Of a stretch of DNA of 64,000 nt, positions 1-64,000 are shown piece by piece. This DNA is from an uncultured bacterium (GTDB lineage Bacteria; Patescibacteriota; Minisyncoccia; Phycocordibacterales; Zambryskibacteraceae), in the NCBI GenBank assembly GCA_963789635.1, contig CAWBLF010000001.1, positions 59,568 to 123,567 of the forward strand. Reading direction: 5' to 3'. Position 1 is the first letter of the stretch, and the number at the start of each line of letters is the position of its first letter. The notes under the pieces are model-generated. The model was not told the DNA's origin. It made no database searches and was given only the letters and a program-made list of their open reading frames with translations. The position numbers and the translations under genes were made by a program.

Positions 1-132
1 GCCCAAAAATTAAAAAAGGTTGGGGACATATATATAGGCCTCACGATTCCAGACCAAGCAGGTCTTCTACAGAGTGTACACTCTCAAAGAACTATTGCTG
101 AAGCGTATGCCACAATGACAAATTGTCCTTGA
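1..132 (+). CDS. 3' end of an unidentified protein-coding gene (partial at window edge)
   Basis: The frame is open from nt 1 to TGA at 130-132 (...KLKKVGDIYIGLTIPDQAGLLQSVHSQRTIAEAYATMTNCP*). No family was recognised. Confidence 0.3.
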   Translation, partial: AQKLKKVGDIYIGLTIPDQAGLLQSVHSQRTIAEAYATMTNCP

Positions 133-224
133 AACTTCTACTTCCGCGTCCTGAATTAGTATATCATTTGTAAAGGACATTACCCATGTAACTGTGGATA
201 AGAATGTCTTTGACAAAAAAGCTG

Positions 225-989
225 TCAAGAAAGGTTGAGCTCTAGAGTGAGTGGACAGTGGTCTGAACCCATAAAATAGCTCAAAATTTCAATGTTTTTG
301 ACTTTCGATATAATATCTGGCGTAACAAAAAAGTAATCAATTCTCCACCCGACATTACGATCTCTAGCATAAGTTTTCATATCCCAATACGTGTAGACTC
401 CTATTTTGTCCGGATTAAAATGACGATATACATCTACATACCCGGCGCTTACAACCTTGTCAAGCCACGCTCGCTCCTCCGGCAAAAAACCTGTGTTTTT
501 TTCATTTTCTTTGGGTCTGGCTAAATCGATTTCATTGTGAGCGGTGTTGACATCGCCACAAAAAACAACCGGTTTATCTTTTCGCAATTTTTCCGTAAAT
601 TTCAGGAACTCATCATAGAACTTTAACTTGTAAGCCAACCGAACCGGTCCACCACCGCCATTTGGAAAATATACGTTGATGAGTGCGAAGTCTTTGAAAT
701 GAGCGACAATAATCCGACCCTCTTCGTCCTTGCCGTTCATGCCATATTCTATCTTCAGTGGTTTATCCTTGGTGTATATTGCTACTCCGCTGTAACCCTT
801 TTTAAAATCCGGAGCGTTGAAATATGAAAAATACCCTTTTGGACTGCGAGCTTCTTCCGATAGTTGTTCCGGCATAGCCTTAATTTCCTGCAAACAAACA
901 ATGTCAGGAGAATCTTTAAAAATTTGATCGAACAAATTCTTTTTTTGGACCGCTCGTAGACCATTTACGTTCCAACAGAGGATTTTCAT
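225..989 (-). CDS. xth: Exodeoxyribonuclease III (AP endonuclease, EEP fold)
   Basis: The ORF 225..1220 contains MKILCWNVNGLRAV...CLQEIK...GDVNTAH...WRIDYFF...GSDHCPLTLEL, a full-length Xth pattern. The upstream 77 codons overlap the xerC-like gene, so the start is placed at ATG 989. Confidence 0.9.
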   Translation of the reverse strand: MKILCWNVNGLRAVQKKNLFDQIFKDSPDIVCLQEIKAMPEQLSEEARSPKGYFSYFNAPDFKKGYSGVAIYTKDKPLKIEYGMNGKDEEGRIIVAHFKDFALINVYFPNGGGGPVRLAYKLKFYDEFLKFTEKLRKDKPVVFCGDVNTAHNEIDLARPKENEKNTGFLPEERAWLDKVVSAGYVDVYRHFNPDKIGVYTYWDMKTYARDRNVGWRIDYFFVTPDIISKVKNIEILSYFMGSDHCPLTLELNLS

Positions 990-1008
990 AAACTTAGTAT
1001 ATTTGAAA

Positions 1009-1935
1009 CTACGATACTTTTCTATTATGAAATTGTTTGTGAACTTCTTTGAGGTGTGAATCCGTAACGTGAGTATAAATTTGGGTAGTGGCAATGTTGG
1101 CATGCCCCAAAAGCATTTGGACCGAGCGAAGGTCTGCGCCATTTTGCAAAAGATCGGTGGCAAAACTGTGCCGAATAACGTGCGGAGTGACTTTTTTTGA
1201 AATACCGGCCTTGAGCGCATAGTGTTTGACCAATCTTTCTATAGAGCGCGGGGTAAGACGCTTGTCTTCGTTGTCATTTTTATTTCTGCCGACATTTATA
1301 AACATCGCGTCTTCCAAATCGGCGCGCTTGGCCAAATATTTCTTTACGGCTTCCTTGGCCTCACCGGACAAAAAGACTACTCGCACTTTTTCGCCCTTTC
1401 CCCGAACCGAGAACTCATCTCTGGACATATCTAAGTCGCGGGGGAGGGAAGCCAATTCGGAAACACGAAGTCCGGTTGAAAAAAGAAGCTCCAAAATAGC
1501 CCGATCACGAAGCGCCTTGACACTTTCGCCCTGCGGAGCCGCTATTATTCGTTCAAGCTCATTCGAGGTAATGAGGTCAAGTGATCGTTCCGGCACTTTT
1601 GCAAGCTCAATGCGATCCGGGGCCAGGGAAGGGATATCCCGTTTCATCAAATATTTTAGAAATGCTCGCAAGGCAATGAGATAATAGTTCTGAGTCCTCT
1701 TTTTAAGAGTCTCTTTTCTGCCACCGATAACCGTCCCCGACTCTCTACGATTGAGCCAAAGACGGTATTCGCGAATCACATCATCGGTAATATCTTTTGG
1801 ATTATTTATCTTTGAATAATGAAGAAAAGTTTCAAGATAATGGCCATAATTTTCTACCGTTTTTAAACTTCTGCCTCTGCCAACTTCCAAGTCTTCCAAA
1901 AACTGTCTCGTAAGTTTGTGAAGTTCAAGTGCCAT
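1009..1935 (-). CDS. xerC: Tyrosine recombinase XerC/XerD family
   Basis: Has an N-terminal SAM-like core-binding domain. The C-terminal catalytic region reads ...TPHVIRHSFATDLLQNGADLRSVQMLLGHANIATTQIYTHV (R..HxxR..Y signature). Confidence 0.85.
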   Translation of the reverse strand: MALELHKLTRQFLEDLEVGRGRSLKTVENYGHYLETFLHYSKINNPKDITDDVIREYRLWLNRRESGTVIGGRKETLKKRTQNYYLIALRAFLKYLMKRDIPSLAPDRIELAKVPERSLDLITSNELERIIAAPQGESVKALRDRAILELLFSTGLRVSELASLPRDLDMSRDEFSVRGKGEKVRVVFLSGEAKEAVKKYLAKRADLEDAMFINVGRNKNDNEDKRLTPRSIERLVKHYALKAGISKKVTPHVIRHSFATDLLQNGADLRSVQMLLGHANIATTQIYTHVTDSHLKEVHKQFHNRKVS

Positions 1936-2083
1936 AGGATTATAGGTTAATGTCGCACAATATTATAGCATCAAAAAACGTTGTCGGGTGATAGATATTG
2001 GAATTTTGTCCAAAAACCAAATAATGGCTAAGAATGGCTAAGGGCTTGCAATATAAAAGCTTTTATGCTATTGTCTTTCAACA

Positions 2084-2356
2084 ATGATTACCAAAACAAA
2101 GAAGAATAAAATCATCAAAGAGGTCAAAATTCACGACGCGGACACCGGTTCTCCGGAAGTCCAGATATCTCTATTGACGCATCAGATCGAGGAACTTGCT
2201 TCTCATCTCAAAAAGCACCAGAAAGACAACCACTCACGTCGCGGACTTTTGTCCATGGTATCCAGACGCCAAGCTCAGATGGGATATCTGCAAAAAAGAA
2301 ATCCTAAACGTTTTAATGTTTTGATGAAAAAACTCAATCTGAAGAAGAAGGCTTAG
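2084..2356 (+). CDS. rpsO: 30S ribosomal protein S15
   Basis: 90 aa with DTGSPEVQISLLTHQIEELASHLKKHQKDNHSRRGLLSMVSRRQ, the classic S15 signature. Confidence 0.95.
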   Translation: MITKTKKNKIIKEVKIHDADTGSPEVQISLLTHQIEELASHLKKHQKDNHSRRGLLSMVSRRQAQMGYLQKRNPKRFNVLMKKLNLKKKA

Positions 2357-2524
2357 AGAAATAAGGAGTGCACGACTATATTTCTCAAGTCCCGCCCCTC
2401 ATATAACTAGTGTATAATATCAGTGGGCGTAGAAGAATTTTTTAATAAAAATAGTTATTTTTAATCTTAATAGGGGGCGGGATGGCGATTTGTATAGTCG
2501 CTTCGCTCCTTATAAATCAGCCAC

Positions 2525-3067
2525 ATGGCAGTTATCAAACACAAAGATCAGCGCGTCGGCATTTTTATTGACACTCAAAACCTTTATCACTGCGCCAAAA
2601 ACCTATACCACGCCAAAGTCAATTTTGGGCAAGTTGTCAAAGACGCTTTGGCTGGTCGCGTCCTAATTCGCGCAGTCGCTTATGTGATAACTACCGAAAG
2701 CGGGGACGAAAAAGGGTTTTTTGAAGCCTTGGAAAAAGCTGGCATCGAAACAAAAACCAAAAACCTCCAAGTGTTTGCCGGAGGAGCAAAAAAGGGTGAC
2801 TGGGACGTAGGACTGGCCATGGATGCTGTAAAAATGGGACCAAAGTTGGACACAGTCATAATCGTTTCTGGTGATGGTGACTTCGTTCCTCTTGTTGAAT
2901 ATCTCCAAAACACTCACGGGTGCCAAGTAGAAGTCGTGTCTTTTGGCAAATCATCTTCAGGCAAGCTGATAGAAGCTACTGACGACTTCCTGGATCTTGA
3001 TTCTAATCCACGCAAGTATCTTATGGGCCGTCCTCAAAAAAGAGGCCCGAGACCGACAGAAATGTAA
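2525..3067 (+). CDS. NYN-domain (LabA/DUF88-like) putative RNase
   Basis: Contains VGIFIDTQNLYH...GDWDVGLAMDAV...VIIVSGDGDFVPLVEYLQ..G..VEVVSF, the typical NYN/LabA acidic motifs. Confidence 0.75.
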   Translation: MAVIKHKDQRVGIFIDTQNLYHCAKNLYHAKVNFGQVVKDALAGRVLIRAVAYVITTESGDEKGFFEALEKAGIETKTKNLQVFAGGAKKGDWDVGLAMDAVKMGPKLDTVIIVSGDGDFVPLVEYLQNTHGCQVEVVSFGKSSSGKLIEATDDFLDLDSNPRKYLMGRPQKRGPRPTEM

Positions 3068-3086
3068 TCCATAAAAAAGTATCTAA

Positions 3087-3115
3087 CAAAACCCGCGTTG
3101 TGCGGGTTTTGTTTT
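3087..3115 (+). terminator. Rho-independent terminator after the NYN gene
   Basis: aaaACCCGCgttgtGCGGGTtttgttttg: a GC stem followed by a T-run. Confidence 0.75.
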
Positions 3116-3165
3116 GTTCAGTTCTTCAATGCCTATGATAGAATAGAATTTGTAATTTTCTATTC

Positions 3166-4530
3166 ATGCCACCCGAAAAGGAATCTCACATTGAGTTTAA
3201 TGACGACACAATAGCAAAAGCAAGCGCCGAGGCAATAAGTCTTGGTAAAAAAAGTTTTGAGGAACAAAAAAATGCTTTTGGTACGGTGCAAAACAGCATA
3301 AGTGATGGCACTAAGCAAGAAACCGAGAAGGAAAATCAACCTGTGGTCATAAAAAGTCTGCGAACTTACCAAGGTGACATCGCCGAAGCCATAAAAAATC
3401 AAAATGCGTCAGTGTTAACCATTGCAATGGCAGAACAACAAAGGGTTGGGGAGAGGGAAGATCAAAAAGAAAAGGAAGAATTCAAGCCACGAACGATTCT
3501 TCAAAGAATAAAAGGTGAAAAGCCCAAACCTCGCACCCCGACGCCAGAGTTTGTCCCTCCCCGTATTGAGCCAAAGCCAAAACAAGCACCAGCGACGTTC
3601 ACACCACCTCCCATCTTCAATGTTCCTCCTACCCAGAGCGTCAATGTAAAACCAAGCAGGCCGGAATTCCCGTCAAAGATTGTTTTTGGAGAAGCGCCAC
3701 AAAAAAAGATTAACGACGCGTTTCGACGTGACACAGTCACCATCGCGATAAGCATCCTACTTATCCTTCTCGGTGTAGGCGCTGTAGCGGGTTTTTATTT
3801 TTTACAAAAGACTCCTCCAAAACCTGCCGCTGCGCCAGCCTCTGAACTCACAATTATCCCTTATGATACCAAGGAAACTATATCGACTGCCGACCTTGGT
3901 AGAGAGTCTTTGTTGCAAAAACTGAATGCCATTCGACGCGGGGCTCCCATTGCCGACGGCTCTGTTCATTATGTGGAATTGACCAGTGGAGCGACCTCTA
4001 CCATCCCTATTTCAACCAATGATTTATTTTCAATTCTCAATACAAATATTCCGGGCAACGCTATTCGCGCCTTCGGTCCAAATTTTATGTTTGGTTTCTA
4101 TGGAATAAACGGCAACCAACCATTTATTCTCATATCTTTGAATTCATTTGAAAACGCATATGCAGGCATGCTCGAATGGGAAAAGGATATGAATACGGAT
4201 GTGGGGGCGATATTTTCTCCTTCGGCTGTGGCTCTGACACAATATGTGCCAATTAACACACCAGCGGTAGCCAGCACGAGCGGCGTCAAAAATGTCATCG
4301 CCACAGGCACTACAGCTGTCACCACTATTGCAAACCTCGGTCCGGCATCAGATAGTCAGTTTGGAGATGTCACCATTCAAAACAAAGATGCCAGGGTGCT
4401 AAAAAACTCCCGAGCAGAAACGATTCTTTTGTATTCATTCATCAATCAAAATACTTTACTCATAACATCCAACGAATCTGTGTTAAGTGCAATGATAGGC
4501 AAATTCACACAGCAACAATATACTCGCTAG
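3166..4530 (+). CDS. Hypothetical membrane-anchored protein (Pro-rich linker, single TM)
   Basis: 454-aa ORF with a Pro/Lys-rich segment (PKPRTPTPEFVPPRIEPKPKQAPATFTPPP), then the TM segment TVTIAISILLILLGVGAVAGFYFL and a large C-terminal domain. No family was recognised. Confidence 0.6.
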   Translation: MPPEKESHIEFNDDTIAKASAEAISLGKKSFEEQKNAFGTVQNSISDGTKQETEKENQPVVIKSLRTYQGDIAEAIKNQNASVLTIAMAEQQRVGEREDQKEKEEFKPRTILQRIKGEKPKPRTPTPEFVPPRIEPKPKQAPATFTPPPIFNVPPTQSVNVKPSRPEFPSKIVFGEAPQKKINDAFRRDTVTIAISILLILLGVGAVAGFYFLQKTPPKPAAAPASELTIIPYDTKETISTADLGRESLLQKLNAIRRGAPIADGSVHYVELTSGATSTIPISTNDLFSILNTNIPGNAIRAFGPNFMFGFYGINGNQPFILISLNSFENAYAGMLEWEKDMNTDVGAIFSPSAVALTQYVPINTPAVASTSGVKNVIATGTTAVTTIANLGPASDSQFGDVTIQNKDARVLKNSRAETILLYSFINQNTLLITSNESVLSAMIGKFTQQQYTR

Positions 4531-4577
4531 ACACAAAAGACCAAACAGTTTGCATATCCCGTTTTGCTTGGTATCAT

Positions 4578-4943
4578 ATGGCCATGACAGAACAATACGA
4601 TAAATTCAAAGAAAAGTTGGAAGCGGAACGAGCTCTTCTGGAAAAAGAACTGGAGAGCGTAGGCCAAAAGAATCCCGATAATCCGAAAGATTGGGAAGCT
4701 ACTCCAGCGGTTATGGACACTCTCAAAGCAGATGAAAATGAGGTGGCCGACACCATAGAAGAATACGAGGGAAACACCGCGATATTGAAACAACTTGAAA
4801 CCAGGTACAACGAAGTGCTTTCAGCTCTAAAAAGAATTGATGCGTGCACATATGGTGTCTGTAGTGTCTGTGGCAAGCCAATCGAACCGGACCGCTTAGA
4901 AGCAAACATTGCGGCCGATACCTGCAAAGAACATCTGAGTTAG
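4578..4943 (+). CDS. DksA/TraR-family C4 zinc-finger protein
   Basis: 121 aa with a coiled-coil N-terminus and the zinc finger C..C...CSVCGKPIEPDRLEANIAADTCKEH. Confidence 0.7.
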   Translation: MAMTEQYDKFKEKLEAERALLEKELESVGQKNPDNPKDWEATPAVMDTLKADENEVADTIEEYEGNTAILKQLETRYNEVLSALKRIDACTYGVCSVCGKPIEPDRLEANIAADTCKEHLS

Positions 4944-4957
4944 TTATCGTTACTCAT

Positions 4958-6490
4958 ATGGCTTTTGCAAAAGTTCACAGTGCCCAGGCTTCGTTACTCA
5001 CCGCTCACATTGTCGATATTGAAATTGATCTAGCGAAAGGCCTTCCGTCTTTTGCAATTGTCGGCCTTCCCGACAAAGCCGTGGAAGAATCGCGTGATCG
5101 TTTTTCCGCCGCGGTAAAGCATTGCGGATTTACTTCTCCCAAAAGTAAAAGTCAAAAGGTGGTTATATCACTTGCGCCGGCAGACCTTAAAAAAGAAGGG
5201 CCTGTTTTCGACTTAGGCATGGCAGTAGCGTACCTTATTGCCTCTGGAGATATCGTCGCTGATGTGGAAAAAAGTATTTTCCTTGGAGAACTGTCACTGG
5301 ACGGAAAGGTCAGAAAAATTACAGGAGTATTACCGGTGGTTCAAGAGGCCAGAAGAAAAGGGTTTACAGAAATTTTTTTACCAAAAGAAAATGCAGAGGA
5401 AGGGGCGCTAATAGACGGTATCAATATATATGGCGTAGAAACTTTGACCGAAGTTTTGGAACATGTGAGAAAGGGGAGTGAAAAAAAACTTATTCCCCAA
5501 CCAAAAACCACTGTTGATCTTGAGCATTCGCAAGAAAATGAGATGGATTTTAATGATGTCAGAGGACAAGAGCACGTCAAAAGAGGATTGGAGATTGCTG
5601 CCGCCGGCGGACACAACGTCGCCCTATACGGCCCTCCGGGAACAGGAAAAACGATGTTGGCCAAAGCGTTTATTAACATTTTGCCTAACCTCACTTTTGA
5701 TGAAATGCTTGAGGCGACGGCCATTCACTCGGTGGCCGGACTTCTAAAGGGTCCTCTTATCACCACTCCTCCTCTACGTTCACCACACCATACCGCTTCA
5801 TATGTCTCCATTGTTGGTGGCGGAGCAACGCCAAAACCAGGGGAAATTACTTTGGCCCATCGTGGGGTGCTTTTTCTGGATGAATTCCCGGAATTTGAAA
5901 GACGAGTCATCGACGCGCTACGCCAACCCTTGGAGGATCGTGTGGTATCGGTGACCAGAGCCAAGGGGAGTGCTTTGTTTCCAGCTAATTTTATTTTACT
6001 GGCCGCGATGAATCCCTGCCCGTGTGGCAATTTTGGATTTAAAGGAAAGGAATGCATCTGTTCACCAATACAACTGATGCGTTACCAAAGAAAACTTTCC
6101 GGACCAATCTTGGAACGTATAGATATTTGGCTTGATGTGCCCCGTATTGAACACGAGAAACTCTCCGGCGCTTCGGTCGGAGAATCGTCTGAGGTGGTGC
6201 GCAAACGAGTAGCCGCCGCGAGACTTCTCCAACGCGCTCGTTTCAAAAAAAATAAAAGTAAATCCACCTTTAACGCCGAAATGAGTGTGCGTGACCTGGT
6301 CGGGTCTGTAGATTTGCCTGAAGAAAGCAAAAAACTACTGAATGATTCGGCAAAAAGTCTCGGTCTTTCTCCTCGCGTTTATCACAAAGTAATAAAAGTA
6401 GCTAGAACTATCGCCGACCTTGCCGAAAGTGAACAAATTTTGCCTGAGCACATTCTGGAAGCTCTGCAATATCGTCCTAAAAAACAATAG
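4958..6490 (+). CDS. comM: YifB/ComM family Mg-chelatase-like AAA+ ATPase
   Basis: N-terminal Lon-like domain (IVGLPDKAVEESRDR), Walker A GPPGTGKTMLAK, Walker B LFLDEFPEF and a Cys cluster NPCPCG. Confidence 0.9.
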   Translation: MAFAKVHSAQASLLTAHIVDIEIDLAKGLPSFAIVGLPDKAVEESRDRFSAAVKHCGFTSPKSKSQKVVISLAPADLKKEGPVFDLGMAVAYLIASGDIVADVEKSIFLGELSLDGKVRKITGVLPVVQEARRKGFTEIFLPKENAEEGALIDGINIYGVETLTEVLEHVRKGSEKKLIPQPKTTVDLEHSQENEMDFNDVRGQEHVKRGLEIAAAGGHNVALYGPPGTGKTMLAKAFINILPNLTFDEMLEATAIHSVAGLLKGPLITTPPLRSPHHTASYVSIVGGGATPKPGEITLAHRGVLFLDEFPEFERRVIDALRQPLEDRVVSVTRAKGSALFPANFILLAAMNPCPCGNFGFKGKECICSPIQLMRYQRKLSGPILERIDIWLDVPRIEHEKLSGASVGESSEVVRKRVAAARLLQRARFKKNKSKSTFNAEMSVRDLVGSVDLPEESKKLLNDSAKSLGLSPRVYHKVIKVARTIADLAESEQILPEHILEALQYRPKKQ

Positions 6491-6523
6491 CAAACAAAAA
6501 CTCCTTTACGGAGTTTTTGTTTG
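6491..6523. terminator. Bidirectional hairpin terminator between convergent comM and M23 peptidase genes
   Basis: CAAACAAAAACTCCtttacGGAGTTTTTGTTTG: a perfect 14-bp stem with A/T runs on both sides. Confidence 0.75.
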
Positions 6524-6557
6524 CTTACATAATGAAATATTTTAATTTGGTACCAAA

Positions 6558-7610
6558 TTAAAATGGATTTGGCGCTCCGCGAATTTCAAAGTGGAGGTGC
6601 GGACCTGTCACTTTACCGGTAGCTCCGACATAGCCTATGACTTGGCCTTGAACCACATCTACACCATCGGGCACGGCTTCGCGACTCATATGTGCATATA
6701 GAGTTTGAGTGCCATTGCCGTGCTGAATGACAATATAATTTCCGTAACCACCATTCCATCCTCCCATTTTTCTTACTATTACCTTGCCCGTGGCCGCGGC
6801 CACAATCGGCGTACCGTAAGGTGGGGCTATATCCACAGCGTTATATCCATGGATACCTTGGGTTTTTGGTCCCGTTGTCGGGCGAATATAATAACCGTCT
6901 GGAGAAGCCGCTGGACCGGTGGACATAAGAGGTGGCCCATATAAGGGAGCACTCCAATTATTGCCGGAAGAGGAAGAAGAATATGTTTGAGACGAACCGG
7001 AAGTATTCATTTCACCATCCGGTACTATGACAACGTCTCCGGGATTGAGAACGGTGCTATCGGTAATATTGTTGTACTGTTCGATTTCACCTACATTACC
7101 ATTGTAAAGTTTGGCAATAGATTTGATGGTGTCACCACTTTTAACTATATGACGAACTCCGGAAACAGGAAGAATGGTTAATGTCTGTCCAGGAGAGATG
7201 GTGTTACCACTTATATCATTGCCCCAACGAATGGTATTCACCGAAACTCCAAAAAGTTTGGCAATTGAAGAAAGGGTATCTCCAGGACGCACAATATATA
7301 GACTAATCTGGTCGGAAGATGGCGTTATGGTCTGGTTGGACGACAAACCACCTGGATCGTTGTCTGCCAATAGAGCGGACCCACCGACTACCGTAATATC
7401 GCCACCGCCGGTGTTTGGGCTCGGATCAATATTGACGGGGGCCTCCAGAAGGGCAACCGACTGAGAGCTTTTGACTGAAGCAGTTTGTCCTACCGGACTC
7501 AAAAGATTTTGAACGAAGGATAACACTCCGGCATTTGCGAGAACGGGGAAAGACAGGATAAAAGCCCAAATAATAAGGTTTTTTGAGTAAAAACCAGTTA
7601 TTACTCTCAA
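6558..7610 (-). CDS. Secreted LysM-repeat / M23 family metallopeptidase
   Basis: Signal/TM N-terminus and two LysM repeats (YIVRPGDTLSSIAKLFGVSVNTIRWGN; HIVKSGDTIKSIAKLYNGNVGEIEQYN). M23 core: GYNAVDIA...GNYIVIQHGNGTQTLYAHM...TGPHLHFEIRG. Confidence 0.9.
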   Translation of the reverse strand: MRVITGFYSKNLIIWAFILSFPVLANAGVLSFVQNLLSPVGQTASVKSSQSVALLEAPVNIDPSPNTGGGDITVVGGSALLADNDPGGLSSNQTITPSSDQISLYIVRPGDTLSSIAKLFGVSVNTIRWGNDISGNTISPGQTLTILPVSGVRHIVKSGDTIKSIAKLYNGNVGEIEQYNNITDSTVLNPGDVVIVPDGEMNTSGSSQTYSSSSSGNNWSAPLYGPPLMSTGPAASPDGYYIRPTTGPKTQGIHGYNAVDIAPPYGTPIVAAATGKVIVRKMGGWNGGYGNYIVIQHGNGTQTLYAHMSREAVPDGVDVVQGQVIGYVGATGKVTGPHLHFEIRGAPNPF

Positions 7611-7876
7611 TAATATTGAATTAAATCTGTCGCGAAAACCACCTAGCGAACGTTTAAACCGTGAAATAAGCTTTCAATTATTGATAATTCTGTCTTTTCA
7701 GTAAAATATGGCTCTGTTGAGCCATAAACAAGAGTTCGGGATTTTTGATGCACCTCCAATTGTACCAGTTTCACTCTGTTGGTCAACGACTGTGGGGATA
7801 TGGTGGGGACAGTGAAAACTAACAAATTGGCACCAATTTTTTAGTTTATAGTGATCCTTCTGGTATAGTAGGCAGT

Positions 7877-9823
7877 ATGACTAGGGTAAACGAGCTAAAT
7901 TCGCAACAAAAAAAAGCTGTGGAGACCACAAAAGGGCCTCTTCTTATTTTGGCGGGGGCCGGCGCTGGAAAAACTAAAACACTAACTGAACGCATAGTCC
8001 ATATTGTTAGTGGAGGTGTATCGCCGAAAGAGATACTGGCCATCACTTTTACCAACAAAGCGGCCAGTGAGATGAGAGATAGGGTGTTTAGCCGGCTGGC
8101 TGATGAAAAAACTTTAAATAACCCAGTTTCTATAACCGAAAAGCCTTTCATCTCTACTTTTCACGCTTTGGGTGTCCACATACTTAAAGAAAATGCTACC
8201 CTGCTTGGGTTACCGCGCCATTTTGGAATTTTTGATAAAGATGATTCAAAAAAGGCTGTCCGAAACGCCATTCGCGATCTAGACTTGGATCCAAAGCAGT
8301 ACGAACCGGGCAAAATCCTTTCCGCAATATCAAGAGAAAAAGGAAACGGGGTTTCATACGAAGAATTTGCGCTTAGGGCGCAAAATGATTTTTGGTCCGG
8401 CTTGATAAGCCAAGTCTGGCGCAAATATGAAGAAACCTTGAAATACGAAAAAGCTTTGGACTTTGATGATTTACTTTTGCGCACAATGAAAATTTTGGAA
8501 GATAAAAAAGTCAGAGAACATTATCAAAATATTTGGAAATACATTCATATCGACGAGTATCAGGATACAAACGGAGTCCAATATCATATTGCGAAATTAC
8601 TTTCTGAAAAAAACAGAAATATTTGTGTGGTGGGCGATATAGATCAAAATATTTATAGTTGGCGGGGGGCGCGCTTGCGTAATATTCTTGATTTTGAAAA
8701 AGATTATCCGGAAGCAACGGTGGTAACGCTCGAGGAAAATTATCGCTCCACCCAAACTATTTTGCACGTGGCCAATCACATAATTCAAAAAAATAAATTT
8801 CGTAAAGAAAAAAATCTTTTTACAAAAAATGTTTCAGGGGAACCACTTTCACTTTTTGAAGGGTTCGATGAGGTGTCGGAAGCGGAGTTTGTGGCAACAC
8901 AATGCGAAAAATTGATTCTGTCCGGGGTCTCTCCAGAGCAAATTGCTGTTTTATACAGGGCAAACTTTCAGTCGCGCGCGCTTGAAGAAGCGTTTTTGGC
9001 CTACGGGGTAAAATATCAGCTTCTCGGAACAAAATTTTTTGAACGCAAAGAAGTAAAAGATGTTCTTTCTTACATTAGGGCGGCTCTTGAACCCAAAAGT
9101 CTTACCGACCTAAAACGAATACTAAATGTTCCTCCTCGCGGTATAGGTAAGGTTTCACTCCTTAAAATTTTTGAAGGTCGTACGGATTCGTTGCCCATTG
9201 GTGTGCGTGGTCAATATCAAAATTTTATTATTTTATTAAAAACAATCGGGGAAGCGGCCCGTAATCTGTTGCCTAGCGAGACTGTAAGAATAGTTTTGAA
9301 AGAAAGCGGTTTGGAAAAACTATTGATGTCCGGGGGGGAAGATGATCGTGAGCGTTTGGAAAACATCCGTGAACTTGTGACACTGGCCAAACGCTATGAC
9401 AATAATCCCGGGGAAAAGGGTATTGAGGCGTTTTTGACAAATGCCGCTCTACAGAGCGATCAAGACGCGCTCGAAAAACCGCAGGAGGGAGTAAAACTAA
9501 TGACCGTACACGCTTCAAAAGGTCTTGAATTTGATTATATTTTTATTACCGGATTGGAAGAAAATCTTTTTCCGCACATGGGTATGGAAGAGGATGAAGT
9601 GGCTACCGAAGATGATGAGGAAGAACGAAGGCTTTTTTATGTCGCTATCACTCGCGCGCGCAAAAAAATTTATCTTTCCTATGCCAAAACGCGAATGCTT
9701 TACGGGTCGCGCCAAGTCAACATACCGTCGGAATTTGTTTTTGATGTTCCACAGGATATGATAGTCCGTGAAGAAGGAACATACGGACTGCTACGAAAGC
9801 CTATGTTTAAAATAGACTTTTAG
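7877..9823 (+). CDS. pcrA: UvrD/PcrA-type ATP-dependent DNA helicase (SF1)
   Basis: LNSQQKKAVE, Walker A LAGAGAGKTKTLTERI, DEYQDTN, YRS, and the C-terminal VHASKGLEFDYIFI...RRLFYVAITRARKKIYLSY. Confidence 0.9.
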   Translation: MTRVNELNSQQKKAVETTKGPLLILAGAGAGKTKTLTERIVHIVSGGVSPKEILAITFTNKAASEMRDRVFSRLADEKTLNNPVSITEKPFISTFHALGVHILKENATLLGLPRHFGIFDKDDSKKAVRNAIRDLDLDPKQYEPGKILSAISREKGNGVSYEEFALRAQNDFWSGLISQVWRKYEETLKYEKALDFDDLLLRTMKILEDKKVREHYQNIWKYIHIDEYQDTNGVQYHIAKLLSEKNRNICVVGDIDQNIYSWRGARLRNILDFEKDYPEATVVTLEENYRSTQTILHVANHIIQKNKFRKEKNLFTKNVSGEPLSLFEGFDEVSEAEFVATQCEKLILSGVSPEQIAVLYRANFQSRALEEAFLAYGVKYQLLGTKFFERKEVKDVLSYIRAALEPKSLTDLKRILNVPPRGIGKVSLLKIFEGRTDSLPIGVRGQYQNFIILLKTIGEAARNLLPSETVRIVLKESGLEKLLMSGGEDDRERLENIRELVTLAKRYDNNPGEKGIEAFLTNAALQSDQDALEKPQEGVKLMTVHASKGLEFDYIFITGLEENLFPHMGMEEDEVATEDDEEERRLFYVAITRARKKIYLSYAKTRMLYGSRQVNIPSEFVFDVPQDMIVREEGTYGLLRKPMFKIDF

Positions 9824-9827
9824 CTCT

Positions 9828-9848
9828 CCCAGGAGCTCAGCTCCTGGG
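9828..9848. repeat. REP-like hairpin copy 1 (5' flank of RAYT-like gene)
   Basis: CCCAGGAGC-tca-GCTCCTGGG. It lies within the 23-nt string TCTCCCAGGAGCTCAGCTCCTGG that is shared with copy 3. Confidence 0.8.
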
Positions 9849-9870
9849 GTGGTGGTATAATATTGAAATT

Positions 9871-10527
9871 ATGCGAAAGGTTACTTTTTCAGAAAATGAG
9901 TTCTACCATATTTATAATCGTGGGGTAGACAAAAGAATCATTTTTTCAGACGAAACTGATATTGGTAGGTTTTTTGAAAGTATGAGTTTCTTTAACACAA
10001 CAGACACAATGGGAAGTCTGCGCGACAAACACCATCCGACAAAAAATCTCAGGAGCCCAGCTCCTGAGACAAAGCTTGTTGAATTTACTGCATATTGCCT
10101 AAATCCAAACCATTATCACTTCATATTAAGACAAGTAGCAGAAAAGGGAATTGAGAAATTCATGCACAAACTGGGAACAGGATACACGAATTACTTTAAT
10201 ATAAAAAACAAAAGAACTGGTTCATTATTTCAGGGGAGATTCAAGGCAATTCACATTGACTCAAACGAATACCTTTTACATTTAAGCGCGTATGTGAATT
10301 TGAATAACTTGGTACACAAACTAGAAAATTCAACGCTAGTAAAAATCAGGTCGAGTTTTGGTGAATACGTAGGAACAAACACCAATAGCATTTGTGAAAA
10401 GGATATTGTGTTAAGTCAATTTTCAAACAAAGAAGAGTATTGCAAATTTGCAAACAATGCCCTTGAAAATATTCTTGAAAGAAAGGACGAATTAAAGGAA
10501 ATTTCTAATTATTTACTTGAACAATAA
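9871..10527 (+). CDS. IS200/IS605-type Y1 (HUH) transposase-like protein, REP-associated tyrosine transposase (RAYT)-like
   Basis: FYHIYNRGVDKRIIF, HUH motif NPNHYHFIL, GTGYTNYFNIKNKRTGSLFQGRFKA, and YLLHLSAYVNLN (candidate catalytic Tyr). The gene is bracketed by identical hairpins. Confidence 0.75.
   Translation: MRKVTFSENEFYHIYNRGVDKRIIFSDETDIGRFFESMSFFNTTDTMGSLRDKHHPTKNLRSPAPETKLVEFTAYCLNPNHYHFILRQVAEKGIEKFMHKLGTGYTNYFNIKNKRTGSLFQGRFKAIHIDSNEYLLHLSAYVNLNNLVHKLENSTLVKIRSSFGEYVGTNTNSICEKDIVLSQFSNKEEYCKFANNALENILERKDELKEISNYLLEQ
10047..10069. repeat. REP-like hairpin copy 2, inside the RAYT-like coding sequence
   Basis: TCTCAGGAGC-cca-GCTCCTGAGA. It has the same core as the flanking hairpins, with CC and GG removed symmetrically from the two arms. 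Translated in-frame as NLRSPAPETK. Confidence 0.7.
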
Positions 10528-10530
10528 AAT

Positions 10531-10562
10531 CATCTCCCAGGAGCTCAGCTCCTGGGAGATGA
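10531..10562. repeat. REP-like hairpin copy 3 (3' flank of RAYT-like gene)
   Basis: CATCTCCCAGGAGC-tca-GCTCCTGGGAGATG: a 14-bp perfect stem located 4 nt after the stop codon. Confidence 0.8.
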
Positions 10563-10572
10563 TGGGGTAAAA

Positions 10573-11392
10573 ATGAAAACATATTTTCAAAAAAAGAAGT
10601 CACTCGGACAAAATTTTCTTAGAAGTACGGCTGTCGTGCGTAAAATGGTGAAAGCTGGAAAGGTCAAAGCCGGTGACACGGTTTTAGAAATTGGCCCAGG
10701 CAAAGGGATCCTGACAAGGGTGCTTCTTGATGCCAGAGCAAATGTCGTGGCTGTTGAAAAAGATGACCGACTGGTTCCCGATACTAAAAAAAACGTTTGA
10801 AAAAGAAATCGCTTCTGGGCAAATCATTATAATTCACGGGGATATTTTAAATATTGAAGTAAAAAAAATACTCGGAAGCCGAGCTTCCAAATATAAGGTG
10901 GTCGCCAATATTCCTTACTACATTACAGGTCAGCTGTTTAGAATTTTCTTAGAAAGTGAAAACCAGCCCGTGACCATGGTGGTGCTTGTACAAAAAGAGG
11001 TGGCACAAAGAATCGTAGCTAGCGATAACAAAGAAAGTATTTTATCGATGAGTGTAAAAGCATACGGCACTCCAAAAATAGTTCAGAAGGTCAACAGAAA
11101 ATTATTTAATCCGGAACCAAACGTCGATTCTGCAGTACTGCTTGTCACTGATATTTCAAAAAGTTTTTTCGGAGATATTTCTGAAAATGAATTTTTTGAA
11201 ATTGTAAAAAAAGCTTTTTCGCAGAAGAGAAAGCAACTAGGAAAATCGCTGAAAAGTATGCTTGGTGAAAATGCTCAAAAAATATTTGAAATGAGTAATA
11301 TAAAGAGCTCCGAGAGACCAGAAAAACTTAAAACGAAAGATTGGAAAAAACTTGTTTTAGCTTGTGGCAACCTGATCCATAAGGCCCATTGA
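10573..11392 (+). CDS. rsmA: 16S rRNA (adenine1518/1519-N6)-dimethyltransferase RsmA/KsgA, interrupted by one +1 frame change near 10780
   Basis: ORF 10573..10800 gives KKSLGQNFL...VLEIGPGKGILT...VVAVEKDDRLVP. ORF 10727..11392 continues ILKKTFEKE...IHGDIL...VANIPYYITGQL. The join ...DDRLVP|ILKKTF matches the family pattern (B. subtilis DQRLLPILKDTL). Confidence 0.85.
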
Positions 11393-11795
11393 CGGCAAAG
11401 GTAGACAAGCGGTACCGACATACATCATGCAGGATCCAACGTCGGGAACATAAGTGCCCAACTCCCAAGTGAGAGGGATAGTGATTTTGTAATTTTTATA
11501 CAGGGTTGTGCGTGCCGGCGAATATACCAAAGCGCCAACAATCTTAAGGTTCACGCCGACTGTAGCGTTTACCGATGAGCCAACAATAGGAAGAGTAATG
11601 CTGTAGAAAAGAGGTGTATACCAAATCCAAAAAGAACCCGGACTGCAAGTACATGGGAGAGAGTAGCTCTGACGTCCTCCGAATCCTGAGTGGGTCAGCG
11701 CCTGAGCATTATGTATCGGTACAAATAACGAAATCAACGTCAGCAATAAAATAACGTTTAGAAAGCTGAGGATGATTGAAAATTATTTTTTTCAT
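11357..11795 (-). CDS. Small secreted hypothetical protein (start region needs one frame correction)
   Basis: The ORF 11357..11746 starts at TTG inside a signal-peptide-like stretch. ATG at 11795 plus removal of one T from a T4 run gives MKKIISIILSFLNVILLLTLISLFVPIHNAQA, a canonical signal peptide. Confidence 0.55.
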
Positions 11796-12903
11796 TGTTG
11801 AGTGTTTCTTATCTGCATAAGGTAACCTGTCCTGTCAACTCCACTCGAATTTTGAACAGTGAGCCACAGAGGGAAAGGGTTCATCCGCAATACTTCCTTC
11901 TATTTTACTAATAAACGGAAAGGAGGAAATGCGAAACAACAATTGTCTTACCGTCTTTTGAGGCCATGTTATCAACTGTTCCTAATGTTGAATAAATATT
12001 GTTGCCGGTGGTGGAAAAATTATCTCCGCTGATGGTAATGGTGCCAGAAGTTGGCGTGCTTGTCGGACTTACAGAAGTTATCTGTGGCTCTGGTTGCGGG
12101 TTGTTTGTAATTATGAAACTGATCGAGTTTTGAATATTACGACTTGAGCCATTTGAATTTGTAACCCACACTTCGTAATTTCCTGGGGTTAAAGAACTGG
12201 GCAAGACGACAGTAATGATAGAACCATCAGAACTTTTTAAATTTGGGACAAAGGAAGTCGGTCCGATAAAAACTGTATTGGTCGAATCGAGATTAAAAGA
12301 TGCGCCGTGCAATGTAATCGTGCTGTTTGGCATGGTTTGATACGGATCAACAAAAAATAGCTGTGGTGAGGGGTCTGGTTTTGGCAAAATCGCCGGACCG
12401 GTAAAGGAAAATCCTGAAAATATTCCTTGAGAAATTTGGCTTGGAATCTGATCCTGAACCAATGTGGAAAATGGGTTTGTTGGGACACTGTTTGTTTGGC
12501 TGGAAGTCGCGGGGAGCAAGTTCTTCACGGAGCCTGCGGATGTTTGGCTCGATGGCGCGTGGGACGACAAACTTTCCAGTTTTGCTCTGGTTCTTTCACC
12601 GACATATCCAGTACCTGAATAAAGACCGGACGGCGCCAAAATGTCGTTTGAGTATAATTCCTGAAATCTAATTACTGCATTTTGGGTCACGGGACCAAAA
12701 TAGTCTGTCTCGTTCCCGGGTGAGCCAGGGCCTGTTTGGGTCAATCTGGTAGCAGTATTTTCGTTAAGAGTTACCTGAAGTGAACGCACATCTGCGCCGA
12801 CATCTCCAAGTTTCAAGTCGCGTGAAAAAGTTTCGGCATTGGCAAAAGTAAAAGCGCCCATAAACAAAACCAAAAGCATGAGGAAAATATTGAACTTTTT
12901 CAT
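11792..12903 (-). CDS. Secreted protein with peptidoglycan-binding (PG_binding_1-like) domain and IPT/TIG-like repeats; C-terminus needs two +1 frame corrections
   Basis: Signal MKKFNIFLMLLVLFMGAFTFANA and PG-binding-like LKLGDVGADVRSLQVTLN...YFGPVTQNAVIRFQELY. Repeats read ITSVSPTSTPTSGTITISGDNF. The ORF track stops at 11908, but shifted frames continue ...ISSFPFISKIEGSIADEPFP / LWLTVQNSSGVDRTGYLMQIRNTQQ* to TGA 11792-11794. Confidence 0.65.
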
Positions 12904-12993
12904 ACACCCCAATTATATAGAATATTTGCCGGCCTACATAGGGAGTATATAAAACCAAAAAAATTAGAGCAATAATTTGTTATACTTTAGCCA

Positions 12994-13830
12994 ATGAACA
13001 GCCCGCGACGTGTCTTGCCGTCAAAGCGCCTTTATTTATTTTTCATTCCGGTTATTCTCGGACTGATTATTTTTGCGGTATACCAAAATAGTCAAATAAA
13101 TGTCGCCAACTCAAACAACCAAAATCAACTTACATCTATAGTAGATTCCAATAATTCAACATCGCCAGGAAATATTCCGTACGGTGAAATTTCTTCAAAC
13201 AATGGGACAGCGAGTGTCGCTACTACCACTTTCACCGAACAGATAGCACAAAAACTTTATTTAGGCTCTTTGTCGCTACAACAAAACGGTGCCGATAACT
13301 TGGGTAATTTTCAGAATTTGATATTGAGTACGGCAAACGATGTTCTGGCAAGCTCAACAAATAACACATATACCAGCAATGATTTAAATATCATTCCGGC
13401 ACCATCCGGAATCACGGCTTTTCTTTCTTTTGCAAATGCTTTTTTGCTCAAATCCAATCAAGTAAACCGTGATGTGCAAACCATTGGCATAATCGGAAAC
13501 TTGGCGGATCCGACGGCTCCTTATTTTGGTGAAACAATGGTAGCTGTATCAAAAACATACAAAAATTTCACCAGTGATTTACTACTAATAGCTGTGCCTC
13601 AAGAAATTGTGGAACCATATTTACTTTTAATAAATAACTACGCCAGTTTGGCAGAAGATTATGCGGGTGTCGGGGCTGAAAATGTAGATCCCTTGCTTTC
13701 TGTGGTTGCCATAAACAGAATTAAGAGTGATGAAGCAAAACAACAAACTATTGCCCAAACTTTAGGTAATTATCTCCAAACCCACGGAGTTGTTTATTCA
13801 AGTAAACTTGGTAAATACATTTTAAAATGA
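12994..13830 (+). CDS. Hypothetical N-terminally anchored extracytoplasmic protein
   Basis: 278-aa ORF with the TM segment LYLFFIPVILGLIIFAVY and an Asn/Ser/Thr-rich ectodomain. No family was recognised. Confidence 0.55.
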   Translation: MNSPRRVLPSKRLYLFFIPVILGLIIFAVYQNSQINVANSNNQNQLTSIVDSNNSTSPGNIPYGEISSNNGTASVATTTFTEQIAQKLYLGSLSLQQNGADNLGNFQNLILSTANDVLASSTNNTYTSNDLNIIPAPSGITAFLSFANAFLLKSNQVNRDVQTIGIIGNLADPTAPYFGETMVAVSKTYKNFTSDLLLIAVPQEIVEPYLLLINNYASLAEDYAGVGAENVDPLLSVVAINRIKSDEAKQQTIAQTLGNYLQTHGVVYSSKLGKYILK

Positions 13831-13944
13831 GTGGATTTTAAGTGAATGTGGCTAGCTATCTGTTTGTTTGTTGAAAACTTAATATAACCTGATTAACTCG
13901 TGATACAATTATCCTATAAGTATTATCTATATTTTCCAATAAAA

Positions 13945-15688
13945 ATGGGTAAGGAGAAAAAACTTAATAAAAGAAGAATCCTCATCGGCTGTATGGCTCT
14001 GTTTATTTTTCTGAGCGCGTCTTGGCCAACCGTTTCCCATGCGTTATTAGTTTGCAATGGTCTTCCTCCTGCTTCGGTCGGTTCAGCGGTAGGTACTGCA
14101 CAGGGGCAGTCGGTATTGGCGGTACCGTACCGGTCGCAGAGTCCGGACCTGTTAAGAATCTAATAACACAGGTCTGCGGGGATACAAATACCGTTTCAAT
14201 TGATACTACATTACAAAAAAATAAAAATGTTTCAATCGCTCCAAATATTTGTTTGTTTAATTTCTGCGCACCACCGTTACCCGCCCCATCTCCTACAGGA
14301 AGCTGGGATTCGTGGGCTTACTTTGCGGCACAAACTGCGCTTCGAGCAATGACAAATCAAATCGATAGCTATATTAATCAGAGTAATAAGGGAGGACCAG
14401 CTTTTGCGACTGATCCGGAACAATTTTTCCAACAAGATGCTGATAATGTAGCCATGGCTTTTATCAATAGCGCTCAAAATGCTGCTCTTGCACCAGGAGC
14501 TGCCCCCTATCAATCACAGGTAAACACAGCAGTTTTTCAAAATTATTCGGATAGTCGGCTTGTTTCAGCTAGCACTACGGGAGATAGAACTCCGTACCTG
14601 GCAAGCAATCCATTGTCTGGAACAACTCAAAGTCAACAAGCTTTTCTAAATGGAGATTTTAGTCAGGGTGGCTGGGACCAATGGTATGCTATGACACAAA
14701 ATGGAGGCAACGCTTATTCTGCTACTATCGATGCTCAAACTCAGTTAAGCACAAGGGTACAAACTTCACAACAGACACAACAATCGTTATTGAACTGGGC
14801 AAATGGTTTCATTGGCAAATCAATATGTATAGAAAAGGATGACAACGGTAACTGCACCAAAAACGGGCCGGTGCTTACTCCGGGTTCAACAATCGCAACA
14901 GAGCTGAGCTCAAGACTTGCAAACACTACTGGTGCATTGGAAAATGTTCACAACTGGAATGAGCTGCTGGTCCAGGTTTTTTCTACGATAGTGGACAAAG
15001 CAATATCAGGAGGGGGTCTTTTTACCAGTAGTCGCAACCAGCCAACCTCGGAAAACCTTCAACGGGAAACTCGAACGGTTCAAGCCTACGTTCCAACAAT
15101 GACACTGCTCGGAGATAATCCGATGACATTAATAGTGGGACAGCTATCAGGAACCGGGATATTCGGCCACAGACCCCAACGATGGATTAATTACCAACAG
15201 GTTGTCGTTACTGGTCCATTCCGCAATAATCTAATCCCCAAGCCGGGTCATCTGTCACCATTACGTACACCGTCACAGACTCTTCCGGGTTGACGGCCAC
15301 CCAAACAAGAACTGTCAATGTAATCTCGGCGACAAACCCGACATCTCCGTCGACACCCGGTAGTGTGCCTATAATTACTTTAATCGGGTCTGCAACAATA
15401 AATCTGACTGTTGGTGCCACCTTTACTGATCCGGGGGCAATAGCGGTGGATGTTGATGGCAGTAATATTAGCGGAAGCATAGTCGTGTCTGGGACAGTCC
15501 CGACAGACGCCAACGGAATCACCACCACGGCCGGAAGCTACACTCTGACATACAACGTTACTGACGCCAACGGACTTAGCGCCACGACGGTCACAAGAAT
15601 TGTGAACGTTTCTCAACCGACAAATGGTACCGGTAATACTGGCGGAGTAGGTAGCGGTGGAACTGCGGGTGGAAATGCGACTCAATAA
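13945..15688 (+). CDS. Large secreted protein with C-terminal Ig-like (DUF5011-type) repeats; broken into three ORFs by at least four frame changes
   Basis: ORFs 13900..14163, 14022..15293 and 15290..15688 read through as one protein. Features: signal/TM ILIGCMALFIFLSASWPTVSHA, a Gln/Asn/Ser-rich body, then PTMTLLGDNPMTLIVG..SYQEPGYSATDPNDGLITN..VVVTG...GSSVTITYTVTDSSGLTATQTRTVNV and a second repeat PIITLIGSATINLTVGATFTDPGAIAVDVDGSNISGSIVVSGTV...GSYTLTYNVTDANGLSATTVTRIVNV. Confidence 0.65.
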
Positions 15689-15691
15689 AAA

Positions 15692-18019
15692 ATGAGTAAA
15701 TTTAAAAAAATAATTCCATATGTGCTGATACTTACTGCGCTAGTGGGGTTGTTTAGCCCTGCATCGGGCACAGTTCCGCAAGCATATGCGGCCCCTATAT
15801 TGGGAAGCTGCAAATTAGCCAATGGTACCGTCACCCTAAATGTGACTGATGCTGCTTGCTTCCAGCTAACATCAGCCAACCCAGTTCCATGGACCGCAAA
15901 CGGGTCACCTGCCGGTCAATATGGTTACACGTTTAGTTCAACTACCGACAATAGTAATAGTGGATTTTGTGGCCATTGGGGCGCTGGCACCATATGTGCT
16001 GCTTTCGCCGACTTACTAATGATTCCTATGATTCTTACCAGCTGGGTGTTGTGGCTTGGCGGGGTGGTACTTAATCTTGTCCTCAATTACACTGTCACCA
16101 ATTTGGCAGGGAACATACAAGCAATTAGCGGTATAAGTCTTGCTTGGTCAACCATACGCGATCTATTTAATATTTTGTTTATATTTATCCTCTTGTATGT
16201 AGCCATAGGCACCATTATCGGAATGGAAAAAGTGAATTGGAAAAAGACTCTTACTAGCGTGGTCATCGCAGTCATATTCATAAATTTCAGTATGTTTTTT
16301 ACTGAAATAATAATAGATGCTTCTAATGTTGTAACTCTTGGTTTTTATAACCAAATAGTGCCGTCGGCGTCGGTCTTAACCGGATTATCAAATGCGATAA
16401 TGCAACCATTGGGCTTGAACACTTTATGGCACCCTTCGCAAGGAAGCGATCTGCTCCATAATTTGGGGGATAGTTTATCAAAAGTGGCCGTGGTGTCCCT
16501 AGGCAGTTCGGCATTTTTTATTGTAACAGCGTTTGTGTTTGTTGCTGTGGCAATTATGTTTATTGTCAGATTTGTGACATTCATATTTCTACTGATTTTG
16601 TCGCCAATAATGGTAATGGGCTCTGTCTTGCCTCGTTTGGGAGCACAATCTGCCAAATGGTGGAAACAGCTTTTCGGGCAAGCAATATTTGCTCCGCTTT
16701 TTATGATTATGATTTGGGTAGTGCTAACCATTATTAATTCGCCGGCTTTCTTTTGTCCAGGAGGAAATATGACTGCCATTTTCACAGGAGCAGTGAACGC
16801 CCCTGCCGCCACCGCCAATGCCGTTTCCAGTGGCGCAGTGGGTAGCGCTTGTGCCGGAGGAAACATTGGGCTGATTATGAACTACATTATTGTCATATCT
16901 TTCATTATTGGAGCGCTAACCATTTCAAAAGAAGTCTCCGAACAAGGCGGTAGCGCAGCGCAAAAAATTGTCGGTGGCGCACTCGGTTTTGGAGCCGGAG
17001 CCGTCGGTTATGCAGGAAGGAGAACAATTGGGACTGCCGGCAGAGCGTTGTCTGATAATGAAAAATTGAAAGAAACCGCTTCTAAAAAAGGGCTTACTGG
17101 ATTGGCATCGCGAATGGCTCTTAAGGGCGGTCAGAAAGCGGCCGCAGGAAGTTTTGATGCTCGCTCAAGCAGGTTTGCAGGCATGGGTAAATCTCTGGGA
17201 GTGGGAGATCTGGGTATCGGTGGCAAAGCCGGTGGAAAGGGTGGATATGATGCGTACACGAAAAAGAAAGCTGAGGATATAAACAAGTTTGCCAACTCTC
17301 TCAAACCTTCGGATATAGAAATTGATGCGGCACAACAAGCGGTTAAAAATACTAAGGAGGGGACTCCTGAAAGAGCCGCTGCTCAAGCAAGACTTGATAA
17401 GCTCAAAGGGGTATCAAAAAATGAAGTAATAAATAGGATCCAAAATGAAAAAAAGGCAAAAATAAAGGAAGCAACCGAAGCGTCTGGGCTTAATGAAGCT
17501 CAACAAAAAGAAAAGGAGCTACAGGATGAAGTGGCAAAACTACAAAAAGAAATAGACACAACTATACTTCCAGAATTAAAATCTCAAAAAGAAACCGAAT
17601 TAAAAACAATTAAGGAAAACCTCGCGACTCAGACAAAAAAACGGGAGGATATTGAAAATAGTCTTAACGAGCAAACAAAAACAATCAACGCTAACTATGC
17701 TAACCAGGAAAGTAATGCAAAGGAAATATCGAGCGCAGAAAAAAATAGAAAGGAAAGTTACGCAAGCGTAATATCAAAACCTGGAATAATCAGCACATAT
17801 CGAGTTGGGTTTGTTGGTAAAGTAAGAAAACAAAACTTACAAGCCGCCGCTCAAATGAGAGGTGCGGGGGGCAAAACCGATGAACAAAAATTTGTTGATA
17901 TGGCAATAAAATTAAATAAGAAAAAAATCGAGGAGAAAAGTGAGGAAGATAAAGAAGAAACTGGGAAGGATGAACCAACGCCAACAACTCCCCCCACAAA
18001 ACCAGAACCAACCACGTAA
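15692..18019 (+). CDS. Polytopic membrane protein with Lys/Glu-rich coiled-coil tail (VirB6/TrbL-like candidate of the T4SS-like cluster)
   Basis: 775 aa with a signal peptide, about 8 hydrophobic segments (ILTSWVLWLGGVVLNLV..., FIFILLYVAIGTII, VVIAVIFINFSMFFTEIII, etc.), then a KEA/KKE-rich C-terminus ending in PTPTTPPTKPEPTT. The assignment rests on architecture and context only. Confidence 0.5.
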   Translation: MSKFKKIIPYVLILTALVGLFSPASGTVPQAYAAPILGSCKLANGTVTLNVTDAACFQLTSANPVPWTANGSPAGQYGYTFSSTTDNSNSGFCGHWGAGTICAAFADLLMIPMILTSWVLWLGGVVLNLVLNYTVTNLAGNIQAISGISLAWSTIRDLFNILFIFILLYVAIGTIIGMEKVNWKKTLTSVVIAVIFINFSMFFTEIIIDASNVVTLGFYNQIVPSASVLTGLSNAIMQPLGLNTLWHPSQGSDLLHNLGDSLSKVAVVSLGSSAFFIVTAFVFVAVAIMFIVRFVTFIFLLILSPIMVMGSVLPRLGAQSAKWWKQLFGQAIFAPLFMIMIWVVLTIINSPAFFCPGGNMTAIFTGAVNAPAATANAVSSGAVGSACAGGNIGLIMNYIIVISFIIGALTISKEVSEQGGSAAQKIVGGALGFGAGAVGYAGRRTIGTAGRALSDNEKLKETASKKGLTGLASRMALKGGQKAAAGSFDARSSRFAGMGKSLGVGDLGIGGKAGGKGGYDAYTKKKAEDINKFANSLKPSDIEIDAAQQAVKNTKEGTPERAAAQARLDKLKGVSKNEVINRIQNEKKAKIKEATEASGLNEAQQKEKELQDEVAKLQKEIDTTILPELKSQKETELKTIKENLATQTKKREDIENSLNEQTKTINANYANQESNAKEISSAEKNRKESYASVISKPGIISTYRVGFVGKVRKQNLQAAAQMRGAGGKTDEQKFVDMAIKLNKKKIEEKSEEDKEETGKDEPTPTTPPTKPEPTT

Positions 18020-18039
18020 TTGTCAGTAACAAAAAAACT

Positions 18040-18626
18040 ATGGACCAAACGAACAGATAATAGAAGAACAAATAGAAAATGCCCCGCCAGAGATTAGAAA
18101 TTTTCTGGCAGATGATAGTTGGCGAAAAACGGTTGCTGATATCGCTCAAAAAAATAATCTTTCTCCGGAACAAGCGGTGTCACTTGAAAACGAAATACTA
18201 TTTGTACTGCTTGCGATGGAACTAAGGACGGATCTTCAGAAAAACATCACTAATAGTGTTGGCCCTTCAAAAGAAATTGCAAATTCAATTGCTAATGAAT
18301 TGAACTTGCGTGTATTTGGCGGTATTACAGAGTGGCTTCCCACAGAATTCGAAGAAGGCCCCGTCCCAAACAAACCACAAACACTAGACCAAGCGGAACT
18401 CGTGGGCGCCACAGATGTCTTGACCACCCCCAATCTGCCAAACGATGCCACTGTGGAGGAAACTCCTTCGTATAAAACTACAGCGCTTGATGAAAAAATA
18501 AATCCGTTAATAGGGACTCCAGGAGAAAAGGTGAATTGGGAACAGAGAAAACAACAAGTCGCGAACAAAATAGTCAGTGGTAGCAATTACGGAGAAAATG
18601 ATCCGTATAGGGAACCAATTAAATAG
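18040..18626 (+). CDS. Hypothetical protein (start region needs one frame correction)
   Basis: The frame of ORF 18177..18626 is open back to 18030 and encodes coherent sequence (NEQIIEEQIENAPPEIRNFLADDSWRKTVADIAQKNNLSPEQAVSLENEILFVLL...). The only nearby ATG (18040) lies in a different frame. Confidence 0.5.
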
Positions 18627-18657
18627 ATTTTAGAAGTTAGACATTAGATGTTAGTAA

Positions 18658-19020
18658 ATGCAACCAAAATACAAATCATTCAAAGACCTGATCGTTTGGC
18701 AGAAAAGTAAAAACTTGGTAATACTGGTGTACAAACTTACCTCTTCTTTTCCAAAAGAGGAGGTGTATGGTATAACTTCTCAAATCCGAAGATGTGCCGT
18801 GTCCATTCCTTCCAATATCGCAGAGGGTAGTATGCGTGGTACTCAAAAAGACTTTAAACATTTTTTGAAAATGGCTCTTGGTTCAGCCGCCGAACTTCAA
18901 ACCCAAATTGATATTGCAAAACTATTATTATTTGGGAAGAAAGAGGATTATAATGGGATAGAGAAATTGACTGAAGAAGTTATCAAGATGCTTCATGGAT
19001 TATCTGGAGCAATTAACTAG
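18658..19020 (+). CDS. Four-helix-bundle protein (23S rRNA intervening-sequence protein family)
   Basis: FKDLIVWQKSKNLVILVYKLTSSFPKEEVYGITSQIRRCAVSIPSNIAEGS...FLKMALGSAAELQTQIDIA, the family hallmark. Confidence 0.85.
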   Translation: MQPKYKSFKDLIVWQKSKNLVILVYKLTSSFPKEEVYGITSQIRRCAVSIPSNIAEGSMRGTQKDFKHFLKMALGSAAELQTQIDIAKLLLFGKKEDYNGIEKLTEEVIKMLHGLSGAIN

Positions 19021-19050
19021 CATCTAACCTCTGAAAACTAACCACTACCC

Positions 19051-19485
19051 ATGCGCTTTCAAGTCCCACAATTCATAGAGGTTGAAGATAAACTCATTGG
19101 TCCATTGACCTTCAAACAATTCGTCTACCTGGCCGGAGCGGGGGGTATAACGCTGGGGGCATTCAGTTTCTTCCCAAAAATTGTCGCCTTTTTGGTCTCC
19201 GCACCTATTGTCGTATTGGGGCTTGCTTTGGCCTTTTACAAAGTCAACAATCGACCATTTGTCATTGTGTTGGAATCTTTTGCCAGATACATTTTTAAAG
19301 AAAAACTTTATATTTGGAGAAAAGATGACAAAAAAGTGATAAAAGGGGGCGGATCCAACGCAGAAAACCCGATGGTTTATGTGCCCCGATTATCAAACAG
19401 CAAACTGAAAGATATGGCATGGAGTCTGGATGTGAGTAAAGGGGAAGCGGCTGACAACGAAGAAGGAATACCGAATAAAAAATAA
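19051..19485 (+). CDS. PrgI-family protein (small two-TM T4SS component, VirB3-like role)
   Basis: MRFQVPQFIEVEDKLIGPLTFKQFVYLAGAGGITLGAF followed by a second TM. This is the characteristic PrgI N-terminus, and the gene sits upstream of a VirB4-like ATPase. Confidence 0.75.
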   Translation: MRFQVPQFIEVEDKLIGPLTFKQFVYLAGAGGITLGAFSFFPKIVAFLVSAPIVVLGLALAFYKVNNRPFVIVLESFARYIFKEKLYIWRKDDKKVIKGGGSNAENPMVYVPRLSNSKLKDMAWSLDVSKGEAADNEEGIPNKK

Positions 19486-19491
19486 GGGGTG

Positions 19492-19593
19492 TTTCATGAA
19501 TATCTAATGCGGGCACGAAAGCGAATGGTGATTTAGACAATTATTGTTCTTGATTCGTTATTCGATTGTCCTCATTCAATATTCATTATTCAG
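19492..19593. repeat. GAATA/TATTC-rich palindromic intergenic element (copy R1)
   Basis: The right arm carries ATTCAATATTCATTATTCAG (19574-19593), 16 nt before the ATG at 19609. The left arm is a partial inverted copy (ATGAATATCTAAT). Confidence 0.5.
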
Positions 19594-19608
19594 TGTTAGA
19601 ATATATCT

Positions 19609-20256
19609 ATGGCATCAAAAGCGCGCGCCACACAAGAATTCGTTCCAATTGAAGAAATAAGGGACGGCATCATAATGATCAAAGACGGAGGGATGAGAGC
19701 TCTCGTCTTGGCTTCTTCCGTAAACTTTTCATTAAAATCCGATGATGAAAAAGCAGCTATCCTACTCCAATTTCAAGATTTCTTGAACTCTCTTGATTTT
19801 TCGGTTCAAATTTTTATCCAATCACGCAGACTGGATATACGGCCATACTTGGCTCTTTTGGAGGAGCAAAAGAAACACCAGATCAACGACTTGATGAAAG
19901 TTCAGATTAACGAATACATCGGGTTCATCAAAAATTTTACCGAAAACACAAACATAATGACTAAGAATTTTTTTGTTGTAATACCATACTCTCCAGCGCC
20001 ACTGCAGGGAAAATCAAACCTCCGCAACACCATAATGCCCCAAAAAAAATCGGAAAAGGCGAGTGCTTCAAAGGAAGAGAATTTTCAAGAAAACAGAACT
20101 CAGCTCGAACAACGTATTTCCGTGGTAGAACAAGGTTTGGTCCGCTGTGGTGTAAGAGTAGCGCGGCTAGGAACAGAGGAAATCGTTGAGCTTTTTTATA
20201 AAATATTTAACCCGGGAGACACGGAAAAACCTATTACTCAAGCGGCTCAACAATAA
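19609..20256 (+). CDS. Hypothetical protein of the T4SS-like cluster (precedes VirB4-like ATPase)
   Basis: 215 aa: QEFVPIEEIRDGIIMIKDGGMRALVLASSVNFSLKSDDEKAAILLQFQDFLNSLDFSVQIFIQSRRLDI. Its stop lies 4 nt before the ATPase start. No catalytic motif was found. Confidence 0.55.
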   Translation: MASKARATQEFVPIEEIRDGIIMIKDGGMRALVLASSVNFSLKSDDEKAAILLQFQDFLNSLDFSVQIFIQSRRLDIRPYLALLEEQKKHQINDLMKVQINEYIGFIKNFTENTNIMTKNFFVVIPYSPAPLQGKSNLRNTIMPQKKSEKASASKEENFQENRTQLEQRISVVEQGLVRCGVRVARLGTEEIVELFYKIFNPGDTEKPITQAAQQ

Positions 20257-20259
20257 TCT

Positions 20260-22086
20260 ATGGGAATCTTTGATTTTTTAAAAAGTAAAAAGAAAGGCGG
20301 CATGCCAACAGGAGGCGTCTCTATCTTGCCGCACGAGATATACGAAGCAAACACACTGGACTTAAAAGATATCATCGCCCCTTCGGCTCTCAAAGTAAGT
20401 CCGAAAGAATTGAATCTCGGTGAAAAAATTATTCGCACCTTTTTTGTTATTTCTTATCCGCGTTACCTAGGGGAAAGCTGGTTTGCGCCGATTATAAATC
20501 TCGACAGGGTTTTCGATGTTTCTATTTTTATCCACCCGATTGAAACTTCCAAAGTTTTGAAACAATTTCAAAAAAAGGTGGCGGAAGTCCAAAGCCAAAT
20601 TCATGAGAGGGAAGCCAAGGGCATTGTGCGTGACCCCATGCTTGATGTGGCCTATCAAGACCTGGAAAATTTGCGCGACAGTCTTCAACAAGCTCAAGAA
20701 AAGCTTTTTGACGTCGGTTTGTATATTTCAATATATGCAGAAAATGATCTAGAGCTGGACAAAATTGAGTCTGAAATAAAATCCATTCTCGAATCCAAAC
20801 TGGTTTACGTAAAACCGGCACTCTTCCAGCAAGAACAGGGGTACCGAAGTATTGTGCCGTTGGGAGATGACCAGCTTTCGGTGCATTCCAAACTAAACTC
20901 TTCTCCTCTTTCATCCTTGTTTCCGTTTATCTCGTTTGACCTTACTTCCGACAAAGGAATCCTCTACGGCATCAACCGACACAATTCATCTCTGGTCCTT
21001 TTTGACCGATTTAGTCTGGAAAACTACAATTCCATCACTTTTGCAAAGTCCGGTTCCGGTAAATCATACGCCACCAAACTGGAAATATTGCGCACGCTGA
21101 TGTTTGATGCTGATGTCATGGTCATCGACCCCGAACGTGAATATGAATACATGGCGGAAGCAGTGGGAGGAAGATATTTTAAGATTTCACTCAATTCCGA
21201 ACACCACATCAATCCGTTTGAATTGCCACCCATAGGCGAGGAAGAGTCCGGTGCGTCGGTCTTGCGTTCAAACATTATCAATCTTGTCGGATTGTTTCGA
21301 CTGATGCTCGGAGGACTTTCGGCGGAAGAGGATGCCATTGTCGATAGAGCCATTACTGAAACTTACGCCTTAAAAGACATTACCGCTGAATCCGATTTTA
21401 CCAGCGTGGAACCGCCTCTTCTCTCGGATTTTGAACTGGTACTATCGGGAATGGAAGGGGGAGAATCACTGGCTCAAAGACTAACAAAGTACACCCGTGG
21501 AACATGGGCTGGGTTTATCAACCAGCCGACAAACATCGATATAACCAAAAAATTTATTGTATTTTCTTTGCGTGATATGGAAGATGAGTTGAAGCCCATA
21601 GCAATGTACATAGTCATGCACTACATATGGAGCGCTGTGCGTAAAGAATTAAAAAAGCGGCTATTGGTCATTGATGAAGCCTGGTGGATGATGAAATCAG
21701 AAGACACGGCTTCATTCCTACTAAACCTAGCCAAGCGCGGACGCAAGTATTACCTGGGTTTGGCGACTATCACACAAGACGTTGACGACTTTATGAAATC
21801 ACCATATGGAACTCCAATTATTACAAACTCTTCAATTCAGGTTTTGTTGAAACAATCGCCGACCTCTATAGACAGACTCCAGCAAATATTTAACCTGACG
21901 GACGAAGAAAAATATCTTTTGCTCGAATCGGATGTCGGGGAGGGAATATTTTTTGCCGGACTCAAACACGTGGCTATCAAAATCATTGCTTCGTATACAG
22001 AAGATCAGATCATTACTTCCGACCCGTCACAAATACTGGCTATTCAAAAAGCAAAAAAGGATTTGGAAGAAAACGGTGGAAAATAA
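20260..22086 (+). CDS. VirB4/TrbE/TraC-like type IV secretion ATPase
   Basis: 608 aa with Walker A FAKSGSGKSYATK, Walker B LLVIDEAWWMM and LGLATITQDVDDF. The N-terminal domain carries the IIAPSALKVSP..L..G....RTFFVISYPRY pattern typical of Gram-positive-type VirB4 proteins. Confidence 0.85.
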   Translation: MGIFDFLKSKKKGGMPTGGVSILPHEIYEANTLDLKDIIAPSALKVSPKELNLGEKIIRTFFVISYPRYLGESWFAPIINLDRVFDVSIFIHPIETSKVLKQFQKKVAEVQSQIHEREAKGIVRDPMLDVAYQDLENLRDSLQQAQEKLFDVGLYISIYAENDLELDKIESEIKSILESKLVYVKPALFQQEQGYRSIVPLGDDQLSVHSKLNSSPLSSLFPFISFDLTSDKGILYGINRHNSSLVLFDRFSLENYNSITFAKSGSGKSYATKLEILRTLMFDADVMVIDPEREYEYMAEAVGGRYFKISLNSEHHINPFELPPIGEEESGASVLRSNIINLVGLFRLMLGGLSAEEDAIVDRAITETYALKDITAESDFTSVEPPLLSDFELVLSGMEGGESLAQRLTKYTRGTWAGFINQPTNIDITKKFIVFSLRDMEDELKPIAMYIVMHYIWSAVRKELKKRLLVIDEAWWMMKSEDTASFLLNLAKRGRKYYLGLATITQDVDDFMKSPYGTPIITNSSIQVLLKQSPTSIDRLQQIFNLTDEEKYLLLESDVGEGIFFAGLKHVAIKIIASYTEDQIITSDPSQILAIQKAKKDLEENGGK

Positions 22087-22109
22087 ACGTTTACTTATAA
22101 CGACACAAT

Positions 22110-23039
22110 ATGGATAGTGAAAAAGAACTGGAAGGATTGGAGAGGGAGGAAGCCAGTGAAAAGCTTGCTGGCAGTTCTTTGCCACCGGAAATGATGGCCC
22201 GACTTACCCGCGCTAGAGAAACGAGAAAAGTTTACGAATTAAACAAAAACAAAAGAATTCTTTATGAGGGTGGCGCTGGTGGCGCTTTCGGAACCGACGA
22301 ACAAATAACAAACAACAAGCGACCAACCAAAAATCTGGGGACACCAGCAGACAGTGATGACATAAAAAAATCTGTAGGAAATAATGGCAATTATCAATCG
22401 CCTTATGAAGGAAACAGTAGGTCATCTCAACAAACAAGTAACGATGATTACCCAACGACCAATAGAAAAAACAAACAAGGAGCCGAGGTCAGGAACCAAG
22501 AAGATCAGGAAAAAATTGAAGCAAATCGATGGACAAAAACGGGTGGAACAACAAGATCTTACCCCGGGAGTGAAGGCGAAAAGAAAAACAGGGAACCTAA
22601 AGCGATTGAAAAAACGACTGTCGGAAAATTTTTTAATGTTTATGGAAACATAAAAAAGGGTAGGGCGGTTCTTGGAACCACTAGTGTGTTCCTCATGCTA
22701 TCAACCTTCTTACTTTTTGATCTTACTCAAGCTGTGCTTAACCTTACTTTTGTGGGGGTTGTGCTTGTGCCAATCGTGGACATCGTAGCCATATTGACTA
22801 TGTATGTGTGGTTTAGGGGGAAAGGCGTAAATTTGGCTTCCCCCAAAAGACTAAAGAGAATGCTCGTTGGCGCGCTTATAGACGTGGTTCCTGTTTTGGA
22901 CGCCTTGCCCGTGTGGACCGGTACGGTTATATCCATAATGGGGACGCTCGAGGCAAAACCTCAAAAACAAGTACCAGTTGTAAATTCAAGATTAGAAACA
23001 AAAAATGTCGGACAAGAACAATATAAACAGGCCGCTTAA
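22110..23039 (+). CDS. Hypothetical membrane protein (charged N-terminal half, 3 C-terminal TM segments)
   Basis: 309-aa ORF with a low-complexity Lys/Glu/Asn-rich N-terminus. TM segments: VLGTTSVFLMLSTFLLF, FVGVVLVPIVDIVAILTMYVWF and ALIDVVPVLDALPVWTGTVISI. Confidence 0.5.
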   Translation: MDSEKELEGLEREEASEKLAGSSLPPEMMARLTRARETRKVYELNKNKRILYEGGAGGAFGTDEQITNNKRPTKNLGTPADSDDIKKSVGNNGNYQSPYEGNSRSSQQTSNDDYPTTNRKNKQGAEVRNQEDQEKIEANRWTKTGGTTRSYPGSEGEKKNREPKAIEKTTVGKFFNVYGNIKKGRAVLGTTSVFLMLSTFLLFDLTQAVLNLTFVGVVLVPIVDIVAILTMYVWFRGKGVNLASPKRLKRMLVGALIDVVPVLDALPVWTGTVISIMGTLEAKPQKQVPVVNSRLETKNVGQEQYKQAA

Positions 23040-23066
23040 GCATGTGAATTGTTCCTTTTTCTTTGA

Positions 23067-24089
23067 ATGGGCAGATTGTATAATGAGATGAGGATGAAAT
23101 TACTAACAGTATATTTTTTGTGTTTAGTTGCATTGTTTGGCACCCCAGTTTTCGCTTTTGCCCAGCAATTCCTGACCCCAAATACATTTATTCAAAACAT
23201 AGACGCTACGATTTCGCCCGAAATACCCGGCTCAAATCAACAAGTAACAATAAGTATTCAGGATTATTCTATAGACTTGAATGCGGCAATGATTGTTTGG
23301 TCCATAAACGGAAATAAAGTGTCGCAGGGTGTGGGTTTGACACAGTTTACTTTTCAAACCGGAAACAACGGAGTGACGTCCGATGTAAACGTCAGTATAA
23401 CCCCCAACGGGGCGCCCACTTTCACAAAGGATTTTATTTTTACTCCGTCGGATATCAATTTAATTTGGCAGGCCCTGACATATACTCCGCCATTTTATGA
23501 AGGAAAAGCGATGTTTCCCAACCAGTCAAAATTCACGATTGCGGCGTTACCGACATTCATTGAAAACGGCAAACTAATACCGAAGGAAAATCTTATATAT
23601 AATTGGAAACTAAACGGTGATGTTCTCCAGGCAAAATCCGGATACGGAAAATACTTTGTGACATTGGTGGGAGGATTTTTTGGAGGACCTCAATCGGTCG
23701 AGGTGGATGTCAGTTCTGTAGATGGGACACTTCAGGGAAGTGAGACTGCAACAATAAATCCATCACCGACAGAAATCATCGTTTACCAAAACCATCCTCT
23801 GTATGGGATACTGACAAACAATGCCATCACAAACTCATTCCAAATGACAGACAAGGAGGTTTCGTTCGTAGCTGAACCATTTTTCTTTAGCAATAATTTT
23901 GGCGTAGACCCAAACATTACTTTGAACTGGACGGTGAACGGCGAACCTGCCGGATCTGGAGCAAATGGTAATATGATTACTTTAAGACAAAACACCAATC
24001 AGACCGGAACATCTATGGTTGGGATTACCGCGAATGACAATTCCGGGACATTACAGCAGGCGGTAAGTCAATTTTCTATCACCTATTAA
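23067..24089 (+). CDS. Secreted hypothetical protein (beta-rich)
   Basis: The signal peptide MKLLTVYFLCLVALFGTPVFAFAQ begins 7-9 codons into the ORF. Repeated ...NW.LNG/NWTVNG segments follow. No family was recognised. Confidence 0.55.
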   Translation: MGRLYNEMRMKLLTVYFLCLVALFGTPVFAFAQQFLTPNTFIQNIDATISPEIPGSNQQVTISIQDYSIDLNAAMIVWSINGNKVSQGVGLTQFTFQTGNNGVTSDVNVSITPNGAPTFTKDFIFTPSDINLIWQALTYTPPFYEGKAMFPNQSKFTIAALPTFIENGKLIPKENLIYNWKLNGDVLQAKSGYGKYFVTLVGGFFGGPQSVEVDVSSVDGTLQGSETATINPSPTEIIVYQNHPLYGILTNNAITNSFQMTDKEVSFVAEPFFFSNNFGVDPNITLNWTVNGEPAGSGANGNMITLRQNTNQTGTSMVGITANDNSGTLQQAVSQFSITY

Positions 24090-24092
24090 AAT

Positions 24093-25142
24093 ATGAAATT
24101 ACTATTATCTTTTCTATTGGTATCATTCATAACTTTGTGTTTTGCCACCATTCCGGCTCATTATGCGATGGCAGTGGATAATTCCACTGGAAATTACACA
24201 CCGCTGGCGCCTCTTCCGGGAACTACAGTGGACACAGCGTGTAATCCGGCACAAACCAACCCTCCCGATCCCAAATGCCAAACCAATTTGACTACTTATC
24301 TGCCAGGAATTTTCAAACTTGCTATCGGTATAGCGGGAGTGCTTGCCGTAATTATGATTGTAATAGGAGGAGTCCAATACCTATCAACTGACGCCATCAG
24401 TGGCAAAAGCGATGGTAAGGAAAAAATTACAAATGCCCTCATAGGACTGCTCTTGGCCATAGGAGCATTCGTCATTTTGAATACCATTAATCCGGGGACT
24501 CTGAGCCTAACATTGGGTCTCAAGCCCATATCTCTTACGCCTACAGGACAGCCATTAACACCGACAACGCCGTCGACACCAAGTGCAAACGGTGGCGCCC
24601 TCACCGCCAACTGTCCGTTACCTAAGTCTAAGGGTGGTGGAACGGTACAATGTACCTGTAGTAGCAATTGTGTCAATGGATCATCAGCCCTTGTCTTTAA
24701 ACCTGGTCCGCAAACAAATACCGACTTGTCATCGACCTTGCTTAACAAACTTTCGCAAGTGCCAAATGACACAACAGTCAATCTGCCGAGCGCAGCCAAT
24801 GGGGGCGCTGGTTATAGTGTTTATATAAGTTGGCAAGTTACAGAGGCATGGCCTCCAACAGTGGGACACAAAGATCTTTGTCACTTTATCGGCACTTGTG
24901 TTGATTTGAACACAATACCGGCATTTGTCTCCGGTTCCAAACCGTCTCAATATGTAGTCTTACAATTGGCCGCATTGGCAAACCAACTAAAAAATCAGGG
25001 GTTTAGCGATGTTATTTATGAAGTATCTCAGTCCGACTACAACGCTTTAATGAGTGCCGGAAAATTGTATCAAGTGGATATGAGCTTCCTGCATTTGGAA
25101 TATGACACCACAACCGCGCCAAGTTTTCATGTGAAATTATAA
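24093..25142 (+). CDS. T4SS-pilin-like (TrbC/VirB2-type) N-terminal domain fused to a LAS/M15-like peptidase-like C-terminal domain
   Basis: Signal peptide, then YTPLAPLPG...LTTYLPGIFKLAIGIAGVLAVIMIVIGGVQYLSTDAISGKSDGKEKITNALIGLLLAIGAFVILNTINPG (two-TM pilin-like module). A PT linker follows. The C-terminal domain carries CHFIGTCVD (H-x2-G-x3-D spacing as in SxHxxGxAxD) and a terminal FHV. Confidence 0.55.
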   Translation: MKLLLSFLLVSFITLCFATIPAHYAMAVDNSTGNYTPLAPLPGTTVDTACNPAQTNPPDPKCQTNLTTYLPGIFKLAIGIAGVLAVIMIVIGGVQYLSTDAISGKSDGKEKITNALIGLLLAIGAFVILNTINPGTLSLTLGLKPISLTPTGQPLTPTTPSTPSANGGALTANCPLPKSKGGGTVQCTCSSNCVNGSSALVFKPGPQTNTDLSSTLLNKLSQVPNDTTVNLPSAANGGAGYSVYISWQVTEAWPPTVGHKDLCHFIGTCVDLNTIPAFVSGSKPSQYVVLQLAALANQLKNQGFSDVIYEVSQSDYNALMSAGKLYQVDMSFLHLEYDTTTAPSFHVKL

Positions 25143-25146
25143 TAAT

Positions 25147-26373
25147 ATGAATAAGAAAACCATATACATAATAATCGGTTCGGTCGTCATAATAGCCTTT
25201 GGTTTGATAATTTATTTTTGGCTGAACAGTTCAAAACCAAACACATCGACCCCAAGCGGTTCTCCCTTTGGTAATGGCGGGGCCAATGCATCGGCAAATC
25301 AAAACCAGCCGTCAAATAGTGGCGCAAGCGGAATTCAAACTTCATCAAGCAGTAGCACCCCTGTTTCGGGATTGCGAGAGATTGCTGTTGGTCCGGTGTC
25401 GGGCGCGACTATTTTTGCGGGCGCCAGCTCCACCACAGTCCGTTACGTTGATAGAACTACCGGAAATATTTATGAATACAACACCGAAACAAACGCAACA
25501 AACCGAATCACAAACACCACTATGCCAAAAATCGTAGAAGTGGCGTGGGGTAACAAAGGCAACAGCATGGTTATGAGGTTTCTCAACGGATCAAAGATTG
25601 AAAGCTATTTCGGGATAGTTTCCCCGATGACGGCTACAACTACGAATGATTCGCTGGCTGAACTCTCGGGCAACTACCTGCCGGAAAACATAAACGCGCT
25701 ATTATTTTCTCCTCTGAAAGACAAGATTTTCTACACCGTGCCGTCAGTTGTCGGTATTGACGGGTTTGTTGCTGATAAAAATGGGAGCAACGCTAAAAGC
25801 GTATGGCAATTCCCAACGACAGAATGGATGCCACAGTGGGTAACAGAAAACAGCCTGTCGCTTACAACAAAGGCTTCAAACGGGGTCCCAGGAAGCTCAT
25901 TTATACTCAATTTGAAAACCGAGGCCTTTTCCCCGATCATTTCTAACCTCCCGGGACTTACCACATTAGTAAATCCTGATGGAAACTTGGTATTGTATTC
26001 CCAATCTCAAGGTTCAAATATTTCACTTTATCTTTACAATACAAAAAATGACCAAACTGCAGAAATGCCGTTTGTCACTCTCCCGGAAAAGTGTCTCTGG
26101 GAAAACATTTCGACCTTCTTTTGCGCCGTACCAAATAGCGGGATGGGTGGGGACATCCCTGACGCATGGTATCAAGGGCTCACTTCGTTTAATGATTATA
26201 TCTGGCAGGGAACGGTGTCGGAGACAAGTTCAACGAAAAATACCGCTTCTGTAATAAGCACCATGGAAGGCAATTCCATTGACGCCATAAATCTCGCATT
26301 AAGTCCTGACAACAAAACTCTTATTTTTGAAAACAAAAAAGATTATTCTTTGTGGTTGTTGCCAATACAATAA
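25147..26373 (+). CDS. N-terminally anchored hypothetical protein (probable beta-propeller ectodomain)
   Basis: 408 aa with the TM segment IYIIIGSVVIIAFGLIIYFWL and a Ser/Asn-rich linker. Repeated strand-like segments follow (VRYVDRTTGNIYEYN..., LVLYSQSQGSNISLYLYN...). Confidence 0.5.
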   Translation: MNKKTIYIIIGSVVIIAFGLIIYFWLNSSKPNTSTPSGSPFGNGGANASANQNQPSNSGASGIQTSSSSSTPVSGLREIAVGPVSGATIFAGASSTTVRYVDRTTGNIYEYNTETNATNRITNTTMPKIVEVAWGNKGNSMVMRFLNGSKIESYFGIVSPMTATTTNDSLAELSGNYLPENINALLFSPLKDKIFYTVPSVVGIDGFVADKNGSNAKSVWQFPTTEWMPQWVTENSLSLTTKASNGVPGSSFILNLKTEAFSPIISNLPGLTTLVNPDGNLVLYSQSQGSNISLYLYNTKNDQTAEMPFVTLPEKCLWENISTFFCAVPNSGMGGDIPDAWYQGLTSFNDYIWQGTVSETSSTKNTASVISTMEGNSIDAINLALSPDNKTLIFENKKDYSLWLLPIQ

Positions 26374-26400
26374 ACCCCGTTGGGAAATGATATTGAAAAT

Positions 26401-27132
26401 TTAGACTTTCTTATTTCTTCTGGCTCTTCTCAAAGATATTTCTTGAGCCATAGTAAACACGTTGCTAGTAAACCAGTATATGGCCACTACTCCAGATATT
26501 GAATAAGAAATAAAACCAACAACAAAAGGGTAGATGTAACGCATTTGCATATTCATACTTCTGGCCAAGTCATCTTTAAAAGACGGTTCTGACCCTTGGG
26601 CTCTTTTTGGAGTGGGTGGCATAGAATAGCGCATTTGGAAAAAACTTGAGAGCGCGGCAATGACAGCCAAAGTAATACTTTTTTGGGTGATGTTTATCAA
26701 TCCCAAAAAATTCATATTGATATTGAGGTTGTGTGGAGCAAACGAATACAAAAGGTCCGTGTTTAGGGTGGGGAAACCGGTACGGAGAAACACAAAATAT
26801 AAAGCAAGAATGATTGGAATTTGAATAAGTATCACCACTATGCTTGAAAATGGATTTATCTTTTTATCCTTATACAAAGCCATTGTAAGTCTGGCTTGTT
26901 CCTGTTTGTTGTCTTGATATTTATCCCTGATGGCCTTGAGCTCCGGCTCAATAGCCTTGAGCTCCATCTGGGCATATACAGCTTTGCGGGAAAGGGGAAA
27001 GAGGGCTAACTTTACCAAAATTGTAAAAATGATAATGATAACTCCCGCATCAAACCACGGCAAAACACTCATCAATACGATGAAGGCGTTGTATAGTGGT
27101 CTCAGGAGGATGGTTGTGAATAGGGCTCCCAT
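26401..27132 (-). CDS. yidC: Membrane protein insertase YidC (short form)
   Basis: 243 aa with five TM segments and the pattern ILVKLALFPLSRKAVYAQMELKAIEPELKAIRDKY...NPFSS. It lies in the conserved position next to rnpA-rpmH. Confidence 0.9.
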   Translation of the reverse strand: MGALFTTILLRPLYNAFIVLMSVLPWFDAGVIIIIFTILVKLALFPLSRKAVYAQMELKAIEPELKAIRDKYQDNKQEQARLTMALYKDKKINPFSSIVVILIQIPIILALYFVFLRTGFPTLNTDLLYSFAPHNLNINMNFLGLINITQKSITLAVIAALSSFFQMRYSMPPTPKRAQGSEPSFKDDLARSMNMQMRYIYPFVVGFISYSISGVVAIYWFTSNVFTMAQEISLRRARRNKKV

Positions 27133-27168
27133 ATAATGAATACAATATTACCTTAATATTAGAAGTAA

Positions 27169-27507
27169 TTACAGAAGCCCCGCGGAAACAAAAATCTTCT
27201 TCAGATGATTGTGAATTTCCGCAGATGACAGATTTTTCACTTCCGCTTTTGGATACAAAAGACAAACAAATCCAGGTTTGCTTTTTAAAATAAACTCTCT
27301 TGCTGTGCCGAGAATTTTGCGACGAATACGATTGCGAACTACCGCTCTCAACGCCACTTTTTTTGAAACCACAACACTGAGACGCGTCGGTTCGGTAATT
27401 TTGTTTCTTACCACACGAAGAGTGATTGGTCCACTAAAAAAACTTCCGGAAGGATTTCGAAAAAGAGGAAATAATGATTTCGAAACACGTCGGTGTCGCG
27501 CAAGCAT
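27169..27507 (-). CDS. rnpA: Ribonuclease P protein component
   Basis: 112 aa, basic, with ...VSKKVALRAVVRNRIRRKI (RNR motif). It sits between rpmH and yidC. Confidence 0.85.
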   Translation of the reverse strand: MLARHRRVSKSLFPLFRNPSGSFFSGPITLRVVRNKITEPTRLSVVVSKKVALRAVVRNRIRRKILGTAREFILKSKPGFVCLLYPKAEVKNLSSAEIHNHLKKIFVSAGLL

Positions 27508-27512
27508 AGGTT

Positions 27513-27647
27513 CTAGACGGAAACCTTTTTTCTTCCTTTTTGCATTCGTCGTTTAAGGGTTTTTCTTCCGCCCGGGGTGGCGCTGCGCTTCAAAAAACCG
27601 TGGGCTCGAGCTCTTTTTCTTTTTTTTGGTTGATATGTTTGTGACAT
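27513..27647 (-). CDS. rpmH: 50S ribosomal protein L34
   Basis: Not in the ORF track (44 aa). My own translation gives [44 protein letters not shown], a canonical L34. Confidence 0.9.
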
Positions 27648-27860
27648 GGCGTACATAGTAACAAATAATTGATAACTTACAACTGGTTACTGATAATAAG
27701 AAACACCCTATTGATTTTTGTTACAAGTTGTTGGTTATTGATTAAAAAGTTATTTATTGTCCCCAACTTATCAACATAATTTTGTGTTGTGGACAAGTTT
27801 TCGGGCTTTTTATTCGGTATATACTAGTGGATACAAAGTTAATGAAACTCTAAAAACACT
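27648..27860. promoter_or_regulatory. rpmH-dnaA intergenic region with DnaA-box-like 9-mers (dnaA promoter / oriC part 1)
   Basis: TTATCAACA (27768-27776), TGTGGACAA (27788-27796; reverse complement TTGTCCACA) and AGTGGATAC (27826-27834). Confidence 0.6.
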
Positions 27861-29216
27861 ATGGATCACACACAACTTTGGAATAGTGTTTTGACAGAAA
27901 TGGAACTGGCTGTTTCCAAAGCCAACTTTCATACTTGGTTTAAAGATACGCAAATTACCAAACAAGAAGAGAGCACCGTCTTTTTGAGTGTCCCAAATGC
28001 TTTTGTTAAAGAGTGGCTTATGAACAAATATCATGGCGCCATTTTGAAATACATCCGTGACAAAGCCCCAAATATTCACTCGGTAGAATACATCATTTCC
28101 AAAGACGATGGAAAGCCGAGAGACGGCCAGAAAGCTGCAAATATTGGCTTTTTGGCCCCTGTCAGAGGGGAACTGCCTCTCAGTGAATACTACATAAACA
28201 AGGAAAACAACCTTAACCCCCGCTATACTTTTGAAAACTTGGTTGTTGGATCATTTAACGAGTTTGCCAACGCTGCCGCGCAAGCGGTCGTCAAAAAACC
28301 CGGAATCGTATACAACCCGCTCTTTATTTATGGAAATACGGGCCACGGCAAAACCCACCTTATCCAAGCTGTAGGAAACGCCATCAAACAAGCAAACAAA
28401 GATGCTCGAGTGCTTTACGTGACCTCCGAACGTTTCGCGTCAGACATAATAACGGGGTTGCAAACTGGAAAAATCAATCAAGCGAAGGAAAAATATCGCA
28501 CTTACGATGTTCTAATAATGGATGATGTGCAGTTTTTCTCAAAAACAGAAAAAAGTCAGGAGGAACTCTTCCACCTATTCAATACTTTGTATGAAAATAA
28601 TCGCCAAATTATTTTTTCCTCCGATAAACACCCAAATCTCATCCCAGGCATCGAGGATCGCTTAAAATCACGCTTTGGGGCCGGAATGACAGTGGATATT
28701 CCAGCCCCAGACCAGGAATCAAGGGTGGCGATACTCAAAAGCAAAGCTAGAGCCCACAATCTTGATCTTTCACCGGAAATTTTGGAATACATGGCCCACA
28801 CTGTGGTAGGAAATATAAGAGACTTGGAAGGAGCTCTCAACTCCCTTATGTGCCAGATCCAGCTCAAAGGCAGGGATCTTTCCCTAAACGAGACGCGAAA
28901 CTTCATAAAAATAAGCGCCAAACCTAAAAAAATGATTTCTATCAAAGAGATAGTAAAAATTGTGGCCGATTACTACCAAATTGGTGAAGAAAGTATTTAT
29001 GAAAAGACTCGACGCAAAGAAATTATTAAACCGCGTCAGGTCGCGATGTATTTGTTGAGAGAAGATTTTAATATTTCATATCCTTCTATAGGACAAAAAA
29101 TGGGTGGGAGGGACCACACAACCGTCATTCACTCGTGTGAAAAAATTAAAAAGGAAATCAAGATGGACGCGGCCCTTCTTCGAGAGTTGAATGAGCTTCG
29201 ATCGATGATTGTATAA
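27861..29216 (+). CDS. dnaA: Chromosomal replication initiator protein DnaA
   Basis: Walker A GNTGHGKTHL, LIMDDVQFF, box VII/sensor region and the C-terminal DNA-binding helix RQVAMYLLRE...SYPSIGQKMGGRDHTTVIH. Confidence 0.95.
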   Translation: MDHTQLWNSVLTEMELAVSKANFHTWFKDTQITKQEESTVFLSVPNAFVKEWLMNKYHGAILKYIRDKAPNIHSVEYIISKDDGKPRDGQKAANIGFLAPVRGELPLSEYYINKENNLNPRYTFENLVVGSFNEFANAAAQAVVKKPGIVYNPLFIYGNTGHGKTHLIQAVGNAIKQANKDARVLYVTSERFASDIITGLQTGKINQAKEKYRTYDVLIMDDVQFFSKTEKSQEELFHLFNTLYENNRQIIFSSDKHPNLIPGIEDRLKSRFGAGMTVDIPAPDQESRVAILKSKARAHNLDLSPEILEYMAHTVVGNIRDLEGALNSLMCQIQLKGRDLSLNETRNFIKISAKPKKMISIKEIVKIVADYYQIGEESIYEKTRRKEIIKPRQVAMYLLREDFNISYPSIGQKMGGRDHTTVIHSCEKIKKEIKMDAALLRELNELRSMIV

Positions 29217-29438
29217 TGTGTGGATTGGTTGTTAAAAAAGATGAAATTTTGGGGAATAGAAAAGGATAAGAATCACCACGTTTCCGCAAAAAAAATATTT
29301 ATCCCTAAATTATCAGAAACTATCCACAGAGTTTAAAAATTAAAATTGTTATATGAACAAGACAGTGAATAGTAAAATAGACTTATCAACATTGTCCACA
29401 GATCTAATAGTAACTATAAGTATTTAAATAAATAATCT
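29217..29438. other. Candidate oriC (dnaA-dnaN intergenic DnaA-box cluster with AT-rich tract)
   Basis: Boxes: TGTGGATTG (29219-29227), GGATAAGAAT (29264-29273), TTTATCCCT (29298-29306), CTATCCACA (29320-29328), and TTATCAACA (29383-29391) immediately followed by TTGTCCACA (29392-29400). An AT-rich stretch sits at 29329-29375. Confidence 0.65.
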
Positions 29439-30539
29439 ATGAATATAGAATGTGTAAAAGATAAATTTCTGGAGGCTGTTCAAAAGATTGACAAAATAAC
29501 CGGCAAGAATCTTTCTCTGCCAATCCTTTCTTGTGTTTCGCTTGAGGCGAAAGGGGGAGAAATACTTCTCAAGGCCACAAACCTTGATATGGGAATTGAA
29601 ATTTCCTTTCCAGCAAAAGTAATCTCTCCAGGAAAAGTGGCAATTCCAAACAACATACTGCTCCAATTTCTTTCCAACCTGTCCACAAACGAGAAGATTT
29701 CACTTCAAGTTTTGGACGGAATGGTTCACATAACTACAAAAAATATTTCTACAAAAATAAAAACCCAACTGCACGAGGAATTCCCTATCATTCCCAAGAT
29801 AGCCGACGGAATGGCGTTTGAGGTCGAGCCAGATGGTTTTGTTTCAGGACTACGAAGTGTGTGGTATAGCTCGGCGGTAAGCAGTATGAAGCCAGAATTG
29901 GCATCGGTGTATATCTACAGCTCGGATGATTTTCTGGTCTTTGTTGCCACAGATTCGTTTCGACTGGCGGAAAAAAGAATAAAGGCCAAAAAAATAAAAG
30001 ACTTCGGAAACATCCTTATTCCTTTTAAAAATGTCTCTGAGATTATTAGAATTTTGGAATCGGCCCACGATCTAGTGGAAGTGGTTATAAATCAGAATCA
30101 GATTTCATTTTCATGGAATGGTGTTTATTTGGTGTCCAGAATAATCGACGGCGTTTTTCCGGACTACAAGCAAATTATTCCCAAAGATCCAAAAACTGAA
30201 GCAGTCGTACTAAAAGAAGACTGCGTTCAGGCCTTAAAAAGAGCCAACATTTTTTCTGACACCTTTCATCAAGTGACCTTTCGCATTGAACCCAAAGAAA
30301 AAATTTTTGAAGTAAGTACTCGTAACAACGATGTTGGTGAAAACCACGAACAGGTTGATGGAGTTCTAAAAGGTGAAGGGGTCTCCATTAGCTTCAATTA
30401 CAAGTACTTGAGTGATTGTTTCCAATCGATTAACGTAGATAGTCTGAGCCTCAGTTTTGAAGGTTTGGGACGACCTTTGGTCATTAGGGGGGTTTCCGAT
30501 CAGTCATTTTTGTATTTGGTAATGCCAATGAACAAATAG
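29439..30539 (+). CDS. dnaN: DNA polymerase III beta subunit (sliding clamp)
   Basis: 366 aa, three-domain length and the position after dnaA. Ends ...RPLVIRGVSDQSFLYLVMPMN. Confidence 0.9.
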   Translation: MNIECVKDKFLEAVQKIDKITGKNLSLPILSCVSLEAKGGEILLKATNLDMGIEISFPAKVISPGKVAIPNNILLQFLSNLSTNEKISLQVLDGMVHITTKNISTKIKTQLHEEFPIIPKIADGMAFEVEPDGFVSGLRSVWYSSAVSSMKPELASVYIYSSDDFLVFVATDSFRLAEKRIKAKKIKDFGNILIPFKNVSEIIRILESAHDLVEVVINQNQISFSWNGVYLVSRIIDGVFPDYKQIIPKDPKTEAVVLKEDCVQALKRANIFSDTFHQVTFRIEPKEKIFEVSTRNNDVGENHEQVDGVLKGEGVSISFNYKYLSDCFQSINVDSLSLSFEGLGRPLVIRGVSDQSFLYLVMPMNK

Positions 30540-30644
30540 CTATAGTTTTAGAATACTTTAAAATAGGCATCTTAAATAAGAAGCAACAAAAACCACCCAC
30601 TATTGTTAATCGACAAATAAACTGCTTTATATTTGCGTCAAACC

Positions 30645-30896
30645 ATGAACAACCTAGAACGGTATCTTAAAAAGTTCAAAACAATTATTGGAGACAAAGC
30701 GGAAGAGAAACGCACTATTCAAGAAGTTTTGAAGTCGGAAATCAACCTAGATGTTCTTTTGGACCAGATTAGAATTGACAAAGGGGTCGTTGTTTTTGAC
30801 CTCAGCCCGATAGAGAGGGGAGAGATCATTATGCACAAAAAAACAATATTAGAATCATTTTTAAAAAAGGGGCTTAGGGTTATTGATTTGCGTTGA
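30645..30896 (+). CDS. Small hypothetical protein downstream of dnaN
   Basis: The ORF 30633..30896 has a likely ATG at 30645 (MNNLERYLKKFKTIIG...). The position is reminiscent of DUF721/YaaA-type small proteins, but no motif was confirmed. Confidence 0.4.
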   Translation: MNNLERYLKKFKTIIGDKAEEKRTIQEVLKSEINLDVLLDQIRIDKGVVVFDLSPIERGEIIMHKKTILESFLKKGLRVIDLR

Positions 30897-33429
30897 CGTT
30901 AAACTGTGTGTCGGATTCAACAGAGTTGAACACGGAATCATTTAATACCACCTTCAGAACGTTGGTGTTGGTGATGAAAGGAAAGTCTTTAGGAGTGAAA
31001 GTTAGAGAAAACGGTGGGGTGGTAACTTTTCCTATCAAATTATCATTTACATAATAATCAATTTCTTTTACCGGAAATTGATCCGTGTATGTAATTGCGG
31101 TAGTAATGGGCTGTTCCTGTCCAAAAGTACTGCCTTGAGCTGGATTTGAAATTGTAAGTGTGGGTTTGTTGCTTTGCAAATGAACGTTATCGTAACCAAC
31201 CGGAAGAACCGGGTCCGGTGGCTGGCTAATTCCTTGTTGGGTAAGCCATCGATCCAACGCAAACTCCCAATATTTAAACTGGGGGTCGTTGTTTGGGTCT
31301 GTCGGGGCCGGGCCTCTAGGGTCATCTTTGTTTAACCAGTACAAAATGGAGTGAATGCCACCAGAAAGAAGCTCTTCGGTACTTGCGACGGGTGTGAAGG
31401 TGGTTGCGTTTAGACCACTGACTTTGTCAACAAGGTGAGAAATTCCACCTTGCCATTTTCCACGTAGTACGGGTTTCAGATCAAAAGAATTATCCGGTGG
31501 GGGTTGGGCGAATGTTTCCACAGGTACCGTCGCCAGTATTTTGTCCATAAAAGCACGCCACATTGGCGCCACGATAAGTCCGGCAACCTTTTTTTGCATC
31601 GGTGTATTGTCGTTGTTGCCTGCCCAAGCGCCAAGAGCCACCGAAGGAGTGTATCCGATAATCCAGGCGTCTCGGTAGTCGTTGGTCGTTCCAGTTTTTA
31701 CTGCAACATCACGGTTTGGAAAATATAGGGCGGACGTTTGTCCATAGGCCGGTTCTCGAGCAACGTTGTCTGAGAGAATATTTGAAATTTTATCTACAGT
31801 GTCCTGGGGCAACACCTGTTGTTCACTGTCTTTGTAAGACTCCAAAACATTACCCTCACGATCATCCACCTCAAGAATGGAGTTGTAAGGGTGTCGCACC
31901 CCTTCATCCGCAAAGACACCATAAGCGCTTGTCATGTCTAGCAATGATACCTCCCCACCTCCAAGCACCAAAGTCAGTCCGTATTGGTCAGCTCCTTTGA
32001 GACTTTGTATTCCCATATTTTCCGCGACATTGAGCGCATTATCAATTCCAGCGAGATACAGAACTTCAACGGAAGGAACGTTTATTGATTGCGCCAAAGC
32101 GTCTCTCAAGGTCATAGGCCCACGAAATTTTCCATCATAATCAACCGGAGAGTAACACCCGTTTTCGTTGGAGGTGCTGTCCGGTGAGCAACTGGTGGAA
32201 AATTGCGTCGGCACATCAAAAAGGACGGTGTCGGGCGTGTAACCCTTATTAAATGCAGCAGCATAAACAAATGGTTTGAAAGTTGACCCCGGTTGGCGAT
32301 AGGCGGTGGCTATATTGAAGTTGCCATCAATTGTTTTGTCAAAATAGTTTCTAGAACCAACCATCGCCAGTATCCCACCAGTTTTTGGGTCAATCACAAC
32401 AAAAGCGGCGTTTGAAGCGTTGAAATTTTTTGTATTTTGCAGAGCGTATTGGTCGGCAATCTGTTCGCCTTCCTGTTCTATGTTGTAGTCAAGCGTTGTT
32501 ATGACTTTGAGTCCGCCGTTTTGCACAAGGTCAGTGCCGTATTTTTGTTCCAATTCACCCAAGACATAAAAAACAAAATGAGGCGCTTTGATTCCACCAC
32601 TTTGTTGGGGTAAAAAGGTGACTTTTTCTGCCATGGCCTGATTGTACTGATCTTGGGTAATAAATTTGTTTATCAACATTTCCTGCAAAACCAAATTTTT
32701 TCTTTCTTCCAACTTATCTCTATGCGCTCCGTACGGAGAATAATAGGATGGCGCTTGAGGAAGAGCAGCCAAGTATGCCGATTGGGCAAGGGTGAGGTCG
32801 GAAGCGTGGACACCAAAAAAAGTTTCGCTGGCCTCTTCTACGCCGTAAATAGTCCCGCCGTATGGAATCTCATTCAGATACATATTTAGAATCTGATCTT
32901 TGGTGTAAATTTGTTCCATTCTAATAGCGAGCACAATTTCCTTTATCTTTCTTGATATTGCTTTTTCTGAGCTCAAAAGGGAATTTTTTACAACTTGTTG
33001 AGTGATAGTAGAGCCACCCTGACTAAAACTCATCGTTGTAATATCCGCCAAGAGCGCTCGGAAGAAAGAGGTTATGTCGATACCACCGTGTTGATAAAAG
33101 TTTTTATCCTCTATCGCGATGGTGGCATTTTTCACGTTTTGAGAAATCTGATCAAAAGAAACCACTGTGCGCTGGGTGTTTTGGTTGGCGTCGTATAACA
33201 GTATTTTGCCGGTTCGGTCATAAATTTTGGTGGACTCAATAATCTGTCTGTCAGAAAAATCCTGCAAAGTGGGGATTTTCAAGGTCGAAACCCAAATCAA
33301 CAGTAGGCCTGAAAGAAAAATGACAACCGCCATAAGCAGAAGCCCAAGATTTTTCCACTGTCTTTTGCTAATACCGCTAAGGCGGTTTTTTACGGTTCTA
33401 CCTTGCTGTTGCATACTATGTTTGGCCAA
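30880..33429 (-). CDS. mrcA: Bifunctional penicillin-binding protein 1A (GT51 glycosyltransferase + transpeptidase) with C-terminal extension
   Basis: N-terminal TM. GT51 motifs: AIEDKNFYQHGGID, GGSTITQQVVKN and RKIKE. Transpeptidase motifs: GSTFKP, SINV and KTGTTND. Confidence 0.9.
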   Translation of the reverse strand: MAKHSMQQQGRTVKNRLSGISKRQWKNLGLLLMAVVIFLSGLLLIWVSTLKIPTLQDFSDRQIIESTKIYDRTGKILLYDANQNTQRTVVSFDQISQNVKNATIAIEDKNFYQHGGIDITSFFRALLADITTMSFSQGGSTITQQVVKNSLLSSEKAISRKIKEIVLAIRMEQIYTKDQILNMYLNEIPYGGTIYGVEEASETFFGVHASDLTLAQSAYLAALPQAPSYYSPYGAHRDKLEERKNLVLQEMLINKFITQDQYNQAMAEKVTFLPQQSGGIKAPHFVFYVLGELEQKYGTDLVQNGGLKVITTLDYNIEQEGEQIADQYALQNTKNFNASNAAFVVIDPKTGGILAMVGSRNYFDKTIDGNFNIATAYRQPGSTFKPFVYAAAFNKGYTPDTVLFDVPTQFSTSCSPDSTSNENGCYSPVDYDGKFRGPMTLRDALAQSINVPSVEVLYLAGIDNALNVAENMGIQSLKGADQYGLTLVLGGGEVSLLDMTSAYGVFADEGVRHPYNSILEVDDREGNVLESYKDSEQQVLPQDTVDKISNILSDNVAREPAYGQTSALYFPNRDVAVKTGTTNDYRDAWIIGYTPSVALGAWAGNNDNTPMQKKVAGLIVAPMWRAFMDKILATVPVETFAQPPPDNSFDLKPVLRGKWQGGISHLVDKVSGLNATTFTPVASTEELLSGGIHSILYWLNKDDPRGPAPTDPNNDPQFKYWEFALDRWLTQQGISQPPDPVLPVGYDNVHLQSNKPTLTISNPAQGSTFGQEQPITTAITYTDQFPVKEIDYYVNDNLIGKVTTPPFSLTFTPKDFPFITNTNVLKVVLNDSVFNSVESDTQFNVNANQ

Positions 33430-33499
33430 TTATAACACGATAGTCTCGTTTAGACTTCTTTCTGTGTCCGCCAATCAGAAAATGTGTTAGATTAGTCTT

Positions 33500-34879
33500 A
33501 TGTCTCAAGTTAAAAATGAACTAGTCATAGATGAGCTTCTGACCAGAGGGGTAGGCGAATTCATCGACCCCGATGGATTGTTTCGTAAAAAAATCCTGGA
33601 AAACCCCAAAAAGGTGGTTATTAAATTCGGCGTGGACCCCACCCGCCCCGATATTCATCTTGGGCACGCGGTAGTGTTGCGAAAGTTAAGAAAATTCCAA
33701 GACCTCGGTTGCAAGGTGATATTTCTTATAGGAGATATCACAGCCCTTATCGGCGACCCATCCGGCAAAACCAAGGTGCGTCCGGAAGTTGAACAGGAGG
33801 AAATTCAAAAAAATATGGAAACTTATCTTTCTCAGGTAGGCAAGATTCTTTTGACGAACAACGAAGTTTTTTCTTGGACCAAAAATTCTGATTGGCTTCT
33901 GTCGGTAAACGACGTTGAAGCAAAAGATAAAACCACGATTAAAATGCAGGCAGACGGCAAAGAAATCACTCTACCCGAATTACCCCAAAACAATGTGTTG
34001 GTAAAAGCGTTTGTTTGGGAAACAACCCGAATGCAAAAAGGTAGGGTGGTCAGTTATTCTTTCCTGAACATACTTTCAATACTGCGTAAGGTAACGTACG
34101 GTAGGCTTATTACCCGTGACCTTTTTCAAGAAAGAATAAAAGATGGCGGTGAGCTATATATGCACGAGATGTTGTACCCAATTCTTCAAGGGGTTGATTC
34201 AAGCGCTTTGGCTCAAATCTATGGTTCATGCGATTTGGAAGTGGGGGGTACAGACCAAACCTTCAATATGCTCATGGGTAGAGATATTATGAAAATTAAC
34301 AAACAAGAGCAGCAATCGGTGTTGGCTTTTGAACTTCTGGTCGGCACAGACGGTAAGGAAAAAATGAGCAAGAGTCTGGATAATTATATCGCCATTACAG
34401 ACACCCCTGCCGATATGTATGGCAAAGTCATGTCTATCCCTGATTCTTTGATCCCGTCATATTTTACTTTGTGCACCTATACCCCGACCGGCGATATCTC
34501 TTCCATTGAAGAAAATTTAAAGAAAGGAAAAGAAAATCCCCGCGACATAAAGATGCGCCTGGCCAGAGAAATAGTCGAGATGTATCACGGTAAACAAAAA
34601 GCCAACGAAGCGGAAGACAGCTTCGTAAAAATTTTCAGCAAAGGAGGAATTCCGGAATCGATTCCGATGGCAGAAGTCTCAATCGGTACCTTGCTTATAG
34701 ATGTGCTCGTTGATCATGGCTTTGTCACCTCAAGAGGGGAGTTCCGTCGTTTGATAGAAAGCAAATCGATTGAACAAATGGAATCCAAAAGCATTGTCTC
34801 GGCCACAGATATCGCGTTGAAAGAATCAGGCACCTACCGCATTGGCAAAAAACGATTTATTAAGATTGTTGTGACCTAA
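33500..34879 (+). CDS. tyrS: Tyrosine--tRNA ligase (with internal insertion and C-terminal S4-like domain)
   Basis: HIGH-type motif PDIHLGHAV, GDPSGK, KMSKS (EKMSKSLDNYI) and a C-terminal S4-like segment SRGEFRRLIES. Confidence 0.85.
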   Translation: MSQVKNELVIDELLTRGVGEFIDPDGLFRKKILENPKKVVIKFGVDPTRPDIHLGHAVVLRKLRKFQDLGCKVIFLIGDITALIGDPSGKTKVRPEVEQEEIQKNMETYLSQVGKILLTNNEVFSWTKNSDWLLSVNDVEAKDKTTIKMQADGKEITLPELPQNNVLVKAFVWETTRMQKGRVVSYSFLNILSILRKVTYGRLITRDLFQERIKDGGELYMHEMLYPILQGVDSSALAQIYGSCDLEVGGTDQTFNMLMGRDIMKINKQEQQSVLAFELLVGTDGKEKMSKSLDNYIAITDTPADMYGKVMSIPDSLIPSYFTLCTYTPTGDISSIEENLKKGKENPRDIKMRLAREIVEMYHGKQKANEAEDSFVKIFSKGGIPESIPMAEVSIGTLLIDVLVDHGFVTSRGEFRRLIESKSIEQMESKSIVSATDIALKESGTYRIGKKRFIKIVVT

Positions 34880-34881
34880 AC

Positions 34882-34907
34882 AAAACCCCCGCGCAAGCGG
34901 GGATTTT
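34882..34907. terminator. Bidirectional rho-independent terminator
   Basis: aaaaCCCCGCgcaaGCGGGGatttt lies between convergent tyrS and a small acidic ORF. Confidence 0.75.
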
Positions 34908-34908
34908 G

Positions 34909-35055
34909 CTATTCATCGATATCGTCAAAACCGTCTAGCTCTTCATCTTCGTCGACTTCAACGTCTTCGTCATCAGGAGTGATTGCTCCCGGTGGTTTCG
35001 CCAAAAGATCTTCATCATCCGGCTCCACAGGGTCGATAGCATCATCATCAGGCAT
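34909..35055 (-). CDS. Candidate 48-aa highly acidic protein
   Basis: Not in the ORF track. My own translation gives MPDDDAIDPVEPDDEDLLAKPPGAITPDDEDVEVDEDEELDGFDDIDE*. The stop abuts the terminator and no clear SD sequence is present. Confidence 0.35.
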   Translation of the reverse strand: MPDDDAIDPVEPDDEDLLAKPPGAITPDDEDVEVDEDEELDGFDDIDE

Positions 35056-35222
35056 GTTACTTTTTTTATGTTAGTAATTCTGATAAAAAAGTCTTTGTAG
35101 GACCATCCTTGTTTAGGATTTCATATTTGTATCAAATCTGTTTGTCTTTGCAAGTGGTCAATACACATCCTGTGGATAAGAATTCAACCATCATTGGATG
35201 GAAATATATAAAAGACACAAGC

Positions 35223-35747
35223 TCACCTGTTTCTATGAATTGCAAAGCAGGTGAGAGCTACGGCGATAGCGTCGTATTCGTCATCAAGCATTTTCTTTGT
35301 TGATACCCCGATTAGGCGCGGAATCATAGCAATCATTTGTTTTTTATCGGCTCTACCGTCACCAGTAACGGCAACTTTTATTTGAAGTGGAGTAAATTCA
35401 CGAACGGTTAACCCCAAAAGTGTTCCGGTAACCAGTATTACTCCGCGTGCCTCGGCCACACGCATAGCGGTTTTTTGATTCGACTCAAAAAATAGGGTTT
35501 CCACGGCAAGAATGTTAGGTCTATACTTTTTTATCTGATCCTCCAAATTTTTGGCAATAATTTTCAGCCGTTCCGGATGAGAAAATTTTTTGTCGGTGCG
35601 TATGCAGTCAGAATAAATAAGAATTTCTTTGCCTCGAACATCTTTTTCCACAATAGCAACACCGACCCGCTCATACCCAGGATCGATTCCCAAAACACGG
35701 TAGGTGTTGTCTTTAATTAACGAAAGCTTTTTTGTTTTTTGGGCCAT
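35223..35747 (-). CDS. ruvC: Crossover junction endodeoxyribonuclease RuvC
   Basis: VLGIDPGYERVGVAIVE..., ...LAVETLFF..., ...DEYDAIAVALTC. The start is chosen at the internal Met (MAQKTKK...) of ORF 35223..35816. Confidence 0.85.
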   Translation of the reverse strand: MAQKTKKLSLIKDNTYRVLGIDPGYERVGVAIVEKDVRGKEILIYSDCIRTDKKFSHPERLKIIAKNLEDQIKKYRPNILAVETLFFESNQKTAMRVAEARGVILVTGTLLGLTVREFTPLQIKVAVTGDGRADKKQMIAMIPRLIGVSTKKMLDDEYDAIAVALTCFAIHRNR

Positions 35748-35828
35748 ATACTTTGAAAAAGGAGTCGAATAAAACGAATAAGGATTTGATTTTGCTCGCT
35801 GTTCAACATTCATCATTCGTTGCTTGTT

Positions 35829-36356
35829 CTATTCCGCGTTTGTGAACACCTCCTGCACCTCATCATTCTCTTCCAATTCATCCACCAAATCCGAAAGTTT
35901 TAAGCCATCCTCATCCGAAAGAGGTATGGTGGTTTTCGGGACCCAACCCTCATGCGTTTTTTCAAATGCCCACGTGGCGCTTCCCATGCCGGCAAGAGAG
36001 AGACCATGATTGGATAGAATAAATTTTATTTCTTGTGCCGCTTTGTTTCGGTTTTCGGTCAGGGCTTCTATAACAATGGCGCATCCACCGGGACCGTATG
36101 CTTCGTAGGTCACTGACTCCATAGTGGCACTTGATTCACTGGCTTTCTTGACCGCGCGGTCAATGTTGTCAGATGGCACGTTTTCAGCCCGTGCTCTTTC
36201 TATCGCGGCACGCAAACTCGGAGACGATAAATTACCACCAACCTTTTTGGCTTCCACAGTAATGAGGCGAACAAACTTGCCGTAAATCTTGCTTTTCTGG
36301 GCATCAGTTTTTTCTTTCTGACGCTTTATTTTTGACCATTTATTGTGTCCCGACAT
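35829..36356 (-). CDS. yebC: YebC/PmpR-family transcriptional regulator (short form)
   Basis: MSGHNKWSKIKRQKEKTDAQKSKIYGKFVRLITVEAK...SPSLRAAIERARAENVPSDNIDRAVKK...YEAYGPGG..IVIEALTENRN. Confidence 0.85.
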   Translation of the reverse strand: MSGHNKWSKIKRQKEKTDAQKSKIYGKFVRLITVEAKKVGGNLSSPSLRAAIERARAENVPSDNIDRAVKKASESSATMESVTYEAYGPGGCAIVIEALTENRNKAAQEIKFILSNHGLSLAGMGSATWAFEKTHEGWVPKTTIPLSDEDGLKLSDLVDELEENDEVQEVFTNAE

Positions 36357-36430
36357 TGGATTGGGTGTTAGCTAATAGGTTATAGCTGATAGCTTAATAA
36401 AACTATCAATCAAAGTCCAACAACGGATCT

Positions 36431-36943
36431 TTAAACTTTGTACTTTTCGTACATTTCTTTCGTTCCATCTTCAAGACTACTTAAACCCATTACCTTTCTT
36501 CTTTCATCGACGGCCTCTCTATTTTCAATTGGCCTTGGCACAAATTTTCCACCCGTTTCAGTATATTGTGTTCCATAAACTTGATATTTGCCACGGTTTA
36601 TTCTTGTTCTGTCCTCTAGATATGCAATGTCGTGAGGGCTTACTTCACCAGGAGGTTCTTGTTTCATTAGATTTAAACAAAGCTCTTGAAAATCAACATC
36701 ATGGTCTGCGTGTTGAACCAAAAGCCAGGCATTTTCTGAACCAGCTCCCCCAACCTTAGATATTGTCGGCCAGCCAATCTCTTTCACAATTTCTTTCATT
36801 CTTTTTGTGTTTTCGATATCAATTGAATAATCTGCTGGACCCTCACCTTTTAGGTGTTTTATTCTTGCGGTTTGGTCGCGTTCTACCATTGCCATCATTT
36901 CTTCAGCAACTGATTGGAATTTGATTTGTTCGGGACCCTCCAT
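36431..36943 (-). CDS. Hypothetical protein
   Basis: For ORF 36431..36988, starting at Met16 (36943) avoids overlap with the ruvB stop. Sequence includes ...AWLLVQHADHDVDFQ... No family was confidently recognised. Confidence 0.5.
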   Translation of the reverse strand: MEGPEQIKFQSVAEEMMAMVERDQTARIKHLKGEGPADYSIDIENTKRMKEIVKEIGWPTISKVGGAGSENAWLLVQHADHDVDFQELCLNLMKQEPPGEVSPHDIAYLEDRTRINRGKYQVYGTQYTETGGKFVPRPIENREAVDERRKVMGLSSLEDGTKEMYEKYKV

Positions 36944-36944
36944 G

Positions 36945-37988
36945 TTATAAAAGTTTTTCTTGTAAATTTTTGAGTGGTTTTTTACCAATGTGTTTGTAGG
37001 CGTGTTCCGTCAGCGTGCGCCCGCGGGGGGTGCGTTCAATGAAACCAATTTGGAGTAAATACGGTTCGTTGAATTCTTCAATGGTATCCTCTTCTTCCGA
37101 TAGAGCGGCTGAAAGGGTATTGAGCCCCACCGGGCCACCAGAAAATTTGACCGCAATCGCTTCCAGTATGGCCCTATCCGATGCGGCAAGGCCCCGTTCG
37201 TCGACACCCAAAAGCTCCAGTGCCTCCATAACAAGAGCTTCATTGAGCGGACGTTTGTTGACTTGTGCATAATCTCGGACACGCTTCAGGAGATAGTTGG
37301 CGGTGCGTGGAGTGAATCGGCTTCTTTTGGCAATTTCCGATATGGCTTCCGGTTCCACTTTTACCGCAAGAATTTTCCCCGAACGGTCCAATATTTTTTC
37401 TATCTCATCCTGGGTGTAAAATTCCAGGCGAAAAACACCACCCGAAAAACGTGAACGAAGCGGGGAAGAAATCAATCCGACTTTCGTGGTAGCGGCAATC
37501 AAAGTGAAGGGGGGTAGATCGAGCTGGATGGTGCGGGCCGACGGGCCTTTGCCGATAATGATATCGAGTACACCAGATTCCATCGCGGGGTAGAGCACCT
37601 CCTCAATGGCTTTGTTGAGACGATGAATTTCATCAATAAACAAAATATCTCCGGGAGAAAGGTTGGTGAGAATGGAGGCGAGGTCCCCGACTTTTTCAAT
37701 GGCGGGACCAGAAGTGACTTTCATTTGTGAACCGGTTTCTTTAGCGATGAGATGAGCCAGAGTAGTCTTGCCGAGACCGGGAGGGCCATAAAAAAGAATA
37801 TGTTCAGGAGGATGTTTGCGTTCGGAAGCGGCGGTAAGCAGAATTTTTAGGTTATCTTTGATGTTTTTCTGGCCGATGTATTCGTTCCAACGCGAAGGCC
37901 GGAGTGTCTGATCCAAAAAACCGACATCCTTGTCTTCATCATTTGATGAATCTCTTTTTTTACCCTCTTTTTTTGCAGTTTTTGGCAT
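36945..37988 (-). CDS. ruvB: Holliday junction branch migration helicase RuvB
   Basis: LRPSRWNEYIGQ, Walker A GPPGLGKTTLA, Walker B LFIDEIHRL and a winged-helix C-terminus ...EPYLLQIGFIERTPRGR. Confidence 0.95.
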   Translation of the reverse strand: MPKTAKKEGKKRDSSNDEDKDVGFLDQTLRPSRWNEYIGQKNIKDNLKILLTAASERKHPPEHILFYGPPGLGKTTLAHLIAKETGSQMKVTSGPAIEKVGDLASILTNLSPGDILFIDEIHRLNKAIEEVLYPAMESGVLDIIIGKGPSARTIQLDLPPFTLIAATTKVGLISSPLRSRFSGGVFRLEFYTQDEIEKILDRSGKILAVKVEPEAISEIAKRSRFTPRTANYLLKRVRDYAQVNKRPLNEALVMEALELLGVDERGLAASDRAILEAIAVKFSGGPVGLNTLSAALSEEEDTIEEFNEPYLLQIGFIERTPRGRTLTEHAYKHIGKKPLKNLQEKLL

Positions 37989-38041
37989 GCTTTTCGTCTG
38001 AAGCCTATTATAGCGAAAAAAAGAGAGAAGCGCTTAACCAC

Positions 38042-38070
38042 TTGACAGAAAAATTGTTATATGCTAGACT
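38042..38070 (+). promoter_or_regulatory. Sigma70-type promoter in front of the sRNA candidate
   Basis: TTGACA (38042-38047), a 17-nt spacer, then TAGACT (38065-38070). No protein-coding gene lies downstream on this strand. Confidence 0.5.
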
Positions 38071-38076
38071 ATTCGG

Positions 38077-38292
38077 TGATATAGGAAAGGGTAAAAGACA
38101 AGCAATTCTCCCAGCTTCTTTGGAATCCAAAATATAAATCTCTAAGCAACGAGGCTCTCGGGCTTACCAGACGTTCCTTCAAGGACGTCCTGGCTGGACT
38201 TGTTCTATGCTGGGGCTATCCTCAGAGTTACGCCGGACTTTCAGTATGATTATTGAAAGTGTTGCTTAGAGATTTATGTTTTGGATTTTTTT
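38077..38292 (+). ncRNA. Candidate structured small RNA (unassigned family)
   Basis: A 25-bp closing stem pairs 38126-38150 with 38261-38285. Its single non-Watson-Crick position is G-U only on the + strand, and it is followed by T7 (38286-38292). Internal hairpins: CCAGACGTTCC..GGACGTCCTGG and ACTTTCA..TGAAAGT. The start is inferred from the promoter. Confidence 0.5.
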
Positions 38293-38361
38293 GTAACCAA
38301 AACACTCTCTAGCCCCATTATTCATAAAAGAAAATTGCAGGCAATAGAAAAAAACAATGTG

Positions 38362-40050
38362 TCACTCTTCTTTCTCCAGGTCAATAACTCTTGCCAATTC
38401 TGCCATTGATGTCGTACCTTGAAGCACTTTTATAATACCGTCTTGTTTCATAGAGAGTATGTTTTGAGGAGCGGCCACCTTTCTTATCTCCCTTTCACTC
38501 GGGTTTGTCAGTACGACTTTTTCAATAGCTTCGTCCGCCAAAATTGCCTCAAAGATACCGATTCTGCCCACAAAACCCAACATATTGCATTTTTCACATC
38601 CGACCGATTCCCAAACCTTTTCTCTTTGTATTCCATCCAAATATGATTTGTCTGTCACACTTTCGAGTGTCGTCTCTATGATTTTTTTGTCAGCATCTCC
38701 GGCTACAACTTCTTTTTTGCAGTAAGGGCAAAGGACACGAACCAATCTTTGGGCTATGGAAATGTTGATAGCGGAAGTAATCACTTTCGGGTTTACTCCC
38801 AAGTCCATGAGACGAGGGAATGACCCCGCGGCGTTGTTTGTGTGTAGTGTCGATAAAACCAAGTGACCGGTGAGGGCAGCGTTTATGGCTGTCTCAGCGG
38901 TTTCATTGTCACGAATTTCACCGACCATAATGACATCTGGGTCTTGTCTCAGAGCGGCGCGCAATCCAGCGGCGAATGTATAATTTGTATCCTCGTTTGT
39001 TTGTGTTTGCACGATACCTTGCAAATGATATTCAATAGGATTTTCAATAGTTATCACTTTTATCTCCGGATTGTATATTTTTTTCAAAAAAGCGTAGAGG
39101 GTAGTAGTTTTTCCAGAACCGGTAGGGCCGGTGACCAATATCATCCCGTTTGGTTTGTTTATTTCATGAAGAAATATTTTTAATAGTCTGGGGTGTATGC
39201 CTCGTCCCTCGAGATCTACGGATGTGGCTTTCGGATTGAGCAATCGCAAAACCACGGATTCGGTGTAAGCGCCCGGCAGTAGGGAAGTACGAACTTCCAC
39301 ATCACCGTCGGGAATTTTGATTGAGAAGCGACCATCTTGAGCTCCGGTGACGTTTAGTTTCAGATCAGAAATAAGTTTTATGCGGGAAAGAAGGAGTTTG
39401 AAAGTTTCGTGGTCAAAATACAAAATGTCGGTGAGAACTCCATCCAAACGATACCGTAAACGCACCTGGACCTCTTCGGGCTCAATGTGTACGTCTGACG
39501 CTTTCATCGCCAAGGCTCCGGCAAGAATAATTTCAAAAATTTTCGATATGCGATAACTTTTTTTTGCTGAGAGGACCTTGTCAATTTCGTTTTTAAGCGA
39601 ACCGACGTTTGTAACATTTTTTAGAAGATTGGCAATTTCTTCGTTTGAGATATCCAAGGCGCCACCTTGTGTTTCAAATGAATAGGAAAGGTCTTTGTAG
39701 CGGTTCCACACTTTGTTCAGACTCTCGTGAGAAACCATATAAATGGTAGGGATATATCCTGCTTCTTTGAGCTTGCTCACAGCTTCTTGGGTTTCCGAAC
39801 TTTCGGGCGCCAACACAGCCACGTCAATTTTTTTATCGATTACGTTAAAGACCGCAACCTTGGCGGCGCGAGCATCTTCTTCACGGATAACCCTGAGCGC
39901 GTCAATGTTTATAGGTACAGCGGATAGGTCCAAGTAGGCCACGCCATATTTGGTGGAGAGCATTTGAGCCAGGTCCTCTTCTTCCTTTTTTTTAAGAACC
40001 TCAAAGCTTTTTAGTTGTTTTTCTTCGTTGAATTCTGGAAGATCTGGCAT
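38362..40050 (-). CDS. pilB: Type IV pilus assembly ATPase PilB / GspE family
   Basis: Walker A GPTGSGKTTTLY, Asp box, Walker B VIMVGEIRD, His box LTGHLVLSTLHTN and a tetracysteine motif CPYC...CEKC. The start is placed at MPDLPEF (40050) inside ORF 38362..40131. Confidence 0.9.
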   Translation of the reverse strand: MPDLPEFNEEKQLKSFEVLKKKEEEDLAQMLSTKYGVAYLDLSAVPINIDALRVIREEDARAAKVAVFNVIDKKIDVAVLAPESSETQEAVSKLKEAGYIPTIYMVSHESLNKVWNRYKDLSYSFETQGGALDISNEEIANLLKNVTNVGSLKNEIDKVLSAKKSYRISKIFEIILAGALAMKASDVHIEPEEVQVRLRYRLDGVLTDILYFDHETFKLLLSRIKLISDLKLNVTGAQDGRFSIKIPDGDVEVRTSLLPGAYTESVVLRLLNPKATSVDLEGRGIHPRLLKIFLHEINKPNGMILVTGPTGSGKTTTLYAFLKKIYNPEIKVITIENPIEYHLQGIVQTQTNEDTNYTFAAGLRAALRQDPDVIMVGEIRDNETAETAINAALTGHLVLSTLHTNNAAGSFPRLMDLGVNPKVITSAINISIAQRLVRVLCPYCKKEVVAGDADKKIIETTLESVTDKSYLDGIQREKVWESVGCEKCNMLGFVGRIGIFEAILADEAIEKVVLTNPSEREIRKVAAPQNILSMKQDGIIKVLQGTTSMAELARVIDLEKEE

Positions 40051-40194
40051 GGTGGATAGTATGTGGATATTGTAGCATTTTACAGTCTCCGTTCCACTCC
40101 TTTTGACGCTGTACTTGACAATTTTGGGCAAAGTATGATATAATAGACAGAGTAAAGAAGGGCATCAGGAGTCCATCTTATCGTGGAGGTCTCA

Positions 40195-40581
40195 ATGTTT
40201 CGCCCAAATAAGCTCATTCTCGTGTTGTTCGCGGTGGCCACAGCCGGCTGTGGCGGAAGTATCGGCATTACTGGTGTGGGAGGGGTAATCAACATCGGTT
40301 TTGCCCAACCCATGCCCGTCACCAACTTGGTGTCAAGGCAGCAGGTGACCTTCGTGGATGTGGTAAATCCATGCAACCCCGCCAAGACGGTGTTGCGACT
40401 CACACTGTCGGAGGGGGGTAACATTTACCCCTCCAAGTTCAACTGTTACTTACCATATAGTTTTCAACTGATGGCCAAGGGCTATCTTGTTGAAGGAGAC
40501 ACGGTTTACGTCGGGTACGCGACGACGTACGTAAACCGTCAATACCCACAGGCGTGGAACATCACCTACCTGTGGCAGTAG
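40195..40581 (+). CDS. Putative lipoprotein
   Basis: MFRPNKLILVLFAVATAGCGG (lipobox ATAG|C), with GGAGG located 5-9 nt upstream of the ATG. Confidence 0.6.
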   Translation: MFRPNKLILVLFAVATAGCGGSIGITGVGGVINIGFAQPMPVTNLVSRQQVTFVDVVNPCNPAKTVLRLTLSEGGNIYPSKFNCYLPYSFQLMAKGYLVEGDTVYVGYATTYVNRQYPQAWNITYLWQ

Positions 40582-40583
40582 AA

Positions 40584-40617
40584 AAAGGGGGCGCGCAGTC
40601 ATCACGGCGCGCCCTTT
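40584..40617 (+). terminator. Rho-independent terminator-like GC hairpin
   Basis: aaaGGGGGCGCGCagtcatcacGGCGCGCCCttt. Confidence 0.6.
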
Positions 40618-40640
40618 CATATTGCCAAAATTTAACTAAA

Positions 40641-41096
40641 ATGAAGGAAACACACATGAAAACGACTGTTTCAAAAAATATTGAGGATACCCGCAAGTTG
40701 GCAGTTACTTTTTTGCAAAATCTCAAAGCATCCCAAAAAGGAGCCACCGTAGTATGCTTATCTGGAGATTTGGGTTCCGGCAAAACCGCTTTCGCAAAAG
40801 AAGTCGGTGACATTGTCGGTATTCCGCGTGATGAAATCACCAGCCCCACGTTTGTCATAATGAAAATATTTGATATACAGCACCCAGACTTTAAACGTTT
40901 GATTCACATTGATGCTTACAGGCTTCAAAAAGAAAACGAACTGATAAATCTAGGTTGGAATGAAATAATTGATGAACCGAAAAATCTTATTCTTATTGAA
41001 TGGCCGGAAATGGTGCGGGGACTTATACCAAAAGACGCGCAGACGATAAAGTTTACTTTTGTTGATGAGCAAACAAGAGAAATAAAAGTTGAATAA
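40641..41096 (+). CDS. tsaE: tRNA threonylcarbamoyladenosine biosynthesis ATPase TsaE (YjeE)
   Basis: VVCLSGDLGSGKTAFAKEV...ITSPTFVIMKIF...HIDAYRL...GWNE. The start is taken at MKETHMKTT (40641). Confidence 0.85.
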   Translation: MKETHMKTTVSKNIEDTRKLAVTFLQNLKASQKGATVVCLSGDLGSGKTAFAKEVGDIVGIPRDEITSPTFVIMKIFDIQHPDFKRLIHIDAYRLQKENELINLGWNEIIDEPKNLILIEWPEMVRGLIPKDAQTIKFTFVDEQTREIKVE

Positions 41097-41157
41097 CGAA
41101 TGTCGAATAGTGAATGAACGAAAAATCATTATTCTTAATTCCATATTCATTATTCAA
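41097..41157. repeat. GAATA/TATTC-rich palindromic intergenic element (copy R2)
   Basis: Left arm: CGAATAGTGAATGAACGAA. Right arm: ATTCCATATTCATTATTCAA (41138-41157), 21 nt before the polA ATG. Confidence 0.55.
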
Positions 41158-41177
41158 ATCCAGGTAACAAAAGTTTT

Positions 41178-43591
41178 ATGCCCACACAAGAAATAAAGAA
41201 AAAAAATTCAGCAAACAATAAACGCAGGCTTGTGTTGCTCGACACTCACGCTATTTTGCATAGGGCTTACCACGCCCTGCCGGAGTTTTCTTCGTCAAAA
41301 GGCGAACCTACTGGGGCATTGTATGGGCTTGTCGCTATGCTCATAAAAATTATCGGCGAGCTCAAACCGGATTATGTGGTCGCTTGCTATGACCTGCCTG
41401 GCCCCACCTATCGTCATGAAGCGTATGAAGGTTACAAAGGCACCCGCAAAGAAATTGAAAGTGATCTGGTGGCTCAGATCAAGCGCTCAAACGACGTATT
41501 TAATTCCTTTCACATCCCCATATATTCATCCCCCGGTTTTGAAGCGGATGATATTCTCGGCACCATTGTGGAAGAGACAAAAAATGACAAAGACTTGGAA
41601 GTTGTGATTGCATCCGGTGATATGGACACATTGCAACTTGTAAATGGCGAGAAAGTGAAAGTTTACACTTTGAAAAAAGGGATTAACGACACGATTTTGT
41701 ACAACGAAAAAAAAGTGCAAGAAAGATTTGGTTTTCCGGCAAAACTTTTGCCGGACTACAAAGGGCTTCGAGGTGATCCATCGGACAACATCATCGGCAT
41801 AAAAGGGATCGGAGAAAAAACAGCCACTACTCTCATAACCACTTTTGGGGCCATTGAGAATATGTATAAACTTTTAAAGAAAGACAGTGAACCTTTCAAA
41901 AAAGCTGGAATTACACCGCGGATAATTGAGCTTTTGAAAAACAACGAGGAGGAAGCCATCTTTTCCAAAATGTTGGCGACCATTCGTCGTGATGCACCAA
42001 TCTCTTTTTCTTTGGGGAAGCCGTGGAGAGAGTCATTCTCTCAAACTGATGCCGAGGCCCTGTTTTTGGATTTGGATTTTCGCACCCTAAGTCAGCGTTT
42101 GTCTTCCGTCATGAATCTTGAAACCAAAAGTAGTTCGCCGGTTCAAGCGTCACTGACCGCGACACTAGACAGAATCGATAGACGGGCAAGAGCTGGAAGA
42201 GACGACTTTGGCATTGTGGGTGGTTGACTCCAATTTTACCAACCCTACCCAAGATGATGTTTTGCGTTTTGCAAAGACGAACGACTTTAAAAAAGCCAAA
42301 GAAATTATTTTTGCAGAGCTCAAAAAAAGAGGTGGGGAATTTGTTTATTATGAAATTGAAAAGCCCCTGATTCCGATTGTGAGACAAATGGAAGAGACGG
42401 GAGTGAAGATAGATAAAATTTATCTGAAGGAACTTTCGCGTAATTATCACAAAAAGCTCGATGCTTTGGAGAAAAAAATTTGGGCGTTGGCTGGAGAAGA
42501 ATTCAATATCAATTCCCCCAAACAAGTGGGGAATATCCTTTTCGACAAACTGCAGCTCACGGCCAAAAATATGAAGAAAACAGCAGGCGGGGAGAAATCG
42601 ACTCGGGAAAGCGAGCTCGAAAAACTAAAAGACCTGCACCCGATTATTCCGCTCATTCTTGAATACCGCGAGTTTCAAAAACTTCTCTCCACATATATAG
42701 ATAATATTCCGGATATGCTGGACAAAAACGATCGTCTGCATACCAGCTCTGCGCCAGGCGGGCACCACTACCGGCAGAATGTCTTCTACAAATCCGAATC
42801 TTCAAAATATTCCAATTAAGACCGAACTCGGAAGAAATATTCGAAATGCTTTCGTGGCCGAAGAAGGATACTCGTTTGTGTCATTTGATTATTCACAAAT
42901 TGAATTGAGAGTGGCGGCCATTCTTTCCGACGATGAAAAACTTTTGGAAATTTTTCGCAACGGAGAGGATGTCCACACCGCGGTGGCGTCGCAAGTCTTC
43001 GGCGTGCCGTTTGATAAAGTCGATAAGGAAATGCGTCGCAAGGCCAAAGTCATCAATTTTGGGATTCTTTACGGCATGGGCGTCAACGCTCTGAAGCAAA
43101 ACTTGGGAGGAACCCGCGAAGAAGCCCAGATTTTTTACAACGAATACTTTGCCAAATTTGAAGGAATTTCCAAATACCTGGACAGAATTAGAGCCGAAGC
43201 TACTCGAAAAGGGTACACAGAAACCCTTTTTGGAAGGCGTCGTTATGTGGAAGGTATTCAATCAAAGATTCCATACATTCGCTCAGCCGCAGAAAGGATG
43301 GCAATCAATGCGCCAATTCAAGGCACGGCCACCGGTGATATTATGAAACTTGCCATGAAAGCTATCGCCCAATTTATTAAAGATAAAAAACTTGGTAAAG
43401 ATGTAAGAATGCTTTTGCAAATTCATGACGAGTTGGTATTTGAAATTAAAAAAGAAAAAGTTAATACCGTCATGCCAGAAATAAAAAAACTAATGGAGAA
43501 TGTCCTTACGCCGGAACAATCCAAAGGAGTGGTATTGGTTGCCAACGGTGAAGCAGGCAAGAATTGGGGAGACGGAGTGGAAATTAACTGA
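41178..43591 (+). CDS. polA: DNA polymerase I (5'-3' exonuclease + family A polymerase; no recognisable 3'-5' exonuclease motifs), split into three ORFs by two +1 frame changes
   Basis: ORF 41178..42227: LLDTHAILHRAYHA...YKGTR...GFEADDILGT...GIKGIGEKTA. ORF 42208..42819: ...YYEIEKPLIPIVRQME.TGVKID...LILEYREFQKLLSTYID...RLHTS. ORF 42779..43591: (GTTTGR)MSSTNPNLQNIPIK...FDYSQIELRV...KVINFGILYGMG...QIHDELVFE. Confidence 0.9.
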
Positions 43592-43619
43592 TGTCGATTT
43601 TGGGATTGATAAACAATTT

Positions 43620-44345
43620 ATGATTTACCTCATTTACGGAAATAAAAATGATGAGATTCGCGACAAAGTGCACTCGATAGTGGCTACCCAGGTGGCCAAA
43701 AAACTGGACGCCCTCCATTTTCGAGTGGATAGGGAAAACTGGGAAAAGACCAATCTTGAAGAGCTTTTACAAGGTCAGGGGTTGTTTGTCCAAAAATATA
43801 TCGTGATTTTTGACCATCTGCTTAAGGAAAAAGGTGAGGAGCAAAGAGACGAGGCCTTATTGGGAAGATTGGCCGACTTCGCAAAGTCAGAACATATTTT
43901 TATATTTGCCGAGGGGGAATTGACCAAAGAAATTTTGAAAAAATTTGAAAAGAAAGCAGAAAAAGTCCAAGAAATTTCTAACGCAGAAAAAAATGGTAAA
44001 GAAAAATTTAATATTTTTTCCCTGACAGACGCTTTTGGAAATCGTAATAAAAAAAACCTATGGGTGCTTTATCAGAAAGCGCTGATGGCGGGCGTGATAC
44101 CGGAAGAAATACACCCTGTGCTATTTTGGCAGGTGAGAGCCATGCTGGCTTCCTCCCGATCGCATTCTGCTGTCGAATCCGGTTTGAACCCTTATGTCTA
44201 TAACAAGGCCAAAATGTTTGCAGGGAATTTTTCTGGGGAAGAACTTCGAAAATTATCATCAAAACTTGTCACTCTTTATCACGACACCCGCAGGGGAAGG
44301 GTTGAATTTGATAGCGAGATGGAGAAACTTATTTTGGCATTGTAG
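43620..44345 (+). CDS. holA: DNA polymerase III delta subunit-like (HolA-like)
   Basis: MIYLIYGNKNDEIRDKV...LLQGQGLFVQKYIVIFDHL... and C-terminal LFWQVRAML. The assignment is weak and based on length, pattern and its position after polA. Confidence 0.55.
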   Translation: MIYLIYGNKNDEIRDKVHSIVATQVAKKLDALHFRVDRENWEKTNLEELLQGQGLFVQKYIVIFDHLLKEKGEEQRDEALLGRLADFAKSEHIFIFAEGELTKEILKKFEKKAEKVQEISNAEKNGKEKFNIFSLTDAFGNRNKKNLWVLYQKALMAGVIPEEIHPVLFWQVRAMLASSRSHSAVESGLNPYVYNKAKMFAGNFSGEELRKLSSKLVTLYHDTRRGRVEFDSEMEKLILAL

Positions 44346-44420
44346 GTAAATATAGACAAAACAAAATATTTTCGCTATAGTTTTGTTCATGTTTTGAGAG
44401 TTTTCCTTTTTTCTCAATTC

Positions 44421-44623
44421 CAATTAAATATGCGCCCATAGCTGTTTTGGTAGGTATACAGGGAATGTGGTAAGTTTGAAAAGTAAATAAATTATGCGCC
44501 CATAGCTGTTTTGGTAGGTATACAGGGAATGTGGTAAGTTTGAAAAGTAAATAAATTATGCGCCCATAGCTGTTTTGGTAGGTATACAGGGAATGTGGTA
44601 AGTTTGAAAAGTAAATAAATTAT
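44421..44623 (+). repeat. Tandem 64-bp repeat (3 units) made of the tRNA-Lys 5' end fused to a conserved core, directly abutting the tRNA
   Basis: Units start at 44432, 44496 and 44560 (period 64), and the true tRNA starts at 44624. The unit is GCGCCCATAGCT+GTTTTGGTAGGTATAC+agggaatgtggtaagtttgaaaagtaaataaattat. Confidence 0.9.
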
Positions 44624-44696
44624 GCGCCCATAGCTCAGCTGGTAGAGCAGATCCCTCTTAAGGATAAGGTCGTAGGTTCGATCCCTACTGGGCGCA
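44624..44696 (+). tRNA. tRNA-Lys (anticodon CTT)
   Basis: Hand-folded cloverleaf: acceptor GCGCCCA/TGGGCGC, D arm GCTC-AGCTGGTA-GAGC, anticodon loop CT-CTT-AA, T arm GTAGG-TTCGATC-CCTAC. Confidence 0.9.
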
Positions 44697-45029
44697 CAAA
44701 ATACAGAAACATCCCGCCTGCGCGGGATTTTCTGATTCTGTGCGAGGCGCAGACATGTTTTGTAGTAACAAAACAGTCGAGCCGGGGTCGCGAGATTTTT
44801 CTGCAGAAAAATACTTGTGACCACAAATACAGAAACATCCCGCCTGCGCGGGATTTTCTGATTCTGTGCGAGGCGCAGACATGTTTTGTAGTAACAAAAC
44901 AGTCGAGCCGGGTGAGAGCGAACACTCGGAGCTTTGCAAGACCTTGAGCGTTTTGTATTCAAAATGCGAAAGGTGTACAGATCCTGTAAGGATCGCGGAA
45001 ATTTTCAGTAGAAAATTATCTGTGACCAC
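44695..45029 (+). repeat. Two tandem copies of the tRNA-trailer composite element (H1-H2-H3-GTGACCAC); the second copy carries an ~85-nt insertion
   Basis: Copy 1 spans 44695-44824 and copy 2 spans 44822-45029. The first ~90 nt are identical (period 126). See findings for the hairpin structure. Confidence 0.85.
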
Positions 45030-45036
45030 TAGACAC

Positions 45037-45444
45037 TTACAAAGGCAAATCAAAAGCGAGGAAACCGGCGCCAGTGAAAAGAAGTGACAGAGCGATGACA
45101 AAGATAAGAAGATAAAATGCCATATCGCGTTTCATCAAAGTCTCTTCGTGGTATTCAATAAACATTTCTATGCCGTTGAGAATAACGAAAACTAGCGCAG
45201 CAATTTGGGTGTAGAAACCGACAATAAGAGCGACACCGCCAATAATCTCAATCGTGCCGACAATAACAGTGCCAAATTCTTTTTGTTTGTTAAGACCGAT
45301 GAGCTTAAAAATGGTCTCCCAACTGTCTCTTTCACGGGTGAGCTTGAGGTAGCCGAGGTTGGCCAAGATGAAGCCGATAGTGACCCGTAGAAAAAACGGT
45401 CCGATAAGAGAATATGTCAATAAGTCTGGAAATGGATTAAGCAT
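45037..45444 (-). CDS. DoxX-family membrane protein
   Basis: 135 aa with four TM segments: LIGPFFLRVTIGFILANLGYLKL...GTIEIIGGVALIVGFYTQIAALVFVIL. Confidence 0.7.
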   Translation of the reverse strand: MLNPFPDLLTYSLIGPFFLRVTIGFILANLGYLKLTRERDSWETIFKLIGLNKQKEFGTVIVGTIEIIGGVALIVGFYTQIAALVFVILNGIEMFIEYHEETLMKRDMAFYLLIFVIALSLLFTGAGFLAFDLPL

Positions 45445-45461
45445 AGGAAGATAATAACATA

Positions 45462-45548
45462 ACGAATAATGAATATCGAATAAGGAATATTGGGAGAAGC
45501 CAAATCGTTATTTGCTTTCATCCCCCGCATTCTTTATTCTTGATTCAA
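45462..45548. repeat. GAATA/TATTC-rich palindromic intergenic element (copy R3)
   Basis: ACGAATAATGAATATCGAAT (45462-45481) is the reverse complement of ATTCGATATTCATTATTCGT. A degenerate forward copy, ATTCTTTATTCTTGATTCAA, lies at 45529-45548. The element sits between divergent doxX-like and trmH-like genes. Confidence 0.55.
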
Positions 45549-45597
45549 AAATAATCAAAAACTTTTCAAAACCAATTCTTTCCGCTATAGTTCGCAC

Positions 45598-46074
45598 ATG
45601 AAAAAGGATAAACTTTCCTACCTAGTTCTTCATAATATAAGAAGCTCACAGAACGTCGGGTCGCTTTTTCGCACTGCCGACGCAGCCGGAATTACAAAGG
45701 TTTTTTTGACGGGTTATACTCCGGCGCCTCTCGACCGATTTAACCGTCCGGTAAAGGAAATCGCGAAGACAGCTCTAGGCGCCGAAAAAAGCGTACCTTG
45801 GGAGAAAACCACTTTCACAAAATGTGTGGAAAAATTGAAAAAGGAAAAAACATTTATTGTCGGCATCGAGCAGGACAATAAATCGATTCCATACAAAAAA
45901 ATAAAAATTAAATACCCTACTGCCTTTGTGTTGGGTAATGAAGTAGAAGGACTTGATGGCAAGGCCCGCAAAGCCTGTGACACCCTTGCGGAAATTCCCA
46001 TGAGGGGCTCCAAAGAATCGCTCAATGTTTCTGTGGCTGGTGGAATAGCAATGTTTCAAATACTCGGGGTCTAG
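45598..46074 (+). CDS. SpoU/TrmH-family RNA 2'-O-methyltransferase
   Basis: NIRSSQNVGSLFRTADAAG, FVLGNEVEGL, IPMRGSKESLNVSVAGGIAMF (SPOUT motifs 1-3). Confidence 0.85.
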   Translation: MKKDKLSYLVLHNIRSSQNVGSLFRTADAAGITKVFLTGYTPAPLDRFNRPVKEIAKTALGAEKSVPWEKTTFTKCVEKLKKEKTFIVGIEQDNKSIPYKKIKIKYPTAFVLGNEVEGLDGKARKACDTLAEIPMRGSKESLNVSVAGGIAMFQILGV

Positions 46075-46991
46075 AGCATTTTCTGATGTGCCGGGCAAAA
46101 ATGAGCGCTACGGCCACCGACTTTGATGCGGTGAATAATTCCTTTGCACCCGCACTTGGGGCAGGGTTTGCCAGTTCGACGGTATGCGTTGTGGTGAAGC
46201 TGAAATTTTCCCAGTTTACCCTCGAGGTTGCGGTAGTCGGACATTGAGTCGCCACCGAAATCTATTCCTTTGCGTAAAATCCTTTTTGTATTTTTCCAGA
46301 TATTTTGAAAGTCTTTTGATTTGAGTTTGGACACCTTGGTCAAGGGATGAATATCCGAAGCCCAGAGAATTTCATCGGAATAAATGTTTCCTATGCCGGC
46401 AAGGACAGTCTGATCCATAAGTACGGTCTTGATTTTGCCGTTCGGTTTTGTTTTCAATCTTTCAGCTAAAACCTTAGCGGTAAAAGATTTTTCCAAGGGC
46501 TCCGGTCCTATCGTTGAAAGGTCATCCGATTGAAAAAGTTCGCCAGTCGGAATGAGTGTCACTTTGGCGAAACGTCTCATATCCGAAAGGACAAGATGTT
46601 TGCCGTTTGAAAAGGAAATGACAAAACGAATGTATTTATTGAACGGGTCGCGAAGCGGACCGGTTTTCAAAACCGGATCCCAAGGGTCTTTGTCTCGAGT
46701 AGTCTTTCTGTATTTGCCGTACATCACATGACCGGTCATCTTCATATGAATAAGTATAGTTTTGCCGTTTGAGAGTTCTATTAAAACGTTTTTGGCACGT
46801 CTATCCGCTTTGATAATTTTTGCCCCAATTACTTCCTTTTTAAATTTGGCAAAAAATAATTTATTTTTGATGTGTTTTTTGCCTTCGTATTGCAAAGAGC
46901 CGTAATCGGTCCAGACGTCCGCTATACGCAATCCTTTTGCATATTTGTTTATTCCATTTACTGTAGTTTGGACTTCCGGAAGTTCGGGCAT
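46071..46991 (-). CDS. mutM: Formamidopyrimidine-DNA glycosylase (Fpg/Nei family)
   Basis: N-terminal MPELPEV, H2TH region LMDQTVLAGIGNIYSDEILW and a C-terminal zinc finger CPKCG...HFCPAHQ. Confidence 0.9.
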   Translation of the reverse strand: MPELPEVQTTVNGINKYAKGLRIADVWTDYGSLQYEGKKHIKNKLFFAKFKKEVIGAKIIKADRRAKNVLIELSNGKTILIHMKMTGHVMYGKYRKTTRDKDPWDPVLKTGPLRDPFNKYIRFVISFSNGKHLVLSDMRRFAKVTLIPTGELFQSDDLSTIGPEPLEKSFTAKVLAERLKTKPNGKIKTVLMDQTVLAGIGNIYSDEILWASDIHPLTKVSKLKSKDFQNIWKNTKRILRKGIDFGGDSMSDYRNLEGKLGKFQLHHNAYRRTGKPCPKCGCKGIIHRIKVGGRSAHFCPAHQKML

Positions 46992-47063
46992 GCGATTGAT
47001 TTTAAATGAGTTTAACGAATATTAAAATCATCGTCCCGAGCCGTTTGAGCGAGGGAAACGATT

Positions 47064-48365
47064 TTATTGAAATCTTTTCTCCAATGCTTCCCGTGCAATT
47101 TCCGCATCGTCCCACGGGATTTTTTTGCCACCAGATACGCACATGTATTGTTGTGAGCCCATGCCGGTGATTAGAATCACATCATTTGGTTTGGCAATCA
47201 AGATTGCTTCCCGCACAGCTTCACGGCGATCAATAATTATTTTTGGGATATGTCTTGTGATGCCCGGCATCATGTCGTCAATAATGTGTCTAGGATCCTC
47301 GTCGTATGGATCTTCGGTTGTCAGAATGATGGTGTCGCAAAAAGTGTCCGCAACCTTGGCCATACCCGGGCGTTTCCACGTATCACGACCACCGCCGGTG
47401 TTGCCCAATACGCAGATCAATTTCTTTTTAGAAATTGATCCCGAGTTTTCACGCGGGATAGAATTACTGAATGATTTATAAAGCGCTTCGAGCGATTCAA
47501 TGGTATGCGCATAGTCAACAACAACATCAAAGTTTTGTTGGTCACCAATCTTAACGTGTTCACCGCGTCCACGAATGACAGACAGTTTTGAAATACCATG
47601 CGAAATTACTTGCAACCCAATTCCAAAAGCTTCAGCAAATGATATTGCTGCCACAAGATTTGAAACATTGTAGTCACCTTTTAATGGAGAATGCATTGTT
47701 ACTCCTTTGTAATGAAGTGTTATTCCGTTTTCATTACTAACAAAAGGTTTTGCGTTTTCCAATGAATAACGAACGACTTCTGTGGCTTTTCTCGGAACAA
47801 AAAAATCTGCCGCTTTGTCATCAGCATTGATTATTGCCACCCGGCGTTTTTTGGGTGATTCGGAAAGAAGCTTGGCGATACGCTGTTTGTGTTTGCTATA
47901 TTTCTCAAATGAGCCGTGTGACTCTATATGCTCCGGCGCCAAGTTTGTAAAAACAAAAGCATCAAGGTAAATAAATTTGTGACGAAATTGTTTTGCCCCC
48001 TCCGAAGTCATTTCAATGACCGCCCAGTCACATTTTTCGTTTATCGCCTTTTTCAGAAATTTTTGTAAATAAGAAAGCCCCGGCATACTCATTCCAAAAT
48101 TATTCAATTCCGATTTGTTTCCGATTTTGAACCGAAGGGACCCACTAAGCGCTGTTTTGTAGCCCGCTTCTTCCAGTATGGCGTTTATCATTTCTGCGGT
48201 GGAAGTTTTGCCTTTAGTTCCGGTGATGGCCACTACACGTAAATTGCGAGAAGGGAAGCAGTAGTACGTGGCTCCGAAAAAAGCAAGAAAGTAGTGATAA
48301 GCAGGTTGAAAAAACTTAAAAATTTTCTTTGGTATGAGATGACGAAGAAATTCTTTGATGCTCAT
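47064..48365 (-). CDS. Mur ligase family protein (MurE-like)
   Basis: P-loop AITGTKGKTSTAEM, central and C-terminal Mur ligase domains (...VDYAHT..., ...GNTGGGRD...). Substrate specificity is not assignable from sequence alone. Confidence 0.7.
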   Translation of the reverse strand: MSIKEFLRHLIPKKIFKFFQPAYHYFLAFFGATYYCFPSRNLRVVAITGTKGKTSTAEMINAILEEAGYKTALSGSLRFKIGNKSELNNFGMSMPGLSYLQKFLKKAINEKCDWAVIEMTSEGAKQFRHKFIYLDAFVFTNLAPEHIESHGSFEKYSKHKQRIAKLLSESPKKRRVAIINADDKAADFFVPRKATEVVRYSLENAKPFVSNENGITLHYKGVTMHSPLKGDYNVSNLVAAISFAEAFGIGLQVISHGISKLSVIRGRGEHVKIGDQQNFDVVVDYAHTIESLEALYKSFSNSIPRENSGSISKKKLICVLGNTGGGRDTWKRPGMAKVADTFCDTIILTTEDPYDEDPRHIIDDMMPGITRHIPKIIIDRREAVREAILIAKPNDVILITGMGSQQYMCVSGGKKIPWDDAEIAREALEKRFQ

Positions 48366-48940
48366 TAATTTTTATTTCCAAGAATTTTTAGGGAATGTTT
48401 TACTCTTTCGCCGGTGTCGGTGATTTCTTTGGGCACTTTTTTCATGGCCTCGCGGGCTTCTCTTTGGGAGTATCCCAGAGCGGTCAGCGCCTCGATGACA
48501 TCACTATCATCGGTAATTGCCGTCTCGTCGCCCGCTACCGCCGGTCCCAATTTACCAGAAAGTTCCAAAACAATCTTTTCCGCATTCTTTTTGCTTAGGC
48601 CAGAAACTTTGGTGAGCTCGGTCGTATCCTCGGTAAATACGGCGTTGCGGAGCATTTTGATACTGGCCACATTCAGGATTGCCAAAGCTGTTTTCGGACC
48701 AATGCCGGAAATCGTAATAAGTAGTTCAAAAAAATCCAAGGTTTCTCGATCGGCAAAGCCATAAAGGTCTAGCGCCGTTTCTCGGACAGCCAAATAAGTC
48801 CAAAGAGAAGCAGTTTGTCCTTCGTGAAGAGTCGAAAGGAGTTGGCCGGTGGCGCTTATTTTGTAGCCCACGCCGTGAACATCGAGCACAACCCCGTGCG
48901 TGTTGACTGATATAACCGTGCCTGTAAGGTGAGAAATCAT
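48365..48940 (-). CDS. ruvA: Holliday junction DNA helicase RuvA
   Basis: MISHLTGTV...VLDVHGVGYKI, HhH motifs LLITISGIGPKTALAIL and TKVSGLSKKNAEKIVLEL, and the C-terminal domain EALTALGYSQREA. Confidence 0.9.
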   Translation of the reverse strand: MISHLTGTVISVNTHGVVLDVHGVGYKISATGQLLSTLHEGQTASLWTYLAVRETALDLYGFADRETLDFFELLITISGIGPKTALAILNVASIKMLRNAVFTEDTTELTKVSGLSKKNAEKIVLELSGKLGPAVAGDETAITDDSDVIEALTALGYSQREAREAMKKVPKEITDTGERVKHSLKILGNKN

Positions 48941-48994
48941 GATACGAATTATAGCGAATAAGGACGAATGATACGAATGACTCCGGGCCTAATA

Positions 48995-49054
48995 CCGAAT
49001 AATGAATATCGAATGAATCCAATCGTTATTCGTAATTCCTAATTCACTATTCGT
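48995..49054. repeat. GAATA/TATTC-rich palindromic intergenic element (copy R4)
   Basis: CCGAATAATGAATATCGAAT (48995-49014) faces ATTCCTAATTCACTATTCGT (49035-49054), between divergent ruvA and rpsT. Confidence 0.6.
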
Positions 49055-49098
49055 TCTAAAACTTGCGTTTGAGCAAGGTTTCGGGTAGTATCTCCTTC

Positions 49099-49362
49099 AT
49101 GCCAATTACCACATCAGCCAAAAAGGCCCTACGAAATTCCAGACGAAAACGGGATTTTAACCTTGCCCGTAAAAAAACTCTCACTCTTTCAGTCAAAACA
49201 CTGAAGAAGCTTATCGGAGAAAAGAAAGTAAAAGAGGCCAGAGCATTTTTCCCAACGGTTCAGCAGGCGTTTGATAAAGCAGTAAAAACAAATCTTATAA
49301 AAGCAAAGACATCTTCCCGTAAAAAAACTCGTTTGGCGGCAGCAATAAAAAAGATTTCATAA
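49099..49362 (+). CDS. rpsT: 30S ribosomal protein S20
   Basis: MPITTSAKKALRNSRRKRDFNLARKKTL...AFDKAVKTNLIKAKTSSRKKTRLAAAIKK. The ATG at 49099 lies inside the TTG-initiated ORF 49063..49362. Confidence 0.9.
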   Translation: MPITTSAKKALRNSRRKRDFNLARKKTLTLSVKTLKKLIGEKKVKEARAFFPTVQQAFDKAVKTNLIKAKTSSRKKTRLAAAIKKIS

Positions 49363-49363
49363 C

Positions 49364-49392
49364 AAAAAACCGGACATGCGTCCGGTTTTTTG
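49364..49392 (+). terminator. Rho-independent terminator of rpsT
   Basis: aaaaaaCCGGAcatgcgTCCGGtttttt. Confidence 0.8.
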
Positions 49393-49431
49393 TTTGCATC
49401 TGAGTAGGAGTATCTCCTTCGACTAAATTAT

Positions 49432-49572
49432 GTGGTCACGAATAATTTTTGTTTCGTCAAACAAAAATTTTCTCGACCCCGGCTCACCATAGCCAATTGC
49501 TATTGGCTATATGTTTGCGCCTAGCACAGAATCAGAAAATCCCGCGCAGGCGGGATGTTTCTGTATTCTGTG
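49432..49572 (-). repeat. tRNA-trailer composite element copy (3' of tRNA-Arg-GCG)
   Basis: On the tRNA-sense strand: H1 identical to the 44.7-kb copies, H2 = ATAGCCAAT-agca-ATTGGCTAT, GAGCCGGGGTCG, H3 = AATTTTTGTTT-gacg-AAACAAAAATT, and the end ...TTCGTGACCAC. Confidence 0.85.
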
Positions 49573-49642
49573 CTCCCAGTAGGAATCGAACCTACATTTT
49601 AACTTCCGCAAAGTTATATCCTATCCATTGAACGATGGGAGC
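49571..49642 (-). tRNA. tRNA-Arg (anticodon GCG)
   Basis: Hand fold: acceptor GCTCCCA/TGGGAGC, anticodon arm TAACT-TT-GCG-GA-AGTTA, T arm GTAGG-TTCGATT-CCTAC. The D stem relies on G-U pairs and the variable loop is 4 nt. Confidence 0.75.
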
Positions 49643-49647
49643 AATAC

Positions 49648-49670
49648 TTTTGTCGACTACGTCGACAAAA
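49648..49670. terminator. Bidirectional hairpin
   Basis: TTTTGTCGAC-tac-GTCGACAAAA lies between the tRNA-Arg 5' side and the 3' end of the beta-helix protein gene. Confidence 0.5.
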
Positions 49671-49808
49671 TATGACTAAAAATGCTTTTACATTATAAAC
49701 CAGTTTGCAAATTATCCGCAAAAAAACAAAATTTTTTTGGCCAACATTTATGCTTGTCGCATGAACTCACGATACTATCACAACAAACGGAAATTTGTTA
49801 GGTTTGAA

Positions 49809-51944
49809 TTATTGGCTGACACTCCTTTTGGTTAAGCTACCAAAATACCCAGTAGGATTTATGCCAACACTTTTTTGATATTCAATTAGCGCGGCTTTGG
49901 TCAACTGTCCGAAATATTTTGTGGCCCCGTGCATTTTTAGTTCCAAAGATCTCGGTCCCGCATCTTTGTTCATCAAAAAACTCTGGAGAGCAGTCACATC
50001 CGGTCCGGAAAGTCCCAAGTAGAGATCGCGGGTATAAGCGTATGTGGATACGGTGTTTGTGCCCGACGATGTCGTGGCAGGCAAGGTGCCAGTGTCAAGA
50101 ATCTGAATAAGACTTGATGGAACATATATGCCTTTTGCCTGAGCTTCCAAAATCAAAGCCTTGTTTGCAATTATCAGGGAAATTATTTGCTGTTTCAAAG
50201 CCGTAGCAGAAACATTCGAATTGGTGACGCCACTACTACCAGATGTCGGTGGTATTGAATACGAACTACCACCACCGCCACCCCCGCCACCACTTGAGAC
50301 TGTGGGCGTCGGAGTGGGCGCTGATCCTCCTCCACCGCCACCAGAGACGACTGGGGTTGTGACGACTGGAGCGGGCACTGTGACTGGCGGAGTCACTACA
50401 GGAGGGGTGGTTGGGGTGACAGGTGTAACGACCGCAGGGGCGGGGGCAGTAGGCAAGCTTGGCGGAGTCACTGAGCCGGCGCCCATATCTGGGCAGACGC
50501 CAGAGTCAATGAGGCTGTAATTGTTTGATGAAGGACTGACAAAGATTTTTGTAGGGTCCGATTGGATAATGAATTTGGAATTGGTATCGAATCCGTAGAG
50601 CCGATTTGCTGTTGTGTAATTGTCAAATTCTGATGGGTTACCGGTGTTCCAATTTCTTTTGACAAACAAAGTGTCTGAGCTTGGAGTAATGAAACAATTC
50701 TGGTCTGAATGAGTCTTCTGAAGAATGGAAAGTGCCGGGCTCACAGGATCCGAGGCGACATAACTTTTACTAATATACGCCGGCGTATCCCAACCCGCGC
50801 CAGTGGTTTCACCGTTCATTCCGAAGAATATATTGTTTGATATTACATTTCCCTCACCGCTACCGATATTCATAATATTATTCAGTCCCACGAATGTGTT
50901 GTTTTGAATTATTTCATTTTGTCCTTCTATGGCCTCGATGTTTGGGTCGGTGGACTCTTGGAATCCGAGCCCCCAGAATCCATCGGGAACCGCATAGACT
51001 AGGTTGTGGTTGAAGTGAACATTGGAAGCATCGGCTAAAGCAATAGTGTCAGAATCGTGAATGATGTTGCCGTGTATTTCTATCGGTCCATCCATCGGAT
51101 TTTTGAAGAAAAAGGCTTGGGGGAGGTTGTACATTTCATTTCCAGTAATTTCAATGTAGCCCGTGCCACCTGCGGCAAAGTTGACATAGACTTGAGCCGA
51201 CAAAACTGTCACCGCGCCATAGTGCTGGAAGTCAGCGACGCCGTGCCATACTCCCGGATTCGAAGGATCGGACATCCCGTGAAATTTGTTGTTGCTGATA
51301 AAAATATTGTATGCGCCTCCCTTATCGGCACGATCGATTTTTATCATCCCGACATTGTTACCACTTCCTCCGTATGACACAAAATCGTGAATATTGTTGT
51401 TCTCAATAATGATGTCGTGCGAATTGCCGGTGATATAAATATCTGAAGTATTTTTTTCCTGACTTCCGTCGATGTCAAACCCACTAATAGTCCAGTACGA
51501 TTTATCAATATTGATGTGTGATGTCTGGGTAAACATCGGAACTTCTCCAGGATAGTTTTTGATTGTAATCGGTTGCCCCGGCAAACCATTACGAACAGTG
51601 TATTTCGGAATGGTGCTGCCCCAATAGTCTTGAATAGATATCATCACTTGCGATTGCTGGCTAGCATAATAGCTGACATAGAGCATGGAGTTTGCAGAAG
51701 TGTAAGTTCCTCCACGCGCATAAATGAAATCTCCCGGCATAGCCGCAATAATGGCGGGTTGGAAGGTTTTGAACGGCGCGCCAAAAGTACCGGCGTTGGA
51801 ATCACTCCCGTCAGGCGCAACGTAGTAACAGTGCGCCGGAGCGACAGCTTCGCATATGCCTGTATCAGCTAAAACACGGGAAGATGAAAAAAAGAACAAC
51901 GGGATGGTGAGGAGAAGGAGAGCGACGTGTCTATAATGTTTCAT
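49809..51944 (-). CDS. Secreted right-handed beta-helix protein with Pro/Thr and poly-Gly linkers and C-terminal peptidoglycan-binding domain
   Basis: Signal LLLLTIPLFFFSSSRVLA and repeated NN.I.. / GN.I..N beta-helix rungs (IIIENNNIHDF, IFISNNKFHG, IEITGNEMYN, IIQNNTFVG, VISNNIFFG). Linkers: PAPAVVTPVTPTTPPVVTPPVTVPAPVVTTPVVSGGGGGGS...SSGGGGGGGGSS. C-terminal PG_binding_1-like segment: LGLSGPDVTALQSFL...YFGQLTKAALIEYQ. Confidence 0.7.
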   Translation of the reverse strand: MKHYRHVALLLLTIPLFFFSSSRVLADTGICEAVAPAHCYYVAPDGSDSNAGTFGAPFKTFQPAIIAAMPGDFIYARGGTYTSANSMLYVSYYASQQSQVMISIQDYWGSTIPKYTVRNGLPGQPITIKNYPGEVPMFTQTSHINIDKSYWTISGFDIDGSQEKNTSDIYITGNSHDIIIENNNIHDFVSYGGSGNNVGMIKIDRADKGGAYNIFISNNKFHGMSDPSNPGVWHGVADFQHYGAVTVLSAQVYVNFAAGGTGYIEITGNEMYNLPQAFFFKNPMDGPIEIHGNIIHDSDTIALADASNVHFNHNLVYAVPDGFWGLGFQESTDPNIEAIEGQNEIIQNNTFVGLNNIMNIGSGEGNVISNNIFFGMNGETTGAGWDTPAYISKSYVASDPVSPALSILQKTHSDQNCFITPSSDTLFVKRNWNTGNPSEFDNYTTANRLYGFDTNSKFIIQSDPTKIFVSPSSNNYSLIDSGVCPDMGAGSVTPPSLPTAPAPAVVTPVTPTTPPVVTPPVTVPAPVVTTPVVSGGGGGGSAPTPTPTVSSGGGGGGGGSSYSIPPTSGSSGVTNSNVSATALKQQIISLIIANKALILEAQAKGIYVPSSLIQILDTGTLPATTSSGTNTVSTYAYTRDLYLGLSGPDVTALQSFLMNKDAGPRSLELKMHGATKYFGQLTKAALIEYQKSVGINPTGYFGSLTKRSVSQ

Positions 51945-51982
51945 TTTTATTGATGATAGCTATTTATTAAAATAAATGCTCT

Positions 51983-52450
51983 TTAAAACCCGATGTATTC
52001 CATCAGCTTGTGAAGGACCGATTCATTGTGAAATACTTCTGGCAGATGATGTAAAAGATACTCGTGGACATCGTCCGGGTCGGCATCGCTAATCGGCAAA
52101 ATGATATAAGGCATCACAAGCCGCTGGGATTTGATAAGGACTCTGGAACTCGCCTCATTTTCCTCGAGCCAGAATGATTCAAGGGTGTGATACGGATAAA
52201 ATACTTTCTCCACGCGAACACCTTTTTCGTTCAGGGTAATATCAATCTCTTTTGGCGGCCGTGCCGCGTATAAGGACAGGACAAAACCGGAGAGGACAAT
52301 GACGAAAGCAAAGAGCACATCGTGGAGAATGATAGCCGTTATGGATAATGCAATGGTAATGATGCCCACTGCCCAAAACCAATCAGGGCTTCGTTCGTGG
52401 TAATCGTATTCCATCGCCTGCCATCCCAATTCGTTATTTTTTTTCGTCAT
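51983..52450 (-). CDS. Hypothetical two-TM membrane protein
   Basis: 155 aa: WFWAVGIITIALSITAIILHDVLFAFVIVLSGFVLSLY. No family was recognised. Confidence 0.5.
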   Translation of the reverse strand: MTKKNNELGWQAMEYDYHERSPDWFWAVGIITIALSITAIILHDVLFAFVIVLSGFVLSLYAARPPKEIDITLNEKGVRVEKVFYPYHTLESFWLEENEASSRVLIKSQRLVMPYIILPISDADPDDVHEYLLHHLPEVFHNESVLHKLMEYIGF

Positions 52451-52488
52451 ACAACTTTGAATTATATCATGACTTCACTTTAGAGGGG

Positions 52489-52938
52489 TCAGCGCAGTGC
52501 CATCAAAAGGTCTAAAACTTTGGTATTTGCTATAAACAAAGTCAGGATAAAAATGACCGTGCACATGAGGGCGGAAAAAAGGCACCAAGTGCACCAGTGT
52601 TTGATGACAAACATTTGTATTGACGTGAGATACATTGAAAAAAGGAATCCGCACAAGCATACTCCGACGATAAGATAAGGCCCAAAGTAGGGCATCTGAG
52701 AGGGCAACAAAACAAAAAATGCATAGAAAACAAAGATGAATGAGTAATAAATCATTCCAAGGATTTCAACATTAAGTCCAAAAATTTTGGAGTAATCACT
52801 ATGGACCACTCTTTCACAGCTTCCCTCGAGTGGGCAGACTAGAGGGATGTCCGCTTTTTTGGTGGCGTGGATGTAGGCTGCGATAGTGAAACCGGCGGCA
52901 GAGAATGTCAGGGCCAATATTTCCGCGAGGAACGTCAT
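52489..52938 (-). CDS. Vitamin K epoxide reductase (VKOR) family protein
   Basis: Four TM segments, loop cysteines VCPLEGSCERV, YSKIFG..VEILG and the CxxC active site HWCTWCLFSA. Confidence 0.8.
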   Translation of the reverse strand: MTFLAEILALTFSAAGFTIAAYIHATKKADIPLVCPLEGSCERVVHSDYSKIFGLNVEILGMIYYSFIFVFYAFFVLLPSQMPYFGPYLIVGVCLCGFLFSMYLTSIQMFVIKHWCTWCLFSALMCTVIFILTLFIANTKVLDLLMALR

Positions 52939-53098
52939 TGCAATAAGTTTATCACAGAAAAATCGTACTGACGCGCAAAGGTGTGCGCTTTTTTGTCGCG
53001 CGTATTCGGATAACCCGATTTGATAATTGCCAAAATTTTAAAATTGAAAAAAGTGGTGAATTGTGTCAATATTTCAAAGCAATTTAAGTGTGTAATAC

Positions 53099-53185
53099 GG
53101 AGGAGTGGCAGAGTGGTCTATCGCACCGCTCTTGAAAAGCGGAAGGCTCGAAAGGGTCTCGTGAGTTCGAATCTCACCTCCTCCG
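53099..53185 (+). tRNA. tRNA-Ser (anticodon TGA)
   Basis: Acceptor GGAGGAG/CTCCTCC, anticodon arm CCGCT-CT-TGA-AA-AGCGG, a long variable arm, and T arm GTGAG-TTCGAAT-CTCAC. Confidence 0.9.
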
Positions 53186-53337
53186 CAATGATCCGCGAAA
53201 ATGTCTGGGAGACATTTAAACGGAGCATCATTTCTAGAGGAGGTGAGATTCGAAAGCCATAGGCCAGCGTAGGCTGGCGAGGCGGGGTAGCGGAAATTTT
53301 CAGCAGAAAATTATCCGTCGCCGAATCTCACCTCCTC
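53186..53337 (+). repeat. tRNA-Ser trailer element variant, ending in a 16-nt direct repeat of the tRNA 3' end
   Basis: An inverted 18-nt copy of the tRNA 3' end sits at 53237-53254. H2-like hairpin: GCCAGC-gtag-GCTGGC. Then GAGGCGGGGTAGCGG, H3 AAATTTTC-agca-GAAAATT, and the direct repeat CGAATCTCACCTCCTC (53322-53337 = 53168-53183). Confidence 0.8.
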
Positions 53338-53381
53338 AACCAACCAGAGATAGGTTATTGTGCTCGAGAAGCATTAAAACA

Positions 53382-53513
53382 ATGATATATAAAGAGTTAC
53401 CATCGGACTGGAAAGATTTACAGCAAAAAGTAGCCAATATTTTTCTTGATGTTGGTTTTTCTGACGTTGGTATTGAAAAGAGTATAAAAAGTGCCAGGGG
53501 AACAATAAATTAG
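53382..53513 (+). pseudogene. 43-codon ORF resembling the N-terminus of a PD-(D/E)XK (Mrr-like) nuclease, apparently truncated
   Basis: MIYKELPSDWKDLQQKVANIFLDVGFSDVGIEKSIKSARGTIN* stops just where such nucleases continue with the catalytic (I)D(V/I) strand. A CTCCG..CGGAG+T-run terminator follows. The family call is pattern-based and weak. Confidence 0.3.
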
Positions 53514-53747
53514 GCCACTCCGTATTCTCGGAGCGGTTTTTTCTTATCTGAGGAATGGCTTTGGATACTAGTGATGACGACTTTTTTGTTGTTGTTGTAA
53601 TTTTTAAACCATGAAGCAGTTACTCGTTTATATACGTTGTTTATAACTTTTTTAGTAAATTCTTGCCCCGAAATGCTTACCAGATAACTATTAACGTGTA
53701 GTTGTGTTTGTGTTTGGAAGACACATTATTAGCCTAGCCAAAAAAAT

Positions 53748-55439
53748 ATGAAATTAAACAAAAAATATATGAATGAGGTTAGGGAATTAAACATAAACCA
53801 CTCCGAAGAGAGACAGCGAAGAATTATTTATTCGCTTCTAGTTGCTTTGGTCTATGTATTACTCCCGTTGAGTTTTGGAAATATTGTTTTTGCAGAACAA
53901 CAAGGCAATGGACAGATCAATGGAAATTCAAATTATGGTTCTGGCTTAAACGCCGGAGGAAATGCTTCTAATTTTGGTTCTGGTGTGGGTGGTAATACTG
54001 ATAGTGATGGTGGCAGTAGTGGAGGAAGTGTAAACTCCGGAAGCAGTAGCGTAGATACTTCTGTATCAGAATCAAGTAGTAATAATTCTGGTGGAGTTAA
54101 TGCGGGCGGGGTAAACTCAGGAGGGGGAAGCGGTGGTACCGGTGGTTCAAAAGGTGGGGGTGGAGAAGTGGAAACTACCGCAGGGAATAATCTTTCGTTT
54201 CCTACGATTGCTGGCGATGGATTTGCCATTGTTCCCATATCACAAACATTGTTTACTAAGCAATACAGCGGTCTTTATGTAGGGCTTACGGCAGAGGAAA
54301 TCGCTTCCCTTCAAGGATACGAGTGGTATGCCCAAAAAACTGATGGAAATATATGGCAAGCTGGTTATTTCCTAAATCCATCTGGAACTCGCATAAATAT
54401 TTTCGGTGTTGATTGGGGTGATAATGTTGAATCGGTCAATCCTCTTCTTGGTCAGCCGTTTAGGTTGGAAGTGACACTTTATACGAAGCCAACCACACTG
54501 ATGATCGGATACAACATGAGAGCGCTTGCAAATCCAAGTAGTCCAGATGAGATTCAGGGGACAAACAAGGTAACATATGAAAGTTTGTTTGCGACAGTGG
54601 CTTCCCCGCGCCCAACTATGGTTATTCAGCATATTCTAGATGCGAGCGCAACTTCTAGTTTGGTCTGGAATGGGACAGCATGGACTAAGGATGGATTAGT
54701 TATTCCAACAACGACCATTAGTTTCGGACCTGAGCTCAATGTTGCAGGTAAATATGTATATGGTGCATCGAGTGGGGGATGGAGACCCGTTGAAGATGGT
54801 CTTTATCGTTTGACCTTCTATGCCCCTGCAAGTGACATATCATTTCGAGATGCAGTCGTAGGTAACCTTGCAGACTGGAGTACAACAACAGAAGTTGCAA
54901 CCGAAACAGAAACTGGCGTAGCGAAGCCGGTAATTGATGTGGCGGATAATCTCACATATATAGACACAACGGTTGTCTCTGGTCGTACGGGCCAAAAACC
55001 TGCAAGTACCAGTGGGTCAGGAAGTAGTTCAGGCAATACGGGCGGGGGGAGTGGTGGGCAAACTTCATCTACTCTGCTAACCGCAAGTGTTTTGAGTAGT
55101 GTTGATGCTAGTACTGACAGTACAAACACAAACGGAAACAATAACTCTAAATGCGAGCCATACCTTACAGATTATTTGAGTCCTACCAAACAAAATAATC
55201 CATATCAAGTTATTTTGCTTCAGGAATTCTTAAATGAAACACTGGGTACAAATATTCCATTAACCGGTGTTTATGGAAATCAAACTATAAATGGAGTAAA
55301 TCTTCTTCAGACAACATATCCGGATGAAATACTAAAGCCATGGGTTGATGCTGGACACGAAGATGTTTCTCTTGTAAAAGGTACGGGCAATGTATATGTG
55401 ACAACTCTTGCCAAAATAAATGGTATGAAGTGTCACTGA
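53748..55439 (+). CDS. Secreted Gly/Ser-rich surface protein with C-terminal PG-binding-like domain
   Basis: TM/signal IIYSLLVALVYVLLPLSFGNIVFA and long GS/GN low-complexity regions around a central globular domain. C-terminal segment: CEPYLTDYL...QVILLQEFLNETLG...LTGVYGNQTINGVNLLQ. Confidence 0.6.
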   Translation: MKLNKKYMNEVRELNINHSEERQRRIIYSLLVALVYVLLPLSFGNIVFAEQQGNGQINGNSNYGSGLNAGGNASNFGSGVGGNTDSDGGSSGGSVNSGSSSVDTSVSESSSNNSGGVNAGGVNSGGGSGGTGGSKGGGGEVETTAGNNLSFPTIAGDGFAIVPISQTLFTKQYSGLYVGLTAEEIASLQGYEWYAQKTDGNIWQAGYFLNPSGTRINIFGVDWGDNVESVNPLLGQPFRLEVTLYTKPTTLMIGYNMRALANPSSPDEIQGTNKVTYESLFATVASPRPTMVIQHILDASATSSLVWNGTAWTKDGLVIPTTTISFGPELNVAGKYVYGASSGGWRPVEDGLYRLTFYAPASDISFRDAVVGNLADWSTTTEVATETETGVAKPVIDVADNLTYIDTTVVSGRTGQKPASTSGSGSSSGNTGGGSGGQTSSTLLTASVLSSVDASTDSTNTNGNNNSKCEPYLTDYLSPTKQNNPYQVILLQEFLNETLGTNIPLTGVYGNQTINGVNLLQTTYPDEILKPWVDAGHEDVSLVKGTGNVYVTTLAKINGMKCH

Positions 55440-55526
55440 ATTCACCAAAGGTAGGGGAGGTGTGCAAATTCCAATTCGTTGCAAGACATCGTTCGAGGAT
55501 AAGAACCTAACTCTGTGTTTTAGCGC

Positions 55527-55562
55527 AAGACTCTCGCTTGGCTTTGGCCAAGCGAGAGTCTT
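55527..55562. terminator. 16-bp perfect hairpin after the surface-protein gene
   Basis: AAGACTCTCGCTTGGC-tttg-GCCAAGCGAGAGTCTT. There is no strong T-run, so terminator function is uncertain. Confidence 0.45.
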
Positions 55563-55653
55563 AGTTCAAAGTGTGTTTGCGGATCTAGCATGAGGGAGCT
55601 TGGTAGTACAAAAAATGGTATTATCTACAGATAACAGTTAATAATTTAAATTT

Positions 55654-55950
55654 ATGTGGAATACTTATGATTCTTTTGGATACGGCATGCACATGACTTC
55701 CTTTTTTGGTCTTTTTGCGCCGATTATCTTGGCCTTTGTTCTGATAGTGATTGCCCTCAAAGGTTACACTTTGTGGCACGCGGCAAGGCGAGATGAGAAG
55801 TGGTGGTTTATCGCTCTTCTCATCATAAACACAGCAGGCATTCTGGAATTGATTTATATAATCTTCTTTTTGAAAAAATTCTCGGTAAAAACTGAAAACC
55901 AAACACTCAAAGAAGACCACAAGGTTGAACATCAGAACGAATCGAAATAA
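55654..55950 (+). CDS. Small membrane protein (DUF5652-like)
   Basis: 98 aa: LKGYTLWHAARRDEKWWFIALLIINTAGILELIYIIFF, a pattern seen in small CPR membrane proteins. Confidence 0.6.
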   Translation: MWNTYDSFGYGMHMTSFFGLFAPIILAFVLIVIALKGYTLWHAARRDEKWWFIALLIINTAGILELIYIIFFLKKFSVKTENQTLKEDHKVEHQNESK

Positions 55951-55961
55951 AAGTTTACAAA

Positions 55962-56345
55962 ATGAAACTGCTCGGAATTGACTATGGAGCGAAACGCGTA
56001 GGCATCGCCATATCCGATGATGGAGGAAGTGTGGCTTTTGCCAAATCGGTTTTGCCGGCGGGGCGAGAGCTTGTTTCCGAGATTCAAAAAATATGTGCCG
56101 AAGAAAAAGTGCAAGGAATTGTCATCGGAGAGTCTAAGGATTATTCGGGAGCCGAAAATCCAATAATGAAAGAAATTCACGAATTGAAGAAAGAATTTGA
56201 GGAAAAACTTAAACTTCCTGTATATTTTGAACCAGAGCTTATGACCAGTGTTGAGGCCCAGCGCATTCAGGGACAGAATGAGATGAACGACGCATCGGCG
56301 GCGGCAATAATCCTACAAAGTTACATAGAAAGAAATAAAAAATAA
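55962..56345 (+). CDS. ruvX: Pre-16S rRNA nuclease / Holliday-junction-resolvase-like YqgF (RuvX)
   Basis: MKLLGIDYGAKRVGIAISD...VIGESKDYSG...DASAAAIILQSY. Confidence 0.85.
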   Translation: MKLLGIDYGAKRVGIAISDDGGSVAFAKSVLPAGRELVSEIQKICAEEKVQGIVIGESKDYSGAENPIMKEIHELKKEFEEKLKLPVYFEPELMTSVEAQRIQGQNEMNDASAAAIILQSYIERNKK

Positions 56346-56462
56346 GAAATAATATGATGATAAATAAAACTAAGGCGTCGGACGTCCAAAAAATGGAAAC
56401 CGTGCGGACAACTTCTCAACTCCAGATTCGTGTCACTCGATCTTATTCGCTATAATTAGTCC

Positions 56463-56789
56463 ATGATTTCCTTTGACGATTTTAAAAAAGTAGAAATGAA
56501 AATAGGAGAGATTCTTTCGGCCGAAAGGGTAGAGGGGTCGGAAAAGCTACTTAAGTTGTCCGTAAACTTTGCCGAGGAAACGCCACGACAAGTCATCTCC
56601 GGTATAGGCAAATATTTTACTGATTTAAACACGCTTGTTGGAAAACATTATGCTTTTGTCACAAATCTTGAGTCTAGAAGCATAATGGGGTTTGAAAGTC
56701 AGGCGATGATTGTGGCCGCAAATACCGATGAAGATATTGCATTTTTTGATGCGGGACAAAAGATTCCTCCCGGAACATTGCTCAAGTAA
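56463..56789 (+). CDS. tRNA-binding domain protein (CsaA/EMAP-II OB fold)
   Basis: FDDFKKVEMKIGEILSAERVEGSEKLLKLSVNF...RQVISGIGKYF...LVGKHYAFVTNLE. Confidence 0.8.
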   Translation: MISFDDFKKVEMKIGEILSAERVEGSEKLLKLSVNFAEETPRQVISGIGKYFTDLNTLVGKHYAFVTNLESRSIMGFESQAMIVAANTDEDIAFFDAGQKIPPGTLLK

Positions 56790-56867
56790 ATAATCAGCCG
56801 GAACTTTTCATTTTAGGGGACAATTAGCAACTTTTGGTATCAAATTTTGTTGTATAATTCAGATGTA

Positions 56868-57917
56868 ATGTCCAAAAGCTTCTTTGATTTTTTCCCCACC
56901 CCAAAATTTCTTGAAATGCCTGCCCCCGGTATGGCGCTTACAGACGCAGGCATCACTTTCATAGAATTTGGCTATCACAATGACGAGCTTGAAATAGAGC
57001 GGTATGGTTCGGCTGACCTTCCTCAAGGCCTGATAGTCGGAGGAGTAATAAAAGACCAGGAGCATTTTGTTCACGCTCTAGAAAATTTTCGTAAAAGCTT
57101 TAAGTTGCAACATATTCGTACCTCATTTCCAGAAGAAAGAGCGTATTTGTTTCAAACGACAGTGCCGGATGTAGGCACCGGCGAACTTCGTGACGCGGTG
57201 GAGGCGACCATCGAAGAAAATGTTCCACTTTCTTTGGCGGAAATTGTTTTTGATTACAATGTTTTGCCCCAAACAGACACCACCTTGGAAGGCAAGATAA
57301 ACGTCTCCGTATCCGTGGTGCCGGAAACGGTAGTGCTTGAATATTTGTCTGCTTTTAGAACAGCCGGTTTCATACCGCTTCACTTTGATGTGGAATCACA
57401 GGCAGTTACCAAAGCTCTAGTTTCACCCAACGACGCGGGGGTAAGCCTGATTGTGAATCTCAACACGACCAAAGCGGGCATTTATATTGTTTCCGATAGC
57501 GCGGTGACATTTAGCTCTATTATCAATGTCGAACCGCCAAACAAACCACGTACACATTTTTCTAAAATCCAAAACAAAAATGTAGAGATGTCTCAAGTTG
57601 ACATACTTTCGGATTATTCCGGACTCCCATCGCTGGTCCAAGAAATAAAAAAAATATTTTTGTATTGGCAAGCGCAAGCGGACAGACTCAACCAAAGACC
57701 ACGACAAATAGAACGTATCATTTTGTGTGGAAATGAAGCCGGCAGACCGGGGATAACGGAATATATAGAGAGCGAGACAAAACTTAAAACCGAGCTTGGT
57801 AATGTGTGGCGCAATGTTTGCACATTTGAACATTACATACCACCCATTCCTTTGGCCGAGTCTTTGGCTTATGCAGGAGCTGTGGGACTGGCTCTTCCAC
57901 ACCAAGATATTTCTTAG
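56868..57917 (+). CDS. pilM: Type IV pilus assembly protein PilM-like (actin-like ATPase fold)
   Basis: ~350 aa immediately upstream of PilN/PilO-like genes, with the pattern ...GLALTDAGITFIEF...IVFDYNVL...LIVNLNTTKAGIYIV... ATG 56868 lies inside the TTG-initiated ORF. Confidence 0.65.
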   Translation: MSKSFFDFFPTPKFLEMPAPGMALTDAGITFIEFGYHNDELEIERYGSADLPQGLIVGGVIKDQEHFVHALENFRKSFKLQHIRTSFPEERAYLFQTTVPDVGTGELRDAVEATIEENVPLSLAEIVFDYNVLPQTDTTLEGKINVSVSVVPETVVLEYLSAFRTAGFIPLHFDVESQAVTKALVSPNDAGVSLIVNLNTTKAGIYIVSDSAVTFSSIINVEPPNKPRTHFSKIQNKNVEMSQVDILSDYSGLPSLVQEIKKIFLYWQAQADRLNQRPRQIERIILCGNEAGRPGITEYIESETKLKTELGNVWRNVCTFEHYIPPIPLAESLAYAGAVGLALPHQDIS

Positions 57918-57934
57918 TTTTTATATTTATTGTC

Positions 57935-58474
57935 ATGTTCAACCTTCTTCCAGAACCAGAAAAAAAGCAAATACTCGATGAATATAAACTTCGTCGTTTG
58001 ATAGTCCTTTTGTTTTTCATTTTTGTCATCGGACTTGTCGCTCTCATCTCTATATTCCCTTCATATATTCTGGCTTCCGCGAAGATCAACGAAGCGCAAG
58101 GCAATCTGCTTTCGGTGAAAAATTCCCCGATTTTTTCAGAAGGAATCGCTCTTACAAACCAAATTACACAAGTAAATCAAAAGCTTGTAGCTCTACAACC
58201 ACCACCGGGTGAGGCGTATGTGGAAGATATTTTCAACGCTGTAATTAAACACAAAATACCTACTGTGCGCATAAATGGGCTGTCGTTTGCCAGGGGCACT
58301 TCCGGTGGCAGTGATCTCGTAGTGAGCGGGGTAGCGAGTTCACGAGATGCACTTTCGGCTTTTGTGGACGCTTTGAAACAAGAACCTCTTTTTAGCAACG
58401 TGAATTTGCCCGTGTCTAATTTTGCCCAAGACGTCAACGCCGATTTTTCCGTAGACATAAAGGGAAATTTTTAA
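57935..58474 (+). CDS. pilN: PilN-like fimbrial assembly protein
   Basis: MFNLLPEPEKKQ (the INLLP-type N-terminus), a single TM LIVLLFFIFVIGLVALISIF and a periplasmic domain. Confidence 0.65.
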   Translation: MFNLLPEPEKKQILDEYKLRRLIVLLFFIFVIGLVALISIFPSYILASAKINEAQGNLLSVKNSPIFSEGIALTNQITQVNQKLVALQPPPGEAYVEDIFNAVIKHKIPTVRINGLSFARGTSGGSDLVVSGVASSRDALSAFVDALKQEPLFSNVNLPVSNFAQDVNADFSVDIKGNF

Positions 58475-58478
58475 TGAC

Positions 58479-59069
58479 ATGAAAAACAGTACACCGACAA
58501 AAAAAATATTGGAAATGGCGATTGCTCTGAATGTTTTGGTTTTTGGCGCATACGGTTTTCTTTTTTGGAGCATTCAGAATAAGGAGGCACAAGCCGGAGT
58601 GATTTTGTCGGAAGTGGTGCAAAACAACGCAAGGAACGATTCGCTAATAGCCATAAAGTCGTCACTCAGTGAAAACCAAGATTTCATTTCGCAGATTGAT
58701 TCGCTGTTTATCCCGAGCGATGGGGCAGTGGCTTTCATAAATATGCTTGAGACGCTTGGGCAACAAAGTGGCGTAAAGGTGTCCATCAATTCTGTGGGAG
58801 TGACTCAAGATCCAAAAATTGCAAAGGATTTTAAGCAGACTCTCCACCTGAATCTGATGACCGATGGTTCGTGGAGCAACACATTCGCATTTCTTTCAAT
58901 TGTTGAAAACTTGCCATATCGTATCCAATTTGAACAGGTGAACCTCACTCTTTCCGGTGGGGCTGACAGCATATTGTATAAGGGTGCAAACATGAACAGT
59001 CCACGGACCAGGGCGGCAAACGAATCATGGAACGGTATATTTGATGTTACAGTTTTGCAACTACAATAA
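58479..59069 (+). CDS. pilO: PilO-like pilus assembly protein
   Basis: Single N-terminal TM (AIALNVLVFGAYGFLFW), a coiled segment and a ferredoxin-like C-terminal domain. The assignment rests on position and architecture. Confidence 0.5.
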   Translation: MKNSTPTKKILEMAIALNVLVFGAYGFLFWSIQNKEAQAGVILSEVVQNNARNDSLIAIKSSLSENQDFISQIDSLFIPSDGAVAFINMLETLGQQSGVKVSINSVGVTQDPKIAKDFKQTLHLNLMTDGSWSNTFAFLSIVENLPYRIQFEQVNLTLSGGADSILYKGANMNSPRTRAANESWNGIFDVTVLQLQ

Positions 59070-59070
59070 A

Positions 59071-59403
59071 ATGAAAAAAATTAACTTTAAAAAATTAATC
59101 TCACAGATACACCTACCGAAAAAGAAGGAGTATCGGACTATAAGCGGAAAGGCGCAACACGATTGGAAAATATTATCGATAGGCTTTATGGTTGTTGCCC
59201 TTATCGTGATTGGAGTAAATACACTTTTATTTTTCAAAGTGAACAACCCAGGACCTTCACAGGGCGCGTCTGCCCAAGATATGACAAGCGGTGTCATCAG
59301 CAAGAAAAACCTTGATGATACGGTTCAATTTTTTCAAGCAAGGGCTACACGCCTAACCGAATTGAAACTGAATAAGCCGAACGTCCCAGATCCATCTCTA
59401 TAA
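59071..59403 (+). CDS. Hypothetical single-TM protein, last gene of the pilMNO operon
   Basis: MKKINFKKL... with the TM segment ILSIGFMVVALIVIGVNTLLFF. The start is taken at ATG 59071 within ORF 59041..59403. Confidence 0.5.
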   Translation: MKKINFKKLISQIHLPKKKEYRTISGKAQHDWKILSIGFMVVALIVIGVNTLLFFKVNNPGPSQGASAQDMTSGVISKKNLDDTVQFFQARATRLTELKLNKPNVPDPSL

Positions 59404-59406
59404 TTG

Positions 59407-59497
59407 TGGTCAGTGGTTTCGTCTACAGACGAAACATTACTTAGCTCGGCACAGAATCAGAAAATCCCGCGCAGGCGGGATGTTTCTGTATTCTGTG
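59407..59497 (-). repeat. Short tRNA-trailer element copy (3' of tRNA-Arg-TCT)
   Basis: On the tRNA-sense strand: canonical H1, CCGAGCTAAGTAAT, the hairpin GTTTCGTC-tgta-GACGAAAC, and the end CACTGACCAC. Confidence 0.8.
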
Positions 59498-59567
59498 CCC
59501 CCGGTAAGAATCGAACTTACATTGACGGCTTAGAAGTCCGCAGTTCTATCCATTGAACTACGGGGGC
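59496..59567 (-). tRNA. tRNA-Arg (anticodon TCT)
   Basis: Acceptor GCCCCCG/CGGGGGC, D arm GTTC-AATGGATA-GAAC, anticodon loop CT-TCT-AA (the stem has one G-U pair and one A/G mismatch), T arm GTAAG-TTCGATT-CTTAC. Confidence 0.8.
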
Positions 59568-59623
59568 ATGCATAACTAATCTTACACAAAAGCGTTATAT
59601 ATTAAAGCAAAAATATTGTGTTG

Positions 59624-59705
59624 TGGGCACGGAGAGATTTGAACTCTCAAGCCTTGCGGCATACGCTTCTGAAGCGTACGCGTATACCAGTTCCGCCACG
59701 TGCCC
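59624..59705 (-). tRNA. tRNA-Leu (anticodon CAG)
   Basis: Acceptor GGGCACG/CGTGCCC, anticodon arm TACGC-TT-CAG-AA-GCGTA, a long variable arm (TGCCGCAAGGCT), T arm GAGAG-TTCAAAT-CTCTC. Confidence 0.85.
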
Positions 59706-59763
59706 ATTATCTACCTACTTATCATATCAGTGCTTTATAATACGCATAACAATCGTGCATTTG

Positions 59764-59783
59764 TACCAGTTCCGCCACGTGCC
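59764..59783 (-). repeat. Orphan 20-nt copy of the tRNA-Leu(CAG) 5' end (tRNA nt 2-21)
   Basis: TACCAGTTCCGCCACGTGCC at 59764-59783 is identical to 59685-59704 inside the tRNA. The copy lies 58 nt upstream of the tRNA in the tRNA orientation. Confidence 0.85.
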
Positions 59784-59794
59784 AAAATGTGTTT

Positions 59795-59930
59795 GTGGTC
59801 ACAGATAATTTCTTTGCCGTCGCAAAGAAATTTACGCGACCCCGCCTCGCGGTTTTGCGTACTCGCAAAACATCGCTGTGGCTCCCACAAAAGCACAAAA
59901 TCTGCCGAAGGGAGGTCTTTGTGTCTTTTG
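59795..59930 (-). repeat. tRNA-trailer composite element copy (3' of tRNA-Val)
   Basis: On the tRNA-sense strand: a divergent H1 (CACAAAAGACACAAAG...CTTTTGTG), H2 = GTTTTGCG-agta-CGCAAAAC, GAGGCGGGGTCGCG, H3 = AATTTCTTTGC-gacg-GCAAAGAAATT, and ...TCTGTGACCAC. Confidence 0.8.
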
Positions 59931-60003
59931 TGGGCGGTAGAGGATTCGAACCCCTGACATCTTCAGTGTAAATGAAGCGCTCTACCAACTGAGCTAACCG
60001 CCC
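59931..60003 (-). tRNA. tRNA-Val (anticodon TAC)
   Basis: Acceptor GGGCGGT/ACCGCCC, D arm GCTC-AGTTGGTA-GAGC, anticodon arm CTTCA-TT-TAC-AC-TGAAG, T arm AGGGG-TTCGAAT-CCTCT. Confidence 0.9.
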
Positions 60004-60251
60004 GTTACCTGCGTATACCTACCAAAACAGCTAATCGCCCGCTTACGTATACCTACCAAAACAGCTAATCGCCCGCTTACGTATACCTACCAAAACAGCT
60101 AACCAAACACAACACCTGCGTATACCTACCAAAACAGCTAACCAAACACAACACCTACGTATACCTACCAAAACAGCTAACCAAACACAACACCTGCGTA
60201 TACCTACCAAAACAGCTAACCGCCCATCACTCACGTATACCTACCAAAACA
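60004..60251 (-). repeat. Array of 7 copies of the 22-nt unit TTAGCTGTTTTGGTAGGTATAC (tRNA-sense strand) with short recurring spacers, directly 5' of tRNA-Val
   Basis: Plus-strand copies of GTATACCTACCAAAACAGCTAA lie at 60013, 60047, 60081, 60120, 60159, 60198 and 60235 (the last truncated). Spacers: tcgcccgcttac (x2), ccaaacacaacacct[g/a]c (x3) and ccgcccatcactcac. Confidence 0.9.
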
Positions 60252-60326
60252 AACGACTATGTCTGTACAACTTACAACAAAACTACTCTTAATGCCAGAT
60301 TATCAAATTTACTATATATTAGACGC

Positions 60327-61115
60327 ATGTCTATTTTGGATGAAATAAAAATTCTTTATGAGGATGATAATATTTTGGTGATCAATAAACCGGCTGGCCT
60401 TGCCGTGCACGCTGATGGCCGGACAAAAGAAGAAACGCTTGCCGACTGGGTGCTGGCCCATTATCCGGAGATGAAAGATGTGGGGGAGCGCGCGAGGCCG
60501 AGTAACGAATTACGAATAACGAACGATGATTCAATATCCAATTCTAAATTCGAAATGCAAAATTCTAATGTTTTGCGACCGGGAATAGTTCACCGTATTG
60601 ACCGCGACACTTCCGGAGCACTTATCATGGCCAAAAGCCAAAAAGCATTTGAATTTTTGAAGTCTCAATTTAAAAATCGATCCGTCCGCAAGGAATATCA
60701 CGCTTTTGTCTATGGCAACATTGATGAAAACTTTGGCACCATAGATAAGCCGATCGGCAGAAGCAGAAGTGATTTTCGCAAATGGTCGGCAGAAACAGGA
60801 GCCCGGGGGGAACTTCGGGATGCTCTGACTTATTTTGAAGTTATTAAGCGAGGTAAAGACGCCACTTTTATACGGGTGTTGCCCAAGACCGGTCGGACGC
60901 ACCAGATACGCGTGCATTTCAAAGCAATACATCACCCAATAGTGGCCGATGCGCTCTACGCTCCAAAAAAAGATAAACTTTTGGGATTTCAAAGAGTGGC
61001 TCTTCACGCATATTCGTTGGAGTTCAAAGACTTGTCCGGCAAAACTGTCGTAGTAACCGCTCCGTATCCTGCCGATTTTTTGCACGCAATGGAAGAATTT
61101 GATAAGAAAAGCTAA
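60327..61115 (+). CDS. RluA-family pseudouridine synthase (no S4 domain) with a ~30-aa insertion before the catalytic motif
   Basis: DDNILVINKPAGLAVH, catalytic HRIDRDTSGALIMAKS, and TGRTHQIRVH. Extra segment: ERARPSNELRITNDDSISNSKFEMQNSNVL. Confidence 0.85.
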   Translation: MSILDEIKILYEDDNILVINKPAGLAVHADGRTKEETLADWVLAHYPEMKDVGERARPSNELRITNDDSISNSKFEMQNSNVLRPGIVHRIDRDTSGALIMAKSQKAFEFLKSQFKNRSVRKEYHAFVYGNIDENFGTIDKPIGRSRSDFRKWSAETGARGELRDALTYFEVIKRGKDATFIRVLPKTGRTHQIRVHFKAIHHPIVADALYAPKKDKLLGFQRVALHAYSLEFKDLSGKTVVVTAPYPADFLHAMEEFDKKS

Positions 61116-61158
61116 AGTTGCATAACCGGCAATGCTGTGATAATGTGGTTTCCATTCT

Positions 61159-61587
61159 ATGAATACAAAATCAATAAAAATTTCTCCGGTCAATATGGCA
61201 AGCCGAGCGAAACTCGCGCTTCGGGCCGGTGACACGGTCAAGGTTTCTCAGAAGATTCAGGAAAAAGGTAAAACCAGACTTCAGATATTCGAAGGACTTG
61301 TCCTCGCCGTCAAGCATGGCAAAGAAGCCGGCGCCACTTTCACTGTGCGCAGGGTAGCTAGTGGGGTAGGAGTAGAAAAAATTTTCCCTTTGTATTCTCC
61401 AATGATAGACAAGATTACAGTTACAAAAAGTTCTGAAGTTCGACGTTCCAAGCTTTATCATATTCGTGAGAAGGCCGCCAAAGAAATCAAGCGACAAATG
61501 CGCAACGCCCGTTTTGTCGCGCCTGCGGAAGAGGAGACAGAAGAAGTTATTGTAGAAGTGCCCGTTGAAGAAGCCAAAACCGAATAA
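61159..61587 (+). CDS. rplS: 50S ribosomal protein L19 (with acidic C-terminal tail)
   Basis: GDTVKVSQKIQEKGKTRLQIFEGLVLAVKHGKEAGATFTVRR.ASGVGVEKIFPLYSP.IDKI.V......RRSKLYHIREK. Confidence 0.9.
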   Translation: MNTKSIKISPVNMASRAKLALRAGDTVKVSQKIQEKGKTRLQIFEGLVLAVKHGKEAGATFTVRRVASGVGVEKIFPLYSPMIDKITVTKSSEVRRSKLYHIREKAAKEIKRQMRNARFVAPAEEETEEVIVEVPVEEAKTE

Positions 61588-61671
61588 ATTAAAGATTAGT
61601 AAACCCTCCAAATATTTTCACGCGGATTTTCATTTGAAAAATAACACTTTTTACATATAATGTTCTGACTT

Positions 61672-61753
61672 GCCCGGGTGGAGAAATTGGTAGACTTACT
61701 ACCTTGAGGTGGTAGCGCCGAAAGGCATGCAGGTTCGAGTCCTGTCCCGGGCA
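61672..61753 (+). tRNA. tRNA-Leu (anticodon GAG)
   Basis: Acceptor GCCCGGG/CCCGGGC, anticodon arm CTACC-TT-GAG-GT-GGTAG, a long variable arm, T arm GCAGG-TTCGAGT-CCTGT. Confidence 0.85.
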
Positions 61754-61801
61754 CAGAATGCAAAAACATCCCACACAAACGGGATGTTTTTGCATTCTGT
61801 G
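61752..61801 (+). repeat. H1-type trailer hairpin variant (perfect 21-bp stem) abutting tRNA-Leu(GAG)
   Basis: CACAGAATGCAAAAACATCCC-acacaaac-GGGATGTTTTTGCATTCTGTG. It shares the CACAGAAT/ATTCTGTG base and ATCCC/GGGAT top with the canonical H1, while the middle segment differs on both arms. Confidence 0.85.
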
Positions 61802-61904
61802 CCTGAAAGTATGCTTTTGAGTTTACATAGCTATTTCCTGGTGTAGTATTAAGAAGCAGAGATATAAGATAAACATATTTATATTATCAGATTTATTTTA
61901 AATT

Positions 61905-63278
61905 ATGATTAACCAACAGTTGCTTGATTACATCAAGCAACAACTGCAGCAGAATACAAGTAAAGAACAAATTAGAAGTACTCTAATAACTAATGGTTGG
62001 CAACCGCAAGATGTAGACAACGCTTTTTCATTTATATCGAACCCTGTTAATCCACCATTGCCAGCCCAACCACCAACACAAACCATTTCTACCTTGCCAA
62101 GCGCCACTGCGATTCTCGGTCAATCATGGTCGTTATATAAGCAAAGACTTGGGACCTTTTTGGGAATAATGATAATCCCAGTGCTAGTAATAATTATGCT
62201 TTTTGCCATTTTGGCAGTAGGTGGATCTTTGTTTGTTGTTTTATTTTTGTCAAAACTTGCATCTGGTGGTCTTGGTTTAATACTGCTTTTATCAATTTTA
62301 ACCTTTTTATTTTTGATAGTTATTTTTTTAGTTCAAGTTTGGGGACAGACAGCACTGCTTTATGCAATTAAAGATAGCCAAGAAGGAATCGGAGTGGTGG
62401 AATCGTACAGACGGGGATGGCATAAAATATTACCTTATTGGTGGATAATTTTGTTGTCGATGGTTATTACTGCCGGAGGTTTTATTCTTTTGGTTGTTCC
62501 TGGAATTATTTTTGCAATTTGGTTCAGTTTGGCGATATTTGTTTTGATTAGCGAGGACAAAAAAGGAATGAGTGCTTTGTTGAAAAGCAAGGAGTACGTG
62601 AAAGGTAAATGGGGTGGTGTACTTTGGCGTTTATTTTTTATTAGTGTGACGTCTTTTATAATTTCTTTAGTTGTTGCTTTTATTTTTGGTATTCTGAAAG
62701 TTCCTTTTGGTTCGCAAATTAGCAACCTTATTATTGTATTATTTGTAACGCCGTTGGTGGTAACATACTCGTTTTTGATCTACAGTAACCTCAAAGCTAT
62801 CAAGGGCGAAATTGTTTTTGCGCCGACAGCGAGAAAAAAAGCAACCTTCATTATTATTGGTATAATTGGACTTCTGGTTATTCCAGCTATTGGAATTTTT
62901 TCATCCGTAATACTTGCCAGTCTTAACACCTCTCGTGCAACTGGGACAAATAACGCCATAAAGACAAACTTAGGAAATATGCGAGCTCAGGCTGCGATAT
63001 ATTATGATAGTAATGCTGGTAGTTATGGAATTGCGCAAAACGATTCTTGTGTGAACACCCCAGGCACATTGTGGAATGACCCAATTACGCAAACGATTAT
63101 CACTGCAATTACGAACGCTGACGTAATTCCTGTGTGTAACAGTGCGGCAACAGCATGGGCAATGTCTGCTACCCTAAAAGTACCAGAAACAGGGGGTTCA
63201 TATTGGTGTGTTGATTCTACCGGAGTCTCAAAAGGTGAGAGTACAAATCTTGGCTCCGGGGTTGTGGCTTGTCCATAG
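61905..63278 (+). CDS. Polytopic membrane protein with C-terminal type-IV-pilin-like domain
   Basis: N-terminal soluble helix (QLLDYIKQQLQQNTSKEQIRSTLITNGWQPQDVDNAF) and about 7 TM segments. The C-terminus reads ...IGIFSSVILASLNTSRATGTNNAIKTNLGNMRAQAAIYYDSNAGSYG...C...C...YWCVDSTG...C, a pilin-like alpha1 helix, globular domain and Cys pairs. No G|FTLIE prepilin cleavage motif is present. Confidence 0.55.
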   Translation: MINQQLLDYIKQQLQQNTSKEQIRSTLITNGWQPQDVDNAFSFISNPVNPPLPAQPPTQTISTLPSATAILGQSWSLYKQRLGTFLGIMIIPVLVIIMLFAILAVGGSLFVVLFLSKLASGGLGLILLLSILTFLFLIVIFLVQVWGQTALLYAIKDSQEGIGVVESYRRGWHKILPYWWIILLSMVITAGGFILLVVPGIIFAIWFSLAIFVLISEDKKGMSALLKSKEYVKGKWGGVLWRLFFISVTSFIISLVVAFIFGILKVPFGSQISNLIIVLFVTPLVVTYSFLIYSNLKAIKGEIVFAPTARKKATFIIIGIIGLLVIPAIGIFSSVILASLNTSRATGTNNAIKTNLGNMRAQAAIYYDSNAGSYGIAQNDSCVNTPGTLWNDPITQTIITAITNADVIPVCNSAATAWAMSATLKVPETGGSYWCVDSTGVSKGESTNLGSGVVACP

Positions 63279-63390
63279 TTATTTTATTTATTACTGGGTT
63301 CTTGAGCTAGCAGATTAGTTATTAAATATCTTCACTAGTTTCAATTTCTGAATTCTGTGGTATAAATGGGGAGCTTTATCTGAAGCATAT

Positions 63391-63463
63391 GGTGCCTATG
63401 GTGTAATGGTTAGCACTGAAGTTTGTGGAACTTCCAGTTCGGGTTCAAATCCCGATAGGCACC
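63391..63463 (+). tRNA. tRNA-His (anticodon GTG, with encoded G-1)
   Basis: G-1 plus acceptor GTGCCTA/TAGGCAC, anticodon arm GAAGT-TT-GTG-GA-ACTTC, T arm TCGGG-TTCAAAT-CCCGA. Confidence 0.9.
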
Positions 63464-63590
63464 CAAGAGACATTTTTCCTCGATAAACATTTATTTTGAA
63501 GATTGTTTGTGGTTCTGATCGACAGGTTGCCGAAAGGCGTTTATAAGAACATACTTAACGGGTTAATTTAGCAGTCTAACTTTTAACTAT

Positions 63591-63764
63591 ATGCACTCAC
63601 TCACCGTGTTTTTTGTCGGCATTGCCGTCGCTCTCGCTATTGTGTTGTGCCTCACATATTTCATCAGGGGTGGCACTCGTTTCAATAGCACTGTCATATT
63701 TGTCGCCGGTTTTGTCATAGGTATGCTCACCTTGTATATTAAAGTTAAATTGTTGGGTTTTTAG
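63591..63764 (+). CDS. Candidate 57-aa two-TM membrane peptide
   Basis: Own translation: MHSLTVFFVGIAVALAIVLCLTYFIRGGTRFNSTVIFVAGFVIGMLTLYIKVKLLGF*. It falls below the ORF-track cutoff. Confidence 0.35.
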   Translation: MHSLTVFFVGIAVALAIVLCLTYFIRGGTRFNSTVIFVAGFVIGMLTLYIKVKLLGF

Positions 63765-63878
63765 TCAAGTAATAGTGGTTTCGTGCACAGGGTTAAGTGC
63801 TGGGGTATAAAATGAGATCCTTTTGGCCATTAGTTTAAGTGATACAATTAGATTGTTATTATCGATAACAAAATTTCA

Positions 63879-64000
63879 ATGTCTCGTAATCACAATCTTC
63901 GCGAGATCGCAAAGTTTCTTTCTGGTCTAGTGGTGGGAGACTTTTTTTGTGGTCTTTGGTTCTCGGCGTACCAAGTATTACCCGTCAATTTTTTCGGCGT
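63879..64000 (+). CDS. 5' end of a hypothetical membrane protein (partial at window edge)
   Basis: ATG 63879: MSRNHNLREIAKFLSGLVVGDFFCGLWFSAYQVLPVNFFG... The frame is open to the end of the window. Confidence 0.35.
   Translation, partial: MSRNHNLREIAKFLSGLVVGDFFCGLWFSAYQVLPVNFFG

What the first reader, a model, noticed from the sequence alone, without database searches (positions are those of the whole stretch)
59763..59783. Third case of an orphan tRNA 5' fragment upstream of its tRNA (tRNA-Leu-CAG)
- A perfect 20-nt copy of tRNA-Leu(CAG) nt 2-21 lies 58 nt upstream of the real gene, in the same orientation.
- It sits directly after the GTGACCAC end of the tRNA-Val trailer element (GTGACCAC-aaacacatttt-GGCACGTGGCGGAACTGGTA).
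- The 58-nt spacing is similar to the 52-nt filler in the tRNA-Lys units.
- Three of eight tRNAs in the window carry displaced 5' fragments. Classical integrase att duplications involve tRNA 3' ends, so this points to a recurring rearrangement process acting on 5' halves.
Basis: seen in the sequence. Interest (0 to 1): 0.6.

Follow-up and report, generated by a model that had tools for sequence, protein, structure and literature searches.

The report
Orphaned front half of tRNA-Leu
A decayed copy of the front half of a leucine tRNA gene sits just upstream of the working gene, most likely a scar left by a small selfish DNA element that once inserted into the gene and rebuilt it; such scars, and intact elements of this kind, are common next to tRNA genes in this group of tiny-genome bacteria.

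Summary
Window 59764-59783 (- strand) is an exact 20-nt copy of tRNA-Leu(CAG) nt 2-21, 58 nt upstream of the gene and in the same orientation. It is not a clean fragment. Homology continues in register to nt 45 (34/44), so it is a decayed 5' half followed by 34 nt of unrelated AT-rich filler.

It lies where relatives (L102, L116) have the intact gene: 0-11 nt after the same trailer end (GTGACCAC in L102, GTGATCAC in L116). The window therefore carries 79 extra nt.

The organism is a Paceibacteria-like CPR bacterium. Across 213 tRNAs in related loci and the window:
- 5' self-copies lie upstream in 12 genes;
- 3' self-copies lie downstream in 30 genes;
- other classes are near zero.

In relatives the same layout still holds a small GIY-YIG ORF: orphan 5' part with a D-loop hairpin, ORF, then intact tRNA. 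This was seen in 21/21 looked-up loci plus L003 and L004. A weakly HNH-like ORF occupies the same position in L034.

My best reading (confidence 0.5) is an ORF-less relic of an insertion that supplied a replacement 5' part. The Lys and Val arrays would be such relics amplified by unequal recombination.

No endonuclease or hairpin remnant survives in the window. A pseudo-D-arm box shared by the Val and Lys relics is unexplained.

The parts
59764..59783 (-). Exact 20-nt copy of tRNA-Leu(CAG) nt 2-21; the well-preserved head of the orphan
   Evidence: E = 9e-8.
59740..59783 (-). Pseudo 5' half of tRNA-Leu(CAG), corresponding to nt 2-45; 34/44 identical and in register with the gene
   Evidence: family D6: 44 nt, 77%, spacing 79. 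(14/24 in register after the exact part; best of all offsets; p about 0.0009).
59706..59739 (-). 34-nt AT-rich filler with no homology to the tRNA or to the sequence upstream of the orphan
   Evidence: No stable fold for the fragment plus spacer (z = +1.35).
59623..59705 (-). Intact tRNA-Leu(CAG) gene
   Evidence: 57.4 bits.
59795..59929 (-). Structured trailer element of tRNA-Val, ending GTGACCAC (59802-59795), 11 nt before the orphan
   Evidence: (z = -4.66).
59930..60003 (-). tRNA-Val(TAC) gene
60007..60251 (-). Array of about 6.6 units (34-39 nt) upstream of tRNA-Val. Each unit is a pseudo copy of nt 1-22 (acceptor part, then TAGCT-GTT-TTGGTAG) plus a short filler
   Evidence: A promoter-like site lies upstream of the array, at 60333-60306.
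44425..44635 (+). 3.3 units of 64 nt upstream of and running into tRNA-Lys(CTT). Each unit has nt 1-12 exact (44432-44443, 44496-44507, 44560-44571), followed by the same 16-mer, GTTTTGGTAGGTATAC
   Evidence: A promoter-like site at 44353-44381 lies upstream of the array.
44624..44697 (+). tRNA-Lys(CTT) gene

Best explanation
The 20-mer is the best-preserved part of an orphaned 5' half of the tRNA-Leu(CAG) gene. This is the proposed sequence of events.

1. The ancestral gene began 11 nt after the tRNA-Val trailer, as in relatives.
2. A DNA segment was inserted into the gene near the anticodon arm. It carried foreign sequence plus a replacement copy of the tRNA's 5' part.
3. The working gene was thereby rebuilt 79 nt further downstream, and the native 5' part was stranded upstream.
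4. By analogy with relatives, the foreign part was probably a minimal homing-endonuclease cassette of the GIY-YIG type. The cassette has since been deleted down to 34 nt, and the orphan is decaying.
5. The tRNA-Lys and tRNA-Val arrays are the same kind of relic, later amplified by unequal recombination or slippage between the short direct repeats.

The relic itself probably has no function. It is intergenic or leader DNA, and RNase P would remove it if it is transcribed.

Shown: the exact copy, its in-register extension, its ancestral position, the lineage-wide positional bias, and the ORF-containing architecture in relatives.

Inferred: that the window's three ORF-less cases descend from such cassettes, that the endonuclease drives the insertion, and that the relic is functionless.
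For: (1) The orphan is a decayed 5' half, not a stray 20-mer: 34/44 in register to nt 45, then no homology.

(2) It sits at the ancestral gene position. In L102 and L116 the same trailer core ends (GTGACCAC in L102, GTGATCAC in L116) and an intact tRNA-Leu(CAG) follows after 11 and 0 nt. The window has 79 extra nt there.

(3) The filler is not a copy of the leader upstream of the orphan. The same holds in most ORF-less cases in relatives (2-8 of 16 nt identical). A simple tandem duplication of leader plus 5' part therefore does not explain the founding event.

(4) Relatives show the same layout with an ORF still present:
- L003 (Val) and L004 (Arg-GCG) have a GIY-YIG ORF (PF01541, E = 2e-10 and 7e-14) between the orphan 5' part and the intact tRNA.
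- Two GIY-YIG subfamilies were found (409 and 258 homologues). Their contexts were looked up for 8 protein clusters.
- In 21 of 21 loci the ORF abuts or overlaps an intact tRNA: Arg-GCG, Arg-TCT, Arg-CCG, Lys-TTT, Ile-GAT, Asp-GTC or Val-TAC.
- Of the 11 loci examined (5 clusters) have an upstream copy of tRNA nt 1-13 within 3 mismatches, exact in five of them. In L181 and L188 an orphan 5' part carrying the double hairpin was read directly from the sequence. For L189/L190 I did not establish one.
- In several loci the ORF stops on the TAG formed by tRNA nt 8-10.
- L034 has a weakly HNH-like ORF in the same position at tRNA-His.

(5) Orphans in ORF-containing and ORF-less cases end in the same region, nt 26-45. 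The edge of perfect identity in the Leu orphan (after ...GGTA, nt 21/22) and the two lesions in the Val/Lys box (nt 13-15 and 23-25) coincide with the two hairpin insertion sites seen in cassettes (nt 13/14 and nt 20/21).

(6) Distribution is patchy. L082 and L160 have a tRNA-Leu(CAG) identical over 83/83 nt but no orphan. None of the 99 metagenome stretches containing the 20-mer holds two copies. Independent, differently built Leu(CAG) orphans exist in L010, L106 and L079.

(7) The predicted sigma-70-like sites lie upstream of the Lys and Val arrays, not inside them. This is expected if the native promoter stayed with the orphan.
Against: - No endonuclease remnant exists in the window. tblastn and a family HMM against the six-frame translation give nothing; the best E is 0.41 and lies elsewhere.
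- Neither hairpin type occurs in the window.
- No cassette with an ORF was seen at a tRNA-Leu(CAG) in any locus.
- Decay is non-uniform: 20/20 identical, then 14/24. By my arithmetic, the chance that all 10 differences fall in the last 24 of 44 positions is about 8e-4. This needs an extra assumption, such as a conversion tract, a secondary breakpoint or selection.
- The roughly 80-90-aa GIY-YIG proteins have only the catalytic domain. Their specificity and mobility are untested.
- The intact copy would still carry the putative target.
- The pseudo-D-arm box, conserved across species and shared by the Val and Lys relics, hints at selection on at least some relics.
Confidence: 0.5

Rival explanations
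1. Purely local duplication with no mobile element. Replication slippage or unequal recombination duplicated a segment covering the 5' part of the tRNA gene, or the whole gene, and the upstream copy then decayed or was partly deleted. Only arrangements that keep one intact gene survive. That alone would put 5' remnants upstream and 3' remnants downstream.
For: - The Lys units are 94-100% identical head-to-tail copies.
- The Val array has variant units typical of an evolving minisatellite.
- L106 has 2-3 tandem units that include leader-like sequence.
- L046 has a 132-nt tandem repeat with identical leaders.
- The distance from orphan start to gene start is often about one tRNA length, 58-98 nt.
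- The survival argument explains the positional bias.
Against: - For Leu, and for the first unit of the Lys and Val arrays, the filler is unrelated to the sequence upstream of the orphan.
- The same is true in most relatives.
- Beyond nt 45 the Leu spacer shows no similarity to the rest of the tRNA (6/34 by my count), so a decayed whole-gene copy is not supported.
- This model does not explain the ORF-containing versions of the same layout.
Confidence: 0.25
2. The 5' pseudo-copies are selected cis-elements in the tRNA leader or promoter region. Possible roles are a decoy or immunity site against tRNA-gene-targeting endonucleases, a protein-binding site, or a leader that transiently pairs with the acceptor 3' strand.
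For: - The acceptor part of the Val and Lys pseudo-copies tracks the cognate tRNA in about 12 species. The few differences are mostly C-to-T changes, which would keep G-U pairing.
- The box TAGCT-GTY-TTGGTAG-GT is conserved across species and is identical in the Val and Lys arrays: 10 copies in the window against 0.44 expected.
- The Ile-GAT pseudo-halves in L128 and L164 share a hairpin with compensating changes.
- The arrays lie inside the predicted leaders.
Against: - The Leu fragment plus spacer and both arrays show no stable fold (z = +1.35, -0.88 and +1.94).
- The Leu orphan is absent from lineages with an identical or near-identical tRNA (L082, L160, L102, L116).
- Copy number and filler sequence vary freely.
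- Acceptor tracking can result from cycles of expansion and contraction by unequal crossing-over with the gene's own 5' end (inference).
Confidence: 0.15
3. Remnant of a site-specific (integrase-type) integrative element that used the 5' part of the tRNA gene as its attachment site. The 20-nt repeat would be the attL/attR core.
For: Direct repeats that flank inserted DNA at a tRNA gene are the classical signature of integrative elements (established knowledge). One locus, L021 (Arg-TCT), has a 3' copy 2.9 kb downstream.
Against: - No integrase or other element genes are present, and only 58 nt lie between the repeats.
- Homology continues in decayed form beyond the 20-mer, unlike a crossover core.
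- Long-range copies are almost absent in the loci examined.
Confidence: 0.05

Closest known systems
Endonuclease ORFs associated with partial duplications of host genes in fungal mitochondria (e.g. cob and atp6 in Endoconidiophora resinifera, PMC6279837)
   Same: In that genome, degenerate LAGLIDADG ORFs lie between cob and a partial C-terminal duplicate of it, so the working copy stays intact. A C-terminal duplicate of atp6 follows atp6. Degenerate endonuclease ORFs and bare duplicates also occur.
   Different: There the duplicate is the C-terminal or 3' part of a protein gene and lies downstream. Here it is the 5' part of a tRNA gene and lies upstream, in a bacterial chromosome. In the window itself no ORF is left.
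Phage T4 SegB, a GIY-YIG homing endonuclease in the tRNA gene cluster (PMC2330249; SegB-driven segmental amplification, PMC13096335)
   Same: A GIY-YIG enzyme is tied to tRNA genes. Cleavage in the tRNA region drives preferential inheritance and can drive amplification of neighbouring segments.
   Different: SegB is a free-standing gene between phage tRNA genes. As far as I know, no orphan tRNA halves or ORF-tRNA overlaps have been described for it. The CPR proteins are catalytic-domain-only (about 80-90 aa) and have not been tested.
attL/attR duplications of tRNA 3' ends by integrases of phages and genomic islands (established knowledge; Williams 2002, recalled from memory)
   Same: The inserted DNA restores the tRNA gene by carrying a copy of the displaced part. 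This leaves a direct repeat of part of the tRNA.
   Different: This is the mirror image: the 3' part, downstream, in kilobase-scale elements that carry an integrase. None of those features is present here.
E. coli tyrT locus: a 178-bp unit repeated about 3 times downstream, each unit containing the last 19 nt of tRNA-Tyr (Egan and Landy 1978, recalled from memory; the search did not retrieve it)
   Same: Tandem units next to a tRNA gene, each carrying a short terminal piece of that tRNA.
   Different: There it is the 3' piece, downstream. Here it is the 5' piece, upstream. It is closer to the trailer and 3'-copy phenomenon noted in passing.
Group I introns in anticodon loops of Patescibacteria tRNA genes, a few with HNH endonuclease genes (PMC13011429)
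   Same: Same phylum and the same target region of tRNA genes. Partial tRNA pieces flank the inserted DNA.
   Different: Introns interrupt a single gene copy and are spliced out. Here a complete, uninterrupted tRNA follows, and no Intron_gpI match was found in the window or in the cassette loci.

Membership tests
Integrase-type att duplication at a tRNA gene | The repeat covers the 3' end of the tRNA and lies downstream of the gene | tested here: not met
   The repeat is nt 2-21 (5' part) and lies upstream.
Integrase-type att duplication at a tRNA gene | An element with a recombinase gene lies between the repeats | tested here: not met
   Only 58 nt lie between the repeats, and there is no ORF.
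Endonuclease (HEG) cassette insertion with partial duplication of the host gene | An endonuclease ORF lies between the partial copy and the intact gene | tested here: not met
   Not met in the window: no GIY-YIG signal. Met in relatives: L003, L004 and L181-L201. The window case can therefore only be a relic.
Endonuclease (HEG) cassette insertion with partial duplication of the host gene | The partial copy occupies the ancestral position of the gene and the intact copy is displaced | tested here: met
   Alignment with L102 and L116: the trailer end is followed by 11 and 0 nt and then the intact tRNA-Leu. The window has 79 extra nt.
Endonuclease (HEG) cassette insertion with partial duplication of the host gene | The sequence between the copies is foreign, not a copy of the local leader | tested here: met
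Endonuclease (HEG) cassette insertion with partial duplication of the host gene | Site-specific cleavage of the empty allele and homing | not testable with these tools
   This needs biochemistry or genetic crosses. Only a patchy distribution is shown.
Tandem repeat or minisatellite formed by slippage | Head-to-tail units in which the whole period is repeated | tested here: not met
   For Leu, only 44 nt of the 79-nt period are shared. The feature is met for the Lys and Val arrays, so it applies to their expansion.
Group I intron in a tRNA gene | Match to the group I intron model, and a tRNA interrupted into two exons | tested here: not met
   No Intron_gpI match at the gathering threshold or at E <= 5. 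The tRNA-Leu gene is uninterrupted.
Structured cis-regulatory leader RNA | Stable fold and/or covariation | tested here: not met
   z = +1.35 for the fragment plus spacer. There is no orthologous set for covariation, because the orphan is absent in relatives.

The most novel reading that the evidence does not exclude
tRNA genes of Paceibacteria-like CPR bacteria are recurrently invaded by minimal cassettes consisting of a D-loop hairpin plus an 80-90-aa GIY-YIG nuclease (sometimes an HNH-like one). The cassette inserts into the D-loop or anticodon-arm region and rebuilds the gene by supplying a new 5' part. Its ORF often terminates on the tRNA's own U8-A9-G10 (TAG). This would be a 5'-side mirror image of the integrase strategy. 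The ORF-less relics, including the conserved pseudo-D-arm box shared by the Val and Lys arrays, would be retained because they act as immunity or decoy sites or as leader elements for single-copy tRNA genes.
Probability: 0.3. Interest if true: 0.75.

Novelty: new variant of a known kind. Interest (0 to 1): 0.5.

Why it matters
CPR bacteria have tiny genomes and mostly single-copy tRNA genes, so anything that cuts or inserts into those genes is potentially lethal.

The window's orphan is minor in itself. It does, however, point to a lineage-wide pattern: partial self-copies on both sides of tRNA genes, and small endonuclease cassettes that appear to invade tRNA genes while keeping them functional.

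If this is confirmed, it would add three things:
- a 5'-side counterpart to the classical 3'-end integration logic;
- an explanation for the shuffled order and orientation of tRNA genes among relatives;
- a practical caution for annotation, since pseudo-halves, ORFs that overlap tRNAs and leader arrays can all mislead gene calling.

The pattern also flags an uncatalogued structured RNA that follows many tRNA genes.

Tried and rejected
- Exact look-ups of two window proteins found nothing on record, so no same-species contigs were available.
- The metagenome scan with the 20-mer returned 99 stretches. All hold a single copy and most come from unrelated bacteria, because the 5' end of tRNA-Leu is widely conserved. 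No strain-level 'empty site' was obtained. The nearest relatives are only about 70% identical at the DNA level.
- The viral-contig scan with the 16-mer box gave 11 chance matches, none preceded by TAGCT. A phage att origin was dropped.
- Rfam at gathering and at relaxed thresholds found only tRNAs.
- Free-end global alignments of the fillers against the rest of the tRNAs were uninformative. Only the ungapped in-register test for Leu was significant.
- Fillers after the box are not alignable between species or between Val and Lys. The idea that box plus filler is one mobile unit was dropped.
- I first read L181 as proof of a chimeric tRNA. On checking, both the orphan and the intact 5' strand have one mismatch to the 3' strand, so that argument was withdrawn.
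- The sigma-70 scan gave no convincing promoter inside the units, so the 'tandem promoter' idea was dropped.
- The literature search for the tyrT repeats retrieved nothing relevant. That analogy rests on memory.

Full report
**What is there.** ARAGORN finds eight tRNA genes in the window, none with an encoded CCA. tRNA-Leu(CAG) lies at 59623-59705 on the - strand. On the same strand, 59764-59783 is an exact copy of its nt 2-21, with 58 nt between the copy and nt 1 of the gene. blastn-short gives E = 9e-8 against the flanks.

Two other tRNAs in the window carry upstream 5' copies.
- tRNA-Lys(CTT) has three copies of nt 1-12 in a 64-nt tandem array at 44425-44635.
- tRNA-Val(TAC) has about 6.6 units of 34-39 nt at 60007-60251.

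Of the 15 short-range direct-repeat families of at least 14 nt in the 64-kb window, the six largest and one more lie at tRNA genes.

**The fragment is longer than 20 nt.** The repeat finder reports a 44-nt pair at 77% identity with spacing 79 (family D6). An ungapped comparison shows that the first 24 nt after the exact copy match tRNA nt 22-45 at 14/24. This is the best of all possible offsets, with shuffle p about 0.0009. The remaining 34 nt show no similarity to the tRNA. The object is therefore a pseudo 5' half (nt 2-45, 34/44) followed by 34 nt of AT-rich filler and then the intact gene. The fragment plus spacer has no stable fold (z = +1.35), and no Rfam family matches it.

**Who carries it.** The neighbouring genes are an RluA-type pseudouridine synthase, L19, PilM/PilN and DNA polymerase III delta. 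The closest relatives of the synthase are MAGs labelled Paceibacteria, Zambryskibacteria, Kaiserbacteria or Parcubacteria, with at most 63% amino-acid identity. These place the window in the CPR (Patescibacteria). The nearest loci are only about 70% identical in DNA, so no strain-level comparison was possible. Exact look-ups of window proteins found nothing.

**A lineage-wide pattern.** I scanned 213 tRNAs in 52 related loci plus the window for exact self-copies of at least 12 nt within 800 nt. The control was tRNAs paired with the flanks of other tRNA genes.

| Class | Observed | Control |
|---|---|---|
| 3' part, same strand, downstream | 32 hits in 30 genes | 0.6 |
| T-arm, opposite strand, downstream | 19 | 1.2 |
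| 5' part, same strand, upstream | 14 hits in 12 genes | 1.6 |
| All other classes | 0-3 | |

A gapped scan of 408 tRNAs gave about 25 genes with significant upstream 5' pseudo-copies. They are Val-TAC (many), Leu-CAG (window, L010, L106, L079), Ile-GAT, Ile-TAT, Pro-CGG, Lys-CTT and Arg-GCG. Long-range copies are almost absent. It is two-sided, and the 3' side is the more frequent.

**The orphan marks the ancestral start of the gene.** In L102 and L116 the same trailer core ends (GTGACCAC in L102, GTGATCAC in L116) and is followed after 11 and 0 nt by an intact tRNA-Leu(CAG). In the window the same trailer end is followed after 11 nt by the orphan, and the working gene begins 79 nt further on. 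L082 and L160 have a tRNA-Leu(CAG) identical over 83/83 nt but no orphan. None of the 99 metagenome stretches that contain the 20-mer holds two copies. Other Leu(CAG) orphans exist but are built differently:
- L010 has nt 1-28 followed by a structured module.
- L106 and L079 have nt 1-18, a 15-nt replacement of the D-loop, then nt 24-40, repeated up to three times.

The events are therefore recurrent and independent.

**Not a simple tandem duplication.** For Leu, and for the first unit of the Lys and Val arrays, the filler is unrelated to the sequence upstream of the orphan. In most ORF-less cases in relatives, the 16 nt upstream of the orphan and the 16 nt upstream of the gene share only 2-8 positions. 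The founding event therefore looks like an insertion into the gene of foreign DNA plus a copy of the tRNA's 5' part. The Lys units (94-100% identical) and the Val units are true tandem repeats, so later expansion by unequal recombination is well supported.

**The same architecture with an ORF in relatives.**
- In L003 (Val) and L004 (Arg-GCG), an 80-87-aa ORF lies between an orphan 5' part and the intact tRNA. Both ORFs match the GIY-YIG catalytic domain (PF01541, E = 2e-10 and 7e-14).
- Both proteins belong to large families, with 409 and 258 homologues, named by their sources as Parcubacteria, Zambryskibacteria or Paceibacterota proteins.
- I looked up genomic contexts for eight clusters. 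In 21 of 21 loci the ORF abuts or overlaps an intact tRNA: Arg-GCG, Arg-TCT, Arg-CCG, Lys-TTT, Ile-GAT, Asp-GTC or Val-TAC.
- Of the 11 loci examined, seven (five clusters) have an upstream copy of tRNA nt 1-13 within three mismatches, 297-354 nt upstream, exact in five of them. In each, the D-loop is interrupted by a GC-rich hairpin at nt 13/14, 15/16 or 20/21. In L181 and L188 an orphan 5' part carrying the double hairpin was read directly from the sequence. For L189/L190 I did not establish an orphan.
- In L003, L189/190, L192, L195 and L200/201 the ORF stops on the TAG formed by tRNA nt 8-10, so the replacement 5' part is physically part of the cassette.
- L192 has two ORFs in series. An orphan precedes the second ORF, and a possible remnant (TAGCTCAAT) precedes the first. 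L188 has a full-length tRNA-Arg with the double hairpin in its D-loop.
- L034 has a 186-aa ORF with a sub-threshold HNH match in the same position at tRNA-His.
- No group I intron model matches these loci.
- The one paper I found on mobile DNA in Patescibacteria tRNA genes describes group I introns in anticodon loops. It does not mention orphan 5' parts in the passages I searched and read.

**How the window cases fit, and where they do not.** These points fit a cassette origin:
- Orphans end in the same region (nt 26-45) in ORF-containing and ORF-less cases.
- The edge of perfect identity in the Leu orphan (after GGTA, nt 21/22) and the two lesions in the Val/Lys pseudo-D-arm (nt 13-15 and 23-25) coincide with the hairpin sites in cassettes.
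- The only sigma-70-like sites lie upstream of the Lys and Val arrays. That is expected if the native promoter stayed with the orphan.

These points do not fit, or remain open:
- The window holds no GIY-YIG remnant and neither hairpin type.
- No ORF-bearing cassette was seen at a Leu(CAG) gene.
- The 20/20-then-14/24 pattern of decay is non-uniform.

**An unexplained conserved box.** The Val and Lys arrays share the exact 16-mer GTTTTGGTAGGTATAC directly after TAGCT. It occurs 10 times in the window against 0.44 expected. Variants (GTYTTGGTAGGT) occur upstream of tRNA-Val in L003, L004, L005, L012, L015 and L025, and upstream of tRNA-Lys in L135. In those loci the acceptor part tracks each species' own tRNA, and the fillers are not alignable. 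Both arrays are unstructured as RNA. Acceptor tracking could result from repeated unequal crossing-over with the gene's own 5' end. The shared differences from the true D-arm are not explained. They keep a functional reading alive (rival 2).

My best explanation (confidence 0.5) is that the Leu 20-mer is the head of an orphaned native 5' half. It would have been left when an insertion carrying a replacement 5' part rebuilt the gene 79 nt downstream. The insert was most likely a now-deleted minimal endonuclease cassette of the kind still present in relatives.

| Rival explanation | Confidence |
|---|---|
| Local duplication without a mobile element | 0.25 |
| Selected leader or decoy element | 0.15 |
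| Integrase-type remnant | 0.05 |
| Chance | excluded |

The feature itself is a relic of modest interest. The wider pattern it exposes has precedent only in mirror-image or organellar systems and deserves a dedicated survey. That pattern consists of cassettes that invade tRNA genes from the 5' side, partial self-copies on both flanks of tRNA genes, and an uncatalogued tRNA-trailing RNA.

Noticed in passing
window 44698-44824, 44825-45029, 49430-49569 (-), 53187-53337, 59795-59929 (-); short form 59400-59494 (-): A structured 'trailer' of roughly 125-150 nt follows five of the eight tRNAs. It consists of a terminator-like hairpin, two further hairpins around a conserved CGAG-NCGGGGTCGCG, and a 3' end GTGACCAC. 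The copies fold far better than shuffles (z = -4.7 to -7.3). An nhmmer profile finds 36 copies in the held loci, 34 of them 5-293 nt downstream of a same-strand tRNA of many kinds. RNAalifold gives 25 pairs, 15 with compensatory changes, and conserved G-U pairs. No Rfam family matches. This is a candidate new tRNA-associated RNA family.
   Followed up: partly
window 53237-53254 and 53322-53337 (downstream of tRNA-Ser 53099-53186): The tRNA-Ser trailer contains an inverted copy of tRNA nt 68-85 and, 67 nt later, a direct copy of nt 70-85. Together they form a 14-16-bp helix that encloses the trailer core, like an acceptor/T-arm minihelix with a large insert in its T-loop. The same pair of copies, matching each species' own tRNA, recurs in many relatives. 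It accounts for most of the 30 genes with downstream 3' copies.
   Followed up: partly
window 44913-44997: The second tandem trailer copy after tRNA-Lys carries an 85-nt insert between GAGCCGGG and TCGCG. Its core recurs in L010 directly after the orphan tRNA-Leu nt 1-28, and in trailers in L020 and L036. It looks like a small mobile or optional structured module.
   Followed up: partly
L003, L004, L181-L201 (relatives, not the window): Two subfamilies of 78-99-aa GIY-YIG proteins sit between an orphan tRNA 5' part, which has a GC-rich hairpin or double hairpin in its D-loop, and an intact tRNA. The ORF often ends on the TAG formed by tRNA nt 8-10. L192 has two such ORFs in series. L188 has a full tRNA-Arg(TCT) copy with the double hairpin in its D-loop. 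I found no description of this arrangement in the searched literature.
   Followed up: partly
L034:5495-6175: A 186-aa ORF with a sub-threshold HNH match (PF01844, E = 0.0035 on the C-terminal part) lies between an orphan tRNA-His 5' part that reaches the anticodon and an intact tRNA-His.
   Followed up: partly
window 59495-60003 compared with L001-L052: The order, orientation and presence of Arg-TCT, Leu-CAG and Val-TAC vary widely among relatives. Leu-CAG is missing from this cluster in the most syntenic loci (L001, L002, L004). In some relatives the spacers are only 13-29 nt, against 224 nt from Val to Leu here. tRNA genes seem to be rearrangement hot spots in this lineage.
   Followed up: no
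window 49648-49670 (-), just upstream of tRNA-Arg(GCG): A perfect hairpin, TTTTGTCGACGTAGTCGACAAAA, lies 5 nt upstream of tRNA-Arg(GCG). It loosely resembles the first hairpin of the double-hairpin element (GCCGACG...GTCGGC) found at the orthologous tRNA in L004. It may be a remnant, but this was not tested.
   Followed up: no
window 60306-60333 (-) and 44353-44381 (+): The promoter-like sites upstream of the Val and Lys arrays share the first hexamer TAGACA (TAGACA-16-TAAATT and TAGACA-17-TATAGT). Both arrays would be transcribed as long G+U-rich, C-poor leaders.
   Followed up: no

Follow-up and report, generated by a model that had tools for sequence, protein, structure and literature searches.

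Tandem 5′ pseudo-copies of tRNA genes with a rewritten D-arm upstream of tRNA-Val and tRNA-Lys in a member of the Patescibacteria

Results

Repeat arrays upstream of tRNA-Val and tRNA-Lys

The stretch of DNA analysed in this work (64,000 nt, hereafter the window) carries an array of short repeats directly 5′ of an intact tRNA-Val(tac) gene, itself followed by tRNA-Leu and tRNA-Arg; 3′ CCA is not encoded in any of the window's eight tRNA genes. On the minus strand, which is the sense of the tRNA, TTAGCTGTTTTGGTAGGTATAC units alternate with spacers of 11-16 nt and end 9 nt from tRNA-Val, with unit periods of 34, 34, 39, 39, 39 and 37 nt. TRF reported a repeat at 60007-60251 with a period of 39 and 6.6 copies, and the 21-mer TAGCTGTTTTGGTAGGTATAC gave six exact matches in the Val array and three at 44439-44587, on the tRNA-Lys side, the expected count in the window being 0 (none in 100 shuffles). 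The strand sequence, TRF and the 21-mer counts thus confirm the array that the initial annotation had placed at 60004-60251; its recurring spacers (one found twice, another three times), its periods of 34 and 39 nt, the 9-nt gap between the last core and tRNA-Val and the position next to the tRNA leader and promoter region were likewise correct. The annotation had counted seven units of 22 nt, of which six are full and the distal seventh consists of the 16-mer core only, without TTAGCT. The number seven may be inexact, since contigs of other assemblies (L010, L020, L032, L033 and L076) break inside such arrays. All seven cores of the Val array are identical and its spacers strongly divergent, which suggests constraint or homogenisation of the core, so the units may not be inert.

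A site of the same build had been annotated at tRNA-Lys, and rightly so, as a three-unit array of the same architecture lies 5′ of tRNA-Lys(ctt) (Table 1). Here the 34 nt that come after each pseudo-copy repeat upstream sequence; the 64-nt unit includes the 36 nt found directly before the tRNA, and on visual comparison the 3′ part of the unit is similar to the sequence upstream of the tRNA in an array-less ortholog (L096). Both arrays carry the same T/G variant of the core, and all ten copies in the window are identical.

The neighbouring genes are of a housekeeping nature (PolA, HolA, DoxX, SpoU, Fpg, a Mur ligase, RuvA, RuvX, a tRNA-binding-domain protein, PilM/N, RluA and L19). No integrase, transposase, reverse transcriptase or cas gene was found within about 3 kb of the Lys array or within about 7 kb of the Val array, and Pfam searches on 20 ORFs between 41 and 64 kb returned housekeeping families only, with cas genes absent.

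Table 1. Coordinates of the tRNA genes, arrays and pseudo-copies in the window.
Feature	Position	Strand	Description
Whole array 5′ of tRNA-Val(tac)	60004..60251	-	6 full pseudo-copies and 1 distal partial core
Intact tRNA-Val(tac)	59930..60003	-	D-arm TAGCTCAGTTGGTAGAGC; CCA not encoded
Val pseudo-copy 1 (proximal)	60011..60040	-	GGGCGAT-TAGCT + GTTTTGGTAGGTATAC + GC
Val pseudo-copy 2	60045..60074	-	acceptor GGGCGAT
Val pseudo-copy 3	60079..60108	-	acceptor part GTTTGGT, 9/12 vs tRNA
Val pseudo-copy 4	60118..60147	-	GTTTGGT
Val pseudo-copy 5	60157..60186	-	GTTTGGT
Val pseudo-copy 6	60196..60225	-	GGGCGGT, 12/12 vs tRNA
Distal partial unit of Val array	60235..60250	-	16-mer GTTTTGGTAGGTATAC alone; recognisable tRNA nt 1-12 absent before 16-mer
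GTTGTAAGTT block	60269..60278	-	upstream of whole Val array; common to array-less orthologous loci L092 and L093
tRNA-Leu(cag) truncated pseudo-copy	59706..59784	-	nt 2-21 and anticodon stem kept; D-stem 3′ strand rewritten
Array 5′ of tRNA-Lys(ctt)	44425..44635	+	3.3 x 64-nt units
Lys array pseudo-copies	44432-44461, 44496-44525, 44560-44589	+	GCGCCCA-TAGCT + 16-mer + AG
Intact tRNA-Lys(ctt)	44624..44697	+	D-arm TAGCTCAGCTGGTAGAGC

Each unit is a 5′ copy of the tRNA with a rewritten D-arm

Each unit was found to be a truncated copy of the downstream tRNA in which nt 1-12 are followed by nt 26-27 (up to nt 30 at other loci), and in every unit nt 13-25 of the D-arm (CAGYTGGTAGAGC) are swapped for GTYTTGGTAGRTATAC. 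In alignment, TAGCT-CAG-TTGGTAG-AGC of the tRNA corresponds to TAGCT-GTT-TTGGTAG-GTATAC of the unit. The initial annotation had read the unit as nt 1-12 of tRNA-Val joined to a foreign core; nt 1-12 are indeed present, but the core is a rewritten D-arm and not foreign, since the base following every Val core in the window is G, usually as GC, which is nt 26-27 of tRNA-Val. The same holds in other organisms, where the two bases after the 16-mer equal the cognate nt 26 and nt 27 in 52/55 and 55/55 non-redundant loci, against 28 and 18.5 for shuffled pairings; nt 28-30 match in a subset of loci (e.g., AGATC, GCCAC, AATCG, ATTCC), and from nt 31 onward there is no match. As the replacement removes the 3′ strand of the D-stem, the pseudo-copy cannot fold as a tRNA; the unit is a truncated and non-functional copy of the 5′ part of the adjoining tRNA gene. 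In the proximal unit of the Val array the 9 nt between the end of the core and nt 1 of the tRNA read GCAGGTAAC. Derivation of the 16-mer from the D-arm by slippage, inversion, fusion to the T-arm or fusion to the D-arm of tRNA-Leu was considered by eye, and none of these gives GTT together with GTATAC; the stretch GGTATACGC is common to the 16-mer and the tRNA-Leu D-arm.

The window also holds a truncated pseudo-copy of tRNA-Leu(cag), in which the anticodon CAG has become GTT and the 16-mer is absent. It is present as well in a relative (L092, 1-140, minus strand), as at least two tandem units inside which the contig ends. This pseudo-copy without the 16-mer indicates that partial 5′ duplication of tRNA genes is more general in the lineage.

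Distribution of the family

We defined the family as cognate nt 1-12, GTYTTGGTAGRTATAC and cognate nt 26-27, located 8-53 nt 5′ of an intact tRNA with the TAGCTCAGYYGGTAGAGC D-arm; both arrays of the window and 72 non-redundant loci elsewhere fit this definition. The exact 21-mer was found in 22 species-representative genomes whose record titles name Parcubacteria/Paceibacterota, Saccharibacteria, Nomura-, Taylor-, Yonath- and Lloydbacteria, three being titled just "bacterium" and one Burkholderiales. A pattern relaxed to Y/R matched 69 metagenome stretches and gave no match in the viral contigs searched. Of the genome and metagenome stretches together, those that bear a label are nearly all Patescibacteria. 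The Burkholderiales record (L019; JAMPXW010000002.1, 267 kb, from a MAG of that label) shares the type of its tRNA-Lys and linker with the metagenome loci L031 and L037, and is possibly a mis-binned contig. Rfam has no family matching the pseudo-copy and recognised only the tRNA, and none of the papers in the literature searched contains the 16-mer. The Val array is the largest known member of a Patescibacteria-specific family of rewritten pseudo-copies that is undescribed in the literature searched.

At 72/72 non-redundant loci the core is preceded by the cognate acceptor sequence and followed downstream by the intact tRNA; all loci were retrieved with the core as query, so that conservation of the core is in part a product of ascertainment and was not used as a measure of selection. 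The tRNAs concerned are Lys(ctt/ttt), Phe, Thr(tgt/cgt), Val(gac/tac/cac), Ala(tgc), Ile and Asn, and the D-arm TAGCTCAGYYGGTAGAGC is common to all of them. On the retrieved contigs 83 of the 88 tRNAs with this D-arm have a core at most 140 nt upstream, and three of the remaining five have recognisable variants of it (L007/L025, L065). Among some 120 tRNAs with other D-arms, only three rows, all tRNA-Leu(tag), matched the core, as judged for these three from the match rows. The gap between core and tRNA, 8-53 nt over its full range, is bimodal, with 8-19 nt in 16 loci and 42-53 nt in 43. Most loci have a single copy (68), with two copies in 14 and three in 2; the seven of the Val array are the largest number seen.

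Comparison with relatives

The core proved to be conserved across Patescibacteria, which removes the possibility, raised by the initial annotation, that it lacks conservation in relatives; the comparison with related genomes that it had proposed has a second side, the arrays themselves being missing from the two closest relatives. Beside rluA and rplS in L092, the RluA of which is 77% identical, tRNA-Val(tac) has no pseudo-copy, and none is statistically detectable at the Val locus of L093, a 61% relative. In the holA-doxX interval of L095/L096 (78%) and L098 (68%) there is a tRNA-Lys(ttt) without a significant pseudo-copy. What look like relics in L093 and L096 lack significance (p = 0.37 and 0.13, respectively). 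With the nearest relatives found (77-78% protein identity) having clean Val and Lys loci, both arrays of the window are lineage-specific. Between the window and L095/L096 the Lys locus has been remodelled: the interval from holA to tRNA-Lys in L095/L096 (3227-3913) carries a peptide deformylase gene and Lys(ttt), and in the window (44346-44697) this gene is absent, with Lys(ctt) and the array in its place.

Between loci of the same tRNA, identity of the linker and upstream flank is 0.54-0.61, compared to 0.54-0.56 in unrelated pairs, and is thus essentially saturated; the pseudo-acceptors follow the real acceptors between such loci. Nucleotides 1-12 of the pseudo-copy are identical to those of the real gene (12/12) in 52 of 90 copies. 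Mismatches are mainly GC>AT (49, vs 12 AT>GC), the bias that DNA free of constraint should acquire in an AT-rich genome. Degeneracy is often greater in the distal copies (L001, L003, L015, L036, L050, L070, L087), and in several multi-copy loci the proximal copy is the best match to the gene. Upstream of nt 1 similarity ranges from zero up to the full length of a unit, as in the arrays; exact extension beyond nt 1 of the tRNA is 0 nt in 22/72 loci, with a median of 2. The idea that the upstream regions consist of layers of decayed pseudo-copies was dropped on account of the weak signal (best 16-mer match 8.7, vs 8.2 in shuffled linkers).

RNA structure

Folding of array and tRNA together was no better than that of shuffled sequences (z = 0.27 for Val and 0.03 for Lys), and the minimum-energy structure retains the Val cloverleaf; in the Lys folding the identical acceptor copy is able to pair with the 3′ strand of the tRNA instead. 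The complement of the pseudo-acceptor occurs in the linkers of 0/72 loci. A structured or competing leader RNA was rejected on these grounds, and the leader decoy or competing structure that the initial annotation had offered is not supported; Rfam finds the tRNA only, and the arrays match none of its families.

Discussion

Comparison with known systems

The initial annotation described the array as resembling CRISPR without being one, and the latter part is borne out. The likeness lies in a short, perfectly conserved repeat alternating with short variable segments, with some polarity of conservation; the differences are that the repeat (22 nt) is a tRNA fragment, that the spacers (11-16 nt) recur, end in acceptor sequence and derive from the tRNA or its leader, that loci elsewhere are mostly single-copy and that cas genes are absent from the 20 ORFs between 41 and 64 kb. 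A CRISPR or guide-RNA array was rejected for these reasons.

In E. coli tyrT, repeat units of 178 bp lie beside the gene and each contains the 3′ end of tRNA-Tyr. As at tyrT, we observe tandem units beside a tRNA gene that hold a fragment of it and that point to duplication and unequal recombination; the tyrT units, however, are located 3′, carry an unaltered 3′ fragment and are specific to one locus, whereas the units described here are located 5′, have a uniformly rewritten D-arm and accompany many tRNA species across the phylum. In the att duplications made by integrases that target tRNA genes, as in the pseudo-copies, part of the tRNA is found displaced next to the complete gene, and occurrence is patchy among relatives. 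Integrases, however, repeat the 3′ segment and leave behind a kb-scale island that encodes the integrase; the pseudo-copies repeat the 5′ segment, lie 8-53 nt from the gene (9-36 nt in the window) and have no recombinase gene nearby. Like the tandem P1/P2 promoters of rrn operons, the arrays are duplicated modules upstream of a stable-RNA gene, and the 64-nt Lys units copy an upstream region; the short Val units, in contrast, have no recognisable promoter and include a piece of the gene. The repeats of type III toxin-antitoxin systems (ToxI-like) are similar in being tandem direct repeats of about 36 nt that are probably transcribed, but the arrays lack a downstream gene of the ToxN/AbiQ type, run into a tRNA, are outnumbered elsewhere by single-copy loci and have no excess of structure. 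The group I introns of Patescibacteria tRNAs (PMC13011429) are unrelated, as these are inserted at position 35/36.

Origin of the units

The reading that we favour, and to which we give about an even chance, is that the units are partial tandem duplications of the leader and the 5′ part of the gene, amplified by unequal recombination and probably located within the pre-tRNA leader. Of the explanations offered by the initial annotation, scars of repeated recombination come closest to it. A first copy would come from a partial duplication, in tandem, of the gene's promoter-proximal segment. With at least two copies present, unequal recombination or slippage between the direct repeats could gain or lose units, and would also keep the acceptor part matched to the live gene and be able to delete an array cleanly. 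This process would be unusually advanced in the window genome, with seven units at tRNA-Val and three at tRNA-Lys. The GTTGTAAGTT block, which may be part of the ancestral tRNA-Val promoter, is common to the window, L092 and L093 and lies upstream of the entire array, indicating that the array was inserted or expanded between block and gene. From this position the Val array is most likely transcribed as a long pre-tRNA leader and would be removed at 5′ maturation.

Some observations sit less well with this scenario. Duplication and unequal crossover alone leave an identical 16-mer in at least 11 tRNA species unexplained, and the 5 + 7 nt of homology between a fresh duplicate and the pseudo-copy of another tRNA is short for ordinary recombination. 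In many single-copy loci similarity ends at or near nt 1, as would likewise be seen if the copies derived from a transcript or from cutting at a specific site. The 16-mer is the same across tRNA species and classes of Patescibacteria and goes with one D-arm only; random decay cannot yield this, which argues for sequence-specific recognition or copying. The agent might be a factor that binds DNA or RNA and recognises the canonical D-arm as well, or templated copying that depends on homology and is anchored on TAGCT and TTGGTAG. We entertain, tentatively and with the balance still against it, that some Patescibacteria have a trans-acting system which reads the canonical D-arm in tRNA genes or their transcripts and writes or maintains the same 16-nt replacement in truncated 5′ copies of all tRNA genes with this D-arm; candidates are an activity that recombines or templates, and a regulator or nuclease together with its decoy. 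If so, this would be a new class of tRNA-gene-linked genetic element whose activity the arrays record.

The initial annotation had also proposed a promoter stack, in which the 16-mer would be a promoter-like element, each unit would add a start reading into the tRNA and copy number would tune output. Organisms with such small genomes probably have one gene per tRNA, and the idea draws on the short-gap class (16/72 loci, the Val array among them), where TATACN starts 14-17 nt before nt 1, in the same place as the TAnnnT of other tRNAs on the same contigs (peak at -15 to -11); at long-gap loci the end of the core, 42-53 nt upstream, falls just beyond the normal -35 position, and the array-less ortholog L096 has GTTTTGGAAATTTTAC, a 12/16 match to the core, 7 nt before tRNA-Lys, although this match is not significant (p = 0.13). 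The other tRNAs of these contigs have TGnTAnnnT hexamers at about -18 to -9, with TTG at about -40, so that their leaders are very short; with the -10 hexamer only about 8-14 nt before nt 1 at tRNAs with other D-arms (loci L001-L091), near-leaderless transcripts are implied. Within the core itself, however, no hexamer combines A at position 2 with T at position 6, TATAC always being followed by R, and there is no -35; the -35 position is occupied by the GC-rich acceptor copy, and no constant spacing was found that would make the core the -35 (TTGGTA or TATACA) or -10 of the tRNA promoter. A consensus promoter scan called nothing within the Val array, the units do not show the -35/-10 pairs with 16-18 nt spacing of sigma-70 tandem promoters, and no -10 at a fixed offset from the core was found in 53 loci with gaps of 25-55 nt. 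The presence of cognate nt 1-12 and nt 26-27 would be left unexplained as well, and we consider a promoter stack rather improbable. An array of binding sites is unlikely as well: a factor that reads the canonical D-arm (TAGCT...TTGGTAG) in DNA or RNA, such as a tRNA-gene regulator, a tRNA-binding enzyme or a tRNA-targeting nuclease, would find in the pseudo-copy a high-affinity regulatory or decoy site. The strict D-arm specificity would follow, as would a 16-21-mer that is near-invariant across tRNA species and classes when flanks are saturated, and seven identical Val cores amid divergent spacers; moreover, both canonical-D-arm tRNAs of the window share one variant, and both orthologous loci in relatives are without the element. 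Against it, the analysis turned up no candidate for the factor, the acceptor part drifts towards AT and distal copies become degenerate in the manner of unselected DNA, close relatives manage without the element and array RNA structure is at background level.

That the units are footprints of a mobile element or site-specific recombinase targeting the D-arm region of tRNA genes, each visit of which leaves an element end (the 16-mer) attached to a displaced piece of the 5′ part of the gene and regenerates the intact gene, would be in keeping with a 3′ boundary that is position-specific (nt 27-30) in different tRNAs, with a left boundary often at nt 1 or a few nt away, with the patchy occurrence across distant lineages and the gain and loss between relatives, and with the polarity by which the proximal copy is often the best match. 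We hold this to be quite improbable, as no element body is seen within the 8-53 nt from pseudo-copy to gene, no integrase or transposase is nearby and viral contigs gave no match; in addition, the 5′ part that is restored is the cognate one in every case, something beyond the means of a generic element, and a single crossover would not yield GTT and GTATAC on either side of a retained TTGGTAG. A mis-assembled or collapsed repeat, finally, is suggested by the several contigs of other assemblies that end inside such arrays, but the same architecture in 91 independent stretches from many studies, the unique flanks, the internally varied spacers and the second array with a different unit in the same window make an assembly artefact very improbable.

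Partial duplications of tRNA genes are known; a phylum-wide pseudo-copy that is tied to one D-arm and identically rewritten was not found in the literature searched. The pseudo-copies mark an unrecognised constraint or process on the tRNA genes of organisms with minimal genomes, and N7-TAGCT-GTYTTGGTAGRTATAC-RN is a signature for phylogenetic profiling. Assemblies can break at them, and in annotation they could give rise to false calls of tRNAs or CRISPR arrays. Should the units drive or modulate transcription, change in copy number would be a simple tuning of single-copy tRNA genes.

Other features of the window

An identical 41-nt hairpin, ACAGAAACATCCCGCCTGCGCGGGATTTTCTGATTCTGTGC, was found at 44703-44743 and 44829-44869 on the plus strand and at 49524-49564 and 59449-59489 on the minus strand, with a variant near 61760. 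It lies a few nt past the 3′ end of tRNA-Lys, tRNA-Arg(gcg) and tRNA-Arg(tct), is also present after the tRNA-Lys of L096 and looks like a shared terminator or REP-like module. A block of roughly 126 nt after tRNA-Lys is tandemly duplicated. DNA polymerase I (41178-43591, plus strand) is split over three overlapping ORFs, corresponding to the 5′-3′ exonuclease, the middle part and the polymerase domain, and is a single protein of 799 aa in L095/L096; frameshifts, a pseudogene or sequencing errors could account for the split. Degenerate heptamer repeats (CGAATAA, ATAACGA) are located at 60499-60568, 45459-45490 and 48939-49055, some of them inside rluA. RluA has a length of 262 aa in the window, compared to about 244 aa in most homologues.
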